Positions 1 through 64,000 of a stretch of DNA of 64,000 bases are shown piece by piece. Below the pieces are notes generated by a model. The model made no database searches. It was not told the origin of the DNA and was given only the letters and a program-made list of their open reading frames with translations. This DNA is from Octopus sinensis (taxonomy: Eukaryota), in the NCBI RefSeq assembly GCF_006345805.1, contig NC_042999.1, positions 101,494,001-101,558,000 of the forward strand, read 5' to 3'. The number at the start of each line of letters is the position of its first letter. Positions within the stretch are counted from its first letter, which is position 1. A program made the position numbers and the translations under genes.

Positions 1-360
1 TCAAAATATCTCAAATTATTGTAATTTCTAAATTAGTAAACTCATTTCTTTGAGCTCTCCAAGACAACAGAAAAAGTCAGACAAGAGATGCTTTACAAAA
101 AAATTATATAAATGAAAATAAAGAATAAATAAATTTGCAAAAAAATTTCTTTTAAATAACGACTTATTTAAAAGAAATATAAATTATTTATTTTTGGTTA
201 CTTTAAACCATTTATGAATTTTTTATACTTAAACAAATACTGACATTAGATCCAAATCTTAAAATAAAACAAATTCTGATAATTCCAGATGGCATATTGA
301 CAGAATCAACAGCACTATGTATGCACATACACACATATATATATATATGGTTTGTATTGA

Positions 361-556
361 TATCATCATCATCATCATCATCGTTTAACGTCCGTTCTCC
401 ATGCTAGCATGGGTTGGACGGTTCGACCGGGGATCTGGGAAGCCAGAAGGCTGCACCAGGCTCCAGTCTTATCTGGCAATGTTTCTACAGCTGGATGCCC
501 TTCCTAACGCCAACCACTCCGTGAGTGTAGTGGGTGCTTTTTACGTGCCACCTGCA
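361..556 (-). repeat. RTE 3'-tail-derived short repeat with (TGA)n tail
   Basis: Contains GCTGGATGCCCTTCCTAACGCCAACC; related copies near 47883-48152, 61408-61610, 61650-61800 and 26610-26780. Confidence 0.8.
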
Positions 557-587
557 CATATATATATATATACACACACACACATAC

Positions 588-623
<36 letters not shown>

Positions 624-1604
624 TTCAAATAATCATATATATATTTGTATATTCCAAATAATTATAAAGAATACAGAGACTGGTACATCATCAAATTTCT
701 CTTTTAATTTTATATTTTGTCATACAGCATAATTTGTTGGGTAAATTGACCTACACATGTTTTTGCTGCACATAGTATGTGCAGTTACACATGCAATGGC
801 TCATAATTTTCTATAATTTTCTATGCACTTTCATTCAGGATCCTTCAAAAAGCAATCATCAACGCTAATTACTACTTGATGTAGTAAATCAAAATCTGGA
901 ATATACCTGAGAGCTACTACAATAACCACCTGGATAATTTATCCCTTTAAACTCACCCTGTATTAATATGTATATATATATATATATATATATAAGGTTA
1001 ACTGAGTTAGAAGTTAAAATAACTGTCTAAGTATCCATTATACTACTGGTATATTACTTATGTTTAACCATGGGCATACATATGCAAGCATATTATGCTC
1101 ATGAATTATAGGTAAAGACAAGGATAAACATGAGTTTATCAAGAATCAAAATTTAAAGAAAACAGAAAATAGAGAAAATGGAGAAATTGATGGAAGTCAA
1201 CTGTTGTCCATCAATATTTCTCCATTTTCTCTTTTGTTTGTGTGTGTGTGTGTATATGTATCATCATCATCATAGATCTAATAAACTATACTAGAAACAT
1301 CCCTTACATAATAGCAGAACTAAGAATGGAAACATAATTGGGATTAGCCAATGCTACAGCATGAAAGCAGCTATCAGTAATTATTTCACAGCTACACAAA
1401 AATACCACAAACTTTTTAATAGGAGCGATAAGATTAGATGTAGCTGTCTGTTTGCCATTTCTTCTCAGACCTCAAATGACATTCTAAGACTTCCATAAAG
1501 TTAACCTCTCCGTTTCATCTCTAAAGCCAAGTTGCTACTGAGATTTGTCTATTTCAAGAGCCTAACTTTCTAAGTCGGTGACATAAAATAAATAAATAAA
1601 GACC

Positions 1605-1938
1605 CCATTTCAGTCACAAATGACCAAAGAATTGCACCTAGAAAGTTTCCCCATCCAAGGGACAAGTTTGAGCAAGGTTATTTGTGAAAGACCAGCAGTC
1701 ACCTATGCATACCAGTTTTCCCTCTCCACACAACTGATGCTGACCAAAGAAAAGGCAAAGGCCAATACGGCTTGATGCCAGTGACATTGCAATTCATTTC
1801 TGCAGCTGAGTGAACTGGAGCAACGTGAAATAAAGTGTCTCGTTGAAGAACACAACACACAGCCTGGTCCAGGAATCAAACTCACAATGTGATGATTGTA
1901 AGCTTGATACTCTAACCTCTGAGCTAGGTGCTTCCACA
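1605..1938 (-). mobile_element. tRNA-derived SINE, third family (Deu/Nin-domain-like core)
   Basis: A-box TAGCTCAGAGG, B-box GTTTGATTCC, then CCAGTTCACTCAGCTGCAGAAATGA; a related copy lies near 32862-33000 (+). Confidence 0.6.
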
Positions 1939-2058
1939 ACTCAGTGATATACAGAGTGAATATATCACTTATTAATAGAATGGGACATAGAGATGATACC
2001 TTTAAAATAAAATATAACTAGCATGTATATAATTCAGGTCTACAGACGAAACTAATTC

Positions 2059-2061
<3 letters not shown>

Positions 2062-2128
<67 letters not shown>

Positions 2129-2134
2129 TCTCTC
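2062..2134. repeat. (CT)n microsatellite
   Basis: Direct reading. Other long tracts: (TG)n 4325-4372, (TATG)n 26803-26887, (TA)n 24950-25000, 52688-52745 and 53706-53760. Confidence 0.95.
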
Positions 2135-2244
2135 TGTGGAAATTATGGGGCAATAAAATCAAAAACACTTCTGTAACCTGGGATATCATGGACAAGAGAC
2201 ACTTGTACTTTACATTGTGTGTCTCCAGAAATTCCATATCTTAA

Positions 2245-2465
2245 CCCTTTCGTCACCAACCTGGCTGAAACCAGCTCTGGCTCTGTAGTACAAATGTCTT
2301 GTTTTCATAAGTTTTTAATTAAAATCTTCCACCAAACCTTAGTCACAATTAATGCTCCTAACACTAGCTTAATGATAAATAAGTTATTTTACTAAATTCT
2401 TTGTTATATTTAAAATAATTGAGAGAAAAACAGAGCATCTCAAAATAAATACAGTAATGAAAGGG
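2245..2465. mobile_element. piggyBac-like MITE, second family
   Basis: TTAA|CCCTTTCGTCAC ... GTAATGAAAGGG|TTAC; an older relative lies near 45020-45230. Confidence 0.7.
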
Positions 2466-3609
2466 TTACTCAGATTACCAAGAGTGCTGAGTGACATTTC
2501 ATCATTTTTTGGCCACACATCAAAATTTAGCTGTAGTAACTCAAAGATGTGTTCACTAAAGCTGCTAGAAATAATAACTGAATCTCAAATCACACCATAC
2601 TGTCTTACAACAAATTGGATAATGACTAGATTGTGGTATCATGCAGATTCTATCAGATACTAAGAAGAGCATCAAATGATATCATTTACAATATTGACTG
2701 TCATTTAGATGTGTACGTGTGTGTGTGTGCACACGTGTGTGTGTGTGCATGCATGCCTGCATGTTAGTATGTATAACAAACTAACATGTTAGTATGTAAA
2801 ACAACATGCCTCATCTATCTTCTGATGTGAGGTCATTAAGTAATTGTCTAATATCTATACTTTATTCTGTATTTATAACTTTTTTTAACTGTCAAGATTA
2901 TCATTTCCCCTGAAAGTGAAGTAAAATAGCAGCTTTCAATATAACACACATCTAGAAATCTTGATCACATGTGCAAATCTTTCCACATGCCAACATTATA
3001 ATTTAATCAGAATTTTCATCTTTCTTAGGTAACACCTGACTTCAGTTCACATTCTCAGTTGAAAATTTCAAATGCTGTTTGAGAAATGATATAAAAAAAC
3101 ACACACACATTTATTAAAATGCTTAATTGATGTATCCAGTAGTGAATTTAAAATTATCTCTATCATTCATATAACAAAGAAGAAACTTTTAATAGAAAAA
3201 AAAATCAATAAACACTTCCAATTTTTCTCTTTGAACTATCTTACATACCAACTATCAGCAACAGTTGTCACCATCTATATATTATTATATGTTCTTTTAG
3301 ATCATAAACTTTCTCATATGTTTATCTTTGAAAGATTTTAATACATATGTTGAATTCAAACTTTTTCTTCCCTAAGTCTTAAATAATGTATATTTTAAGA
3401 ATACATTTTTTAATAATTATAACGTATTACACAATTAGTAGACGTCTGATTACTAAAGGTTTATAATCGGTCTGGCATTTTGATAGGTCTTAACATAACC
3501 ATCTTTCAATCAACAGGCACTATTCACTATTACACTTCTTTTCATTATATTCTTCATTCCTATTGTGATTTAGATAAAAGCCAGCTCTGACCATAATGAC
3601 CTCTCCAAC

Positions 3610-3614
3610 ATGGA

Positions 3615-3646
<32 letters not shown>

Positions 3647-3870
3647 GACAACAATCATGCAACAAAGATGACGCACTGTTGATGACACTGACATCAACGC
3701 CTGTACCAAAGACACTGACTGTGGTGGTGGTGACTGTGGTGACGGTTGTGATGGAGATGACAGTGGCAGTGGCAGTGATAACAATGATGGCGTAACATAC
3801 AGCAATGGCAACAGCAACAACCACAGCAATGATGGTGATGACAATGACAATGAAAATGATGATGGTGACA
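3610..3870. repeat. Degenerate trinucleotide (TGA/TGG/CAA) low-complexity tract
   Basis: (TGA)n plus GTG/ACA variants; a similar (CTG/TTG)n tract lies at 8083-8360. Confidence 0.8.
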
Positions 3871-4340
3871 TGGTTAAGAAGTTCCTTCTTCAAATCCAGC
3901 TGAAGTTATTTTTAAAATGCTTTGCCATAAGGCAATTAGATCCCATTGCATCTAACAGCAATAAAATATAGAAATATTAAAATTAGATATAATTACTGGG
4001 ACATGATCCAAGAAATTCCAAGTCCCACTCTTTAGTGGTCCAACAGTATTAATAAGAAATATCCAATTTGAAAATATATTCTTCACTTATAGAATGGAGT
4101 AAAAATAGAAAAGCTAATTTTCATAAATCCCACATATGGCTGTTTGGTTAGGAAGTTTACCTCCTAATCTTGTCATACAGGGTTCAATCTCATTGTGCAA
4201 TATTTTTAGCAGTCTTCTACTACAGACTTAGTTTGATCAACACCTTCTGAATGAAATTTGATAGACAGAAAATGTGCAGAAGCCCATCATGTGTGTGGGT
4301 GCGGGTGTATGCTTGTGTATGTGAGTGTGTGTGTGTGTGT

Positions 4341-4378
<38 letters not shown>

Positions 4379-4612
4379 CAGGCCTGGCCAAAAGTCACCT
4401 GACAGTAAATCAAAACCATTTAATTCCAAGATTTATTTTTGTTTAACAGCTAAATGAATTTAATAAAATCATCTAAATATAAAACATCATGAAAATTGTT
4501 CAAACTGAAATCTTTCTTGAGTGACACCCTTTTTCCAAATGAATAAATAAAACTGAATATCAAGTATTTATAGAATTTTGATTTACTGTCAGTTGAGTTT
4601 TGGCCAACCCTA
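4379..4612. mobile_element. Tc1/mariner-type MITE
   Basis: TA-flanked TIRs of about 37 bp: CAGGCCTGGCCAAAAGTCACCTGACAGTAAATCAAAA and TTTTGATTTACTGTCAGTTGAGTTTTGGCCAACCCTA. Confidence 0.75.
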
Positions 4613-4691
4613 TATATACATCCATGTAAGTATGTGTGTGTTTATATATGTACATCCATGTACATATACAAACACACACATATACATACAT

Positions 4692-4729
<38 letters not shown>

Positions 4730-6761
4730 ATGGGAAGCAAACCAGTATATCTGGACAGAAATACCTTTTGGTATTCATGCCCGACTGAGTTATCCTTATA
4801 TCAATGTTACTTTTGTATTTCCTGTTTTGAAAGAATGATGAAATAAATATCAGACATATACTGGAAGTTATATAATCACAAAATTCCTTGAACACTGCCC
4901 TAGCTTCATTGTAAGTTTAATGTCTTAAACCAATAACAGAAAAATTTTTAAAAAAAACATTTTTTATCATTTTTATAAGAATGATTCTAATATTCTTTCA
5001 CACCTATCAGCATAATTCTTGTAAAATTTTCTGCGACATGTTTAAAAATTTTTGTTGTCCTTTAATTGAAGGCAGAAAAATTGTGCCCACTATTTTCTCC
5101 AGGGTTTTCAAGACTAGAGAGAAGAAGGGATGAATATATTTCAGATCAAAGACCTAATTGAATGCTTACAACAGAGCGGTCTTTGTTAGAGGCATCCAAG
5201 GATCAAGAAGTGTTCTGAAGAAGAGCAAATGAGCAAAGTGGTTAGTGTAGAACCTTGAGAGTGGAGAGGAGGGTCACAACATGTGTGGCAAGAGGAAAAG
5301 CCAAGTGGGAAGGGAATGCCTGTTAAAGGTAGCATTCTCAAATCTGATACCTGTTTCCACCCAAAGGAAAAAATGGTTTTTTTATTGGTTTCCACACAGT
5401 TTCTATCTACTAAATTTCACTCACAAGGTTTTGATGAATCTAAGGCTATAGTAGAGGCTACTAACCCAAAGTTTTGTAGAGTTACATTGAACCCAAAACC
5501 ATATGGTTATGGAGTGAGTTTAATGAACATAGCCATTCCTGCTCCAATTCACTAAGTGTTTCAAGACTTAATTTCATACAAATTTATTTTCAAAGATTTC
5601 ACTCACTATAGAAAAATTACCTTATTTATTGGTTCCAAGCTGTATCGCTGAATTTGCTAAAGAATGAAAATTTTTCCACTCTATTTTATTTAGAAATCAA
5701 TTTGCCTCAATTTACTCTGTACTTTATTTTTATATTTTCATGTTAATTTTTCTTTCTCATTTGAAATCTTTATAAAACAGGTTTTGCTTCATCAGATTTG
5801 AGAATTATTCTAAATTAGAATACATTATTAACTTAATATGCAATTTTGTATTCTCTATTTTTTCTTAAGCTAACAATGTTAATTTTCTCTGAAGCTAATA
5901 ATGTTAAAGAAAATGTCTTGTTTATTTCATGTCTCAGAAATTATGCATGGTTAAAGTATATTTATTTTTTTATTGGAGATTCATCTCAAATTAGTCAAAA
6001 TATATGTTGACAAAAACTGAATGTGTAAGCTTTCCTTCAGACTAGTGACAAGAACCAGCTTCAGAATATAATTGACATTTTCTCATGATATTTCTAAATC
6101 TTGACGCATAGATGTCAAGTCAATGACAACCATTATTAACTCAGCAAGCATATCTTTGAAATATAAGTATTTATATCAGCAAGCTAACAGAAATGAAGTT
6201 CATCTATTTTCAGTCATAAAGAAACAAAATCAAATTACAGGCAAATCTTTAGAGTCTTCCTTCTTAAAATAAAAAAAAGCTATTTTTTGATGTTGTCACT
6301 GTAAAACCCCAGTTCAGGTGTAATTGAACAGATCTTTGGTGTACAGACAGCTAGCTGCACAATGAGCTATGACACATAAATCTATTGTAGATGTAATATC
6401 TTCACTTCTAGTTGAGGGCTATATAACACACTTTGATATGCAGTGGAGAATAGTGTAGCATGATGGAATGGACATGATCTACTCTGTTACACAAACTATT
6501 ACATAAAATCTACACATAAGTCTAGACATAAGCATTGTAACATTATACTCAGGTATTTTACTGTGTTTCTGGGAAAAACTCTTTGCTTTTTATAGCCTTA
6601 TTTCACTTATCAGAAACAGGTATCAGATTTGAGAATGCTACCTTTAACAGGCATTCCCTTCCCACTTGGCTTTTCTTCTTGCCACACATGTTGTGACCCG
6701 CCTCTCCACTCTGAAAGTTCTACACTAACCCCTTTGCTCATTTGCTCTTCTCCAGAACACT

Positions 6762-7265
6762 GAGCATATCACCCAAACCTTGCTGAAACCAGATATCATC
6801 TTAGTTTGCAGGGCAACAAAGCAGCTAGTACGTTTGAAGTTAACTGTGCCCAGAGAGGAGAGGATGGAGAAAACTCAAGAAAAGAAGAGAACAAAGTACC
6901 ATGAGTTGGTAAAGGACTACTGCAAGAATTGGTAGTGAGCAAGGTGTTTGCCAGTGGAAGTTGGCAATGAAGGGTTTGCTAGTTATGATCTGAGTAAGGC
7001 AAATAGAATGCTGGGTATTTCAGGAGCTTGCAGAAGAAGAGCCATCAAGACCAACACTGAGACAGCTAAAAAAGTGTTTAACTCGGTATGGCTGAAAAGA
7101 GGTGATCAGTGTAGGTCAGTAGAAAATCACATGGACAGAGGCCTAAGCTAAATCAAAGTTGGGCCATCTGTATGAGGGTATATGTTGTATAACCTGAAAT
7201 AACCTGTGGTTCCAGGATACAAATGCTGATGGTGTGTTCAAGAATTGCATCTGTAGATGTATGTT
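6762..7265 (+). mobile_element. 3' fragment of a restriction-like-endonuclease non-LTR retrotransposon (HERO/R2-group-like)
   Basis: EHITQTLLKPDIILV...LTVPREE...KRTKY...LPVEVG.EGF...VWLKR matches the PD-(D/E)xK RLE domain; stops are present. Confidence 0.7.
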
Positions 7266-8669
7266 AAACCTTCTGACAACAATTAAATAGAATAATATAT
7301 GAACAAGATTCCTATATGAGAAAGCAAATTATTGCTGTCCCTACCACTAAAATAATAACTAATTTGGTTAAGGAGATAATATAGTCACTTGACCTGCAAG
7401 AAATAGTGGCCTCATAAATTTCTCTAAAAAGCACACAAGTAAGGGATATCAATTGTTTCGATCTACTAATCATAAAGATATTTACAAGTGATTATCATAT
7501 TAAAGAATATATGATACAATAACCTACTTCCATTGCAATAATCTACTGTCATTGCTGTTGTTTAGCTTTGGGTCAGCCCAAATGAGCATACCAGTGGAAT
7601 TATAACTGCCTGGAGACATTATAATTTTGGTCCTCGCCTTTAATGTGATACAAAGAAGTAAAGTTTTGCATCACTTTGAAATAATTGGATAATGGAAGCA
7701 TCTCACTAAATCTCTTTACAAGACATATCATCAAAATTGGTTTTTGATTCTTAATTAAGGTCTATTCCCACTTCACCTACTCTACAAGTGACTCTGAGTT
7801 TTAAAAAGAAGCATGAAAATCACACAATCTCACTTCTCTGTCTTTGCCTTCGAAAATGCGTTACTTTGCACCAAAATAAGAAATCAATAACTCCTTTGCA
7901 TTTAAACATTCGATTAAGAATGAATGACAGAAACTGGGTGAAGATAAGATGTCTTTTAAGATGGTTGATGACAACCAAAGCAAAAGAAAGTAAATCTGTT
8001 CTGCCAGAATCAAGCCTTATGAAAGAATTTGTAAACTCTGATGTTAAGACACGACTAATTCATTTCAACTAATGAAGAACAACTGTTGCTGCTACTGCAG
8101 CTGCTGTTGCTATTACTACCGCTGCTGTTGTTGTTGCTGCTGCCATTATTACAATTGCTGCAGCTGTTGTTGTTGTTGTTGTTGCTACTTGCTGTTGTTG
8201 TTACAGCAGCTACTGAAACTGCTGCTCAAGTAGCCATCATTGGTGGTGGTGGTGTTAGTAGTGGTTGTGATCATGGTACTGGTAATAATAGCAGTCACAG
8301 TGTAAAATTCCTGATGACAGAGCTAATTGCAGTAGTGGTGACAGTGATAATGATGACTGTTTTTATAGTGTTGCCCTCGGGGAAAGCCTAACTGAAAAGA
8401 CCCATAGCTTGCCAAGATCCAGTGTGATCCAGATATACCTGCCTTACCTCCATTTAACTGGAGACTATACAACACATTTTGATATGCAGATGGTCTCACA
8501 AAAAATTTTAAATATATATGCCTTTTAATTATGTTTATACCAACATTACCACCAACAGCAACAACAGAGATGATGGTTATATTAGCATCAGCAACTATAT
8601 CTGTTTAACTTGTGTGTTCTAAATCCAAATGACAGATTTAGCAAAAATGATACCAGATTCTTTGTCTAA

Positions 8670-8888
8670 CTCTTCAGCATTCAGATTATTTTGTCCAATG
8701 AAATGCTTATTTATTCACATTGTTTTGAAGTAATCATGCATTATGTCGTATCTTCGAGATTTTGATGATATGATAGCTTATATTAAGACTAACATTGTCA
8801 GGAAAGTGTGTGAGCTGGATCTGACCAGTTTGAACATACAACAGGTAGAATATTTGGGTCAGATATGGCCAGTTTAAGTGCTAAAGGG
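8670..8888. mobile_element. piggyBac-like MITE
   Basis: Reverse-complement relative of 15415-15634; ends AAAGGG|TTAA. Confidence 0.7.
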
Positions 8889-9779
8889 TTAAATCCTTCC
8901 TCTTCTGGCATGGGTTAGACAGTTCAAAAGGATTCAACAAGTAGGAGGACCACATTGTACTCCAATGTCTAAGTTTTGACATGGTTTCTAAAACTTTACA
9001 AAGTGTACTGGGTGCTTTTTTTTTATGGCACCGCACTAGCAAAGTCACTATGCAACTTGCATGACTAAAGATCCTAGAAAGCTCTCATGACTGGAAGAAG
9101 AATGGAAAAGAGAGTAATGATATTAGGCCAGGTGATGAGAGAGGGTAAAGTGTGATGGAGGAACAGATTTTTGCTTGTGGGAAGATGGTAGTGAAGAGAT
9201 TATTCTCAAGTATAAATAAATACACTTCAGACTGATCAATTCAATCTTGTTTTGGAAGTGACATGAGTATGTGACACTGACAAGTTTCAACAGCACTTCT
9301 AGGCCAATTTCATTTCACATAACTCTGAAGTATATTGTTTTTTTTAATAATATGTCTATAAAGGGATTTTCCCTGGACAAAAACCTCAGATTTTGACTTT
9401 ACACCAATACACATAACACAAAGTATGTTATACAGATAAAGAGTAGAGACTATTGAGGGCAGAAGTATGGAAGAAATAAAAGAAAGGTGAAGGGACTGTA
9501 GTAAGAAAGGACTATAGGTAAGAAAGAAAGGGGCAGAACAGTAATGGTGATGAGACATGTAAAGTTTGTGTAAAGAGGATCCAGTGCTATCCTGTGTTAT
9601 GAGTAAACAATGGGTTCTTCAGGACCCAGCAAAATGGTGATAAACTTGGGAAGTCTTGAAACAAATGTCTAAGTATTTTGGTTGTTCACTCTCAATACCA
9701 GCATATAACCACCTGATTGGAGAGAATACGAGAGTTATTTCAAGTCCTGTGTACTGAAAGAAGAAATGTTAGGAAGCCA

Positions 9780-12175
9780 TCATGTTGTTGCTTAGCCTCA
9801 AGTCCACCCTGACTAAGTATAACTATCCCAACATTTTTTTAAAGTACAATGTGCTGTAAATAACACTATCTAATTTGCATTTATTAAGATGAAAAGACAT
9901 AATTTGCTATTTTTAGGGTAACATTTTATTTAGCCCAGGTCAGCCTTGGCCAACAGACTTATGATGGAAAGCATTCCATCTATGACTATCGTATCTTTTT
10001 TAGAGTGGAGCATGCAGGATTGTAAAGTGTGTGTGATTTGAGAAAGATATTGTTGCTTTTTATAGGAGGTTGTGGTGCCATTTGAGAGCTCCTTTTGGTG
10101 AGGCTGTTCATTGTTTGTGCTTTTCCTTTTCTCTTTGTTGATATGTTGGTTGTAATTTAGTTTGTGTCATGTGTGAGGGTTATCAGAGCAGTTATTATGG
10201 AAATTGTTGTGTAACCCCACCTCAAGTCACTCCCACACAAGTAAAGCTAATTGTCTGAATAATCAGGGTTGAATTTCCCGTCTTTTGGCAGGCATCACGA
10301 TTACAATTACAACCATCTTGTCTTTTTTCAGGCAGCTTCAGAAAAGACTTCTACATTATAATACTGCCCTTATAAGATGACAGGGAGTAATTTGAGAGAG
10401 ATCTGACTATTTCCAGCAGGTTGAGTAGCTACATAGTGGTACCTCTATGATTCATATAAACTCATGTAATTATGATTTTTGTGTTTGCTGCTGTTGCTGC
10501 TGCTGATGTTGTTGTTTGTTGTCATTGTTGTTTAGTCTCAAGTCAACTCTGATCAAGGTATTCATTCTCTAAAAACAATGTGTCTAAGGCTACATTGCTA
10601 ATGTACAAGTTCTTTGAGATTGTTGAATGTAAATTGAGATAGATTTGTTTACTATTTCTTGCAGTTTGTGGGATGACATAGAAGCCTTTCATTTAACCTG
10701 CTGCTGCAATATTAATGAGGAGTATATAAAATCTGGACACATTTTATTTAAACTGAATGTCTAAACTGAATAATTATGCACATATTGATTATTATATCAT
10801 ACAGCAAAGATCATATGAAATCGAGAAAAAGATCTCTAACATATTGAAAATTGCATTTCTGGAGTCTCACCACTAACACTCCACAGATAATGCCACTTTC
10901 AATTTGATTGTTTACTTATCAACCTGACAATCTTAGCTGACAATATTTTACTGGTTACCAGTAAAGTATCAATGAAGATATTTCTTGTATGTTATTCTGC
11001 TTTATCAAAGTACTTTTAGTGATATTTAAAAAGTAAATATAACAGACTTTGTATTGTCTGAGGAACATACAGCAAAATTTTTAGACTTCGTAATTAGATT
11101 AGTGCCACAGTGAAGAATAGATAAGATGACTTCTTTTACAGATGACTAACCTTTGCAAAATCAGTTATTGGATTGTAGGTGATGTGTGAAACAATAAACT
11201 TAACATCTCAAGCAAGAAGAATGCTAGACTAATCGCTTAAGTATTGAACTAACCTACAAGCAATGTATTTAGTTATCAATGAAGTGAGAGTTTTGGTTTC
11301 AATATAATCTTTTCTTAATTGTTTGTAGCACATTTTAAAATTACAATGAAAATAAAGCAGAAATATCTTTTATATTGATTAACGATCAAAACAAAATTAA
11401 ATGTGGTAAATATTATAATTAACTTTAATCTTATAGTTAACTTGCTTTTGAACTTCAGTGTGACCTCTTAATTCCCTTGGGAAAATAATGTGTTGAAAAT
11501 GGAATGGTCCTTTGTTCAATCCACGATTTTATATTTATTTATTATTTATTTATTTATTCAAATTTGCTGCAACAATTTGTTAAGAGTTATAAGTTGGAAT
11601 TAAGATATTAAACCTGTAAACTTCACAAGTTAGTAATTGAAAATACATTCAGATATAAAATGTATCTAAATATAACAAACCAACAAGGGAGGCCTCTATG
11701 AGATTGCTTAAACTACTTGAAATAACAACCAAATTGATTCAAAACTATGTTCTATTATGTACAAAAAGGAACCTTGAATAATGGAGTCTGTGAGTACACT
11801 ATTCCTGAAAATATAATGGAATAGTCATGGTTTGAATGCCTCCAATCATAAGTTTGCTTAATCATGGCTGACTTGGCACTAAACAACACTATCAAAATAT
11901 AAATTACATGCTCTAGCTTTTATATTGCTGAATTACCCAAATATCACTTTAATTATTTATCATTGTTATTACAAACCAATGGCAAAGCCTCTACACAGGC
12001 ATTTATCCTGCCAGAAATAACAGCAAAATTCACTCAAATCACTTTGTACTGTCTTAAAAAAGAAAGGCCACATTAAACAATATAGTCCTAGATAAACTAA
12101 AAGAAGGAAAGTTCGTGGCCAGAATGCCATTGGTCAAAGATCATCTTATTGATGGTTGACTAGGGCTAAGCATCT
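9780..12175. repeat. Cluster of an abundant roughly 200-bp interspersed repeat in both orientations
   Basis: Recurring TTTAGCCCCAGGTCAG...GACTTATGAT.AAAG.CATTCC...GCT.TTATTTCTAGCAGG..GAG module near 9790, 9930, 10300, 10540 (+) and 11690, 11980 (-); also near 36490, 36980, 46050, 47030, 48240 and 51430. Confidence 0.6.
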
Positions 12176-12194
12176 ACATTATTTTCATCATTGA

Positions 12195-12413
12195 AGGCGG
12201 CAAGCTGGCAAAATTGTAAGCACACCAGGCAAAATGCTTAGCAGTATTTCACCAGTCGCTGCTCTCTGAGTTCAAATTCCACCAAGGTCAACTTTGCCTT
12301 TTATCCTTTTGGGGTCAATAAATTAAGAACCAGTTGTGTACTGGGGTCAATCTAATTGATTGGTCACCTCCCTCAAAATTACAAGCTTTGTGCCTATAGT
12401 AGAAAGGATCATT
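12195..12413 (+). mobile_element. tRNA-derived SINE (same family as 22580-22792)
   Basis: GGCGGCAAGCTGGCA head, GTTCAAATTCC B-box, shared body; further copies near 14294-14512, 34660-34870 and 35430-35680. Confidence 0.8.
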
Positions 12414-12899
12414 TTCGTCATTGTAAGAGGATCATCTACTTTTTGTCACACTTTATTTCTTTCACATAAGTTATCCTGCTTTACCAAAATTACTGGCAAG
12501 GAGTTTTACAACCATATGGAGTTTTACCAAAGCTCTATACAGAGTACCCAGTGCAATCTATGGACACATTAGAGGTGCAGCAGTATCACTGGAAGACTCA
12601 TAGAGAAAGTAGTCTTTACATATGGAAGATGTGCAGGTGCATCAAACACCAGGAATTACAAGCATAGCTAGGTGGGAGGTAGAAGGGGCAGTCCACTCTG
12701 GACAGCACTTTTGGGTCTGCTGTAGGCAATATATGTTTTTCTGGGGTCCAGGGGCAGCAAATGGAAAGCAGCACACACTCTAGCTACACCAGTGCCACAA
12801 ATGTACAAAAGATAGATTCCCTCAAATGTCAGGGTTTCCTTAGAAGTTGTAGTTTCCATTACTTAGGTAACCAAGTGAGCACTTGTAGAGTTTGTTCCA

Positions 12900-13152
12900 A
12901 AAGCATAGCTCCCCAAGAATAAGAATTGGTTGGGAAAAATTCAGAGAGCTACTACCTCTCTAAGTAATGAAAGGCCTCTTCCCCAGCAAAGAAGGTAGAT
13001 TGTATGATGCCTGCTATGTTACATGGCAGTGAAACATGGGCTGTGACTGCTGAGGACTTGTGAAAGCTTGAAAGAAATAAAACCAGCATGCTCCACAGGA
13101 TGGGTAATGTCAGTGTGTATATACAACAGAGTGTAAGTGATTTGAAAGAAAA
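12900..13152 (+). mobile_element. RTE LINE fragment (same family as 41765-44358)
   Basis: DNA and protein similarity to the large copy: GRLYDA...MLHGSETWAVTAED...LERN...NVSV. Confidence 0.75.
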
Positions 13153-13709
13153 AGTGTGTGTGTGTACACAAATAAGCTTCCATACAGTTTCTAGGGCTAT
13201 AGTATGCAACACAATGGGGCTAAATCCAAAACTGCACAGTTACACAGCAAACTTCATAACTACACGGACATGCCTGCACCTTTACACACATACATATGTA
13301 CATACTCTTATTCTGATCTCTCAACTACTTATTCTAGTAAACTAGTGACAGAATATGTTCTTGAATCTATCCTATAGCTATCATAGTCTATTGAAGAAAA
13401 TACATTAAAGGCATCATTAAATGCATTACCAAACAATATTATTATTATACAACATAAAATACCGATTTTCTGTTTGTTTAACAATATTCTTTAGAGATCA
13501 CATTTTATTGCTCTAGTCTTATTTTTTCCATTCAGTTTTGTATTTTTTGGTATCATACTACACATTTTTTCTGACTCTAAGCTGGACAACTTCCTTTTTC
13601 TCTTTACATAAAACAGTATTTGCATCATACCTTCCTTCTCTGAACAATTTTAATTCTACTTCACTAACACTTAGATTTTGCAATATAAAAAGTCATTTAT
13701 ATTTTACCT

Positions 13710-13980
13710 TTGACAATGAGAAAGCTCTTGGTGTGATAACTGATAGTAACTTGGGTTTGTAACAATTGAGAAAAAATGTAACAGCTTCTTCAAAGAAAAA
13801 AATTCTTTATAGTTATCAACAAAATAAATGTACAATACATTTTAAGAATACAATGAAGCCACACCTGAAATACAGTAACACTATTTGGATACCATACTTC
13901 AAGAAATACCAGATTTTTATGAAAACTGTATAAAAGAAAGCTATCAAATGTATTGCAACACTAAGAAGTCTTGCTGACTG
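13710..13980 (+). mobile_element. Old CR1-like LINE RT C-terminal fragment
   Basis: EKALGVITDSNL and KPHLKYSNTIWIPY...KKAIKCI resemble the CR1 motifs EKDLGV..D..L and RPHLEY...WSP...RRATK. Confidence 0.55.
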
Positions 13981-14589
13981 AGTGCAGACATTGTGTTTTA
14001 ATTTGACTTCAGTATTCCAGCTGAAACAAAAATAGACATAATATTTAACATCAAAATACAGAGATGTACCAGTATTTTTGACTGCCTAGATGTACCAGTA
14101 TTTTTTTACTACAGTATTCTTTAACAAGAATAGTATTGACAGAGACTTTGAAGTTTCAGCCTGTTAAACCATCACTGTATAGTTTCATGGTGTACTCCAC
14201 CAAAAGTATTGAGTAATCCTTCAGTGTCATGTAAAAATTCTATTTATTATAACTTAAAATAAAAACAGACGTTAATATTAATGTACGCATATAAGGTGAT
14301 AAGCTGGCAGAATCATTAGCATGCTAGGCAAAATGCTTGCCAGCATTTTGTCTGTCTTTACATTTTGGGTTCAAATTCCATTGAGGTTGACTTTGCCTTT
14401 CATCCATTCAGTGTTGATAAAATAAGTGCCAGTTGAGCACTGGGATTGATGTAATCAATTTATCCCCTCCCCCAAAGTTGCTGGCCTTGTGTTAAAATTT
14501 GAAACTAATATTAATGTATGTGTGTGTGTGTGTGTGGTCCAAAATTGTTCAGAAATACAAAACACAGTCACAGGTGAGGGTGTATGTGT

Positions 14590-15200
14590 AAGGTTTCGCA
14601 CCCACAAAGCCAAAGCCTTGTGGACAGTTCATCAACCATTATATGAATACAAAATTTTAAAGTATCTATATCGCAGATGTGAGGAAATGCTCAGAACTTG
14701 GAGAATACAAAAAAATGTTAATGAGGATGGGTTATTTCCCCCAAATCAGAGAGGGAAAAAAACCTTTATAGACTTGTTGAGGTCAAACAAGCAAATAGGG
14801 AGATCTAATTTTCCAGTAAACAGCACTTGAAATATTTAGAAAATACTTCTTTACGGCTGTTTAATGTGCCAGGCTTCTTATAGTCCTTAAGAATTTTGGT
14901 TATCTCTACAATGCAGATCTTACAACGGCCACTTCCATTAATATACAGGCCCGGATAATCAATTTCCACCTGATATTACACGGGGTCCTTTGATCTTTGA
15001 GGTGCCACACAAGGCAAGCCAGGGATGTGACTAACCATCTTTCTATGACTCTGAAGGATGACTGGTGGTTATGAAAATGTTTCTTGAACAAAGTACTCGC
15101 TGGACAAATATATTTAGAAACATGGGATGTAGCCCTATTCGCACTCCTGGAATGTTGGTAGTTATCTCAAATGAAAATGATAACCAATATTCCTTAGTGG
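14590..15200 (-). mobile_element. Penelope-like element fragment (GIY-YIG C-terminus plus 3' region)
   Basis: KYI...TLFKKHFHNHQSSF...LVWHLK...IRWKLI, then GRCKICIVE..IL...LNSRKEVFSK; a downstream TGATGA-stem-GAAAC remnant follows. Confidence 0.6.
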
Positions 15201-15414
15201 ATCACTTGAAAATTGTAGATATCTTTTTCATGTGAAACCATTAGCTTTTTGTTAATCCACAAATAAAGAATATTTATCCACTAAAGCAGTGTTGAGCATT
15301 CATTCTCACTGTTTAATAGTAGCATGTGTGTAGTAGTAGTAGTAGTAGTAGCAGTAGTAGTAGCAGCAGCAGCAGCAGCTGCTTATTATGATACAACATT
15401 AATAGGTCACTTAA

Positions 15415-15634
15415 CCCTTTAGCATTTAAACTGGCCATATCCAGCCTAAATATTCTACCTATCTTATGTTCAAACTTGCCAGATTTTGCCTCTCACACCT
15501 AACCTACAATGTAATTCTAAATATAAACAATCACACCATCGAAATCCCAAAGCTATGAAATAATGCATGATTAATTGAAAGCAATGTGATTGCATAACCA
15601 TTTCATTTGGCAGATTAATCTAAATGCGAAAGGG
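15415..15634. mobile_element. piggyBac-like MITE
   Basis: TTAA|CCCTTTAGCATTTA ... TAAATGCGAAAGGG|TTAA; an inverted relative lies at 8670-8888. Confidence 0.8.
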
Positions 15635-15944
15635 TTAAGAAAATGCTATGATGTTTGCATTCCATTTTCCTTTCCAGTGCAAAAAGGTTTTTAAATAAAT
15701 AACCATAGGATAGTCTACATTGTACAAATTTCATACATTCTGAATTATATAATGTTCTATACAAATATATACTGAGGTGAGTTAAAAGTTTTACAATATT
15801 TACAAGTGACAGAAGATACCTGCTGAAGTTGGTTATATCATGGTAGTTGGTGCACTGAAATGTTATGCAATGCTTCACTCCATATGTGATTTGAAAGCCA
15901 CACAAATGAATGTGCAACATAGTCTAATTCAGAAACTTGTACTT

Positions 15945-16623
15945 TATGCATCCAAACTGGGCCATAACACCATGGAAGCAACCAAAAACATTTGTTGAGC
16001 AAAAAGTGAAGGTGCAGTTGATCACAGTATAGTAACCAGATCATTCAGCAAATTTTCCTCCAGTTGCAAGAACCTCAAAAATCAGGCACGGTCAGGTAGG
16101 CCTAAAACCAAGGATTCTGAGGCTGTGCTCTTAGCCACAGCGGCAAATCCAATGAGTAGCACTTGGAGCTCAGCTTCTCATGGACATATGCCACTGTGTG
16201 ACAAAAATATTCAGCATTGGTTAACAGAAAGGGAGCTCTTCTGCAGCAAGACAATGCAAGATCTCATACTACTCAAACAACCCAGAATAAATTCCAGAAA
16301 CTTGAGGGAATCAAATTGATGTCCCACCCAGCATATAGTCCAGACCTAGCTCCTTTGGATTATTACTTGTTCCTATTCCTGGCTCACTTCCTGTTCTCAT
16401 GATGCTTCATCAACCAAGATGGGGTGGAAGATTCAGTGAAGTAGATCTTTTCCTTGAAGGACAAAATCTGGTATCAGTGTGGACCAAAGAACAAGCAGAA
16501 AGGTGGCTTCAGATGGTGCAACATGATGGCTTCTACTTTGAATGCTAGGCTGCTTTTGTTTTAACTTGACAAATAAAGCAAATAAGTTACCAAAATATTG
16601 CAAAACTTTTGACTCAACACAAT
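15945..16623 (+). mobile_element. Decayed mariner fragment
   Basis: KLGHNTMEATKNI...RSGRPK, LLQQDNARSHT and HPAYSPDLAPLDYYLF motifs, with stops and frameshifts. Confidence 0.8.
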
Positions 16624-16959
16624 ACTATTTAATATACTATGTAGCTGACAAACATATTAAATGCAGATCAGAATGACTGTTAATGTTGTATCCTTGATAA
16701 TCAACTGCTATGTATACATAGCAAATTAGATTCAAGCTTCTCTGGATGGCCAAAGGATAGTGGTACATCTTCTCTGAAGAGGGACAGTCACCCCCAAAAC
16801 AGATCTGAAAGATGTTTCTCAATTATTTTTCTGTTTACTGAAGAGAACAATAGGCTGTTTTCAGATCATTTCAGTCTTCACAACTAAAAATTATTTATAA
16901 AGTTAGCTATATTACATGTTTCAGATATTCTCGATTACATTAGATTCTCTATAAATATA

Positions 16960-17855
16960 TTAGGTTGTTCAGAAAATACTGCCCGACTTTTCAAAAACAT
17001 TTTTTCAAATTTGATTTAATAGTTATTTTTGTAGTGTTTTAGACGAAATTTTACATGCTTCATAATTGATGTATACACTTTAATAAATTTTTATTGATTT
17101 CTTTTAGAATATAATTTTAAAGTGTAGAAATCCTTAATTTCAAACATGAAAAAGAAGAAATGCATTTACCTTTTTTTTTTACCTGAGTTCAAGGTTGGGC
17201 ATAATGCTTCCCAAACAGCCACTAATATCAACAGAGCATTGGGTGAAGGGTCCACAAGTGATCAGACAGTACAACAGTTGTTTGAGCAATTCTGTAGTGG
17301 GAATGAGAGCCTTGAAGATCAAAAAGGTAAAGGATGTCCATCCACCCTTGATGATCAGCATTTGGAAACAATAGTCAAACAAAACCCATGGCAAAATGCC
17401 AGAGAAATGTCTCATATGCTTGGTGTCTATAAGCAACTGGAAAAAATGCATGTTCACTTGAGCAAAAGGAAACCTGCTCCACAACAATACTCAGCCACAC
17501 ATTTCCAGGATGACACTGCAGAAGCTCATAGACTTAGGATACAAGACTTTACCATATCCTCTATATTCTCCTGATCTTTCACCCACCAACTACCACTTTT
17601 TCAAGCATCTAAACACTTTTTAAGGCAAAAAACCTCCCACTCCAAAACTGAGGTTGAAACTGAATTCAAGGATTTCTTGGCATCAAAACCTTTGGATTTT
17701 TATTGAAGAGGCATAAATGACCTTGTTAATTGATGTGAGAAATGCATAGCAGTTCAGGGATCATATTTTGAATAATTAAACCTCTGTATAAGTTCAGTTT
17801 TTCAAGAACATATGCTTATTTTTAAAAATCAACCATTATTTTCCAGACAACATAA
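16960..17855 (+). mobile_element. Decayed, internally deleted mariner (DD34D type)
   Basis: TA-flanked degenerate TIRs (TTAGGTTGTTCAGAAAATA / TATTTTCCAGACAACATAA). N-terminal HTH region (EFKVGHNASQTATNIN) and YSPDLSPTNYHFF motif. Confidence 0.85.
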
Positions 17856-20800
17856 TATATTACTATATTTTCAAATAATTCTATTTTCCTGTTCCCAACA
17901 ATATATAATGATATACATTAATTTAGTAATTCTTTCAGCACTACTCCAACAAGTGTAATGAAAGCTCTGCTTAACTGATGAAAGGCCAAATGCATCACAT
18001 GGTTAGTTGAAAGGAGAGGTGAAGAGCAAGAGAAAAAGACAGTGAGAGAAAAGAGGAAGAGAGAAATGCTAGTATTGTAGTGTGGGGAGAGAAAGGTAAA
18101 GAGAAAGAGATGTTTAGGATACAATATTTAGCAGGGGGTGATGTTCTGGTGGTGAGGTAAAAGAAAGGAGACAGAGAGTGACAGATAGGGGAGACGGTTG
18201 TATTAAGAGAGAGAGAGGGTGAGGGAGGGAGCAGATAGTGTTTGTATTGTTAGAATAGAGATACATCAACAGCAAGAAAAAGTAGATATTAACAAACAGC
18301 TGGACTGAACTGAAATGAAATGAGTTTTGTTACTGAAAACTATAGTGATGATGATGGTGGTGGTGTTGTTGATAGTGAAAAAGTTTTTTTTCATTGAACT
18401 AAATCTATAATATTATTTGTTTACCTGAGAGAGAGAGAGAGAGAGAGAAGCAGATAGTGTTTTATTGAATTAAATCTATATTATTTGTTTACCTGTTTGT
18501 TCACACTTTATGTTTTAGTTTGTTTGAATAGAGGAGGCGGTGGAGTGAAAGAGAGAAAAAGGAAACATGAGAGTGAGTGAGAGAGCAGGTAGCCAGACGA
18601 TGCATTATGCTGTCACTCATGTGGCAAGTGGAAGTGAGAGGTGAAGAGAAAGAGAAAATGTTAAAGACATAAAGAGAGAAACAATATGGTTTAAAAGTTT
18701 GTTGAAGAGGTAGAGAGAAATATAAGGTGCTTAGCAGAGGGAAATTTTGAAATCATATTATTGTGACTGGAAGTGAAATAACTTAGCAAAATTAAAATAA
18801 AAATCCAAATCATCCTTGCTTTCTTGAATAGCTTCTCTTAATCTTTTTCATTCTGTAGAATTTCCACAAGTTCCACTAATTTCTGATAGTCAGCTTTATA
18901 ATTTTCCTGCATTGAATATGTTAACAGTCATTCATTTGAAATTCACCTTATTTAAATATTTTCTTCAACATAAAATTGTAAGAAACTTATACTTATCTGT
19001 TAGTGCAGACAGCATACAAATTAATACATTCATATAACAAAACTCAGCAAGGTTGTTTAATCTTCATGCATCACATCCTTTCTTACAAGATTCCATGAAA
19101 CACTTGTCAATCTTCCTAATTTTCTAAAATTTTCAAAAGCCATTAAGGAACTGGAATCTTCATTGAGCTTTTCAAATCTAGCAAATGATCTACTCTGAAA
19201 TAGTTGGTTCATATAGCATACTCAGTTTTAGACAATGATAGGTCCAGCATCATTAGATTGCATGTAACACTGGTTAATAAAGAAAGTACTAATGGCAAAT
19301 GTGACTTCCCTTTTATAACAGAATAATTTACTCCTTTTTTTTTTCTTTTTGGCATTGGGGATTAGTTCATTTCTAGAATATTTATGAATTTGTTCATGTT
19401 AGTAATAAAGAATTTACTGGTAGAATCTAAATAGCTTGTAGTAAATGACTTTCACAATACTAAATCATAAATTTAGATACACTTTTATTTCCAATTTTTC
19501 ATGATCTTACACAACCTGTATTCAATTTTTTTTGTACTATTTCAAAACATTTTCTGTCTCTTTATTCAGTACAAAATCATATTATCTCTATGGGTACAAT
19601 GCACAACAACTATCTATAAGTTATTATTTCATAGGTATTTTATTGAGATTCCATTCTACTCATCACAATTAATTAATCTAGAAAACAAATATCAGAACTT
19701 TCTTAGAAACTCAATTATTATAGACAAGCATTCTATCCAGTGTTAAATGCTGGCCCTATGGTCTAAAAACAAATTGACACTATTGATTATTCCGAAAAAA
19801 ATCTAGTTTGCTTAACTGAATTCTATTCATCACTTGCTATTGAAATTATCTTTCTATATATGGTTTTCTTAGTATTTTTAAAATAATTCTAATTTGATGA
19901 GATTATTTTTAATTCAGTTACAATTTCCCTGAAATTCTTATAATTTTACTGTTTCCGGTTTTTACTCAAAACTGAGAAATTTATAGATCTCATTCTGATC
20001 AGTATTAAATCAGTTCATTTTTCCAGTGAGTTCTACACACTAATTTTCTCTTTTCATTAGCAATTTCAGTGCACTTTTTGACATGATAGCATGCTCGTGT
20101 ATCATGGCTAGCAAGCACAATAGTGTCATTAGTAATGTTCAGTTGAGATGAAATTCCTTGATGCATTTTAAAATAATCAATGAATAGATTGTAGATTCTA
20201 GTGACACTTCTATCACCAAAGGTTTCGTCTTATAACTAGTCATGTCTTTAAGCAGTATTTTGATTGATTCCTTACTCAAACAAACTCCAGCTGAAGAATA
20301 TTTATCACCATGAAGAAATCCTATGAGATTAGAATCCAGTAACTTATTTATTTCTGCCAGCAAATACTTCAGATATTCACATTTATTATCAAATTATACA
20401 AATAATCAACGATGTCTATCCCTTCAGTTATACATATTCAATTATAAAAGTTTCTTACTTTGTAATGTATTTATCTATAAATAGTTTGTTTATAAGCACA
20501 GATTTATCTACACCTACTAGATTCCAATTAGACATACCATTCCATTTAATATTGTTTATTAAGTACTAGAACAAGACCTGACCAAAAACAAAATATTGTA
20601 TAAAGTTGTGTAGCTTAAATGAAGTATTGTGGAATAGAGCTAAAGATGCTTTTTTTAGAAAGTTGCTGCATGTTTGAAATAAAGGGGAGAAAAACAAAAG
20701 CAAAACAGAAACAAAGTTTTACACCTTTTCTTTATATTTTGATATTTTTACTTTAAAGGTCTTTAAAAAGAGAAAATGAAATTGAGCTTAAGAGCTGATC

Positions 20801-21693
20801 TTCATGAATATGGATGGGAGGGGTGTGATAAGTACAGGTTGGTAATGTTATGCAATTAGCATTGTACAACTCTTGTCTGTTGTTGATGGTTGGATTAAAA
20901 TTTTTAATAAGAATGTCATGCTTTAATACCCAAATTTCCAATATTCTATTCTGTAACTTTGATACTAATTGTAATGCCATGGTTATGTCTCTCCAGTAAT
21001 TTCTTCACGGAAACAGCATTTCTATAAATATGTTCTTTAATGAGGATGTGTAGTTTATGAAAGGTATTGTTAATGTAAAATTCACTACATTTATGGCATT
21101 GTCATATTGGTATCAAAAATGGAATAAGACATTTGCTTTGGTGCATCAGAGTAATCTGGGATTTTGTGTTGGGTGCTCTGAATCATTGTCATTGTCCTCT
21201 ATTTTAGGGATCTTTTCCCACTATCTTATTATTATTTCATTATCATTATTGTTATTACCAGTCACATACTATGATCAATATAACACCTTCACATTTTTTG
21301 GATTTGTGTTTATGATAGAAATAATTAATCAAAATTATCATTTTACATTTGCTTTCTATACTTGCAAAGATTAGAAGGATCATCATGATCTAAGTCAATT
21401 CTTATTCAAAATTACTGCCCTCCTAGATGGGTTAGCAGATCATGTACATTTTATTTTGGTTTCTATGTCTGAGAACCCTCCTTATCACCCTATAGAGTGT
21501 ACTAGTTGCATTTATTATGTCAAGACTACAAGGTTCTCTCTACCCTACAATGTCTCTACTCATTTGTCAACCACTTTACAGAATGTACTAAGTTAATTTT
21601 ATCATGGTAGTAATACTGGTGAGGTTAACTTGTATCTTGTGAAACAAAAGAGTCTTCATTACTTATTGTGTATTTGTTCGCTCGAGTCAATGG

Positions 21694-22219
21694 CAGCAGC
21701 ATAGCCAGGTTCTAAAATTAGTGGGAGCGAGCACATTAAGAAAATAGGCACTGTGACACATACCAAACAATTTTTAATTCATTTTTCTTATATTACATGA
21801 AATATTTAATTAGTTATATATAATTGTATTCAACATTCATTAATTTTATGCTTCACTAACAATGTCATTATATATGAAACTTACATCTACTGATATAGGT
21901 ATGATGTGAAAAAGATGAAACTCCATAAGATCATCCAGTGTCAAGAAATTATGACATCAGGGTTTGTTTAGGAAATTTCAGATGTCAGTGGCCACCAACA
22001 CATCACTGGAGATTGAGGAGACAGTTCAAAAACATAGGAAGTTGGTCAAATAAAGTAATGACTCCAGAAAGTTCTTCCAAGGCCATACAATTAACAAAAA
22101 GATTCAAAATTTATTGCACAAGTGTTAAAAAAATTGTTTAAAAAGCGCCAATTTTGAAAACTGTGCTTGATGGGTGGGGAATGGTCACTCCCCTTGCTCC
22201 CCTAATAGTTATACCACTG
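21694..22219. mobile_element. Non-autonomous hAT-like element
   Basis: Degenerate CAG...CTG TIRs (CAGCAGCATAGCCA / TAGTTATACCACTG) with near-matching 8-bp flanks GTCAATGG / GTCAATAA. Confidence 0.55.
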
Positions 22220-22579
22220 GTCAATAATCAAAAAGATGAAAAAAAAAGAGAGAGCAATAACAAACCAGGTTGGGTTTTGAAGTATGGTGATAGAAACAAA
22301 AGTTATTGGAGTGCAAGTGTGATAGAAAGAGAGAAAGGATAATGGATAATAACAGAGCTAGAGAACAATGGATAGCAGTAATAAGTGGCCTGGGGAGAGG
22401 GAATAATGACTGGCAATACAAAAAGTGTGATGGTCCAGTGTTATAGGTTATAAACATATTTGATGCAATCTCTTTTAGATAGGCCTTGTGACAAGAGGAG
22501 TAGAGTGATGGGTTGTAGCATTGTAGCAGGTTTGAATATATGTAGGTTCAATACACTCTCTCGTTATATGGGTAGTATA

Positions 22580-22792
22580 CTTTTTTACTCAAGGCACAAG
22601 GCCCGAAATTTTGGGGGAGGGGGCCAGTCGATTAGATCAACCCCAGTACACAACTAATACTTAATTTATCGACCCTGAAAGGATGAAAGGCAAAGTCATC
22701 CTCAGCAGAATTTGAACTCAGAATGTAAAGACAGACGAAATACCACTAAGCATTTCACCTAGCGTACTAACATTTCTGCCAGTTGCCGCCTT
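22580..22792 (-). mobile_element. tRNA-derived SINE with a 17-bp TSD
   Basis: B-box GTTCAAATTC and GCCTTTCATCCTTTCAGGGTCGATAAATTAAGTA body; TSD GTTA(T/C)ATGGGTAGTATA at 22563-22579 and 22793-22809. Confidence 0.85.
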
Positions 22793-24354
22793 GTTACATG
22801 GGTAGTATAATATAATGAATAGGAAAGAAAATGAGTATTAGAGAGATGAAAGGACTGGTTAGGTTCAATGTTGTCTCTGGTTACAAAGATGTTATAGTAT
22901 AAGTAGGAGAGTGACACTACTATCCTTTAAGTGGAAGAGTGCTGCTACTATCCACAAGTACTACTGTACAGTTAATAGAAGAGAGACTTTGGTAACTGCT
23001 TATACTTCTCAGTTTTTATGTCAAAGTGTGATCATGTTGTACATTGGATATAACTGTCGACTCAGTTGTGCCTGTCAGTATTTTCTTTTTGCAAGGTCAA
23101 GGCAAATGATGCAGACAATTGATTTTTTTTTTCATGCTGATTGCAGAGTCTTCAGTTAATGTTAGCCTCTTTTTCTATTATTTCATTCTTATAGTATTTT
23201 TGTCACTAAATCTTAAGCTTGTGCAGCTAAAACCAAACCTTCTGTTTCAACCTTTAATCCATAGCATTTGTGTCATTGTTTTCTTACTTCTTCCCAATAG
23301 GAGGATCTTAAATACAGTGCTTTCTGTAGACCATTATATATTTTATATCAGACAGGTTGTGTCTAGTTCAGATTTCTCCAAGGATACGTTTATGGGTGCA
23401 TCCAGCTTCTGTGAGACAAATTCCTTGAAGTCTTTCAGTGCCTTCCACACCTAATCGTCATTCCTCACCATCTCTCTCACTCTCATAATATCAAGTGTCA
23501 TGAGAGTTTCAACTCCACTGTCTTCATTTTTCCATTGGTGCTGCCTCCCTCAGTGAGGAGGTTGGCTACAACATTTGTTGTTATTCAAAGGGTATCTGTA
23601 CCTGGGTGAAATTCCAACCAGACACAGTATACAAAAGGTATCAAAACAAGTTTGTAATCTATATGGGGTCAATTTATAATTCTATAAATATCAAGGGCTT
23701 CTAAAAACCAATTCCTAGAAGAATACAAGCATCATGTAACAGATTCATTGATTTTTTTTATAAGGTACAAGTCCAGTTTTTGTAAAAGATGGATTATGAT
23801 TTTTATTGCAATGACCAACAATACTAATATGTTGCTTGTCAGACCATGGAAAGTCATCAGCAGTATAACGAGCAGGGACAAGTTAAGACCTAGCCGTGGC
23901 CCCGGCACCCATAGATTTTGAAGTTCCTTACAATATTTTTGTATGTTTGTATGTCTGTGTGTGATTTTTGTGTTCATACATATATATACATATATATATA
24001 TATATATATGCATGTAAGAGAACAATTATCTTTTGAACTTCATAAGATAGTCATTTATCCCTTTGTCATCTCTTTTCTTATTACTGTTCTGTACTCAACA
24101 AATGGTCCATTCAAAAGCATCCATATATATTGAGTTCTACAGCAAGTCATTAGGTTATCAGTATTGCAATGCCTAAGCAAAGTTTTATATATATATATAT
24201 ATATATATACCGGAGTAAACACATAAATGTGAAACAAGGTGGAAAAAAGAGTACTCAAATACCAGTGGTAGAGTAATATGCTTTATTTAAAGCAGCAGAA
24301 AATTCAACAAAATCTGTTACTCTGAGTTTCTCGTTTTAGGATCTGAATTCTGTT

Positions 24355-24510
24355 GTGGTGGGTGGGTCTTCTCAAGGACAGCACTGTACCACATATCTTG
24401 GTCCTCTGTCATCTCAATCCTACAGTTCAGCATTTTGAGATCAGCCTTCAATACTTTGTCCCATGTCATCCTGGGTCTTCCTCTTCCACAACTTCCCTCT
24501 ATTCTAAGTG
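24355..24510 (-). mobile_element. RTE ORF2 C-terminal fragment
   Basis: GSCGRGRPRMTWDKVLKADL...MTEDQDMWYSAVLEKT. Confidence 0.7.
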
Positions 24511-24537
24511 AACAGGACAGTAAGAACAAAACAATGT

Positions 24538-24905
24538 TCTTACTGTCCTGTTCTTGTTACCACTTTTACCCCTCCACAAAAAATCCCAAATTTTATTTAA
24601 TTTGCTTTGCAGGAAGGACTGTTTCAATGAAGTCGCATCTTGTCCTTACCTTTGAAACATGGAGTAGACGAAACAGGGACAACTGAAGAAGGGGAATATT
24701 CCTTGTGTTGTATGTCTTGTACTCTGTTCTTTCATTGTTTAAAAAATAGTTTGTGTCCATGTTTTTGTTTTTATCTTTTCGTTTCTCATTGTGTTCAACT
24801 TTTTTTTTATGTCCTGTACCCATACGTGCATGTATATATACATATAGATGTAGGTATGTACATATATGTATGTATATATGCATATATTTATATATTATTT
24901 ATATC
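24538..24905 (+). repeat. Dispersed repeat of about 370 bp with an inverted copy at about 52745-53095
   Basis: Near-identical reverse-complement match (e.g. TTACTGTCCTGTTCTTGTTACCACTTTTACCCCTCC); both copies abut (TA)n. Confidence 0.8.
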
Positions 24906-24946
24906 ATTACATTATCGAATGCCACGCATCCTTTTCCAAGTAAGAC

Positions 24947-25007
<61 letters not shown>

Positions 25008-25584
25008 AAAAAGTCAGTGATTGTATGACACTGTATTTTCTATACATTGCAAGTGAGGTTAGACTACTGCCATGCCTGGCAAATGAGTGCTCACAACCAA
25101 CGAGATCCAATAAGAGCAAAATTACACAGTCTGGTGGTCTTGGAGCTAGGGTAGTAGAAGCTCTCTCCCACTTGCAATAAATATCAAGTGTGAAAGCACA
25201 CTGAATAAACCAGCTAGAAGAGATGTCTTCCTGAGGTTAAAAAAGTAGTATTGTCATCTCTTACAGGGAATCCACGTTAAAGTGGTGATAAACACCTTTA
25301 TATATATATATATTCCTTTTTCATTTTCTTTTTACCTGTCTCAGTCATTTGACTGCAACCATGCCATGCTGGAGCATCACCTTTAGTTGAACAAATTGAC
25401 CCCAGGACTTATTCTTTGTAAGCCTAGTACTTACTCTATCAGTCTCTTTTACCAAACTTCTAAGTTACAGGAATGAAAACACACCAACATCAGTGTCAAA
25501 CGATAGTGGGAGAAACAAACACAAATACATACATACATATATATATGTATGTGTGTGTGTATATGTATATATATATATATATAT

Positions 25585-26780
25585 CAAATCAAAACAAATC
25601 AAAATAGATGAACATCAATGGAATTTGTATCTTTGTGATACCAGTGCTGGTGGCACACAAGAAAACCATCCGAACGTGGCCGTAGCCAGTACCGCATCGA
25701 CTGGCCTCCGTGCTGTGGGCACATAACAAACACCATCCGATCGTGGCCGTTCGCCAGCCTCATCTGGCACCTGTGTCGGTGGGACATAAAAACACCATCC
25801 AAAGACCCGGCAAGACTAGTCAGGCCATAACCCGTGGCCCCTACCTGGGACGTAGTCAGTCCACCTGTGCATACCTTCCTTCCTTCTTGTGACAGTTGTG
25901 AAGACCTGTGAAGACCTGTTGAGGCAAGTGAAAATCAAATCAAATCAAATCAAAACAAATCAAAATAGATGAACATCAATGGAATTTGTATCTTTGTGGT
26001 ACCAGTGCCGGTGGCACACAAGAAAACCATCCGAACGTGGCGGTAGCCAGAACCGCATCGACTGGCCTCCGTGCTGTGGGCACATAACAAATACCATCCG
26101 ATCATGGCCGTTCGCCAGCCTCATCTGGCACCTATGTCGGTGGCACATAAAAACACCATCCGAAGACCCGGCAAGACTAGTCAGGCCATAACCCGTAGCC
26201 CCTACCTGGGACGTAGTCAGTCCACCTGTGCATACCTTCCTTCTTGTGACACTTGTGAAGACCTGTTGAGGCAAGTGAAAATCAAAACAAATCAAAATAG
26301 ATGAACATCAATGGAATTTGTATCTCTGTGGTACCAGTGCCGGTGGCACACAAGAAAACTATCCGAACGTGGCCGTAGCCAGTACCGCATCGACTGGCCT
26401 CCGTGCTGTGGGCACGTAACAAACACCATCCGATCGTGGCCGTTCGCCAGCCTCATCTGGCATCTGTGTCGGTGGCACATAAAAACACCATCCAAGCATG
26501 GCCGTCTGCCAGCCTCGTCTGGCACCCGTGTCGGTGGCACATAAAAAACACCATCCGAGCGTGGCCGTTCGCCAGCCTTGTCTGGCACCTGTATCGGTGG
26601 CACATAAAATCACCCACTACACTCTCGGAGTGGTTGGCGTTAGGAAGGGCATCCAGCTGTAGAAACACTGCCAGATCTGACTGGCCTGGTGCAGCCTTCG
26701 GGCTCCCCAGACCCCAGTTGAACCGTCCAACCCATGCTAGCATGGAAAACGGACGCTAAATGATGATGATGATGATGATG
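25585..26780 (+). repeat. Tandemly amplified RTE-LINE 3' end (about 330-360-bp units with about 60-bp sub-repeats) ending in (TGA)n
   Basis: AAAATAGATGAACATCAATGG recurs at 25601, 25962 and 26294. Shares motifs with the LINE 3' end at 41787-41894. The terminal part is the reverse complement of 361-556. Confidence 0.85.
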
Positions 26781-27040
26781 ATATATATATATGTGTGTGT
26801 GTGTATGTATGTATGTATGTATGTATGTATGTATGTATGTATGTATGTATGTATGTATGTATGTATGTATGTATGTATGTATGTATGTGTACGACAGACT
26901 TCTTTCAGTTTCCATCTACCAAATCCATTCACAAGGTTTTGAAAGCTACAATGCAAAGAAGTACACTGTGACTAGCAATGTATAAAGGGAAATAACTCTT
27001 CCGTTTTTAGCACGAAAGTTCATATAAATATATTACTTAC

Positions 27041-27165
27041 GTTCCCACCCAACTCATCTCTTTCTTTCGTCCATTTGGTATCGGTAAAATAAGTAACAAT
27101 ACATCCTTCATTGTCCACTGTCCTAACAATAGAAATAATAATGCCAAACATTTGCTGAAACCCAT
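27041..27165 (-). CDS. Candidate first coding exon of an unidentified secreted or membrane protein
   Basis: MGFSKCLALLFLLLGQWTMKDVLLLILPIPNGRKKEMSWVG with a hydrophobic N-terminus, ending at a perfect GTAAGT donor in non-repetitive, CpG-containing sequence. Confidence 0.4.
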
Positions 27166-28647
27166 AAGTTTTAAGAGAAAAAATAATTCATGCCTGCATA
27201 CACACACACAAAGACACATAAGTGCATACACAAACACACATGCTCGCTGACATAAATGAATGCAACACCAATAACGGACTAAGTCAACATTCATTGACAA
27301 GAATGCAAAAGACAACGAAAGTTTTGGAAGAAAAAATATAAATAATAAATTAATAGAAATCGAACCGGTGAGTGTGTTAGATGATAAGACATTTAGACAA
27401 TATGACTCTCCCCTGACACAATATAATTCATTGTTTATACCACTTCTCCGAATTTTATTTGCGCAGAAATTAAATTAAAAGGAAACTAGTACGTTAAAAA
27501 AATCTCTGTTCGAAATAGAAGCAGTATACGAATCAAAAAGTATTGCTTAAAGTGGTCAAAAGCAATATTTTAAATTACAACATCGCAGAAGTATCCACAC
27601 CTCCTCCAACTGTTGCACGCGTAGCACCGCCGAAGAAACTTGCAAGATGTTGTTCTTGTTCTTATCCTTCTACTTCTTCAGATTCTTTATCTTCTGTGAG
27701 CTATGAATTAGCGGTCCTCCGAGATCAACTTGTGGACAGTGCTAGATAGATAAGTACGTTATTGGTACAGATACAAATCCAGTCATACCGTAGCAAAAGC
27801 CGTTCGCGGAGTGTGGACATTCGGCGATCGCGAAGTCCAAGTCCAGGGTCCCTTTTCTGAACCCTATTTCCTTAAGCCCTTCTTGTTCAAACAGGTACGA
27901 TGCTCTTTTGCGCAAGTATCCTGAAGTATAACAATATCATTCAGTCACTCTGTATATATAAAACAAAGGATGTCTATGTGTGTTTGTATGTATGTGTAAT
28001 ATGTATGCATTTCTACAGTTTTCTACCAATTTTTACCAAACTTTACACACATATTACCTATGTGCCAAAGATGGTCATGCGTTATATAACTTTTTGCCCA
28101 GAGCTCCCGCGTAAAGCGAGAAATCGGGGGAAAGGGTGTTTTACACGGGTTTTTCTCTAAAAACTGCAAGTTCCAACCGATTCTCTCTCTTTCTCATTCT
28201 CTGTTTCTCTTGCTTACATATATTCTCTCCCACCCTCTGTAATAGTTCCTCTCTATTAGTCAGTATTCTTTCCTGCCTTTATTTTTTCTTTCTTTCCTTC
28301 CTTCCTTTCTGCCTTCTTTCTTTCCTTCCTTCCTTCCTTCCATCCTTCTTTCCTTCTCCCTCCCTCTTTCTTTCCATCCTTTCTTTCTCCCTCCCTTTCT
28401 CTCTTTCTTTCTTTGTGTTCGACTAAAGGCGGTGCTCCAGCATCTCCACAGTCAAATGACTGAAACAAGTAAAAGAATAAAAAACTATGCCATTTTAATC
28501 CCTAACAAATAACTCTTTATTTTCGTACCATGCGTTGCAAGTAACATGTAAATGTTGATTTGACCAAGTGCAAAGTACTCACAATATTCTGGTTAGAATA
28601 AGGTAGTTATGTAAAGGCTGCCGCAGTAAAAACATACTTGAAATATA

Positions 28648-29876
28648 GGATCTTTTCCTTTTGATAGCCAGATTTCAACACAATTTCTAGTTAACTAAAC
28701 ACTTTAAAACTTCGTATACTGGTAGAATGTGTCAAAAGAAAACATTATTTTCAATTTGATAAATTTGTAATTCGTTTGTTTAACGTAGTTTAATTTTTCG
28801 AATTTTAACCAATCCTATGCTCTCTTTTGAGCTGAAATCATTTGCTGCGTCTAAAAACTGAGACAACATCCGTTTTGTTCGTAATGTAGCGTTCGTGAGT
28901 TCGATATCAGGCTAACCTACTGGCACCACGGTGGAATTTTTTTCTTTACGATTATTAGTAATTTTTTTCTTTACGATTATTAGTAATTTTTTTCTTTACG
29001 ATTATTAGTAAATTCACGTTTATTTATCAATATCGATAACGAATTACTGCCGTTGCTTAGACCGGCGCCAGTACGTAACTGGTACTTAATTTATCCCTAA
29101 CTCTAACCCTAACCCTAAACCTAACCCCTAACCCTAAACCTAACCAAAGCTAGCGACCGATGCCGGAAGGCTGTCACGAAATAGGGTTAGGGGTTAGGTT
29201 TAGGGTTAGGGATAAATTAAGTACCAGTACGCACGCACGCACTGGTGTCGATAGAGCCCCTTGCCGGAACAAATTTACACAAAAGGTAAATAAACCAGAA
29301 ATGGGGGATCAATGTTTCATCGTTTCGGGGTCGATAAATTAAGTACCAATTACGCACTGGTGTCGAGGATTTTTTTCCCAATTTATATCACAGCCTCCTA
29401 CAAGCTGGGGCATCCTTTTATGAAAAAATATTTCGCAAATTTTTACAATACGACCCACACTTCACGCACCCTCATATCCCACTCTAGACCGATTTAGGCA
29501 TATTATTGTTTTGTTTTTGTTGTATTTGGCCCTTCAAAACCATGGGAGAAGCCTTTTTGGTAAAAAAAAAATAAAGAAAATATTTTTAAAATATCGTTAA
29601 TATTTTTATTGGGCGACGAAATTCATGCCAACACAACTCTCCTCGTTTGTTTATCAATATCGATAACGCAGCAAATGATTTCAGCTCAAAAGAGAGCATA
29701 GGATTGATTAAAATTCGAAAAATTAAACTATGTTAAACAAACGAATTACACATTTATCAAAAAAGCCAAGTGAAAATAATGTTTTCTTTTGACACATTCT
29801 ACCAGTATACGAAGTTTTAAAGTGTTTAGTTAACTAGAAATTGTGTTGAAATCTGGCTATCAAAAGGAAAAGATCC
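28648..29876. mobile_element. Non-autonomous long-TIR DNA transposon (MULE- or Merlin-like) with internal telomeric repeats
   Basis: TIRs of about 205 bp (28648-28850 and 29666-29876), GGATC...GATCC termini, perfect 8-bp TSD GAAATATA at 28640-28647 and 29877-29884. Confidence 0.88.
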
Positions 29877-30012
29877 GAAATATAAAACAAATAACGTAGG
29901 TTTGCTAAGCTCTGGTTCTCGAAGTGACTTTTCACTAACCAGCTAGCTTATCAACTGAGACTTGGTCAAAGCATTTCAATTCAGCTTCGTGCTCTTTGGC
30001 ATCCTGGCAGTC

Positions 30013-30043
<31 letters not shown>

Positions 30044-31262
30044 GTGTGTGTGTGTGAACGAGAGAGAGAGCGCGCACAATCACATGGCCACCGGAATATA
30101 TAGGTGTGCATTGTCATGCCACCTAGTGGGACCTGTAGATTGGATGTTGACATAAGAATTCGGTTCTCCGCAGAAACTACAAAAGGGGCGAAATTCAGCT
30201 GATATCTACGGTGAGCTACTACAGTCTTATCCTTTGCCCTATATTTAAGAATCGTCCAGTCACACACTCTGTGACCTACCATATTGTTTGTTACTGACGG
30301 ACCACCGGTTCTTTTTTAAACCATATCGACTTGCTTTTGATCGCGCGAAGACTGTGTTGGCTGAGTTTGAGTACATACTGGAACAAAGCATTGTCCATCC
30401 AGCAGCAATTGGACCTCACCCCTTCATATGGTCCCAAAAAATCTTTCGGTGAGTTGCAGTCCTGTGGTGATAATGGCCCGTTGAATGCTCGAACGAGGCC
30501 TAATAAATGCCTTGTTCCTCATTTACAAGACTTTTCTTCCGCTCTACATGGTGCTAGGGTGTTTTTAAAGATTGATCTTGTTTGGGCATTCAATCAGATA
30601 CCTATCGAGACGGATGATATTTCGAAGACAGCTATCACTACTCCCTTCGGGTTTTTCGAAATCCTCAAAATGCCATTTGGTTTGCGCAACACTTCAACTT
30701 TCCAACGTTTCATCGATACTGTAATCCAAGGTTTACTCTATATCTATGTGTATATTGATGACATGCCCGTTGCCAGTGCAAACGAAGACAAGCACGAAAA
30801 ACATCTGCAGTTACTTTTCAATCATCTTTCTCACTACGGCGTAGTTATGAATCCCAATAAATGTCTTTTCGGGGATTCTTCTTTATTCTTTCTGGGCAAC
30901 CGTATTGATGAAAAAGGTATTCCCCCTGTCGATGAGAACTTTAAATCAGTTTTATATTTTCCTTGAGAAAGCTGAGAGGTTTATTGACCTGATCAATATT
31001 TTATCGTCGATTTATTCCTCTTTGTGTAGAACTTATACAACCCCCCACGGATGTTCTTCGGCATCGCACGAAAAATACCCCAGCATATCACTTTAGATGA
31101 TAATCTGCAGCCTTTAATGAAATTAAGAATACCTTAGCTGACGCCATCATGTTGGTTCATCTGAAGTCTGGTGCACCAGTCTGTTAGTTGATGCATCAGA
31201 TACTGGTGTTGGTGGCGTTCTTCAACAGAATGTAAATGGAACTTGGCAACCATTTTCTTTTT

Positions 31263-31533
31263 CCATAGTCTTTTCTTACCTTGTGAAAGGTAAGAGAGTC
31301 CAGTTTGCTGGACATTGTTGTAGAGCTGAAAAAGAGGTAATTTTTACTCTTCTCCTCTGGAAGCCATCTACTCGCAATACCAGAGGGCGCACACTCTCCT
31401 ACCCTGATGTAATCTCCAGGGATACAGGCATCCAGCAACAGGACCTCCGTAATGCCATGACGGACCGTGAAGTCTGGCGTAGCATGGTAAATTCCATGGT
31501 CTCGACCACGGTCGAACAATGATGATGATGATG
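31263..31533 (+). mobile_element. 5'-truncated non-LTR retrotransposon 3' end (RTE-like) inserted in the Gypsy RNase H
   Basis: QFAGHCCR...LLLWKP...RDTG...DREVWRSMV* followed by a (TGA)n tail. 11-bp TSD ATTTTCTTTTT at 31252-31262 and 31534-31544; removing it restores WQPFSFFAK. Confidence 0.85.
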
Positions 31534-34500
31534 ATTTTCTTTTTTGCCAAGCAATTCAAAGCGGCTGAGACGAAAATTGTTAGCAGCGTACCTTAGTATT
31601 AAATACTTCCGGCGCATGCTGGAGGGTTGTGTGTTTTCTATCATAAGCCTCTAACATATGCTCTGCGTTCCAATCCCGATCGTCACTCACCAAGGGAAAT
31701 TTGGCATCTTGATTTTGTATCACAATACACCACGGATATTTAGCTCGGATAATTCTTCTTCTACCCTATTCTCCTGGTAATATTTGGTGTGACATTTCTA
31801 CGGAGCACGAATGCTTCTATATTCCAAAGAAGTATAGGTATTTGGGTTTTTTCTGCTCTTCACAATTTATCACATCCTAGAGTAAATTCCACTCTGAAGT
31901 TGATCGCTGCCCGATTTGTATGTTACTGGTATCAATAAATATACCAGAGAATCAGCCAAGAGTTGCGTCCCTTGTCAGAAAACGAAACTTCATCGTCTTG
32001 TCAAATCACCTCTGGGAATTTTCTCAATACCAGATGCACGTTTCCAACACATGCATATTGATATCATCGGACCACTTCCACCATTTCAAAATTACATACC
32101 TTTTGACCTGTGTGGATTGTTTTTATCCATGGCCTGAAGTCATCCATCTTCGAGATACCACAGCAGAAATTCCTTCTCCTCAAGGGTCTATTCCAGTCTC
32201 TGCAAACATGATACTGTTTGACTTTTTTTTTTTCAGAGCAGTGATTTACCAATCTCCAATGCATTGCCTTCACTTACATATCATTTAGCCATGGGTAACC
32301 AGCTTCTTAATTACTCTAAGTCTATCTCTATGTATGTGTGTGTGTGAAAAGTCAGTTGTCAAGTAGTGAGCCATAGATATAAACACACACACATGTACAT
32401 GTATATGATAGACATCTGCAACAGTTCCTACCTACCAAATTGACTCTTAAGACATTAGTTAGCTCAGAGCTATAGTAGAAAACATTGGCCAAAGGTGTTG
32501 CAGAGTTGGGAGCTGTTTGCATAGCAAACTTATTTAGGTTATTCATGCATATATACCTCACATATGCATAAATGAGATGTAAAACCAAATGCTGAACATT
32601 TGTATTTTTGAATGACTTATATCCATCATAGTCAGGGAAATAGCAAACAATCAGCTTCGTAAAGTAAATATACTGAATAAGCAGTGGGTTTTTCAGTCGG
32701 AGATCCTACAGTCACCACTCCACAACACTCAACTTTTGTTGATTCCTAAATCAGGAACAGGGTCATACATTTGTAGGGAAGAAATATGTTAGAACTTACT
32801 CCAGTACATTACTGATATTTATTTTATTGAAGCCTGGCTCCCAAGATCTTTATAAGTGAAAGTGTGGCCTAGTGATTAGGCATTGAGCTGCTGATCATAT
32901 TTGATTCTCAACCTTGGTGGCAGGTTGTGTCCTTGAGCAAAGCACTTAATTTCACATTGTTTCAGTCGACTCATTTAAAATTGAATACCAACCCCATTAC
33001 AGGGCTGTAACAGTCTAGCATTGCATTCATGTGAGAGACTTGTATACTCGGTTATTTAAGCATATTGCAAGCCCAGTTAAAATTCGGCATCATGAGCTGT
33101 GGGCTGAGACAGAGTAGCTTTTTACAATTTTAAAGCACTTCCCTTTCATTTTAACTTAGTGTTCTTTACAAATTTGAGCATTGGTTAATCTTAATATTTC
33201 AGTCACATAAAATATAAAACAAATACACATACATATAAGGGCCTTTTTTTTAACGAAAATATTACAACTATAATGCACCAAAACTTTTTTTAAAGATAAT
33301 TTTGGGCTATTTGTAACTATTGAGTTTCTTGAAATCAACGTGTATTTCAATTTTCAAAGCAATTTTAATGTAAGCAAAAAGAAAATAGATACATAAATAT
33401 AAAACATGATATAACAATTAGAAATGGAACCATGATGTAGGACTTAGATGTTGTTCTCCTTTGTATTATTCTTTTAACAAAATGAAAATGTTAGAAAAAT
33501 TTCAAGTAGACCTTTTTTTTATAGTCATCAAACTCTTGGCAATGGAAAATAGCAACAATGAAGGCATCAACAATATTGAAATAGTTGTCTCCTACTGGTA
33601 AGAATTCCAGAAAATTTCAATTCTTTTTCCTTTGTCCTGGTTTCATTCATTGAAATACGTTCATGCTATAACATAGCCTTTAAGGAATTTTGGTTGAATT
33701 ATGTGGAAATTATGTGAATTATGAAAAAACTATTATATTTACTTTGTTAATCAGTTCACATCGTTAAAAAATCCATAGAATTATATATAAATACATGCAC
33801 ACGTGTTAACAGGAGCTTCCAAATTTCACCTATTGGCTTATTCAACCAGATTGGTTGAATAAGTTGATAAATGAAACCTGAAATTCAAATCAACTCAAAT
33901 TTGACAATAAATTTCAATCTATTCACATACTGAGTCATCCCATAAGTAAATATTCCATTAGTATTCTTAAATTAGATTTTAAATTTAAACTTTAACACAT
34001 ATGCACACACACACTATACATTGTGTGTGTGTGTATGCATATATGAGCATACATAGAAAATGAGCTAAGCATTTAATTTCAAAAACTAAAACTTACTAGA
34101 AATTGCCCAAATCGTTCACCAGATTAAAGCAGAAAACATGAAAAAACCATGTTTTGTATTTTTTTTCCCCCCCTTTTAGTGATAAACCATCTTAATCAAT
34201 TCGTTCATATTTAAATTAAAATTTCAATAAAAATCTCACTAGATGAGATTTCAGATGGCTAACTCCAGGATTAATATGTATCAATGTATAAAGTTGCAGA
34301 TATTTTATTAAACACCTCCAAAATCTATTTTTTTACTGGAAATTTATTGAAACATTTAGACACAATCTACTAATTAGATAACAGAGGCAAACAATGTTTA
34401 CATAAAATACATGATTTCCTAACTTTAGATTCAGCAGCGCCAAGTAGATGAGAAATCAAAATATCCCCTGGGTACACAATCAGACTATCACTCTCAGAAG

Positions 34501-36072
34501 ATACATTATTTATATCTAACCAACTGAACACCTAGAAATATCAAAATGTTTATCGCAGATATGAATTTGTGATACACTAGTTGTTAATCTAATTTATTAT
34601 GTCTATGAGTTTTGCACATTTAAGATATAAAACTGACAATACCAAGTAACAATAATTTTCTTATTTAGGTACAAGGCCAACAATATTCAGAGAGAAGAAG
34701 TCAATTGATACCATCAACCCCAACACTTGACTAGTACTTTATTTTCTTTTATGAAAGGATGAAGAGCAAAGTTGGCTCCAGTGGGATTTAAACTCAGAAC
34801 ATAAAGAAGTGGGACAAAAACACAAAGTATTTTTTCAATGCTCTGATGATTTTGTCAGCTCACCACCATATTAAAGCTCAAAAATGAAAATGAACCAGAA
34901 ATTATCCAGATTAGTAATTTGTAACTATTTGTAATTAATAGTTATCCAAATTAATAACCAGGATAATTTCATTGAACCATACAAGAAATTATCAAAATTT
35001 CTACAATGGTTCAATAGTTTTTTCTTTTTCGTTTTTCAAGTTTTAAGAAAAAGAGAAAGTTCATGCAGCCTTAATCTGGTGAAGGAGTTGAATAATTTCG
35101 AGTCAGTTTTAGAACCATACTAGAAATTATCCAAATTTCTATAATGGTTCAATGAGCATCAACTCTCTGGAACTCTCTCTTCACACATGGTTCCTGCAGA
35201 TCTTTGAGGTACAGATGCCCAATCTGGACAAATAGTATTAATCTCATCAGCTACAAATGGTTTATGTAGGTTAAGGGCACTGCTCATTGCTATTGACCAA
35301 ACCATTAAAAGATGCCAAAGAGACTAATCTTGTCACTTTAAAAGAAGGGTGAAGATGACAGGCAAAGGGAGTGTGCAAATTATATGAAAGAAGGTAGGAT
35401 AATTGTCATGGGAAATCTGTCTTTAACAATAACGATTTCTAACAAAGGCAAAAGGCCACAAATTTTGGAGGAAGGAGTTCAACCTTTTAAATCAATTCTT
35501 CTGGGGTGAAGAAAATAAGTACCAGTCAAATCCTAAACTTGACTCGTACTTATTTTCTTGAATCCAGAAGGATGGAAAGCAAAGTTGACCTTGGTAGGCT
35601 TTGAACTCAGAATTTAAAGAGATGTAACTAAACATCACAAGGCATATTGTTCATTGTTCTATCAATTTTGTCAACTTACTGCACTTGTTTTTACAAGATG
35701 TGAAGCATGATTACAGAGTATTAAAAAGGCCAAAATAACCAATAAAGATAAATATGTTCATAATATAATTTTGATTATATTTAATCAAATTTCAACTTTA
35801 TTTATCATGGATACATGCTGAATTCCTGATTTAAATATTGAATTAAAAATATAATTAAACTAGTAACAAGTTATTCATAATTTCTTTTACGGTTATTTAT
35901 TGTGTGTGTGTGTGTCTGTGTACAATGATTCAGTCATATTTATGAAGATTTATAAAATTTTACAAAATAAACAAAGAGAGCAAAAGAGATTGATCAGATT
36001 GTTCAAAAGTAATTAATATCACTAGCTAAAATTGATAATGAATGTGGCGTAATATAGGGAGACAAGTCCATT

Positions 36073-36114
36073 TCACATTTGTCGCAATCGAGCTAACCGT
36101 TGGCTAAGTTCATC
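36073..36114 (-). CDS. CHMP1B: CHMP1B exon 7 (MIM1 helix and stop)
   Basis: tcacAG|GAT GAA CTT AGC CAA CGG TTA GCT CGA TTG CGA CAA ATG TGA = DELSQRLARLRQM*, the conserved VPS4-binding C-terminus. AATAAA lies on the minus strand at 35896-35901. Confidence 0.95.
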   Translation of the reverse strand, partial: DELSQRLARLRQM

Positions 36115-37619
36115 CTGTGAAAAGTAGAAAAGAAGAACATTATTCATTATGTAATTTTATGTATGTAACTAAAAACATAACCCCCTTATGGCTTCTCAGT
36201 TTCTTTAAGCCTATGTCAGGGTTTAACCTTACATTTTATACATTTGCTCTAGCAATTCACACATTTGTAATCAGTGACCATTACTTTTAAAATAACTATC
36301 TTTACCACATTTCAACTAAAAATAATTACTATATCAAACAGAAAAAGAGCAGAGCTGACTACATTGACCCCAATATATAACTGGTAATCATTTTATCTTT
36401 TCCGGTAGAATTAGCTGATAAGAGGTCCTCTATGCAGTCACTTCACCTGCTACAAGTAGTTCATTATTATCATATATTTTTCTTGCTGTTTAGCCCCAGG
36501 TCAGTCATGACTGAGCAGACTTATGACGAAAGGTGTTCCAAAACTTATTGTCCTGTCTGTGCACAGCTAAGACAACATTGTCCAGTGTGTCCTTCCTTTT
36601 TTAAAGACAATATCATATGCTGACTGCTGTTTCTAATAGTAAAGCACCTACATGGAGGCTTTCTCAATGGCTGTCTGTTTTATTAGCAACTAAAGCAGAC
36701 AGTCTGTGTAAAGTAGTCTAACATTATTTACAAATTTCTTACATAGCACAGAAAGAAAATTGATGCCAAGTTTCTGGGCTGATTTTTTTCTTTATTTTAT
36801 TATAGAAGTAGAAACGATGTGGTGAACAGTTGAGAAAATTATACTAATCAAGACTAATCTAAATATATTCAGGTATATAAAAGGAGTGTTTGTTGCAACC
36901 AGTTTCATATATATGAGTGTTATGTACACTTTAGAAAGGAGAAAAACAGTAAGCATAGGTTGTAAGAGTTGCAGTTTAGCTCCAGACCAGGTATGATTGG
37001 ATAAACTTATGATCAAAGGCATGTCAACCATAATCAACCCATTTTCTCATGGCACAGTGCATCCACGATATTTCCCAGTATCTCCCTCTTTTCTAAGAAT
37101 GTATGATAGCAAGGGAATTTGGCTGTTATTTCTAGCAGGTTGAACAATCATGTAAAGATTGTCATTGGAGTGTGTTGTAATACTATTTTGATCTGCTGTT
37201 TAGTTTTTCATATATTAAGAAAATATACCAACAATGTCATATATTTCATTAAAAAAACATGTGGCTAAAATCTTTATATTTCTAGAGATGTCAGACTTCA
37301 CACTCATTGATAATCTTTCATGATGACTAGACATTTATAAGAATTGCCTTCCAGAGTTTGCATTTCATCCTCTGAGCTATGATTTCAGCTGTAAATAGTT
37401 GATAAAATTTCATGCAAGTAGCTTTGCTAAATTTATTTATAGCAAGATACAATAGGCTTAGCAAATTCTAGAGACTGCTTGAAGTCCTTGGCTGGTGACT
37501 CCACTATCTACTTCAAAGGTACCCAATGAGAAGAAACAGGGAGAAATAGCATGGGGAACAATAAGGTGAAAAAGAATGACAAAATAAAAAATGGATGAGC
37601 TGAAATGTCTTTTACAAAC

Positions 37620-37704
37620 CTGTTCCTGTGTTGAATTTGTGGCAGCTGTGGCAGAACTGAGAGCAGAGTCTCGGGCAGAGGGAAGATTCATATTTAATTC
37701 CAAT
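37620..37704 (-). CDS. CHMP1B: CHMP1B exon 6
   Basis: Encodes (G)LELNMNLPSARDSALSSATAATNSTQEQ; ttacAG acceptor, GTTTGT donor, 85 nt, phase fits exon 5. Confidence 0.93.
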
Positions 37705-38149
37705 CTGTAACAAAAAGAAATATTTAGCACATTTAAATGCTTTCCAACTTTATCTGTGGTGCAAATTCTTTCTCTAAAAATATTTTATCATACTTTCTTT
37801 TTACATAAATGTAAACACACTTTCAAGAAATCAACAAATAATAACATCTTGCACTAAACAAAACACACAAGCATTTAGAAATGTAACAAATTACTGTCAC
37901 CTATGTCTTACAAAGAAACATTACATCTTTCACCATCCCTGCTCCAACCCTAAACAGAAAAATAGATTCAAATTGGCAACAAATACAAAAATTCCTCCTC
38001 ATGAACTTGAAGGCTTTAAATGGCATATATATCATAGACACACTTGACTAACTGAAAGTGCCATTTAAATCATTTACTCATTATCCATCACTCCTCAAAG
38101 AACCAATGAGTACAGTGATCCAGAAGGATGAATGCACAAAACTCTTAGC

Positions 38150-38942
38150 TACAAGTTAAGGTAGAAAAAGTTCAAGGAGCTACTACTTCTGGCAGCAAAG
38201 AGATTCTCTCATTCAGTGAAGAGCAGATTGTATGAAGTTTATACATTAAGAGTGATAGTGAATGACAGCAAAACACAAGTCTTGAACATGGGGAATGTTC
38301 CAAAGATAAAAAGAAATGAGGTAAGCACACTCAATATGCAATGTGAATATGCATGAACAATGGAACACAACTGAGCTGAGAGAAAAACATGGCTTAAGAG
38401 GAATCAACAGCAATGTACAAGAAAAGAGATTATAATGGTATGGACATGTGATGGCTATGAAGTATGACAGGTGAGAGAAGATATGCCAAGTGATCCAAAT
38501 GAAAGGAATCAGAGGAAAACTGAGGACAGAGAGTGAAGTGAAGGCTGAACCTTGCAGAAGAACTGTCAAAGAACAGCAACAAGTAACATGATACTCTCTC
38601 AAGACCTCTTCCAGCTACCCCCATACAAACCTTTTCTAATTCCTCATAATATTTTAAAATCTCAATGCCTTGCTTAAAGCATCCACCCACTTTCATATCC
38701 TCTTTCTCATTCAAGGGGACACTTCAGTCTTGCAAGTTGGTTTCAAGGTAATCTCATTAGTGCTGGTGCCATGAAAAAAGCACCCTGTGCATTCTGTAAA
38801 GTGGTTGGCTTAGGAAGAGCATCCAGCTATAGAAATCATGCCAAAACTGTGACACTGAAGCAAGATGTGATCCTCTAACTGGGATCTTCTCAAAACATCC
38901 AACCCATACCAGCTAAGAAAGCAAATGTAAAACAATGATGAT
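38150..38942 (+). mobile_element. Old RTE LINE 3' fragment with tail, antisense in CHMP1B intron 5
   Basis: Similarity to the ORF2 C-terminus (RL.WYGHV) followed by the GGTTGGCTTAGGAAGAGCATCCAGC tail motif and ATGATG. Confidence 0.65.
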
Positions 38943-39105
38943 TATTGCTTTCCTAAATAGACTGCCTACACTGCAGCTTATGGAGTTCACATTTTCCTCA
39001 TTTCATAAATATATATATAAGTATATATGTGGTTTGAAAGTAAGTGTGATGTTTTTATAATAGCATGAATTTAATGTTAAATAATCTGAAAGATTATATA
39101 TTTAC

Positions 39106-39257
39106 CCAGCTTCATCTGCAACCTGCATCATTAGTTGATCGACTTCATTTTGTGGTGCTGTTAAAGTTGATGTGTTGCTCATTGTACCTTCCATTACTTG
39201 AGACTGTACATCAAGGTTTTCAAATTCTTTCTCAAATCGATCCATTAATGTTGCAAC
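39106..39257 (-). CDS. CHMP1B: CHMP1B exon 5
   Basis: Encodes VATLMDRFEKEFENLDVQSQVMEGTMSNTSTLTAPQNEVDQLMMQVADEA(G); ctcacAG acceptor, GTAAAT donor, phase 2. Confidence 0.95.
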
Positions 39258-39870
39258 CTGTGAGAGTAAGCAAACAAAAAAAATAATCAAATTTTATCTA
39301 CACACACATAAACACATACATTCATACACACTATACACTCACAAAATACACATACACAATTAATTAAATCTTGCAACATATACAAATTTTATCTCTAGCA
39401 AAATCTTGAACAGAAGAGAAGAAACCTTCATGTCATATTTCCATACAAAGAAACGCAAGGCTTTAAGTTTGTGCTCTTTAGCATAAAGACATAGTTGAAA
39501 ATGGCTACCAAGGTCACTGTATGATTTTATTTTTGCAAGACTAATCCTTCCTTTATCATGAATCTGTTTTCTCTTCTTAGGTATTCTTAGGAATATCTAA
39601 TGAATGTGTGTGCCATGTATAACATACTTTAAAGAGATTCTCGGTTAACCTAATGTATGTTTTTACTCTAAAATCTACCAAACTTTACATTTGCTCTGTA
39701 ATGGTCGTGTGCAACAACGGATTCCCTGTTAAATTTATTTTGCATATGCATTCATCAGATGAACTCCTTCCTTATAAATATAGCTTCCATATTGGTACTG
39801 AGATTCAAAAACATTTTTTGCATAACTATCCAATTTTCAAACACACAAAACTCTGTAAATAATAAATTAC

Positions 39871-39939
39871 CTTCTCCAAGTTCATAGATTTCATAGCTGA
39901 TTCCATAGATTTTACAACACCTCCCATAGACTGAGTGAC
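39871..39939 (-). CDS. CHMP1B: CHMP1B exon 4
   Basis: Encodes VTQSMGGVVKSMESAMKSMNLEK; ttccttccAG acceptor, GTAATT donor, 69 nt. Confidence 0.95.
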
Positions 39940-41604
39940 CTGGAAGGAAAAAAGAAAACAACAATATAAGTTGATGGCAATTTCACATTTGAATGTGGTA
40001 GAAAAATAAAGCACATAGCAGGAACTGTTATATATTTATTTTTAAATATAATAAATTCATTACATTTATACAGACTGGATGACATGTGAAAGAACCTCAT
40101 CAGTTATCTCTAATTTAGAGATTTCCAAAGATGGAATAAAAATTAACATTGATGCTTCTAATATCTAATATCTAAACAACACAGAAATATGATATTCCAT
40201 AATACAGTGAGTAATTAAGGAATGATGCAAATCAATCAATACTAGGTTACAATTGTAAGAAGGATAATGTTATATTTTTAAATGGAAGAGAAGGTAGTGT
40301 TCAGTTATGCATCTACATATTCTGTGCTCAAAACTTGTTGAAGTTGAATTTGCCTTTTATCCCTCTGGGGTATATAAATAATTGCCAGCTTTTGTAGTTA
40401 AGCAAAAGATTATCAAAGATGTTTTGGTTTTGACTAATAACTCCATTTTCACATGTATTATTGTATCTAAGACTTCATTATCCAATGTGTCCTACAATTT
40501 TTATAGTACAGTGTAATTTGAGGTAACTTTGGCTGCAATTTCTGGCAGATTAAGACTTGCTTACTGGTAGGAAAATGTACTGTGTGATGCACAGCAGTCA
40601 ATTCATTTGATAACACTCCTCTCCACTACAAATCTGTAGTCCTCTGCCTATGCTAGAAATCAGTAATTTCAGGTAGCAGTAAGGTGGCATGAATGGGAAA
40701 GTGTAAAATAATCCTTTCTATAGGCACAATACTTGAAACTTTGTGGGAGTTTTTTTTTTATTAGTTAGTTAGTGATGAGACAGTGCCCATGACATTTCCA
40801 GGCCATCCCAGCAGTTCTAGAAAAAAAAAATGATTGAGTGAAGTGTTTAGTGCAGATCCAGGGTCCTGGTGTAAGACAGAGTAAGATTGACAGGAGAAAT
40901 ATAGACAGCTAAGTTGACGGTGGGTGGGAAGAGAACATAGTTAATACATTCAGAGGGGCAAAATCCACTATTGTAGCAATTAAAATAGCTAAGAGTGGAA
41001 ATATTGTGCTGTTGAGGTTGTAACATGTTATTGTATAGGGGATTTCTGTAAGTCAATGAAATAAACTCTTTTTAGATGAGGTTCAAGATGTTTAGATACA
41101 GCAGCAGCCAACACTGTAACAGATAATTCAGGTAGATGGTCAGGTATTCAATGATATATGCAAAAAACATTTAAGAATCACCACCTACTTGTATTATCTA
41201 AGTCCATGCTGTTGGCCAACTTGAGTTATTTCTCTTAGTTCACTTTTTGTACAAATGCAAATTATACTAGCCAAAAATCTTTGTAACTCTTTTCAAGTGT
41301 TTGCCTTGGCTGTCCAATGTTTTGAGATGGAATTTGGTAGATGGAAACAGTGCAAAAAGTTCATCATATATCATCATCACGACCATCATCAATTTAACAT
41401 CCACTTTTCCATACTTACATGGGTCAAACAGAATTTGTTGAGTTGGATTTTCCTGTCACCAACCCTTACTTGTTTCCAAGTAAGGTAATATTTCCCCAAT
41501 GCCTAGACATGTTCTCACAGAATATCAGAAATGAATGACACTGGTTGTATGACAGTGGCAATCATTTTAGAACTATCATGCCATGTCAAGACAAAGAAAC
41601 CCAA

Positions 41605-41670
<66 letters not shown>

Positions 41671-41764
41671 ATTCTTTTATATGTTTCAACCTTGAAGCTG
41701 CAGCCATATATATACAATGGGCTTCTTTCAATTTCTGATGACCAAATTCACTCTCAAGGTTTTG

Positions 41765-44358
41765 ATATTTATTTCGATGCTCATGTACTTGACTCAACAG
41801 GTCTCCTCAAGCACAGCGGGATGTTCTGAAATCCAAGGTACTTTGAATGGGCAGGGGCTATGCGGAACTGGTGCAGGAAGCATCCCGGGTCTTTGCAGTC
41901 ACAGCATATCTCCAGAGATCTCGGTCCTTCGCCATCGCCTCAGTGAGGCCCAACGCTCTGAGGTCATGCTTGACTACCTCATCCCATGTCTTCCTGGGTC
42001 TACTTCTCCCCCTGATACCTTCAACTGTTTGGGAGTGGCACTTCTTCACACATCTCTCCTCATCCATCTGCAGTACATGACCATACCATCGCAAGTGTCG
42101 CTCTTGCACACCACATCTGATGCTTCTTATCTCCAGCATTTCTCTCAGGGTGCTTACACTCTGTCGTGCATGCACACTGACATTACACATCCAGTGGATC
42201 ATGCTAGCTTCATTCCTTTCAAGTCTACGCATGTCCTCTGCAGTCACAGCCCATGTTTCACTACCATGAAGCATGGCAGTTTGCACACATGCGTCATACA
42301 ATCTACCTTTCACTTTGAGCGAGAGACCCTTTGTCGCCAGTAGGGGTAGGAGCTTTCTGAACTTTGCCCAGGCTATTCGTATTCTAGTGGTGACACTCTC
42401 TAAGCATCCACCTCCACTACTAACTTGGTCACCCAGGTAGCGGAAACTATCAACTACTTCTAGTTTCTTCCCCTGGAGTGTGATGGAATCTGTTTTCTGA
42501 GTATCTGTGGTGTCTATTGTCCCTGTGCATCTGCCGCACATGAAAGCTATCTTATCAGTTAATTTCCCTTTGATGTTGCTGCACCTCTTATGAGTCCATA
42601 GCTTACACTGGGTGCATCTTATGGATTTTCCACCTACACCTTTCCTACAGATCGAGCAGGGCCACCTGCCCGAGGGGGTGTGTGGTGAGTACGCCTTTCT
42701 GCTTACTATAACTTTGGTCTTTGCTACATTTACTCTAAGGCCCTTTGATTCTAGCCCTTGCTTCCACACCCGAAATTTCTTTTCTAGTTCCGGTAGTGAT
42801 TCTGCTATGAGAGCCAGGTCATCAGCATAGAGGAGCTCCCAGGGGCATCCTGTTTTGAATTCCTCTGTTATTGCCTGGAGGACTATGATGAATAAAAGGG
42901 GACTGAGGGCTGAGCCTTGGTGTACACCTACTTCTACCCGGAATTCTTCACTATATTCGTTGCCAATCCTAACCTTGCTGACAGCCTCTCTGTATAGGGC
43001 CTGTACAGCCCTTATTAGCCATTTGTCAATCTCCAGTTTCCACATTGACCACCAGATAAGGGATTGGGGGACCCTGTCGAAGGCTTTCTCCAAGTCCACA
43101 AAAGCTATGTAGAGGGGTTTATCTTTAGCTAGGTACTTCTCCTGCAGTTGTCGGACCAGGAATATAGCATCAGTGGTGCTTCTACCTGGCACAAAACCGA
43201 ACTGCATCTCATTTAAGCAAATTCTCTCCCTAATGAGATGGGTTATGACCCTCTCTGTGACCTTCATCACCTGATCCAACAGTTTAATACCCCTGTAGTT
43301 ATTTCTATCTAGAGCATCACCCTTACATTTGTAGCAGTTGACTATGGTGCTGCTACGCCAGTCATTGGGTATGACTCCATTATGAACTACCTGGTTTACA
43401 ATGCGGGTGACTAGGCCATAGCCCACATAGCCAGCTGTTTTAATCATCTCAGCAGTGATTCCTGATGGGCCGGGGGCTTTACCTGGTTTCATATCCTTAA
43501 TTGCCTTAACTACAAGGGAGCTGTCTATTCGGATAGCTGGTCCCTCTACTGGGTCAACATTTGGCAGGCTCTCCTCCTCCCATTCATTCTCCACATTCAG
43601 CAGTCTTTCATAATGGCTTCTCCAAGCCTCTTTCTTTTCACCAACATTAAAAGCAAGTGCCCCATCATCCATGCAGACACATTTCTCTCCTGTAACATCA
43701 CTATTTTCTCTCACACACTGTCTGGCAATCCGAAATACCCCAGCTCTTTGGTCCTCACGTCGCTGGACATTGGCAAACTTCTTCTTTTCTGCTACATCTT
43801 TGGCTATGTATACCTGCATCCCGCTGTCTGGTGAAGATGAAGTCTATTTGGCTAGCAGCGTCTCCTGACTGATAGGTTATAAGGTGGCAGTCAGGCTTCC
43901 TGAAGTTAGTGTTGCAGATTAAAAGGTTACATGCATCACAGAATTCCAGTAGTCTAGTTCCCTCATCATTTCTGGTGCCAATACCATGGCCACCGTGTAC
44001 CCCAGTGAAGATACCCGATTCCCGCCCAACATGCCCATTAAAGTCTCCACCCACAAAGATGAGGTCCTTGCCACTAGTCTTTGAGGTAGCCTGTAGAAGG
44101 GTATCATAAAAGTGGTCCTTCTGATCATTTGGTAGTCCCGCTTGTGGGACATAGGCGGAGATAATCGTAGCTGTGCCACTCTGTAGGACTAACCTGAGCT
44201 TAAGCACTCTATCGCAAATCCTGACAACCTCTATGACCTTATCCACCCATTTCTCCACAAGGAGAATGCCTACACCCCCTACACCATCCATGTTACCTTG
44301 CCAGAAGACTTTGTACCTATATGCCTTGCCTGTGAGGACCCTAGCTGAAGCACCTCTA
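41765..44358 (-). mobile_element. RTE-clade LINE, 5'-truncated and internally deleted, in CHMP1B intron 3 (sense orientation)
   Basis: APE endonuclease motifs (GVGILL, ISAYVPQ, GGDFNGH, SQIDFI) in ORF 43755-44378. Uninterrupted 653-aa RT ORF 41858-43819 (FVDLEKAFD, QGSALSPLLF, YADD, LRWYGHV). Confidence 0.95.
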
Positions 44359-44731
44359 AATAAAAGATATATACACACATGTAGACTTCTATTTTCCTGT
44401 CTATATTACCAACATGTATATATGTGTATATATATATATTCATTCATGCAATGTCTGTTATATTATGCTATCCTAAGTTGGACAGGGGTATATTTTTATT
44501 TGAGGTGGTAGCATTTATCAATTTGATGTCCTTTCAATCCCCAACACCAACATGTTATTTTTGCCTGTTTCAAATATGATCCCAATGTTCTTTGAAAGTA
44601 TAGTGACTGCAAGAATATATTTCCTTGAAGAATGTTAAGTTGATCAAAGATATGAAAGTCAATAAAATAACTGGTAGTAATATAACAAAATACAGCAAAT
44701 GAAAGAAAAAGAAAAAAATAATTCTACAAAC

Positions 44732-44878
44732 CCTTTTGGTTGTTATTGCTGTTTGTACTCTAGCTGAAACTGCATCTATCCGAGCACTCATTCTTCTGTA
44801 GTTCAAAGCCTGATTTTTCTCTCTGATAGCATTCTCAGCATGAATTTTTGCACCTTCAGAGTTCCCTTTCTGAATAGC
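44732..44878 (-). CDS. CHMP1B: CHMP1B exon 3
   Basis: Encodes AIQKGNSEGAKIHAENAIREKNQALNYRRMSARIDAVSARVQTAITTKR (Snf7/ESCRT-III helix); tttacAG acceptor, GTTTGT donor, 147 nt. Confidence 0.95.
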
Positions 44879-45318
44879 CTGTAAAACAGTATTGGTTAAA
44901 ATTTTACTCCAGTTATCCAATGTAAATTCTATTTTATGTGTATATGAAAGAATTCAATGTTGGTACAATAAAGCATTAAACATATACCAGTTTCTATTTA
45001 ATTCAACCCATTTGATACTAACCCATCTGAGACTACCTTTTTCTCCAATGATACAAACTTCCTGTTTTAAAGTTATCTACATTAAATTCTCTCATCAATA
45101 TTTTATGTCAGTTTATGTCCCATATATCAGCTTAATAGGTTCAATTATTTAGCAAAAATTCTACATTATTTTCAAAATTAATTAAAACAAAAACAGTGTA
45201 TTTCAATAGAAATATGATAGCAAGATGGTTAATATATCACACTCAAGTGGTTAGCTCTTTGTTCTTATCTGTTCTGCTACCCATTGAGAAGAATTACAAA
45301 ATGATTTGCTCTTTGGAT

Positions 45319-45625
45319 CAATGGTTCTCAAATGGTGTGCCACATGGAACATCTAGTTGCTACAGAGTTTTTTAAAAACATGAATTAAGTCTTTATTAAA
45401 TCCATATTAATGACTGGGCATTTCAGAAAATGTTACAAAATTATTCACAATATTTTTACACACAAGATGATTAATAAAGCAAAGCAGATAATAGTTTTCT
45501 ATATGTTGTGTAAATTCTAACAATAAAAAAATTTTGTTTAACTTTACAATAATTTTTATTTGATCTCCAGTCTGTGTGTGCCAGTGATTTTTTTTAGAAC
45601 CTACAATGTGCTTCAAAAAGCACTG
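45319..45625. mobile_element. Old hAT (Charlie-like) MITE
   Basis: CAATGGTTCTCAAA ... TTCAAAAAGCACTG termini; TSD is diverged. Confidence 0.4.
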
Positions 45626-47588
45626 CTCTAAACAATACAAAAGCAATACCAGACTATAAAGTTCAAATACAGTTGACAGTACCTTATCCACCTAAACATT
45701 GACCTATCACCTATTGTTAATGAAATCCTGTAATAACATCCTACTAAATTGATCTGCAATACATCATCATCATGTAAACTTCCATTTTACAATGCAGACA
45801 TGATATGAATGGGCCTGCCATACAGTTTATTATCTCTCCTTCCTCTCCTGAACTTTTATCATCTCAGCCATGGGTCCAGAATCCTGAGATCTGACTTCGC
45901 CACCACAATCAGCTGGCAAGTAAAAATGAGCCAATCTTACTTCTGGATACTATTTTAATGGTTTTATGCAGTTATTAATGATGTGACTATTTTCAACTAC
46001 AGTCAACCACCCTAACTGACGTCAGATAAACCCAAGCCAATGAAGAAGCCTTTACATGATCATTCAACTTGCTACAAAAAGTGGCCACATTTTCGAAAAT
46101 TACACCCAACCATCTTTGAGATAAAAAGGAAGAACACATCAGAGAATGTTACTCCTAAATACAAAGTTGAGACAGTCACAGTTAGAACACCTTTAATATA
46201 AGGTATAATCTGGGTTGACAGAGCAAAACAACTATAGGAGTTGCGACCCTTTATATCAAGAGTTATTTTATTTTATTTTATTTTATTTTATCTAGTTTCA
46301 GCTCACGAGCTGTGGCCATACTTTATAACTTGATATAAAGTTAATTTTGCAATTTATTTTGCAATTCCAATTAAATTGGGATTGCAAAATAAATTCCAGA
46401 CTGAAATATGTACTAAGATTGAGGCGATTAACTAAAACCCTAAGAGAAAAGCTCTAAAATCAATCCAGTCTAATGACTGAAACTCATAAAAGAATCAAGA
46501 GTTATGGTTATGAAAAAAAAATTCTATATATCATCAAGATAGATATCACAACACCAAGTGTTAATTGATAAAGAAGAGGAAAGATGTAATTAATGTTTTA
46601 AGTATTCAAACTTACTAAGCATTTGGTGGTGAAGTAAAAAAAATGTGAAACACAAATGCCTCCAAAGCCCAAAGAGTGTATAATGACTTGGTGTTTAACT
46701 ATAGTGTAATGATGTTCAGTTGCAAGTAATGCAAATACTTAACTATATGCACAGTCATACATGAACAAATATGTAACAGAAATTACATCCTTACTATCTA
46801 GAAAGTTATTTGAGATACTAGAGGCTAAGACAGTGTGGTTAATAAAACCATATAATTACTCTCAGACTATTAGCCCTTAACACTTCAGCCTTCAATAGTC
46901 AGGGGAATTTACCCAGAAACAGTAGTCTTAGATCCCATCACCAGTACTAAATTGTGCCTATGGCCAAGCAAATTTTCTTCCAAATAATTGTTATTTAACA
47001 ATTATTTGTTAAATATCCCCATCTCCGATCAAGCAGATCTATAATGAAAGGTATTCCAACTGTGACCATCCCAACTTCTATATCTACGACCTCATTGTTT
47101 ATATCATTTTAATTAAGATAGTAGTGTTATTTAAAGGAGACTTAGCCACTATTTCTAACAGGTCGGATGACTCATTGGGTCTACCTGAATCAGCGAGAGA
47201 GAGCTATTGTACAGTCTTCAGCTGCTCAATGTAGCAGCTGGATATCTATTCACAAATTCCTTGTTTTTTAAATAAGGACCACATACTTTAATTTCTAAAC
47301 TGTATGAAGACATGTCCAAAATGAGTTCAAGAGGGTTACAGCTGAAAATATCAAATTACTTCATTTAATAAAATAGCTCTTTATCATAGATCTTCACAAG
47401 TAAAGCTGGACAGAGATAACCTACAACAATAACGCCAATATTTCATGTTCAGATTTTGAAGGTAAATAAAATTCACCAAAAGACAAACTTATCAATGAGG
47501 AAATATGTACAATTCTGTAACAATACTGCATCAGATAAAAGTCAGAGGCTTTCACTGACAAATAAACTTAATACCATTTCTTACTTAC

Positions 47589-47686
47589 TTTTTTTAACTT
47601 TAGTTTTTCTTCTTTTTCGGATTTTTCACTTTTCTTTGCTGACCTCTCCAAATTCTTGGCAGCAAATTTCAGGTTAAACAAATGCT
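47589..47686 (-). CDS. CHMP1B: CHMP1B exon 2
   Basis: AG|AG CAT TTG... encodes (K)HLFNLKFAAKNLERSAKKSEKSEKEEKLKLKK and ends at a GTAAGT donor; 98 nt, phases consistent. Confidence 0.95.
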
Positions 47687-47882
47687 CTTTCAAAAGGTTA
47701 AGGAGTAATGAAGCAGAATGTCTTCTTTTTTTTTTTTTTTTCATGCATATTGTGTATGGCAAGCAAATGAATCAATCAATCAATCAACATTAAAAAATTG
47801 AAATATTGTATCAAATGGCACTGTTACTTTTTCTTTCTGCTCAATGTTATCAGGGTTTAAAAACCAAGCCCTTTCCTAATTT

Positions 47883-48152
47883 AATCATCATCTCCATCGT
47901 CATTTAGCATCTACTTTCCATACTGGCACGGGTTAGATGGTTTGATTGAAACTGATGAGCTGGAGAGCGGCACCAGGTTCCAATCTGATTTGGCATGGTT
48001 TCTATGGTTGAATGCCCTTCCTAATGCCAACCACTCCAAGAGTGTAATGGGTGCTTTTTACGTGCCACCGGCACAGATGTCAGTTACATGACACCAGCAT
48101 CGGCTACAACTATGATTTCACTTGGCTTCACAAGTCTTCTCAAGCACAGCAT
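47883..48152 (-). repeat. RTE 3' UTR/tail fragment
   Basis: Links the GCTGTGCTTGAGAAGAC motif (LINE 3' end) to the GGAAGGGCATTCAAC tail and (TGA)n. Confidence 0.75.
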
Positions 48153-49340
48153 ATCACCAAAGGTTTGTGTCACAACAAAAAGTAAATGGAAACTACCAAC
48201 CATATGATCTCTCTCAACAAAATTAATCTTGTTGAACTGAGAGACCTCTTATGTGATTGCTTGACTTGCTAAAAATAGCAATCAAATCTCCATCAAATCA
48301 CACCCTACAGTATTCAAAAAGGTAGAATACATTAGGTAATGTGGTCCCAGATATACTATGTGTAAAAAAGATGGTATGATCACAATTGGAATGCCTTTGA
48401 TCATGGGTCTGAACTATTAGTGTTGATCTAGAGCAAAAGAACATATTAGTCTTATGCTTAATCAAATGATATCAATATTGATTTTGATATTGTCTTGATT
48501 GATATTATTCAGTCTGAATTCAGTATCATCTTCACTATCTACATTACTGAAGTTTGGAAATCATAAACGTATTCATTGAATAAATGATTAGTGGGTGTAG
48601 AAATTCAGAATTCATCTTATTACATGTTTCTGCTGTTTATATTCTATTCATTTTGACTTATGTTACAGTATTCTATGAATACCTCAATGCGACCTGAAAA
48701 AAAATCAAAATTCTAGGCACAACCCAGTGAGTGGTCTCAACATAGCCACTTGACTTGCTAGAAATAATGTCAAAACGGCCCTCAAATGGCATTCTACTGA
48801 CACATTGGATAATGTATTCTTAGATACATTATGACTGAAACAAAAGATATTTCAGGCTTATTGTGTCTCTAGTCAGGTTGAAGCTATTACAGTTGGTTAT
48901 CACTAGTCCGCTTTACTTGTGAAGACTTTTTGTCATAAGCCTGTTCAATCAGGGCTAATATGTAGCTTAGCAATAACAATATTTTGGACAATGTTCAGAC
49001 ATATTACTTATCTGAGAATGTCAACAGTACATATGTTATAATAAAGGATGAAGAACCAATTCGATTCTAACAGAGATTAAAAGAGTTATCTATCTAGCAT
49101 TCCTTTCTTAGTTGATGCCTGTTGATTGAAAATCAAGTCAATTGCTTGATCATTAATGATCAGAAGTATCTATCAAAAAGTGATCAGCTCTAGTGACTAA
49201 TGAATGTTAAGTATGACCAGTGGGCTACAACTGTTTATTTTTAGCTACATCCACAGAAGGTGTTGTGCACTATAAGCCATCGAATCACTAGTCAATTTTA
49301 CAATGCTGCCACCACTTATCTTGGCTAGTTGCTTCTACTA

Positions 49341-50231
49341 CAGGGTGTCCCAAAAGTAACTGGTGGGTTTCAATTTTTAATAACTTCCTTAACTTTACAA
49401 ATAAATGCATGAAATTTTGATACAATATAAAGGGCATAATTGGAAATTAATATGCACAAGCCAAATTTTGCAACACCACTATATCACATATGACAAATGA
49501 CATTGCTTAAATGGCAGCCATTTTCGATTTCGCATGCCCATGCTCTTTCCAAAACTTGCACTGTAACACCCTCAAGAGTTTCAGACCCCACTTCTCTAAT
49601 TTCTCTATTGATGTTTTCCTTCAGTTGCACCAGGGTCTCCGGTTTGTTGGCATAAACACTCTCTTTCAGATATCTCCATAAGAAAAAATCCAGGCTAGTC
49701 AAGTCAGGGGAATGTGAAGGCCAGTTGACATTGCCGTAGCGGGTGATTATTCTCTCTCCAAAGCACTGCCATAGCAACTGCATTGTTTCTCCTGTGGTAT
49801 GAACAGTTGCCCCATCTTGCTGGAACCATGTCTGAGGTCTACTTTGAATGGCCTTCACATTCCCCAGACTTGGCTAGCCTGGATTTTTTTCTTCTGGAGA
49901 TACCTGAAAGAGAGGGTTTACGTCAACAAACCGAAGACCCTGGTGCAACTGAAGGAGAGCATCAATAGAGAAATTAGAGAAGTGGGGTCTGAAACACTTG
50001 AGGATGTTATGGTGCAAGTTTTGGAAAGAGCATGGGCATGCGAAATCGAAAATGGCTGCCATTTAAGCAATGTCATTTTTCATATGTGATGTAGTGGTGT
50101 TGTAAAATTTGGCTTGTGCATATTAATTTCCATTATGTCCTTTATATTGTATCAAAATTTCATGCATTTATTTGTAAAGTTAAGGAAGTTATTAAAAATT
50201 GAAACCCATCAGTGACTTTTGGGACACCCTG
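49341..50231. mobile_element. Fold-back element made of two inverted 3' halves of a DD41D (rosa/Visitor) Tc1-mariner transposon
   Basis: TA|CAGGGTGTCCCAAAAGT ... ACTTTTGGGACACCCTG|TA; arms about 383 bp (49341-49723 and 49849-50231). Translation FQQDG-(41 aa)-DFFLW with the WPSHSPDL motif. Confidence 0.9.
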
Positions 50232-52458
50232 TAAATAGTACTTATTTACAACTAAATGAACTGAGCCATTTGACATTTTTTTTGGTCACATTTATAATAC
50301 AATGCTAGTGATAGGATATTAACATTAATGCCATTATTAAAATTATTATTGAACTTTACTGAATGGTTTTAGCCAGCATAGACTCGAATTTGGGTTTTAA
50401 TTCCAAATTTATACTCTAGCTATCTTGCATATGCACCAACAAAGTTTCAGTTAGACTATGTTGTCCAAAAATTTATTGTTGGCACGTATTTACACAGATA
50501 CATGTCATAGGAGATATAAAACCAAAGAACTTTGGGAATCTTGGACTCGTCTTTGTAGAAAGTGGCAAACGGTGTAAAACCACTCAAGTATGACTATAGA
50601 AACAGCAGTTCTCGTATAGATTTAAGCGATTTTTAAAACTCACCACTTAAGTCTATCTTTTTGAAGTAGACTATTTCTACTTCCAATTTTTTGACGAAAA
50701 AATGTATTTATTTACAAAATACATTATGACGTCATTAAAATCAATCTTTGTAATAAGTCAACATATGACAGGTATTTGTTTGTCATTTTATTATAATCCT
50801 TAACTTTGATGATTTTCAAAGCTCTGAGGTCTACATGCCACCTCTCAAATTGATTTTGCTTTTTATTTATTTATTTTTGTCTTTCCTGTTACGTTTTCAA
50901 TCGAGTAAAATAAACACACAAGGAATAACTTAATTTAGATATAAATACAATAGTGGTCTTATTAAATGAATGTTATCAATTTAATCAGAATAAAGTAATA
51001 AAGACAAACAACACTTTAACATATTGTATATTCGAAGTATTATATTATATAAATATTATATATTCGAAGTATTATTCCGTAACAAGATTCTCTCGGCAAT
51101 CTTATTAAAATTCTTAAACAGCATTAAAAGTTCAACGATTTAGTAAGTTACAATTAATCTGAAATCTAATTTTATACTCCTAAAGTATAAACAGAAGTTC
51201 ATGAATTTGTATAAGTTCTAATGCCAAGTGAAGAAGTGACATTTGACATTTCGGGCTTCACAGCTGCACGATTTTTAAGTATTTTATTTCACACTGCGTA
51301 CCGTTATAATTAACAAAATGATCACGAACTATTTAATTTCATTTGACTATATGTATTTAAAACTAGAAACTCATCCTGTTAATATTAAGTGCAAAAAATA
51401 TGGATATTCATTTCCATTTCAAGGGAGCCTTAAGACACAATTCGCTGTGATTTTTCAGTCTGGTAGAAATAGCAGCCAAATTTTCCCCAAACTACAACTT
51501 ACTGTCTCATAAAAGAAAAAGCATATTACATATTATAGTTCTATGCATATTATGCTTGAATAAAAGATGAGAGGGTCAGATACTAGAACACTTTTGATCA
51601 TATGTCTGCCCAATCAGAACTATCGTGAGGCTAAACAACAACTCGTAGAACACTACCCGAACTAACAATGATTTTAGTTTTACTTAGTTAGTTTACTAAG
51701 TTAGAGTAGTATAGATAGAACTGGCATTTATATAAACGACCTCGGAATGATGAAAGGCAAAAACTGAATCAGCCGATTCCCCTCACTTTGTCAAAACAAA
51801 AATTAAAAACTTAGATAACTGGTCATGAGTAACATATTCAATTGCCACACCTTAATAATACAAATAGTGAAATGGCAATTTTCCCAGAGAGAATATTCGT
51901 ATTTCGTCATCCTTGGAAAATAAAAAATTGAGTCCCAATTAAAACTATGGGGAAAAAGTTTGTTCGGTGCGAAATCTTGTCAAAGAAGAAAAAATGGAAA
52001 TAGAGAGAAAGAGAGAAGAGGCAAAACGAAAGAAATAGGAGATGTTTTCGCAATTTCTTCGATTCAAATAAAGTTAAAAATTTAGTAGCTCTATCATTTG
52101 AAGGAAAATTATATAATTATTTACTTCTATAATTATTTAATGTTGACGTTCTTCCATAAATACGAAACATCAACGAAAAGTGAACTCGATGCGATTAAGA
52201 TAATGTAAGCATTAAAAACAATAACAACAATAATAAATTAACAGTGACAAATTTCAAGCTAGAAGTAACAATAAATCTTTATTTAAAATTATACTAATTA
52301 AAGATATTAATTATTTAACTTACTTGATTAGAAGGAGTAAACAAATACTGCTGAGACGTTACATGTTTACAACTATCAGGTGCTTGTATACGCAGAGTAA
52401 GACCCCAAACACAGACATGTCGGAATGTCTGTTAACATAATCTTTAAGAAAAGGATAC

Positions 52459-52474
52459 TTTCCATGTTCGACAT
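52459..52474 (-). CDS. CHMP1B: CHMP1B exon 1 (MSNME + first base of K)
   Basis: Minus strand reads ATG TCG AAC ATG GAA A|GTATCCTTTT. It joins in phase 1 to exon 2 to give MSNMEKHLFNLKFAAK, matching the known CHMP1B N-terminus. Confidence 0.9.
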
Positions 52475-52681
52475 TGTGAAATATTATAGATCAAAAATAA
52501 TATTTTCGAGGAGTATTAATGAACAACCTGTATTTCTTGACTAATCAACTCGAGTTACTGACGTAATGGCAGAGCTAGAAAATTATTTTGAGCCACCCGC
52601 TTTCTGTCTTACACTGATGTGTGGGTGTGTGCGCACGTAAGTGTTTATACACACATGGTAATCTATCTATCTATCTATATC

Positions 52682-52746
<65 letters not shown>

Positions 52747-53421
52747 CATAAATAATGTATAAATATATGCATATATACATACATATATGTACATACCTAC
52801 ATCTATATGTATATATACATGCATATATGGGTACAGGACATAAAAAAACGTTGAACACAATGAGAAACGAAAACATAACAACAAAAACATGGAAACGAAC
52901 TTTTTTTCAAACAACGGCAAAACAGAGTACAAGACATACAACACAAGGAATTGTCCCTGTTTCGTCTACTCCGCGTTTCGAAGGTAACGACAAGACGCAA
53001 CTCCATTGAAACAAACCTTCCCGCAAAGCAAATTAAATAAAATTTGGGATTTTTTGCGGAGGGGTAAAAGTGGTAACAAGAACAGGACAGTAAAAACAAA
53101 ACAAGACAGTACAAACAATACAAATAAAAACAGTAAAAGACAGGACAAGGAGAATAACACAGTAAAAACAAACTCTCACTGGACAATGATGATGACGATG
53201 ATAATAAATCCAGACAATTTTTTGAAAAATAACTTTTATCAAAACAAGACAGCCCGCTTAGAGTAGACACCTGGTTGTGCCATTTTTAAAGGCCAAGAAT
53301 CAACTCATCACTTTCTATTGAAAGAACTGGCCAGTTGTATAGATGTAAATACGATTTTTTTCTTCTTTCTTTCCTTCTCTTTTCCATTGACACCTCTTTC
53401 AGATACACAGGCACACACACA

Positions 53422-53469
<48 letters not shown>

Positions 53470-53702
53470 TTCTCTCTCTCTCACTCCCCATTCCTCACAC
53501 ACTTTTACTATCCTATATCTCTCTCCGCCTCTACACACTCAATAATACTATAAAAAGAGACGATTCCCTTCAAAAAATTCAAATCTGAAGAATCTACTAG
53601 AGTAGATACAAGCGCTGATATATGATTTATAAAAACATGTGACATATCAATAAAAATCTGTAAATGTACAACCATCCAGATTTCTGAGTACCTTATTTTT
53701 TG

Positions 53703-53764
<62 letters not shown>

Positions 53765-54224
53765 AGACAACAAAAGAATGAAAGAGACCTCAGTATTATG
53801 TAAATATAATATGTGACAATTATTCGGTTGCCATAATAAAACTCCGAGTTTTGGATGTCGGGGCGGAAACCTGCTCCAGCATCTTTTCAGTTATCGAGAC
53901 AATCAAAATATGCTATGAAAATGACCGTTAAACAAAGGGAAATTACTATGTAATTGACCGTTATTAAGGCAAAAGAGCTATTAGAATGACCGTTAAATAA
54001 GGAAAAATGCTCATAGCAATCGCGTATGCGCACATGTACATATATACACATGCGCGCACGCACATCCATGTACATTTGCCTATATACATACGCTCACTCA
54101 CACTCACATGGTTGTATATATATGTGGATGTACATGCATGTGTTCCACGCGAGTATGAGTGAGCATATGGCATGTGCATATTTTAGACGTGTATTTGGAT
54201 ATAACTGTGCGCGTATGGGTATGT

Positions 54225-54261
<37 letters not shown>

Positions 54262-54369
54262 CGCGCGTGTGGATATGTATGCGTGTACATGCATGGTTGC
54301 ATATATATATATGTGTGCATCTATAGGCGTATGTGTGGGTGCGCATGTATGTGTTTCATGCGAGTATGA

Positions 54370-56345
54370 GTGAGCATGGTCCCATTCATCCTCAGCTTCC
54401 TTACTACAGACATCCACCTTTTTCCGAACGTACTTTGCGACAGGCACCTTTTCTCCAGGCGGATCTTTCTCGACAGGTGGAAGCTGAAATAGCTTACCAG
54501 CCCGTGTCCGGAGATGAAGTGACCAGTCCCAATCCCTTTCGCTCATGTCGTCCATAACGTTTCTTTCAAAATGGTTACTACGCAGAAAAACGATGCCTTC
54601 TTTTCCTTGTTGAATGAAGAAGACGGTACGATCTTAATCATGGACCCAGTCGAGACCCGTACTCTCTCTCTGCATCCGACATCAGTTGTTCGACATAAGT
54701 TATCAACTCCCTCAACTCCTTACAGTGTAAGGCGTGCGCGACAGATTCACTGACGCGACAGATTCACTGACCTCGGACAAGTGGGGGAGGTGTCAAAACC
54801 GTTTCTAGACAACGTCTCTCGAACCGGTCAGGCCGATCGGGAGCACAACCAAGCCAAGGATTTCTGGAAGTTATCCAGATACCTCGGCCCGAATGTCCTT
54901 CCGAACAGGGTGGTCAGTTGTTCCTCATCGAAGCCCAGAGACTTCCCCGGGACAACCCTCTATAAAAATCTGCGATGGTAACTTCGCTGCCGGTATTGCT
55001 CGCCCGAGAGAACAGAGTGAGTATTTCTCTGCATTCCCTCTGCCATTTTCCCATCCTAGGTTAGGCGGTTAGGTTATCACCGATGCTATAAACACCTATG
55101 CAACCTCGGCTCTTCCGAACAAAGATAACGTCCTCCCAGACCAAGTTTGGGTTATGGCCGTCATCTTGCTCGCCACTTCGCTCCAGTTTTTCTCCTGCTG
55201 GAAATCTGGTCCAAACCAGATTTCGATCAATTTAACCGGGCCCTCCGTCCAGCCTCCGACGACGCTGTTGGGTTGCGTCGACTTGCCACGCCAGGTGCAG
55301 AGTTGCAAGCCGACTGATTTCTCCTGGTTAATTTTTGCCCCTCCACCGCTTTGTATCCTTTGATGGCGTCTTCTACACGAGGTAGCTGTCCTTTATCAGA
55401 CATGGTGATGGTAACATCATCTGCATATATCGTCGCACTTCTACCGTAACACAGATCACGCGGGTCTACCCCCATAGTCCCCAACCTCTGCAGCAGTGAC
55501 TCAAGAGCCAAAACATACAGCAGCGGGGACAGGGGGCAGCCCTGGCGAACCGAACGCTCGATCGCGAAGGACCCATTCACTCGGATGACAGATTCGATTT
55601 TACAATACATAGCTTCGATCCAGCCTCGGATAGTCGGGCCCAATCCCACTGCCCGGAGGACCCCCGCCAGATACCAATGGTCAACCCTGTAGTGACGCCA
55701 TTTTAGAAATCTTCAGCACGCATGCACAGAGTTGGATTCTTCCGAGAGGCCTGCCGGAAGTTCCCTCATGCGCGTGCGCAGAAAACTAGCAGTAGCAAAG
55801 TTTCCCGCGTATTGTTCTCTCGAATGCTGACAGCCGAACAGGACGGACGTGTTTCTGCAGCTCTTTCAAGCCGCACCTTGTGGAGTTGCTATGCTATGCT
55901 TGAATAGAAAGGATTTGGATCAGTCCATTTGACTACTGCGACGAACTCCTAGGCTGCCGATTCGCCCAGAAGAAGAATGTATATATTGCGAATCCAGAAA
56001 TAAAATATTTATGCTGTAGAAGTTATTCGGAAGTCTTGACTCTTTTCTTCAATTAATATTTTAGTGTAAAGGATGAGAGCTGCACTCGTCCAGTGTTACA
56101 GACCTTTCATCCTGTTACAACCCTATCGAATGCCTTAGACTGGTCTAAATTCACCAGTGCCCCACCTTTGCCAGGAACTTTACCAACCCACTCTATGGTA
56201 TAGCGAATGAGTTGAAGGATGTCATGTATCGTCCTTCCTGGGATGGCACGTGTCTGTGTCTCTCCCACCAGGTCGCCCACGACAATCCTCACTCTTTTGG
56301 CTAGCACCTTGGCAAAAATCTTTAACTCTGTGTTTAGCAGAGTTA
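54370..56345 (-). mobile_element. Decayed Tx1/L1-clade LINE ORF2 fragment
   Basis: ITLLNTELKIFAKVLAKR, LDQSKAFDRV, RQGCPLSPLLY and YADD motifs, plus a C-terminal LDNFQKSLAW...CPR region. Confidence 0.85.
55688..56119. mobile_element. Solo LTR (432 bp) inserted in the Tx1/L1 RT
   Basis: TGTA...TACA termini, 4-bp TSD ACCC (55684-55687 and 56120-56123), internal AATAAA near 56000. Removal restores AFDRVDHW. Confidence 0.85.
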
Positions 56346-58061
56346 TGAACCAAAGACATCAAGACGAGGAAAAGTTAGGTTTTTTTATAAGGAGTTGTAG
56401 GCTCAGCTGAGGTAGAAAACAGGCTATCACACGTAACCTTATCTGAAGTCTGCGATTAGTTGGGTTGCATATTGGTGCGCGATAGAGCAAGAGACAAATT
56501 GCGCCAATACCAACCCATCAGTGTAGTGGATACAACAGGGTCCAAAATACGGCCAAAGGCTAGCTGTTATCTACTACGTTCGTATGTATATATAATAGAG
56601 AGGAGAGGAGTTTTACTCAAGTGTACGCTACAGGTTGATCCTCATAACTAAACTACTGAAGGACACTTTTTTGCCTAATATCAGGGCGATACTACGTACA
56701 AATGATACGATTTTACGTATTTTATTTATTCATATACTATGCTACATTTATATTCTATAGTAAGTGAATTGAATAGGTTTCAAATTGGAATCAAAACAAT
56801 GCCGTGACCTTTGCTTCGTCTGCTCGACAACTGTTGATCTGTTCCAACATTGTCGTTGATGCTGTGCTCGCGTCTACGCTTTACATTAGATTCGTCCTTC
56901 ACGCTTCTGAAAATGACCAGGTTATCAGCTCTACACCTTATAGTTCCTGAGGCGGCTTATTAGTAAATTTAGGCATAAAATCCGCAATTACAATGGAGGC
57001 ACATAATAGTGAAGCCAAGACCTGGTGGGACTCTTGCTTCCCGCTCAACCCACATCTCATTAACTTCTCATATTAGATTCAAAGTGCTGTACTCCAGAGT
57101 GCACAGCACTGCGCCACAGTCAGCGATCCCGAATAAGATGTCACCAAATACACTGCTCTAAGCTACATTTTTCAAGGTTGTCATGAGTGTCTTTGTATCT
57201 TTTCTTTGATCCAGCATATGACTGAGAGCTAACTGTTTGAAATCTAGAGTTGAGCATACGCTTTACGTATATGCAGTAGAACACGATTTTAAGTTCTAAA
57301 GTTTTACATATTGCAGTGATCTTGCAGATTAGAACTCAGTTTCACTTTGTCATCCAACAATCATTTTTATTGTTTGATGGTCGACGAAGAATTTTGTATT
57401 GAAATTTTTATGCAAAGATATATTTTTTAATGTTTTGCAAGTAAGATGTTGCTATAGTTTCTTGTTCTCAAAAGAATGTCAAGAAATACTTTCTGAAAGA
57501 AGTACAAGGTAGACAGATACACACATATAGTTCAATATTATATAAATTTTTATTTTCCGATATAAAAAAAAAGAGACAGTTTCCATACCTACGAAAGTGT
57601 ATCCCTCCTTACCCCTGGTTTCGTTTCCTCATAACTTCTAGAAAAATAGATATTTTTTAATGATTTTTTTTTTTAATAAATACGTTTCAGATGGTATAAA
57701 TTCTGATTATATTGGAATTTGTAATGACAAAAAATTTTCCGTGGGTATGGAGAGGAATTTCGGAAAATTCAAATGAGCCGGCTTTGTTTCCTCATAGCTT
57801 TCAGAAAAATATTTTTTAATAAAATTGTCTACAAGTACCTTTCAGATGGGACACATTATGACTGTATGGGAATTTAATAAGAAAAAAAAAATTGGGCTCA
57901 CACACATCACATATATCTACAAAATGAAATTTGAAATTTCAAAAAAATTTGTGTTGTGTGTCAGTATGTATGTGTGCGCGCTCACTATTTTCTTTTTCAT
58001 ATCAAATTCCGATATAATAATAGTTTACACGTTCTGAAAGCTATTTTGTAGAACATTTCAT

Positions 58062-58400
58062 AGGCACAGGCGTGGCTTTGTAGTAAGAAACTTGCTTCTC
58101 AACCACATGATTCTGGGTTCAACACCCACTGCGTGGCAACTTAGACAAGCCTTGTGAGTGGATTTCGTCGACGGAAACTGAAAGAAGTACGTTGTATATG
58201 TGTGTGCGTGTGTGTGTGTGTCCGCCATCGCTTGACAACCGATGTTGGTGTGTTTACGTCCCCGAAACTTAACAGTTCAGCCAAAAAGATCGATAGAATA
58301 AATACTAGGCTTACAAAGAATAAGTCCTGGGGGTCGATTTCTTCGACTAAAGGCGGTGCACCAGTATGGCCGCAGTCAAATGACTGAAACAAGTAAAAGA
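58062..58400 (+). mobile_element. tRNA-derived SINE, second family
   Basis: GGCGTGGCTTTGTAGTAAG head, GGTTCAACACC B-box, GACGGAAACTGAAAGAAG body and GACTGAAACAAGTAAAAGA tail. Confidence 0.8.
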
Positions 58401-59080
58401 ATTCTAAGTTATGGGTAAAAAGGCGGAGGTAAAGGACATGGATCGCACTCCACTTGCAGTTATTATTTTTACTTTGTTTTTCTTTTTCTACAGAAACCCT
58501 CTTTTTCTACAGAAATCCACCTTGTCAACTGCGGAGATTCCGATTCTGCAAAAAAAAAAAAAAAAAATCGGCATTTCAAAACTTTACCTCCGCCAGGATA
58601 TAAAGCCGACTCGTATAATTTTTCCGAAACTCCTTGTCCCACCTCGGAAAAAAATTTTGCCCCTAACAAATTCTGATATGAACTACACAATCTGAAGCGT
58701 ATTTGTAGAAAATTTCATTAAAAAATATCCATTTTTCTAGAAGTTATGAGCAAACAAATACTAAGCCAAAATATTTAAAAATCTTCGCTGTGTTTTTTTT
58801 TTTATTTGAATCTCGCTGCCTTCCACTCTAAAATAAAATAAAATATAAGGGAGGCAACTATAAATGACTACCACGTTTATTAAAACAAATTGTACACTTT
58901 TTCTCGAAAAAATATATATATTTATATATTGGGTTTATATTTAGAAAATAAAACAAAAATTCTCATTCTACATTTAAATAATGGCAATAATAATAAGCGT
59001 TTTTTTTATTGTTCACAACACAACAATAACAAAATTACGGAACTAATTGAAATCATATCTATGTATATACTGCACTTTAC

Positions 59081-59086
59081 CACGTG
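59081..59086. promoter_or_regulatory. Canonical E-box CACGTG just upstream of the URB1 ATG
   Basis: acCACGTGtg ends 10 nt before the ATG of a ribosome-biogenesis gene. Confidence 0.45.
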
Positions 59087-59095
59087 TGGAACAGC

Positions 59096-59255
59096 ATGGC
59101 GACAGTAGGCGATTGTTCGAAAATGCCTCAAAAAAGAAGCGCCGAGGAAATGTCTTTGGACGAACCAACAGCTAAAGCCATTAAGCTTTCAGATGATGCT
59201 TATACTTATACAGATTTTATCACAGAACTGAAAGACACATCAACTTCTATGAGCG
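59096..59255 (+). CDS. URB1: URB1/Npa1 nucleolar pre-ribosomal-associated protein 1, exon 1
   Basis: MATVGDCSKMPQKRSAEEMSLDEPTAKAIKLSDDAYTYTDFITELKDTSTSMS then G|GTAAGA donor. The basic N-terminus plus F..ELKD resembles the URB1 N-terminus as recalled. The second ATG (MPQKR) could be the true start. Confidence 0.7.
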
Positions 59256-60729
59256 GTAAGATGAGATATTGCTCTCGCATCGATGTCGTATAAAATGTTT
59301 ACATGTGTAAAATTCTGGGCATTTCTGTTTAGATAAGTTTGCAGGATATAACATTTTTGGCCGGTGCTTACTTTATTATCTTTTTTAAAAGTATTCTTAG
59401 TAGAAAACTATTGCATTCACTCCCAGCTTTCTATCAATGTTTCATTAAACGCTACCGGGTGTTGAAAATTAGTTTCCTGAAATTGGAAGCAACAATTATC
59501 TGTGAATTAGTTATAATTTACAGATAGTTCTCAAACTCGTTTATGTTGCAGAATGAGTAAAGCAGTGATAGAGATTCAGCAAATTATATTGATAACACCA
59601 ATCAATAAAGTATTCGATTATGACTGGCACACACGCCTTGTAGGGTTTGTGAGATTTGGCTGTTATTTCTAGCATGTGGATAGCCTACTTCAAGGCCGGG
59701 GAATTGAAAATATGAAAATTGTTTTTCCGTAACCAAAAACGGGATTCCGTGAAAAAAAAATCAATATATACATATCCATTTTCCTGAAAGTTATGACGGT
59801 AAAATCGGATCTTGTGAATTTTCCGAAAGTCCTCTCTACACAGTTCTTAACACCCAGCAGGTCGGGCTTTTTGTGTGTGTGTTAACGGGTGAAGATCTTT
59901 ATATTAACCGAAATCTGTAGTTATGCCGAGTCGTAGTGTATTGCCACCCTGTAAAAATGAGCAACTAGAACCTCAACTACAAACGCTAGTCCTTACCCTC
60001 ACTGAGTATCTCTCGGAGAACACACATGTACTGCTTCACATTTAGTACAACGCTGCTATATGTAGACATCCCATAATGCATCTTAAAAAGAGGCTACCTT
60101 ACTGATTAGGTATGAACTTGTGTACCAACATACTCCAACCTGAAAGTCTCAGACGTGCTGTCTCCTCTCTGAGTCTTTACTCCTTGTACTGCAACTATAG
60201 AGGTCTTTATTCTCTAGTTTCCAGGCACCTCCACTTAAGCAACTCATTTATCTTTTGTCAGCATATTGTGCCTAAGCCTTGCACTAACCATATGTCCAGT
60301 CTTTCCTCTCCAGAACAGTTGTCTTCAGGAATTCTCTCTTGGCCCATACATTTCCAACAATCATTGGCTTGCAAGTTGTTCAACTACATTGATCTCCTCT
60401 TGCATGTCCAGGTGAAATCTATAAGCCCCTCCCCCAAACTCCATTACATGTGTTGTGATATGATTGTCATTGATATATGTGCACTCGTTCATTCCTTTTT
60501 AAATCTTTTTTAAACCCTATTAAGCTAGGAAGGGGTGGGGTCCAAGAGCCCCCTTCCTCTGTGGGTTTTTTTTTTGCATAACTTTTGAAAGAAATTTATC
60601 CTGTTAAATCTTCACATAACTAATTTTGAAAATAAAGTTTTCCATTGCCACAGAAACAGCAGGAATTGAATAAGTAGCATAAAACAATATTATGTTTTTC
60701 ATTTTTCTAGTTACAAAATTTGATTATTA

Positions 60730-61096
60730 CTCTCTCTTTTACTCTTTTACTTGTTTCAGTCATTTGACTGCGGCCATGCTGGAGCACCACCTTTTAGTAC
60801 TTATTCTATCGGTCTCTTTTTGCCGAACCGCTAAGTGACGGGGACGTAAACACACCAGCATCGGTTGTCAAGCAATGCTAGGGGGACAAACACAGACACA
60901 CAAACACACACATACAAACATATATATATATATACATATATACGACAGGCTTCTTTCAGTTTCCGTCTACCAAATCCACTCACAAGGCATTGGTCGGCCC
61001 GGGGCTATAGCAGAAGACACTTGCCCAAGATGCCACGCAGTGGGACTGAACCCGCAACCGTGTGGTTGGTTAGCAAGCTACTTACCACACAGCCAC
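60730..61096 (-). mobile_element. tRNA-derived SINE, second family, in URB1 intron 1
   Basis: Reverse complement of 58062-58400; partial copies near 25320-25530, 28417-28480, 26890 and 41720. Confidence 0.82.
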
Positions 61097-63563
61097 AGAC
61101 TTTGTAATCAAAACAATAGCAAAGATGTTTATTAATGATGTATATTCCTGCCAAGTTTCATTGTCATATCATAAGTAATTCTTTGCAAATTTAAAGATTT
61201 GTAATTCTATCTTGTAGCCATTTGTTCAGCAAATTTAGCTTCCCAAATATGTTTGGAAAATAGAATGGGTAGAATATGTCACATTTGGTAGCTGGGGTTT
61301 CTTCTTCTAGCTGCTTACTAGAAGCTTCACAACATTGTCCCAAAGTTTAATGAAGTAACACGAGCAATTACCCTTTGAGATTATCACCGTATGAACTCAA
61401 AGTAGTAATCATCATCATTTAACATTTGTTTTCCATGCTGGTATGGGTTGGATGGTTTGACAGGAGCTGGAAACGGTTTCTACAGCTGTATACCCTTCTT
61501 AATGCCAACCACTTTACAGAGTGTACTGGGTGCTTTTATACAGCACTAGCAAGGGTGCTTTAACATGGCACCAGCACAGGTACTTTTTACATGGTACCAG
61601 CACCCACGAGACTATCCGATGCCATCTTGATACTTTATTCATTGTAATAACTGTCCTTTAATGTCTGTTTTCCATGCTGGCATGGGTTGGATGCTTTGAC
61701 CAGAGCTGCACCAAGTTCCAGCCTGATTTGGCTTGGTTTCTATGGCTGGATGCCCTTCCTAATGCGAACCACTTTAAAGTGTGTGCTCGGTGCTTTTAAT
61801 GTGGTTCCCCACATCTGCTTGATGAATTATTATTGAAATGTTAGTGAATCCTTTTATTTTTTCTGTCATGACAGAACTTAAATAGAAAATGCATTGTGTG
61901 TATGTATGTTTAGTGTGTAAATTTTACACACATTAATAGAAAATTTTAGAAAGAAACCAAGTGGTAATTGTGTACTCTGCTTCATTGGACCTGTTCCTCC
62001 TCTCCCTCTACACCTCAATTCCCAAATTTTACCATGGTCTCAGGTTGAGAAACAGAGCCCTAGTGTATTTTAAATATTGAATGAAATCTCTTTGATCTAA
62101 GGTTAATGAGGATTAACTTGAGACTAAATAGTTACTACAATCCAATTAACCAGAACAATGACCACTGCCATCACCAACTTGGAAACCAATACAAGCTACA
62201 CCACCATCTCTAGCAACCCACCAACTTTTGAGTAGCCTACTAACAACAACAATAGTGGTATCGGCATGATAACAATGTCTCTAGATATATGCTTTATATC
62301 AATGCAATGGTGTGTTGAGTAGTGTGTATTTATGGCTCAAATCATAGGTGCAAGGGGCAAATTGCCCATGAACCTGGTAAACCTTCAAGAAACTGTAATC
62401 ATGTAGTACTTCCACTCCTTCACCTTTTCATCTTCATATTTTCATTCTTACAACCATAAGAATAAGACAACAATTTTTGTTTACATAAAACAATTCTTTC
62501 CTAATGCTATATTTTTTAATACTTTCATTATACCACACCCTTCACATAGTTGTCAACATATTTTGTGGAAAGTGCATACCCTATTATGATAGTAAGATTC
62601 TTATTTATCCCGTCATATATTTTATGTACACATATTGTATTGTGTATGTTTAGCAGTTGTTATTTTCATGCTTGACCATTTTCTTTCTGTTGTTTTTTGA
62701 AAATATCAGCTGGAACCCAAACTCAATGAGAAAATTTATTTCATGTTACAGGATTTTGCAATTCAGCTAGTTTTTCAGGAACACATTACTCTCATAGTAT
62801 GGTGATTCCTGTACTTATTTTATTACTCTCTATTCTTTCAAATCACAAAGTTACATATATATCTAACATAGAGACACATGATTCAGCACACTGGTTTACA
62901 CTAGTAAGCATAAGTATGGATATATGAACATACATATAGATATATAATAGACCTTTGCACAGTTTCTATATACCAAATTCTACTTACAAGTGGGTTTGAA
63001 CTCATTATATGATTGCAAAGTTAATCTCTTAACCACATAACCATGTGTATGTATTCACAAATCTCTTATTTATTAGGTTTTATGAAAATCATCAATTTAT
63101 ATCTTTGATTCTGCTTCTTATGGTCCATTGATTCTTATTCAGAGTTAGGTGAGCCAGAGGACCATGTATCATTCGTATATTCTATTTTGGATTGACTTCT
63201 ATGACTGGATGCTATTCCTAATACCAGCCACTTTATAGAACATACTTGAGGCATTTTATCATGGTACCAGCACTAAATAATGTCATGTCCTCAACAAAAC
63301 TAGAGAATCCTCTTCACCCAACATGCTTCATAAATTGATCCAAGGAAAATTAGGTTAGATTATTAGTTATACAGAAAATGAGCTTCATTCAGCTTGATTT
63401 GAATGTTTTACTTGCAGTTACTGGTTATATGAATGAAAGACACCATAAAAAAGAAAAGGTTCAAATAAGTAGTTGTATTATTACTTTAATTAGAAACATA
63501 CTTTTTTGAAAGATTCAAACATATTTCTGTAGTTTTGTTCAAACTTAAACATTTCTTTTACAG

Positions 63564-63700
63564 CTATATATAAATTCACAACATCAGCCTCAAAATATCC
63601 AGACATTAGTTATGACTTGGTGGCTCATTACTGTGAAAATTCCAATGATTTTGAAGATCTTTTCTCTGTTCTGTTTTCTACTGAGAAAAATTGTAAAGAC
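63564..63700 (+). CDS. URB1: URB1 exon 2
   Basis: ttcttttacAG|CT... phase-1 join gives AIYKFTTSASKYPDISYDLVAHYCENSNDFEDLFSVLFSTEKNCKD, then a GTGAGT donor. It aligns by eye to URB1 (F..AA.K.P...YD.V..Y...S....IF.LL). The gene continues beyond the window. Confidence 0.72.
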
Positions 63701-64000
63701 GTGAGTTATATTTTAATTTCTACTTTTTAATTGCCACTTTAAAATTAATTCAAATTTTTTTTTTTTTACTTTCTCAGTGGTAAGTTTGTTATATTTTCTA
63801 AGAAATCTTTCTTGCAATATTTTTAAATTTTCCTTATTTTAACAAGTTTGATGTTATAGTAAGTAATTACTAGCATAAAGTTAGATAAGTCTGCAGCAAG
63901 CACATTACCATTAGGTTGTGGGCTAATCTCTAACCTAGGTTAACACATCATCAGCCCTTGGGTATCTTTAGTAGGTTCATTCTATTGCAAGTATTCAGGT

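Follow-up and report, generated by a model that had tools for sequence, protein, structure and literature searches.

A PHD finger within the reverse transcriptase of an RTE-type LINE in octopus, and its possible part in the choice of insertion sites

PHD fingers have been described in ORF1 of CR1/L2 LINEs, reportedly by Kapitonov and Jurka in 2003. In such ORF1 proteins the PHD is often Pygo-like (best matches 2vpb and 3zpv) and has been proposed as a targeting aid, with no functional study reported (PMC4120745). Insertions in the reverse transcriptase (RT) itself are known from R2. In R2Bm, the 6a insertion between RT motifs 6 and 7 reads an upstream target motif through His and Lys, deletion of residues 672-677 (6a) blocks nicking, and a loop of this type was thought by the authors to be unique to R2 among non-LTR RTs (PMC10499050); vertebrate R2s (R2Tg/R2Pm) use 6a likewise (PMC11601368). 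Among LTR elements, copies of spider CopiaMBD are concentrated in methylated gene bodies, and binding by its MBD was shown experimentally (PMC6673714).

Here we describe an RTE-type LINE that touches on each of these systems. The window (the whole 64,000-nucleotide stretch of Octopus sinensis DNA analysed) contains a copy of an element which, like RTE-clade LINEs, has a single ORF with AP-endonuclease (APE) and RT and a short-repeat 3' tail. As in CR1/L2 ORF1 proteins, a PHD finger is present in a LINE and is Pygo-like, but those fingers lie in ORF1 or at the ORF start, whereas the octopus finger lies within the RT palm of a single-ORF RTE. CopiaMBD and the chromodomain chromoviruses resemble it in that a reader is joined to integration machinery and copies are skewed relative to reader-less relatives; they are LTR elements whose reader adjoins the integrase, while the octopus element is non-LTR and its putative reader sits inside the polymerase. 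RTE LINEs, CR1/L2 ORF1 PHDs, R2 6a and reader-guided LTR elements are each known.

Full-text literature yielded no description of a PHD inside an RTE RT, Repbase Reports and most subscription journals being beyond its reach, and the architecture may already be catalogued in those. The pairing of RT and PHD is already visible in automatic Pfam annotations of databases. Tay et al. 2010 (PMC2887409), which lists lancelet and anemone RTEs, has no mention of PHD, zinc or cysteine in the portion consulted. Further background comes from PMC9476566, PMC10124903, PMC3849965 and PMC3747384.

The finger and its place in the polymerase

The window copy is incomplete. By blastn against the intact copy L031 and loci L002-L030, its 5' end is cut inside the endonuclease; blastn also places an internal deletion of ~430 bp near 43815, between endonuclease and RT, and the 3' UTR ends short of the family's (TGA)n tail, known from other copies. 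The features are collected in Table 1. The copy is intronic, as the earlier note had said: it lies between two exons of an ESCRT-III gene, sense to it, in an intron that is CpG-poor (observed/expected (o/e) 0.13-0.24). Pfam Snf7/Ist1 matches to this host gene, which we take to be CHMP1, are weak and below the cut-off.

Table 1. Features of the LINE copy and its host gene in the window
Feature	Positions	Strand	Basis
RTE-type LINE copy	41762..44357	-	blastn vs intact copy L031 and vs loci L002-L030
AP-endonuclease fragment, frame differs from that of RT	43813..44357	-	ORF 43755-44405; Pfam Exo_endo_phos_2 E 5.2e-7
Open frame P0001, 661 aa: RT domain, finger and thumb region	41858..43843	-	Pfam RVT_1 E 1.9e-29
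RT catalytic YADD, aa 339-342	42818..42829	-	translation
RT motif 6 (GLRVNVAKTKVI), aa 368-379	42707..42742	-	translation; profile alignment to 8gh6_A
PHD finger C4HC3 (C396-C439) with aromatic-Pro pair ahead of Cys1	42527..42664	-	ligands, Pfam, fold
W416, conserved Trp of the pocket wall, two residues ahead of His ligand	42596..42598	-	alignment
RT motif 7 strand LEVVDSFRYLG, aa 461-471, closing the finger-carrying hairpin	42431..42463	-	translation; model strands
Upstream exon of ESCRT-III/CHMP1-like host gene, ends approximate	44731..44884	-	reading frame; weak Pfam Ist1/Snf7
Downstream exon of ESCRT-III/CHMP1-like host gene, ends approximate	39871..39939	-	reading frame

The catalytic YADD is invariant in 24 aligned sequences. 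Beyond it, P0001 contains C396-x2-C399-x10-C410-x2-C413-x4-H418-x2-C421-x14-C436-x2-C439, in frame and stop-free through LEVVDSFRYLG, with W416 two residues before H418. C396 to C439 correspond exactly to window positions 42658 to 42527 on the minus strand. The earlier note had claimed a complete C4HC3 PHD finger inside an RTE reverse transcriptase, between GLRVNVAKTKVI and LEVVDSFRYLG, which are normally separated by a short loop. Both parts are borne out: all eight ligands are present with PHD spacing, and the stretch from motif 6 to motif 7 comprises 92 residues in L031, compared with 27, 27 and 32 in three RTE-like families from this genome that have no finger, so that the finger lengthens this interval by ~60-65 residues.

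The Pfam search and structure prediction that the earlier note had proposed both point to a PHD. The isolated finger segment matched PF00628 with 28.5 bits (E 1.6e-6; cut-off 24), while in whole ORFs the scores were 23.4 (P0001) and 22 bits, below that cut-off. C1 and RING identities were rejected because PF00628 scores best and the fold matches are PHD. AlphaFold2 modelled the intact ORF with a pLDDT of 85.8, placing the finger between strands 777-787 and 859-870, and this model resembles L1 ORF2p and R2 proteins in structure comparison. The finger itself reached a pLDDT of 83-93 per block in the context of the ORF and a mean of 72.7 when modelled alone. PHD fingers make up almost all of the latter model's top matches, at scores that are modest (E 3.6e-3 and Z 5.1 at best); the top VIA-align match is Drosophila Pygo (Z 5.1, rmsd 3.3, 53 aligned), with which ATXR5, PHF23, TAF3 and others tie within 1 Z. 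As modelled, the finger has the PHD fold, and its ligands suggest that it would bind two zinc ions in cross-brace fashion.

Where the finger sits in the polymerase invites comparison with R2. Because motif 6 in the family profile aligns with R2Bm (8gh6_A) up to residue 670, just ahead of the 6a loop at 672-677, the finger is placed by alignment in the same motif 6-7 interval as R2 6a. By analogy, the finger-carrying hairpin may face target DNA upstream of the nick. The two insertions differ in kind. In R2 a short loop recognises particular bases at a fixed site in rDNA, whereas the octopus insert is a folded zinc-finger domain of some 60-65 residues, in an APE element whose insertions are dispersed.

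Conservation of the finger and activity of the family

Since a search of the octopus's own genome with the finger region gave at least 150 matches, all of at least 90% identity among the matches listed (26,033 candidates), the finger-bearing sequence is no chance product. Intact copies have one open frame of ~1,100 codons (1118 in L031) with APE, RT and PHD. The (TGA)n 3' tail is present in most of the 40 young copies shown, and young copies diverge from the family majority by a median of 0.08% outside CpG. The family has been recently active in octopus.

The closest named protein is from O. bimaculoides (76% over the region). A member from that species was put in RTE by Petrosino et al. 2022, who list it as RTE8BF6ALB220127 in their VCF and describe it as a 'potentially active', polymorphic RTE (PMC9115989). 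Its VCF variant sites fit L031 at a single offset in 121 of 144 cases, compared with 72.5 +/- 5.9 at other offsets, and two further copies fit 122 and 121 of the 144. The polymorphic RTE of Petrosino et al. is, by this match, the finger-bearing family of the window. The finger is not mentioned in the consulted portion of the text of PMC9115989, where the sole 'PHD' is a fellowship, nor in that of the supplement PDF. The same paper draws O. vulgaris RTE-2_OV with a C2H2 finger and a microsatellite right after the ORF; on account of these two features, compared by drawing only, RTE-2_OV is probably another family.

Finger-bearing relatives extend well beyond octopus, with named hosts among octopus, clam, hydroid and catfish; a few relatives labelled as bacterial MAG are probably host DNA. 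The earlier note had named loss of the Cys/His ligands among family members as evidence against its reading, and we found the reverse. When the query contained the finger, 175 relatives were retrieved, and of the 164-175 residues aligned at each ligand position, 154-172 retain the ligand. With finger-free queries, all eight ligands are present in 100/120 relatives of one set and 118/120 of the other, counting the matches listed. The other members of both sets are truncated, frameshifted, spacing variants or, in one case, deleted across the motifs (P0271), and no clean short-loop finger-less member was found among the 240 listed relatives. Homologue searches for close finger-less sisters returned almost only finger-bearing proteins, and the finger is retained among relatives of ~45-50% identity.

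In a tree of the RT motifs upstream of the finger, 35 finger-bearing rows share a single branch (96/90). These rows, which include L031, remain from 37 picked proteins after those without a long enough RT segment were left out, and two loci gave no usable row. The finger family groups with four finger-less RTE-like octopus sequences (100/97) against four outgroups, in a tree whose finger-less side consists of only those four RTE-like rows, with no named reference RTE, and in which long branches meet. The tree allows a single ancient gain of the finger.

Selection on the finger, another check suggested by the earlier note, was assessed from changes common to at least 5 of 117 octopus copies. 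Within the finger pN/pS is 0.13 (7 N, 15 S), compared with 0.08 in the RT before it, 0.10 elsewhere in the flanking RT and 0.59 in the linker after the finger. The finger is under purifying selection. It could in principle be a passenger acquired in a single event that an exposed loop happens to tolerate, and most RTEs do function without one, as the short loops of the three families from the same genome illustrate. This view is largely refuted by the low pN/pS, by retention at such distances and by the lack of a clean finger-less member among the listed relatives, and we consider it barely credible.

The pocket and its candidate ligands

In the cage of ING and BPTF readers, a Tyr stands directly before Cys1 and a Met or Tyr three residues before Cys3. 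The earlier note had seen the Trp two residues before the His at the cage position, with Ser as its partner, and had compared the finger to H3K4me readers of this type. The first observation is upheld, since W416, a wall shared with the ING/BPTF readers, is kept in 166/172 aligned residues and Ser (S407), at the second cage site, in 157/175. An ING/BPTF-type H3K4me3 reader is not supported. Directly before Cys1 there is Pro and not Tyr in 181/193 fingers; the acidic groove is absent, the first half of the finger being free of Asp/Glu in 142/193; the pocket lines up with Pygo; and published promoter insertions number 0/55 (see below). Typical PHD readers have an acidic groove that accommodates H3R2; atypical members of the fold recognise other tails or DNA.

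The pocket candidates in P0001 are W394, V403, S407 and W416. Two residues before Cys1 a Tyr, Trp or Phe is found in 159/193 fingers, and V403, followed by G-x-N, is kept in 162/174. The K4me2 pocket of hPygo1 is formed by Y341, V350, D352, A356 and W366, and Pygo E360 is invariant and required for binding (PMC2726290). Judged by order and spacing to the ligands, the same succession of aromatic, Val, small residue and Trp recurs in the octopus finger, and its pocket thus aligned resembles that of Pygo rather than that of ING/BPTF. Among PHDs the family profile matches Pygo best, as far as the His/Cys pair, and PF27108 (Pygopus PHD) is annotated on many relatives. The differences are also clear. 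The octopus finger is without counterparts of D352 (the Asp of EVND) and E360, the residue after Cys3 being Glu in 4/193 and Asp in 3/193. Loop 1 is shorter and the long loop 2 is missing, with 14 residues between C421 and C436. Finally, the face of the finger is basic where Pygo's is acidic. Of the 193 fingers, 99% carry a positive net charge, with a median of +6, and the basic positions K419, R/K420 and K/R425 are conserved. The charge, the scarcity of acids and the missing counterparts of D352 and E360 speak against histone binding.

The combination of a basic domain with a conserved hydrophobic pocket, as predicted from these alignments, would fit contact with methyl-lysine together with contact with DNA. 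Complex prediction of the finger with unmethylated H3 residues 1-40 and two zinc ions, with the alignment unused, scored 0.01 against a mark of 0.34, a result that speaks neither for nor against histone binding.

Alternatively, the finger may bind a host protein other than a histone, one that accompanies genes under transcription, such as an elongation or chromatin factor, and any gene-body bias would then be indirect. Pygo offers a precedent, as its PHD binds a partner protein via a second surface and its long loop 2 binds BCL9 HD1 (PMC2726290). Likewise, PHD complexes with non-histone peptides (ASXL2, TET3, VRK1) are among the fold matches, and the conserved surfaces GVGxNSI and SGIxGxL of the finger are otherwise unexplained. 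No candidate partner was found, however, and the loop with which Pygo holds its partner is the very one that the octopus finger lacks, so we regard this route as improbable.

Insertion sites and a proposed tether

If the finger reads chromatin, its copies might be expected in particular regions, and the earlier note had suggested an insertion bias relative to PHD-less RTEs. CpG o/e in the window is bimodal, at 0.09-0.26 versus 0.66-1.01 in most 4-kb bins, and random sites are likewise bimodal. We scored CpG o/e in repeat-masked 3' DNA flanking each copy on contigs C1-C3 and called flanks CpG-poor below 0.5, a threshold placed at the valley of the distribution after seeing the data. The finger-bearing set comprised 40 young copies (of 150 listed, from a foreign query), one of which was dropped for scant unique DNA, and was compared with 60 random sites and with finger-less RTE controls, 20 of the 29 listed copies of one family and all 20 listed copies of a second. 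We refer to control families presumptively as CR1-like and RTE-like.

A bias of the kind suggested was found. Flanks are CpG-poor for 32/39 finger-bearing copies versus 24/60 random sites (P=3.4e-5) and versus 9/40 finger-less RTE copies (odds ratio 15.75, P=1.1e-7), the two finger-less families giving 2/20 and 7/20 separately. Rank tests on flank CpG o/e agree with the threshold result, and GC and GpC are equal between flank sets. Short flanks at other loci gave a similar picture, with 38/48 finger-bearing and 16/52 finger-less CpG-poor (P=1.2e-6); these derive from 79 finger-bearing loci, of which 31 were dropped, and 60 finger-less loci, of which 8 were dropped and which are partly the same copies as the other controls.

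The CpG depletion predates insertion, because the copies are only 0.08% diverged and 26/32 of the finger-bearing flanks are still CpG-poor 2.7-5.2 kb away; copy age and distance thus rule out that insertion itself lowered flank CpG. An artefact of age is unlikely, since finger-bearing sets at 1.9% and 4.8% divergence are skewed (12/15 and 12/13), unlike controls at 1.8%. Against the gene-body reading, young copies in CpG-poor flanks show no more internal CpG decay (44/2,366, 1.9%) than those elsewhere (12/518, 2.3%). Selection against genic insertions would not give enrichment above random. DNA methylation in O. bimaculoides is found on the bodies of genes with constitutive expression but not on transposons, and for this reason low CpG o/e likely marks the bodies of expressed genes. 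The finger-bearing copies are therefore likely biased to gene bodies. The bias could stem from another part of the element, as one finger-bearing lineage was compared with two finger-less families.

Published insertions bear on which part of a gene could be targeted. In the O. bimaculoides VCF, 74/211 calls of the family are intronic, 12/211 promoter and 9/211 terminator, and the 55 PASS calls comprise 24 intronic, 30 intergenic, 1 terminator and 0 promoter (PMC9115989, portion of supplement). The intronic share of PASS calls, 24/55, is well below the 82% CpG-poor share. These calls argue against promoter targeting; having no genic background, they speak neither for nor against intron enrichment. 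Targeting of promoter H3K4me3 is unlikely because the bias is to CpG-poor DNA and none of the PASS insertions lies in a promoter. The finger might still be an ING/BPTF-like H3K4me3 reader that directs insertion to promoters, with its conserved Trp and with the H3K4me3 readers ARID5, TAF3, BPTF and PHF13 among its top Foldseek and phmmer matches, and selection against promoter insertions could mask some targeting. With the acidic H3R2 groove missing, promoter calls in all barely exceeding those in terminators and flanks CpG-poor over 5 kb, we think this very improbable.

We propose instead a model in which the conserved finger in the motif 6-7 hairpin tethers the element's protein to active gene-body chromatin, so that copies lie mostly in CpG-poor DNA; we consider its prospects about evenly balanced. 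In this model, CpG-poor octopus DNA would represent the germline-methylated bodies of constitutively expressed genes. The finger would anchor the particle of protein and RNA to nucleosomes in the bodies of transcribed genes, its hairpin turned, as R2 6a is, to target DNA upstream of the nick. The small hydrophobic pocket (aromatic 394, V403, S407 and W416) would hold a gene-body methyl-lysine, H3K4me1/2 or H3K36me being the most plausible candidates and promoter H3K4me3 less so, and nucleosomal or linker DNA would be contacted by the finger's basic surface. The endonuclease would then nick nearby, and regional bias would be set by the finger tether and not by the endonuclease. Which ligand is bound is the least secure element of this model.

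The chief competitor to this tether assigns the finger no histone mark. As a basic nucleic-acid-binding or structural module it would grip target DNA or template RNA, and the bias would come from open chromatin, expression timing or the endonuclease. The positive charge and few acids of the finger would suit such a role, as would the conserved basic residues and the precedent of R2 6a, which reads DNA through His and Lys. Other LINEs are partly skewed to CpG-poor DNA too. Among 34 of them picked by Pfam score on all chromosomes, 21/33 flanks are CpG-poor, which does not differ significantly from the finger-bearing set (P=0.11). These split into CR1-like copies, 15/25 CpG-poor, and RTE-like copies, 6/8 (7 finger-less, 1 with the loop not seen). 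An ORF1 finger with eight cysteines, for which no PHD assignment was reached, occurs in the CR1-like family, which may or may not be a fair control for an effect of the finger. A simple DNA-binding module, however, would not need a hydrophobic pocket that is conserved as RT motif residues are, and the two finger-less RTE families are either without skew (7/20) or skewed oppositely (2/20). On balance we hold this explanation to be unlikely, although it deserves more weight than any other competitor of the tether.

The tether can be taken a step further, to an old, phylum-crossing LINE lineage that carries an epigenome reader in a target-facing RT loop and reads a gene-body histone mark via an acid-free, Pygo-like pocket. 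We offer this only tentatively, as a proposal less secure than the tether as such.

How LINEs with a relaxed endonuclease choose their insertion sites is an open question, and here a putative reader forms part of the catalytic protein, placed where R2 has the loop that touches target DNA. Because there is a measurable regional bias, and finger-less relatives serve as controls, the targeting idea can be tested directly with one small domain. That an entire folded domain can be accommodated in the 6-7 loop of a LINE RT also bears on the aiming of RT-based gene-writing tools. Should the proposal prove true, a reader within the RT itself would be aiming a non-LTR element, and a family polymorphic in octopus would load itself into the introns of housekeeping genes by design. 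As the family is abundant in octopus and polymorphic in O. bimaculoides, such a bias would shape the growth of introns in those genes.

Remnants and sequence features of the finger-bearing family

Beyond the finger-bearing RTE copy itself, the window holds degraded, older fragments related to its ORF, one of which retains part of the finger. The intact copy, L031, carries a 3' UTR region that matches five stretches of the window, and as each orientation matches the same five, this region is probably an inverted repeat with arms of ~200 bp. Across the window, pieces of it turn up again as short repeats that resemble SINEs or MITEs. An AT-hook-like Arg-Gly-Arg-Pro motif, scored by Pfam under its cut-off, could possibly provide the L031 ORF protein with a second DNA contact.

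Coordinates of LINE-related features in the window and in octopus loci
Feature	Window position	Locus position	Remark
Degraded ORF fragment	12534-12632		Part of finger, 61% identity
Degraded ORF fragments	12842-13150, 24365-24511, 38192-38528
Matches to L031 3' UTR region	358-558, 26519-26782, 38760-38945, 47884-48076, 61408-61797	L031:4545-4924
AT-hook-like motif	41990-42016	L031 ORF aa 1016-1024	Near C-terminus; Pfam E 0.11
CR1-like ORF1 with eight-cysteine finger		L357:420-1550	Also L359, L362-L364

Probable foreign DNA among the matches

The top RVT_1 matches in the octopus genome are near-identical LINE copies (L051-L080) on unplaced, CpG-rich contigs (o/e 0.77-0.99), and lower-scoring histone genes also lie on several contigs with matches of this kind. 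This DNA likely comes from a eukaryote other than the octopus, for instance a parasite, and became part of the assembly. Relatives of the finger family also appear under bacterial MAG labels (P0210, P0418, P0419 and P0485; Thiodiazotropha, Terriglobia), where they likely represent animal host DNA inside the bins.

CpG context of comparison families and of the window

The finger-less RTE family L305-L324 appears depleted from CpG-poor DNA (flank o/e < 0.5), with 2/20 copies in such sequence versus 24/60 random sites (P=0.014). However, in a Pfam-picked set, four of five copies of this family were CpG-poor. Copies of a CR1-like family were partly skewed to CpG-poor DNA (15/25). The ORF1 of this very young family contains a finger whose eight cysteines show PHD-like spacing, and a poly-Gln tract comes after it; Pfam, Atlas and hhalign gave the finger no assignment.

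Across window positions 1-64000, CpG o/e per 4-kb bin is 0.09-0.26 in ten bins and 0.43 in one, and reaches 0.66-1.01 at 24-32 kb and 52-60 kb. This sharp mosaic is likely the footprint of gene-body methylation.
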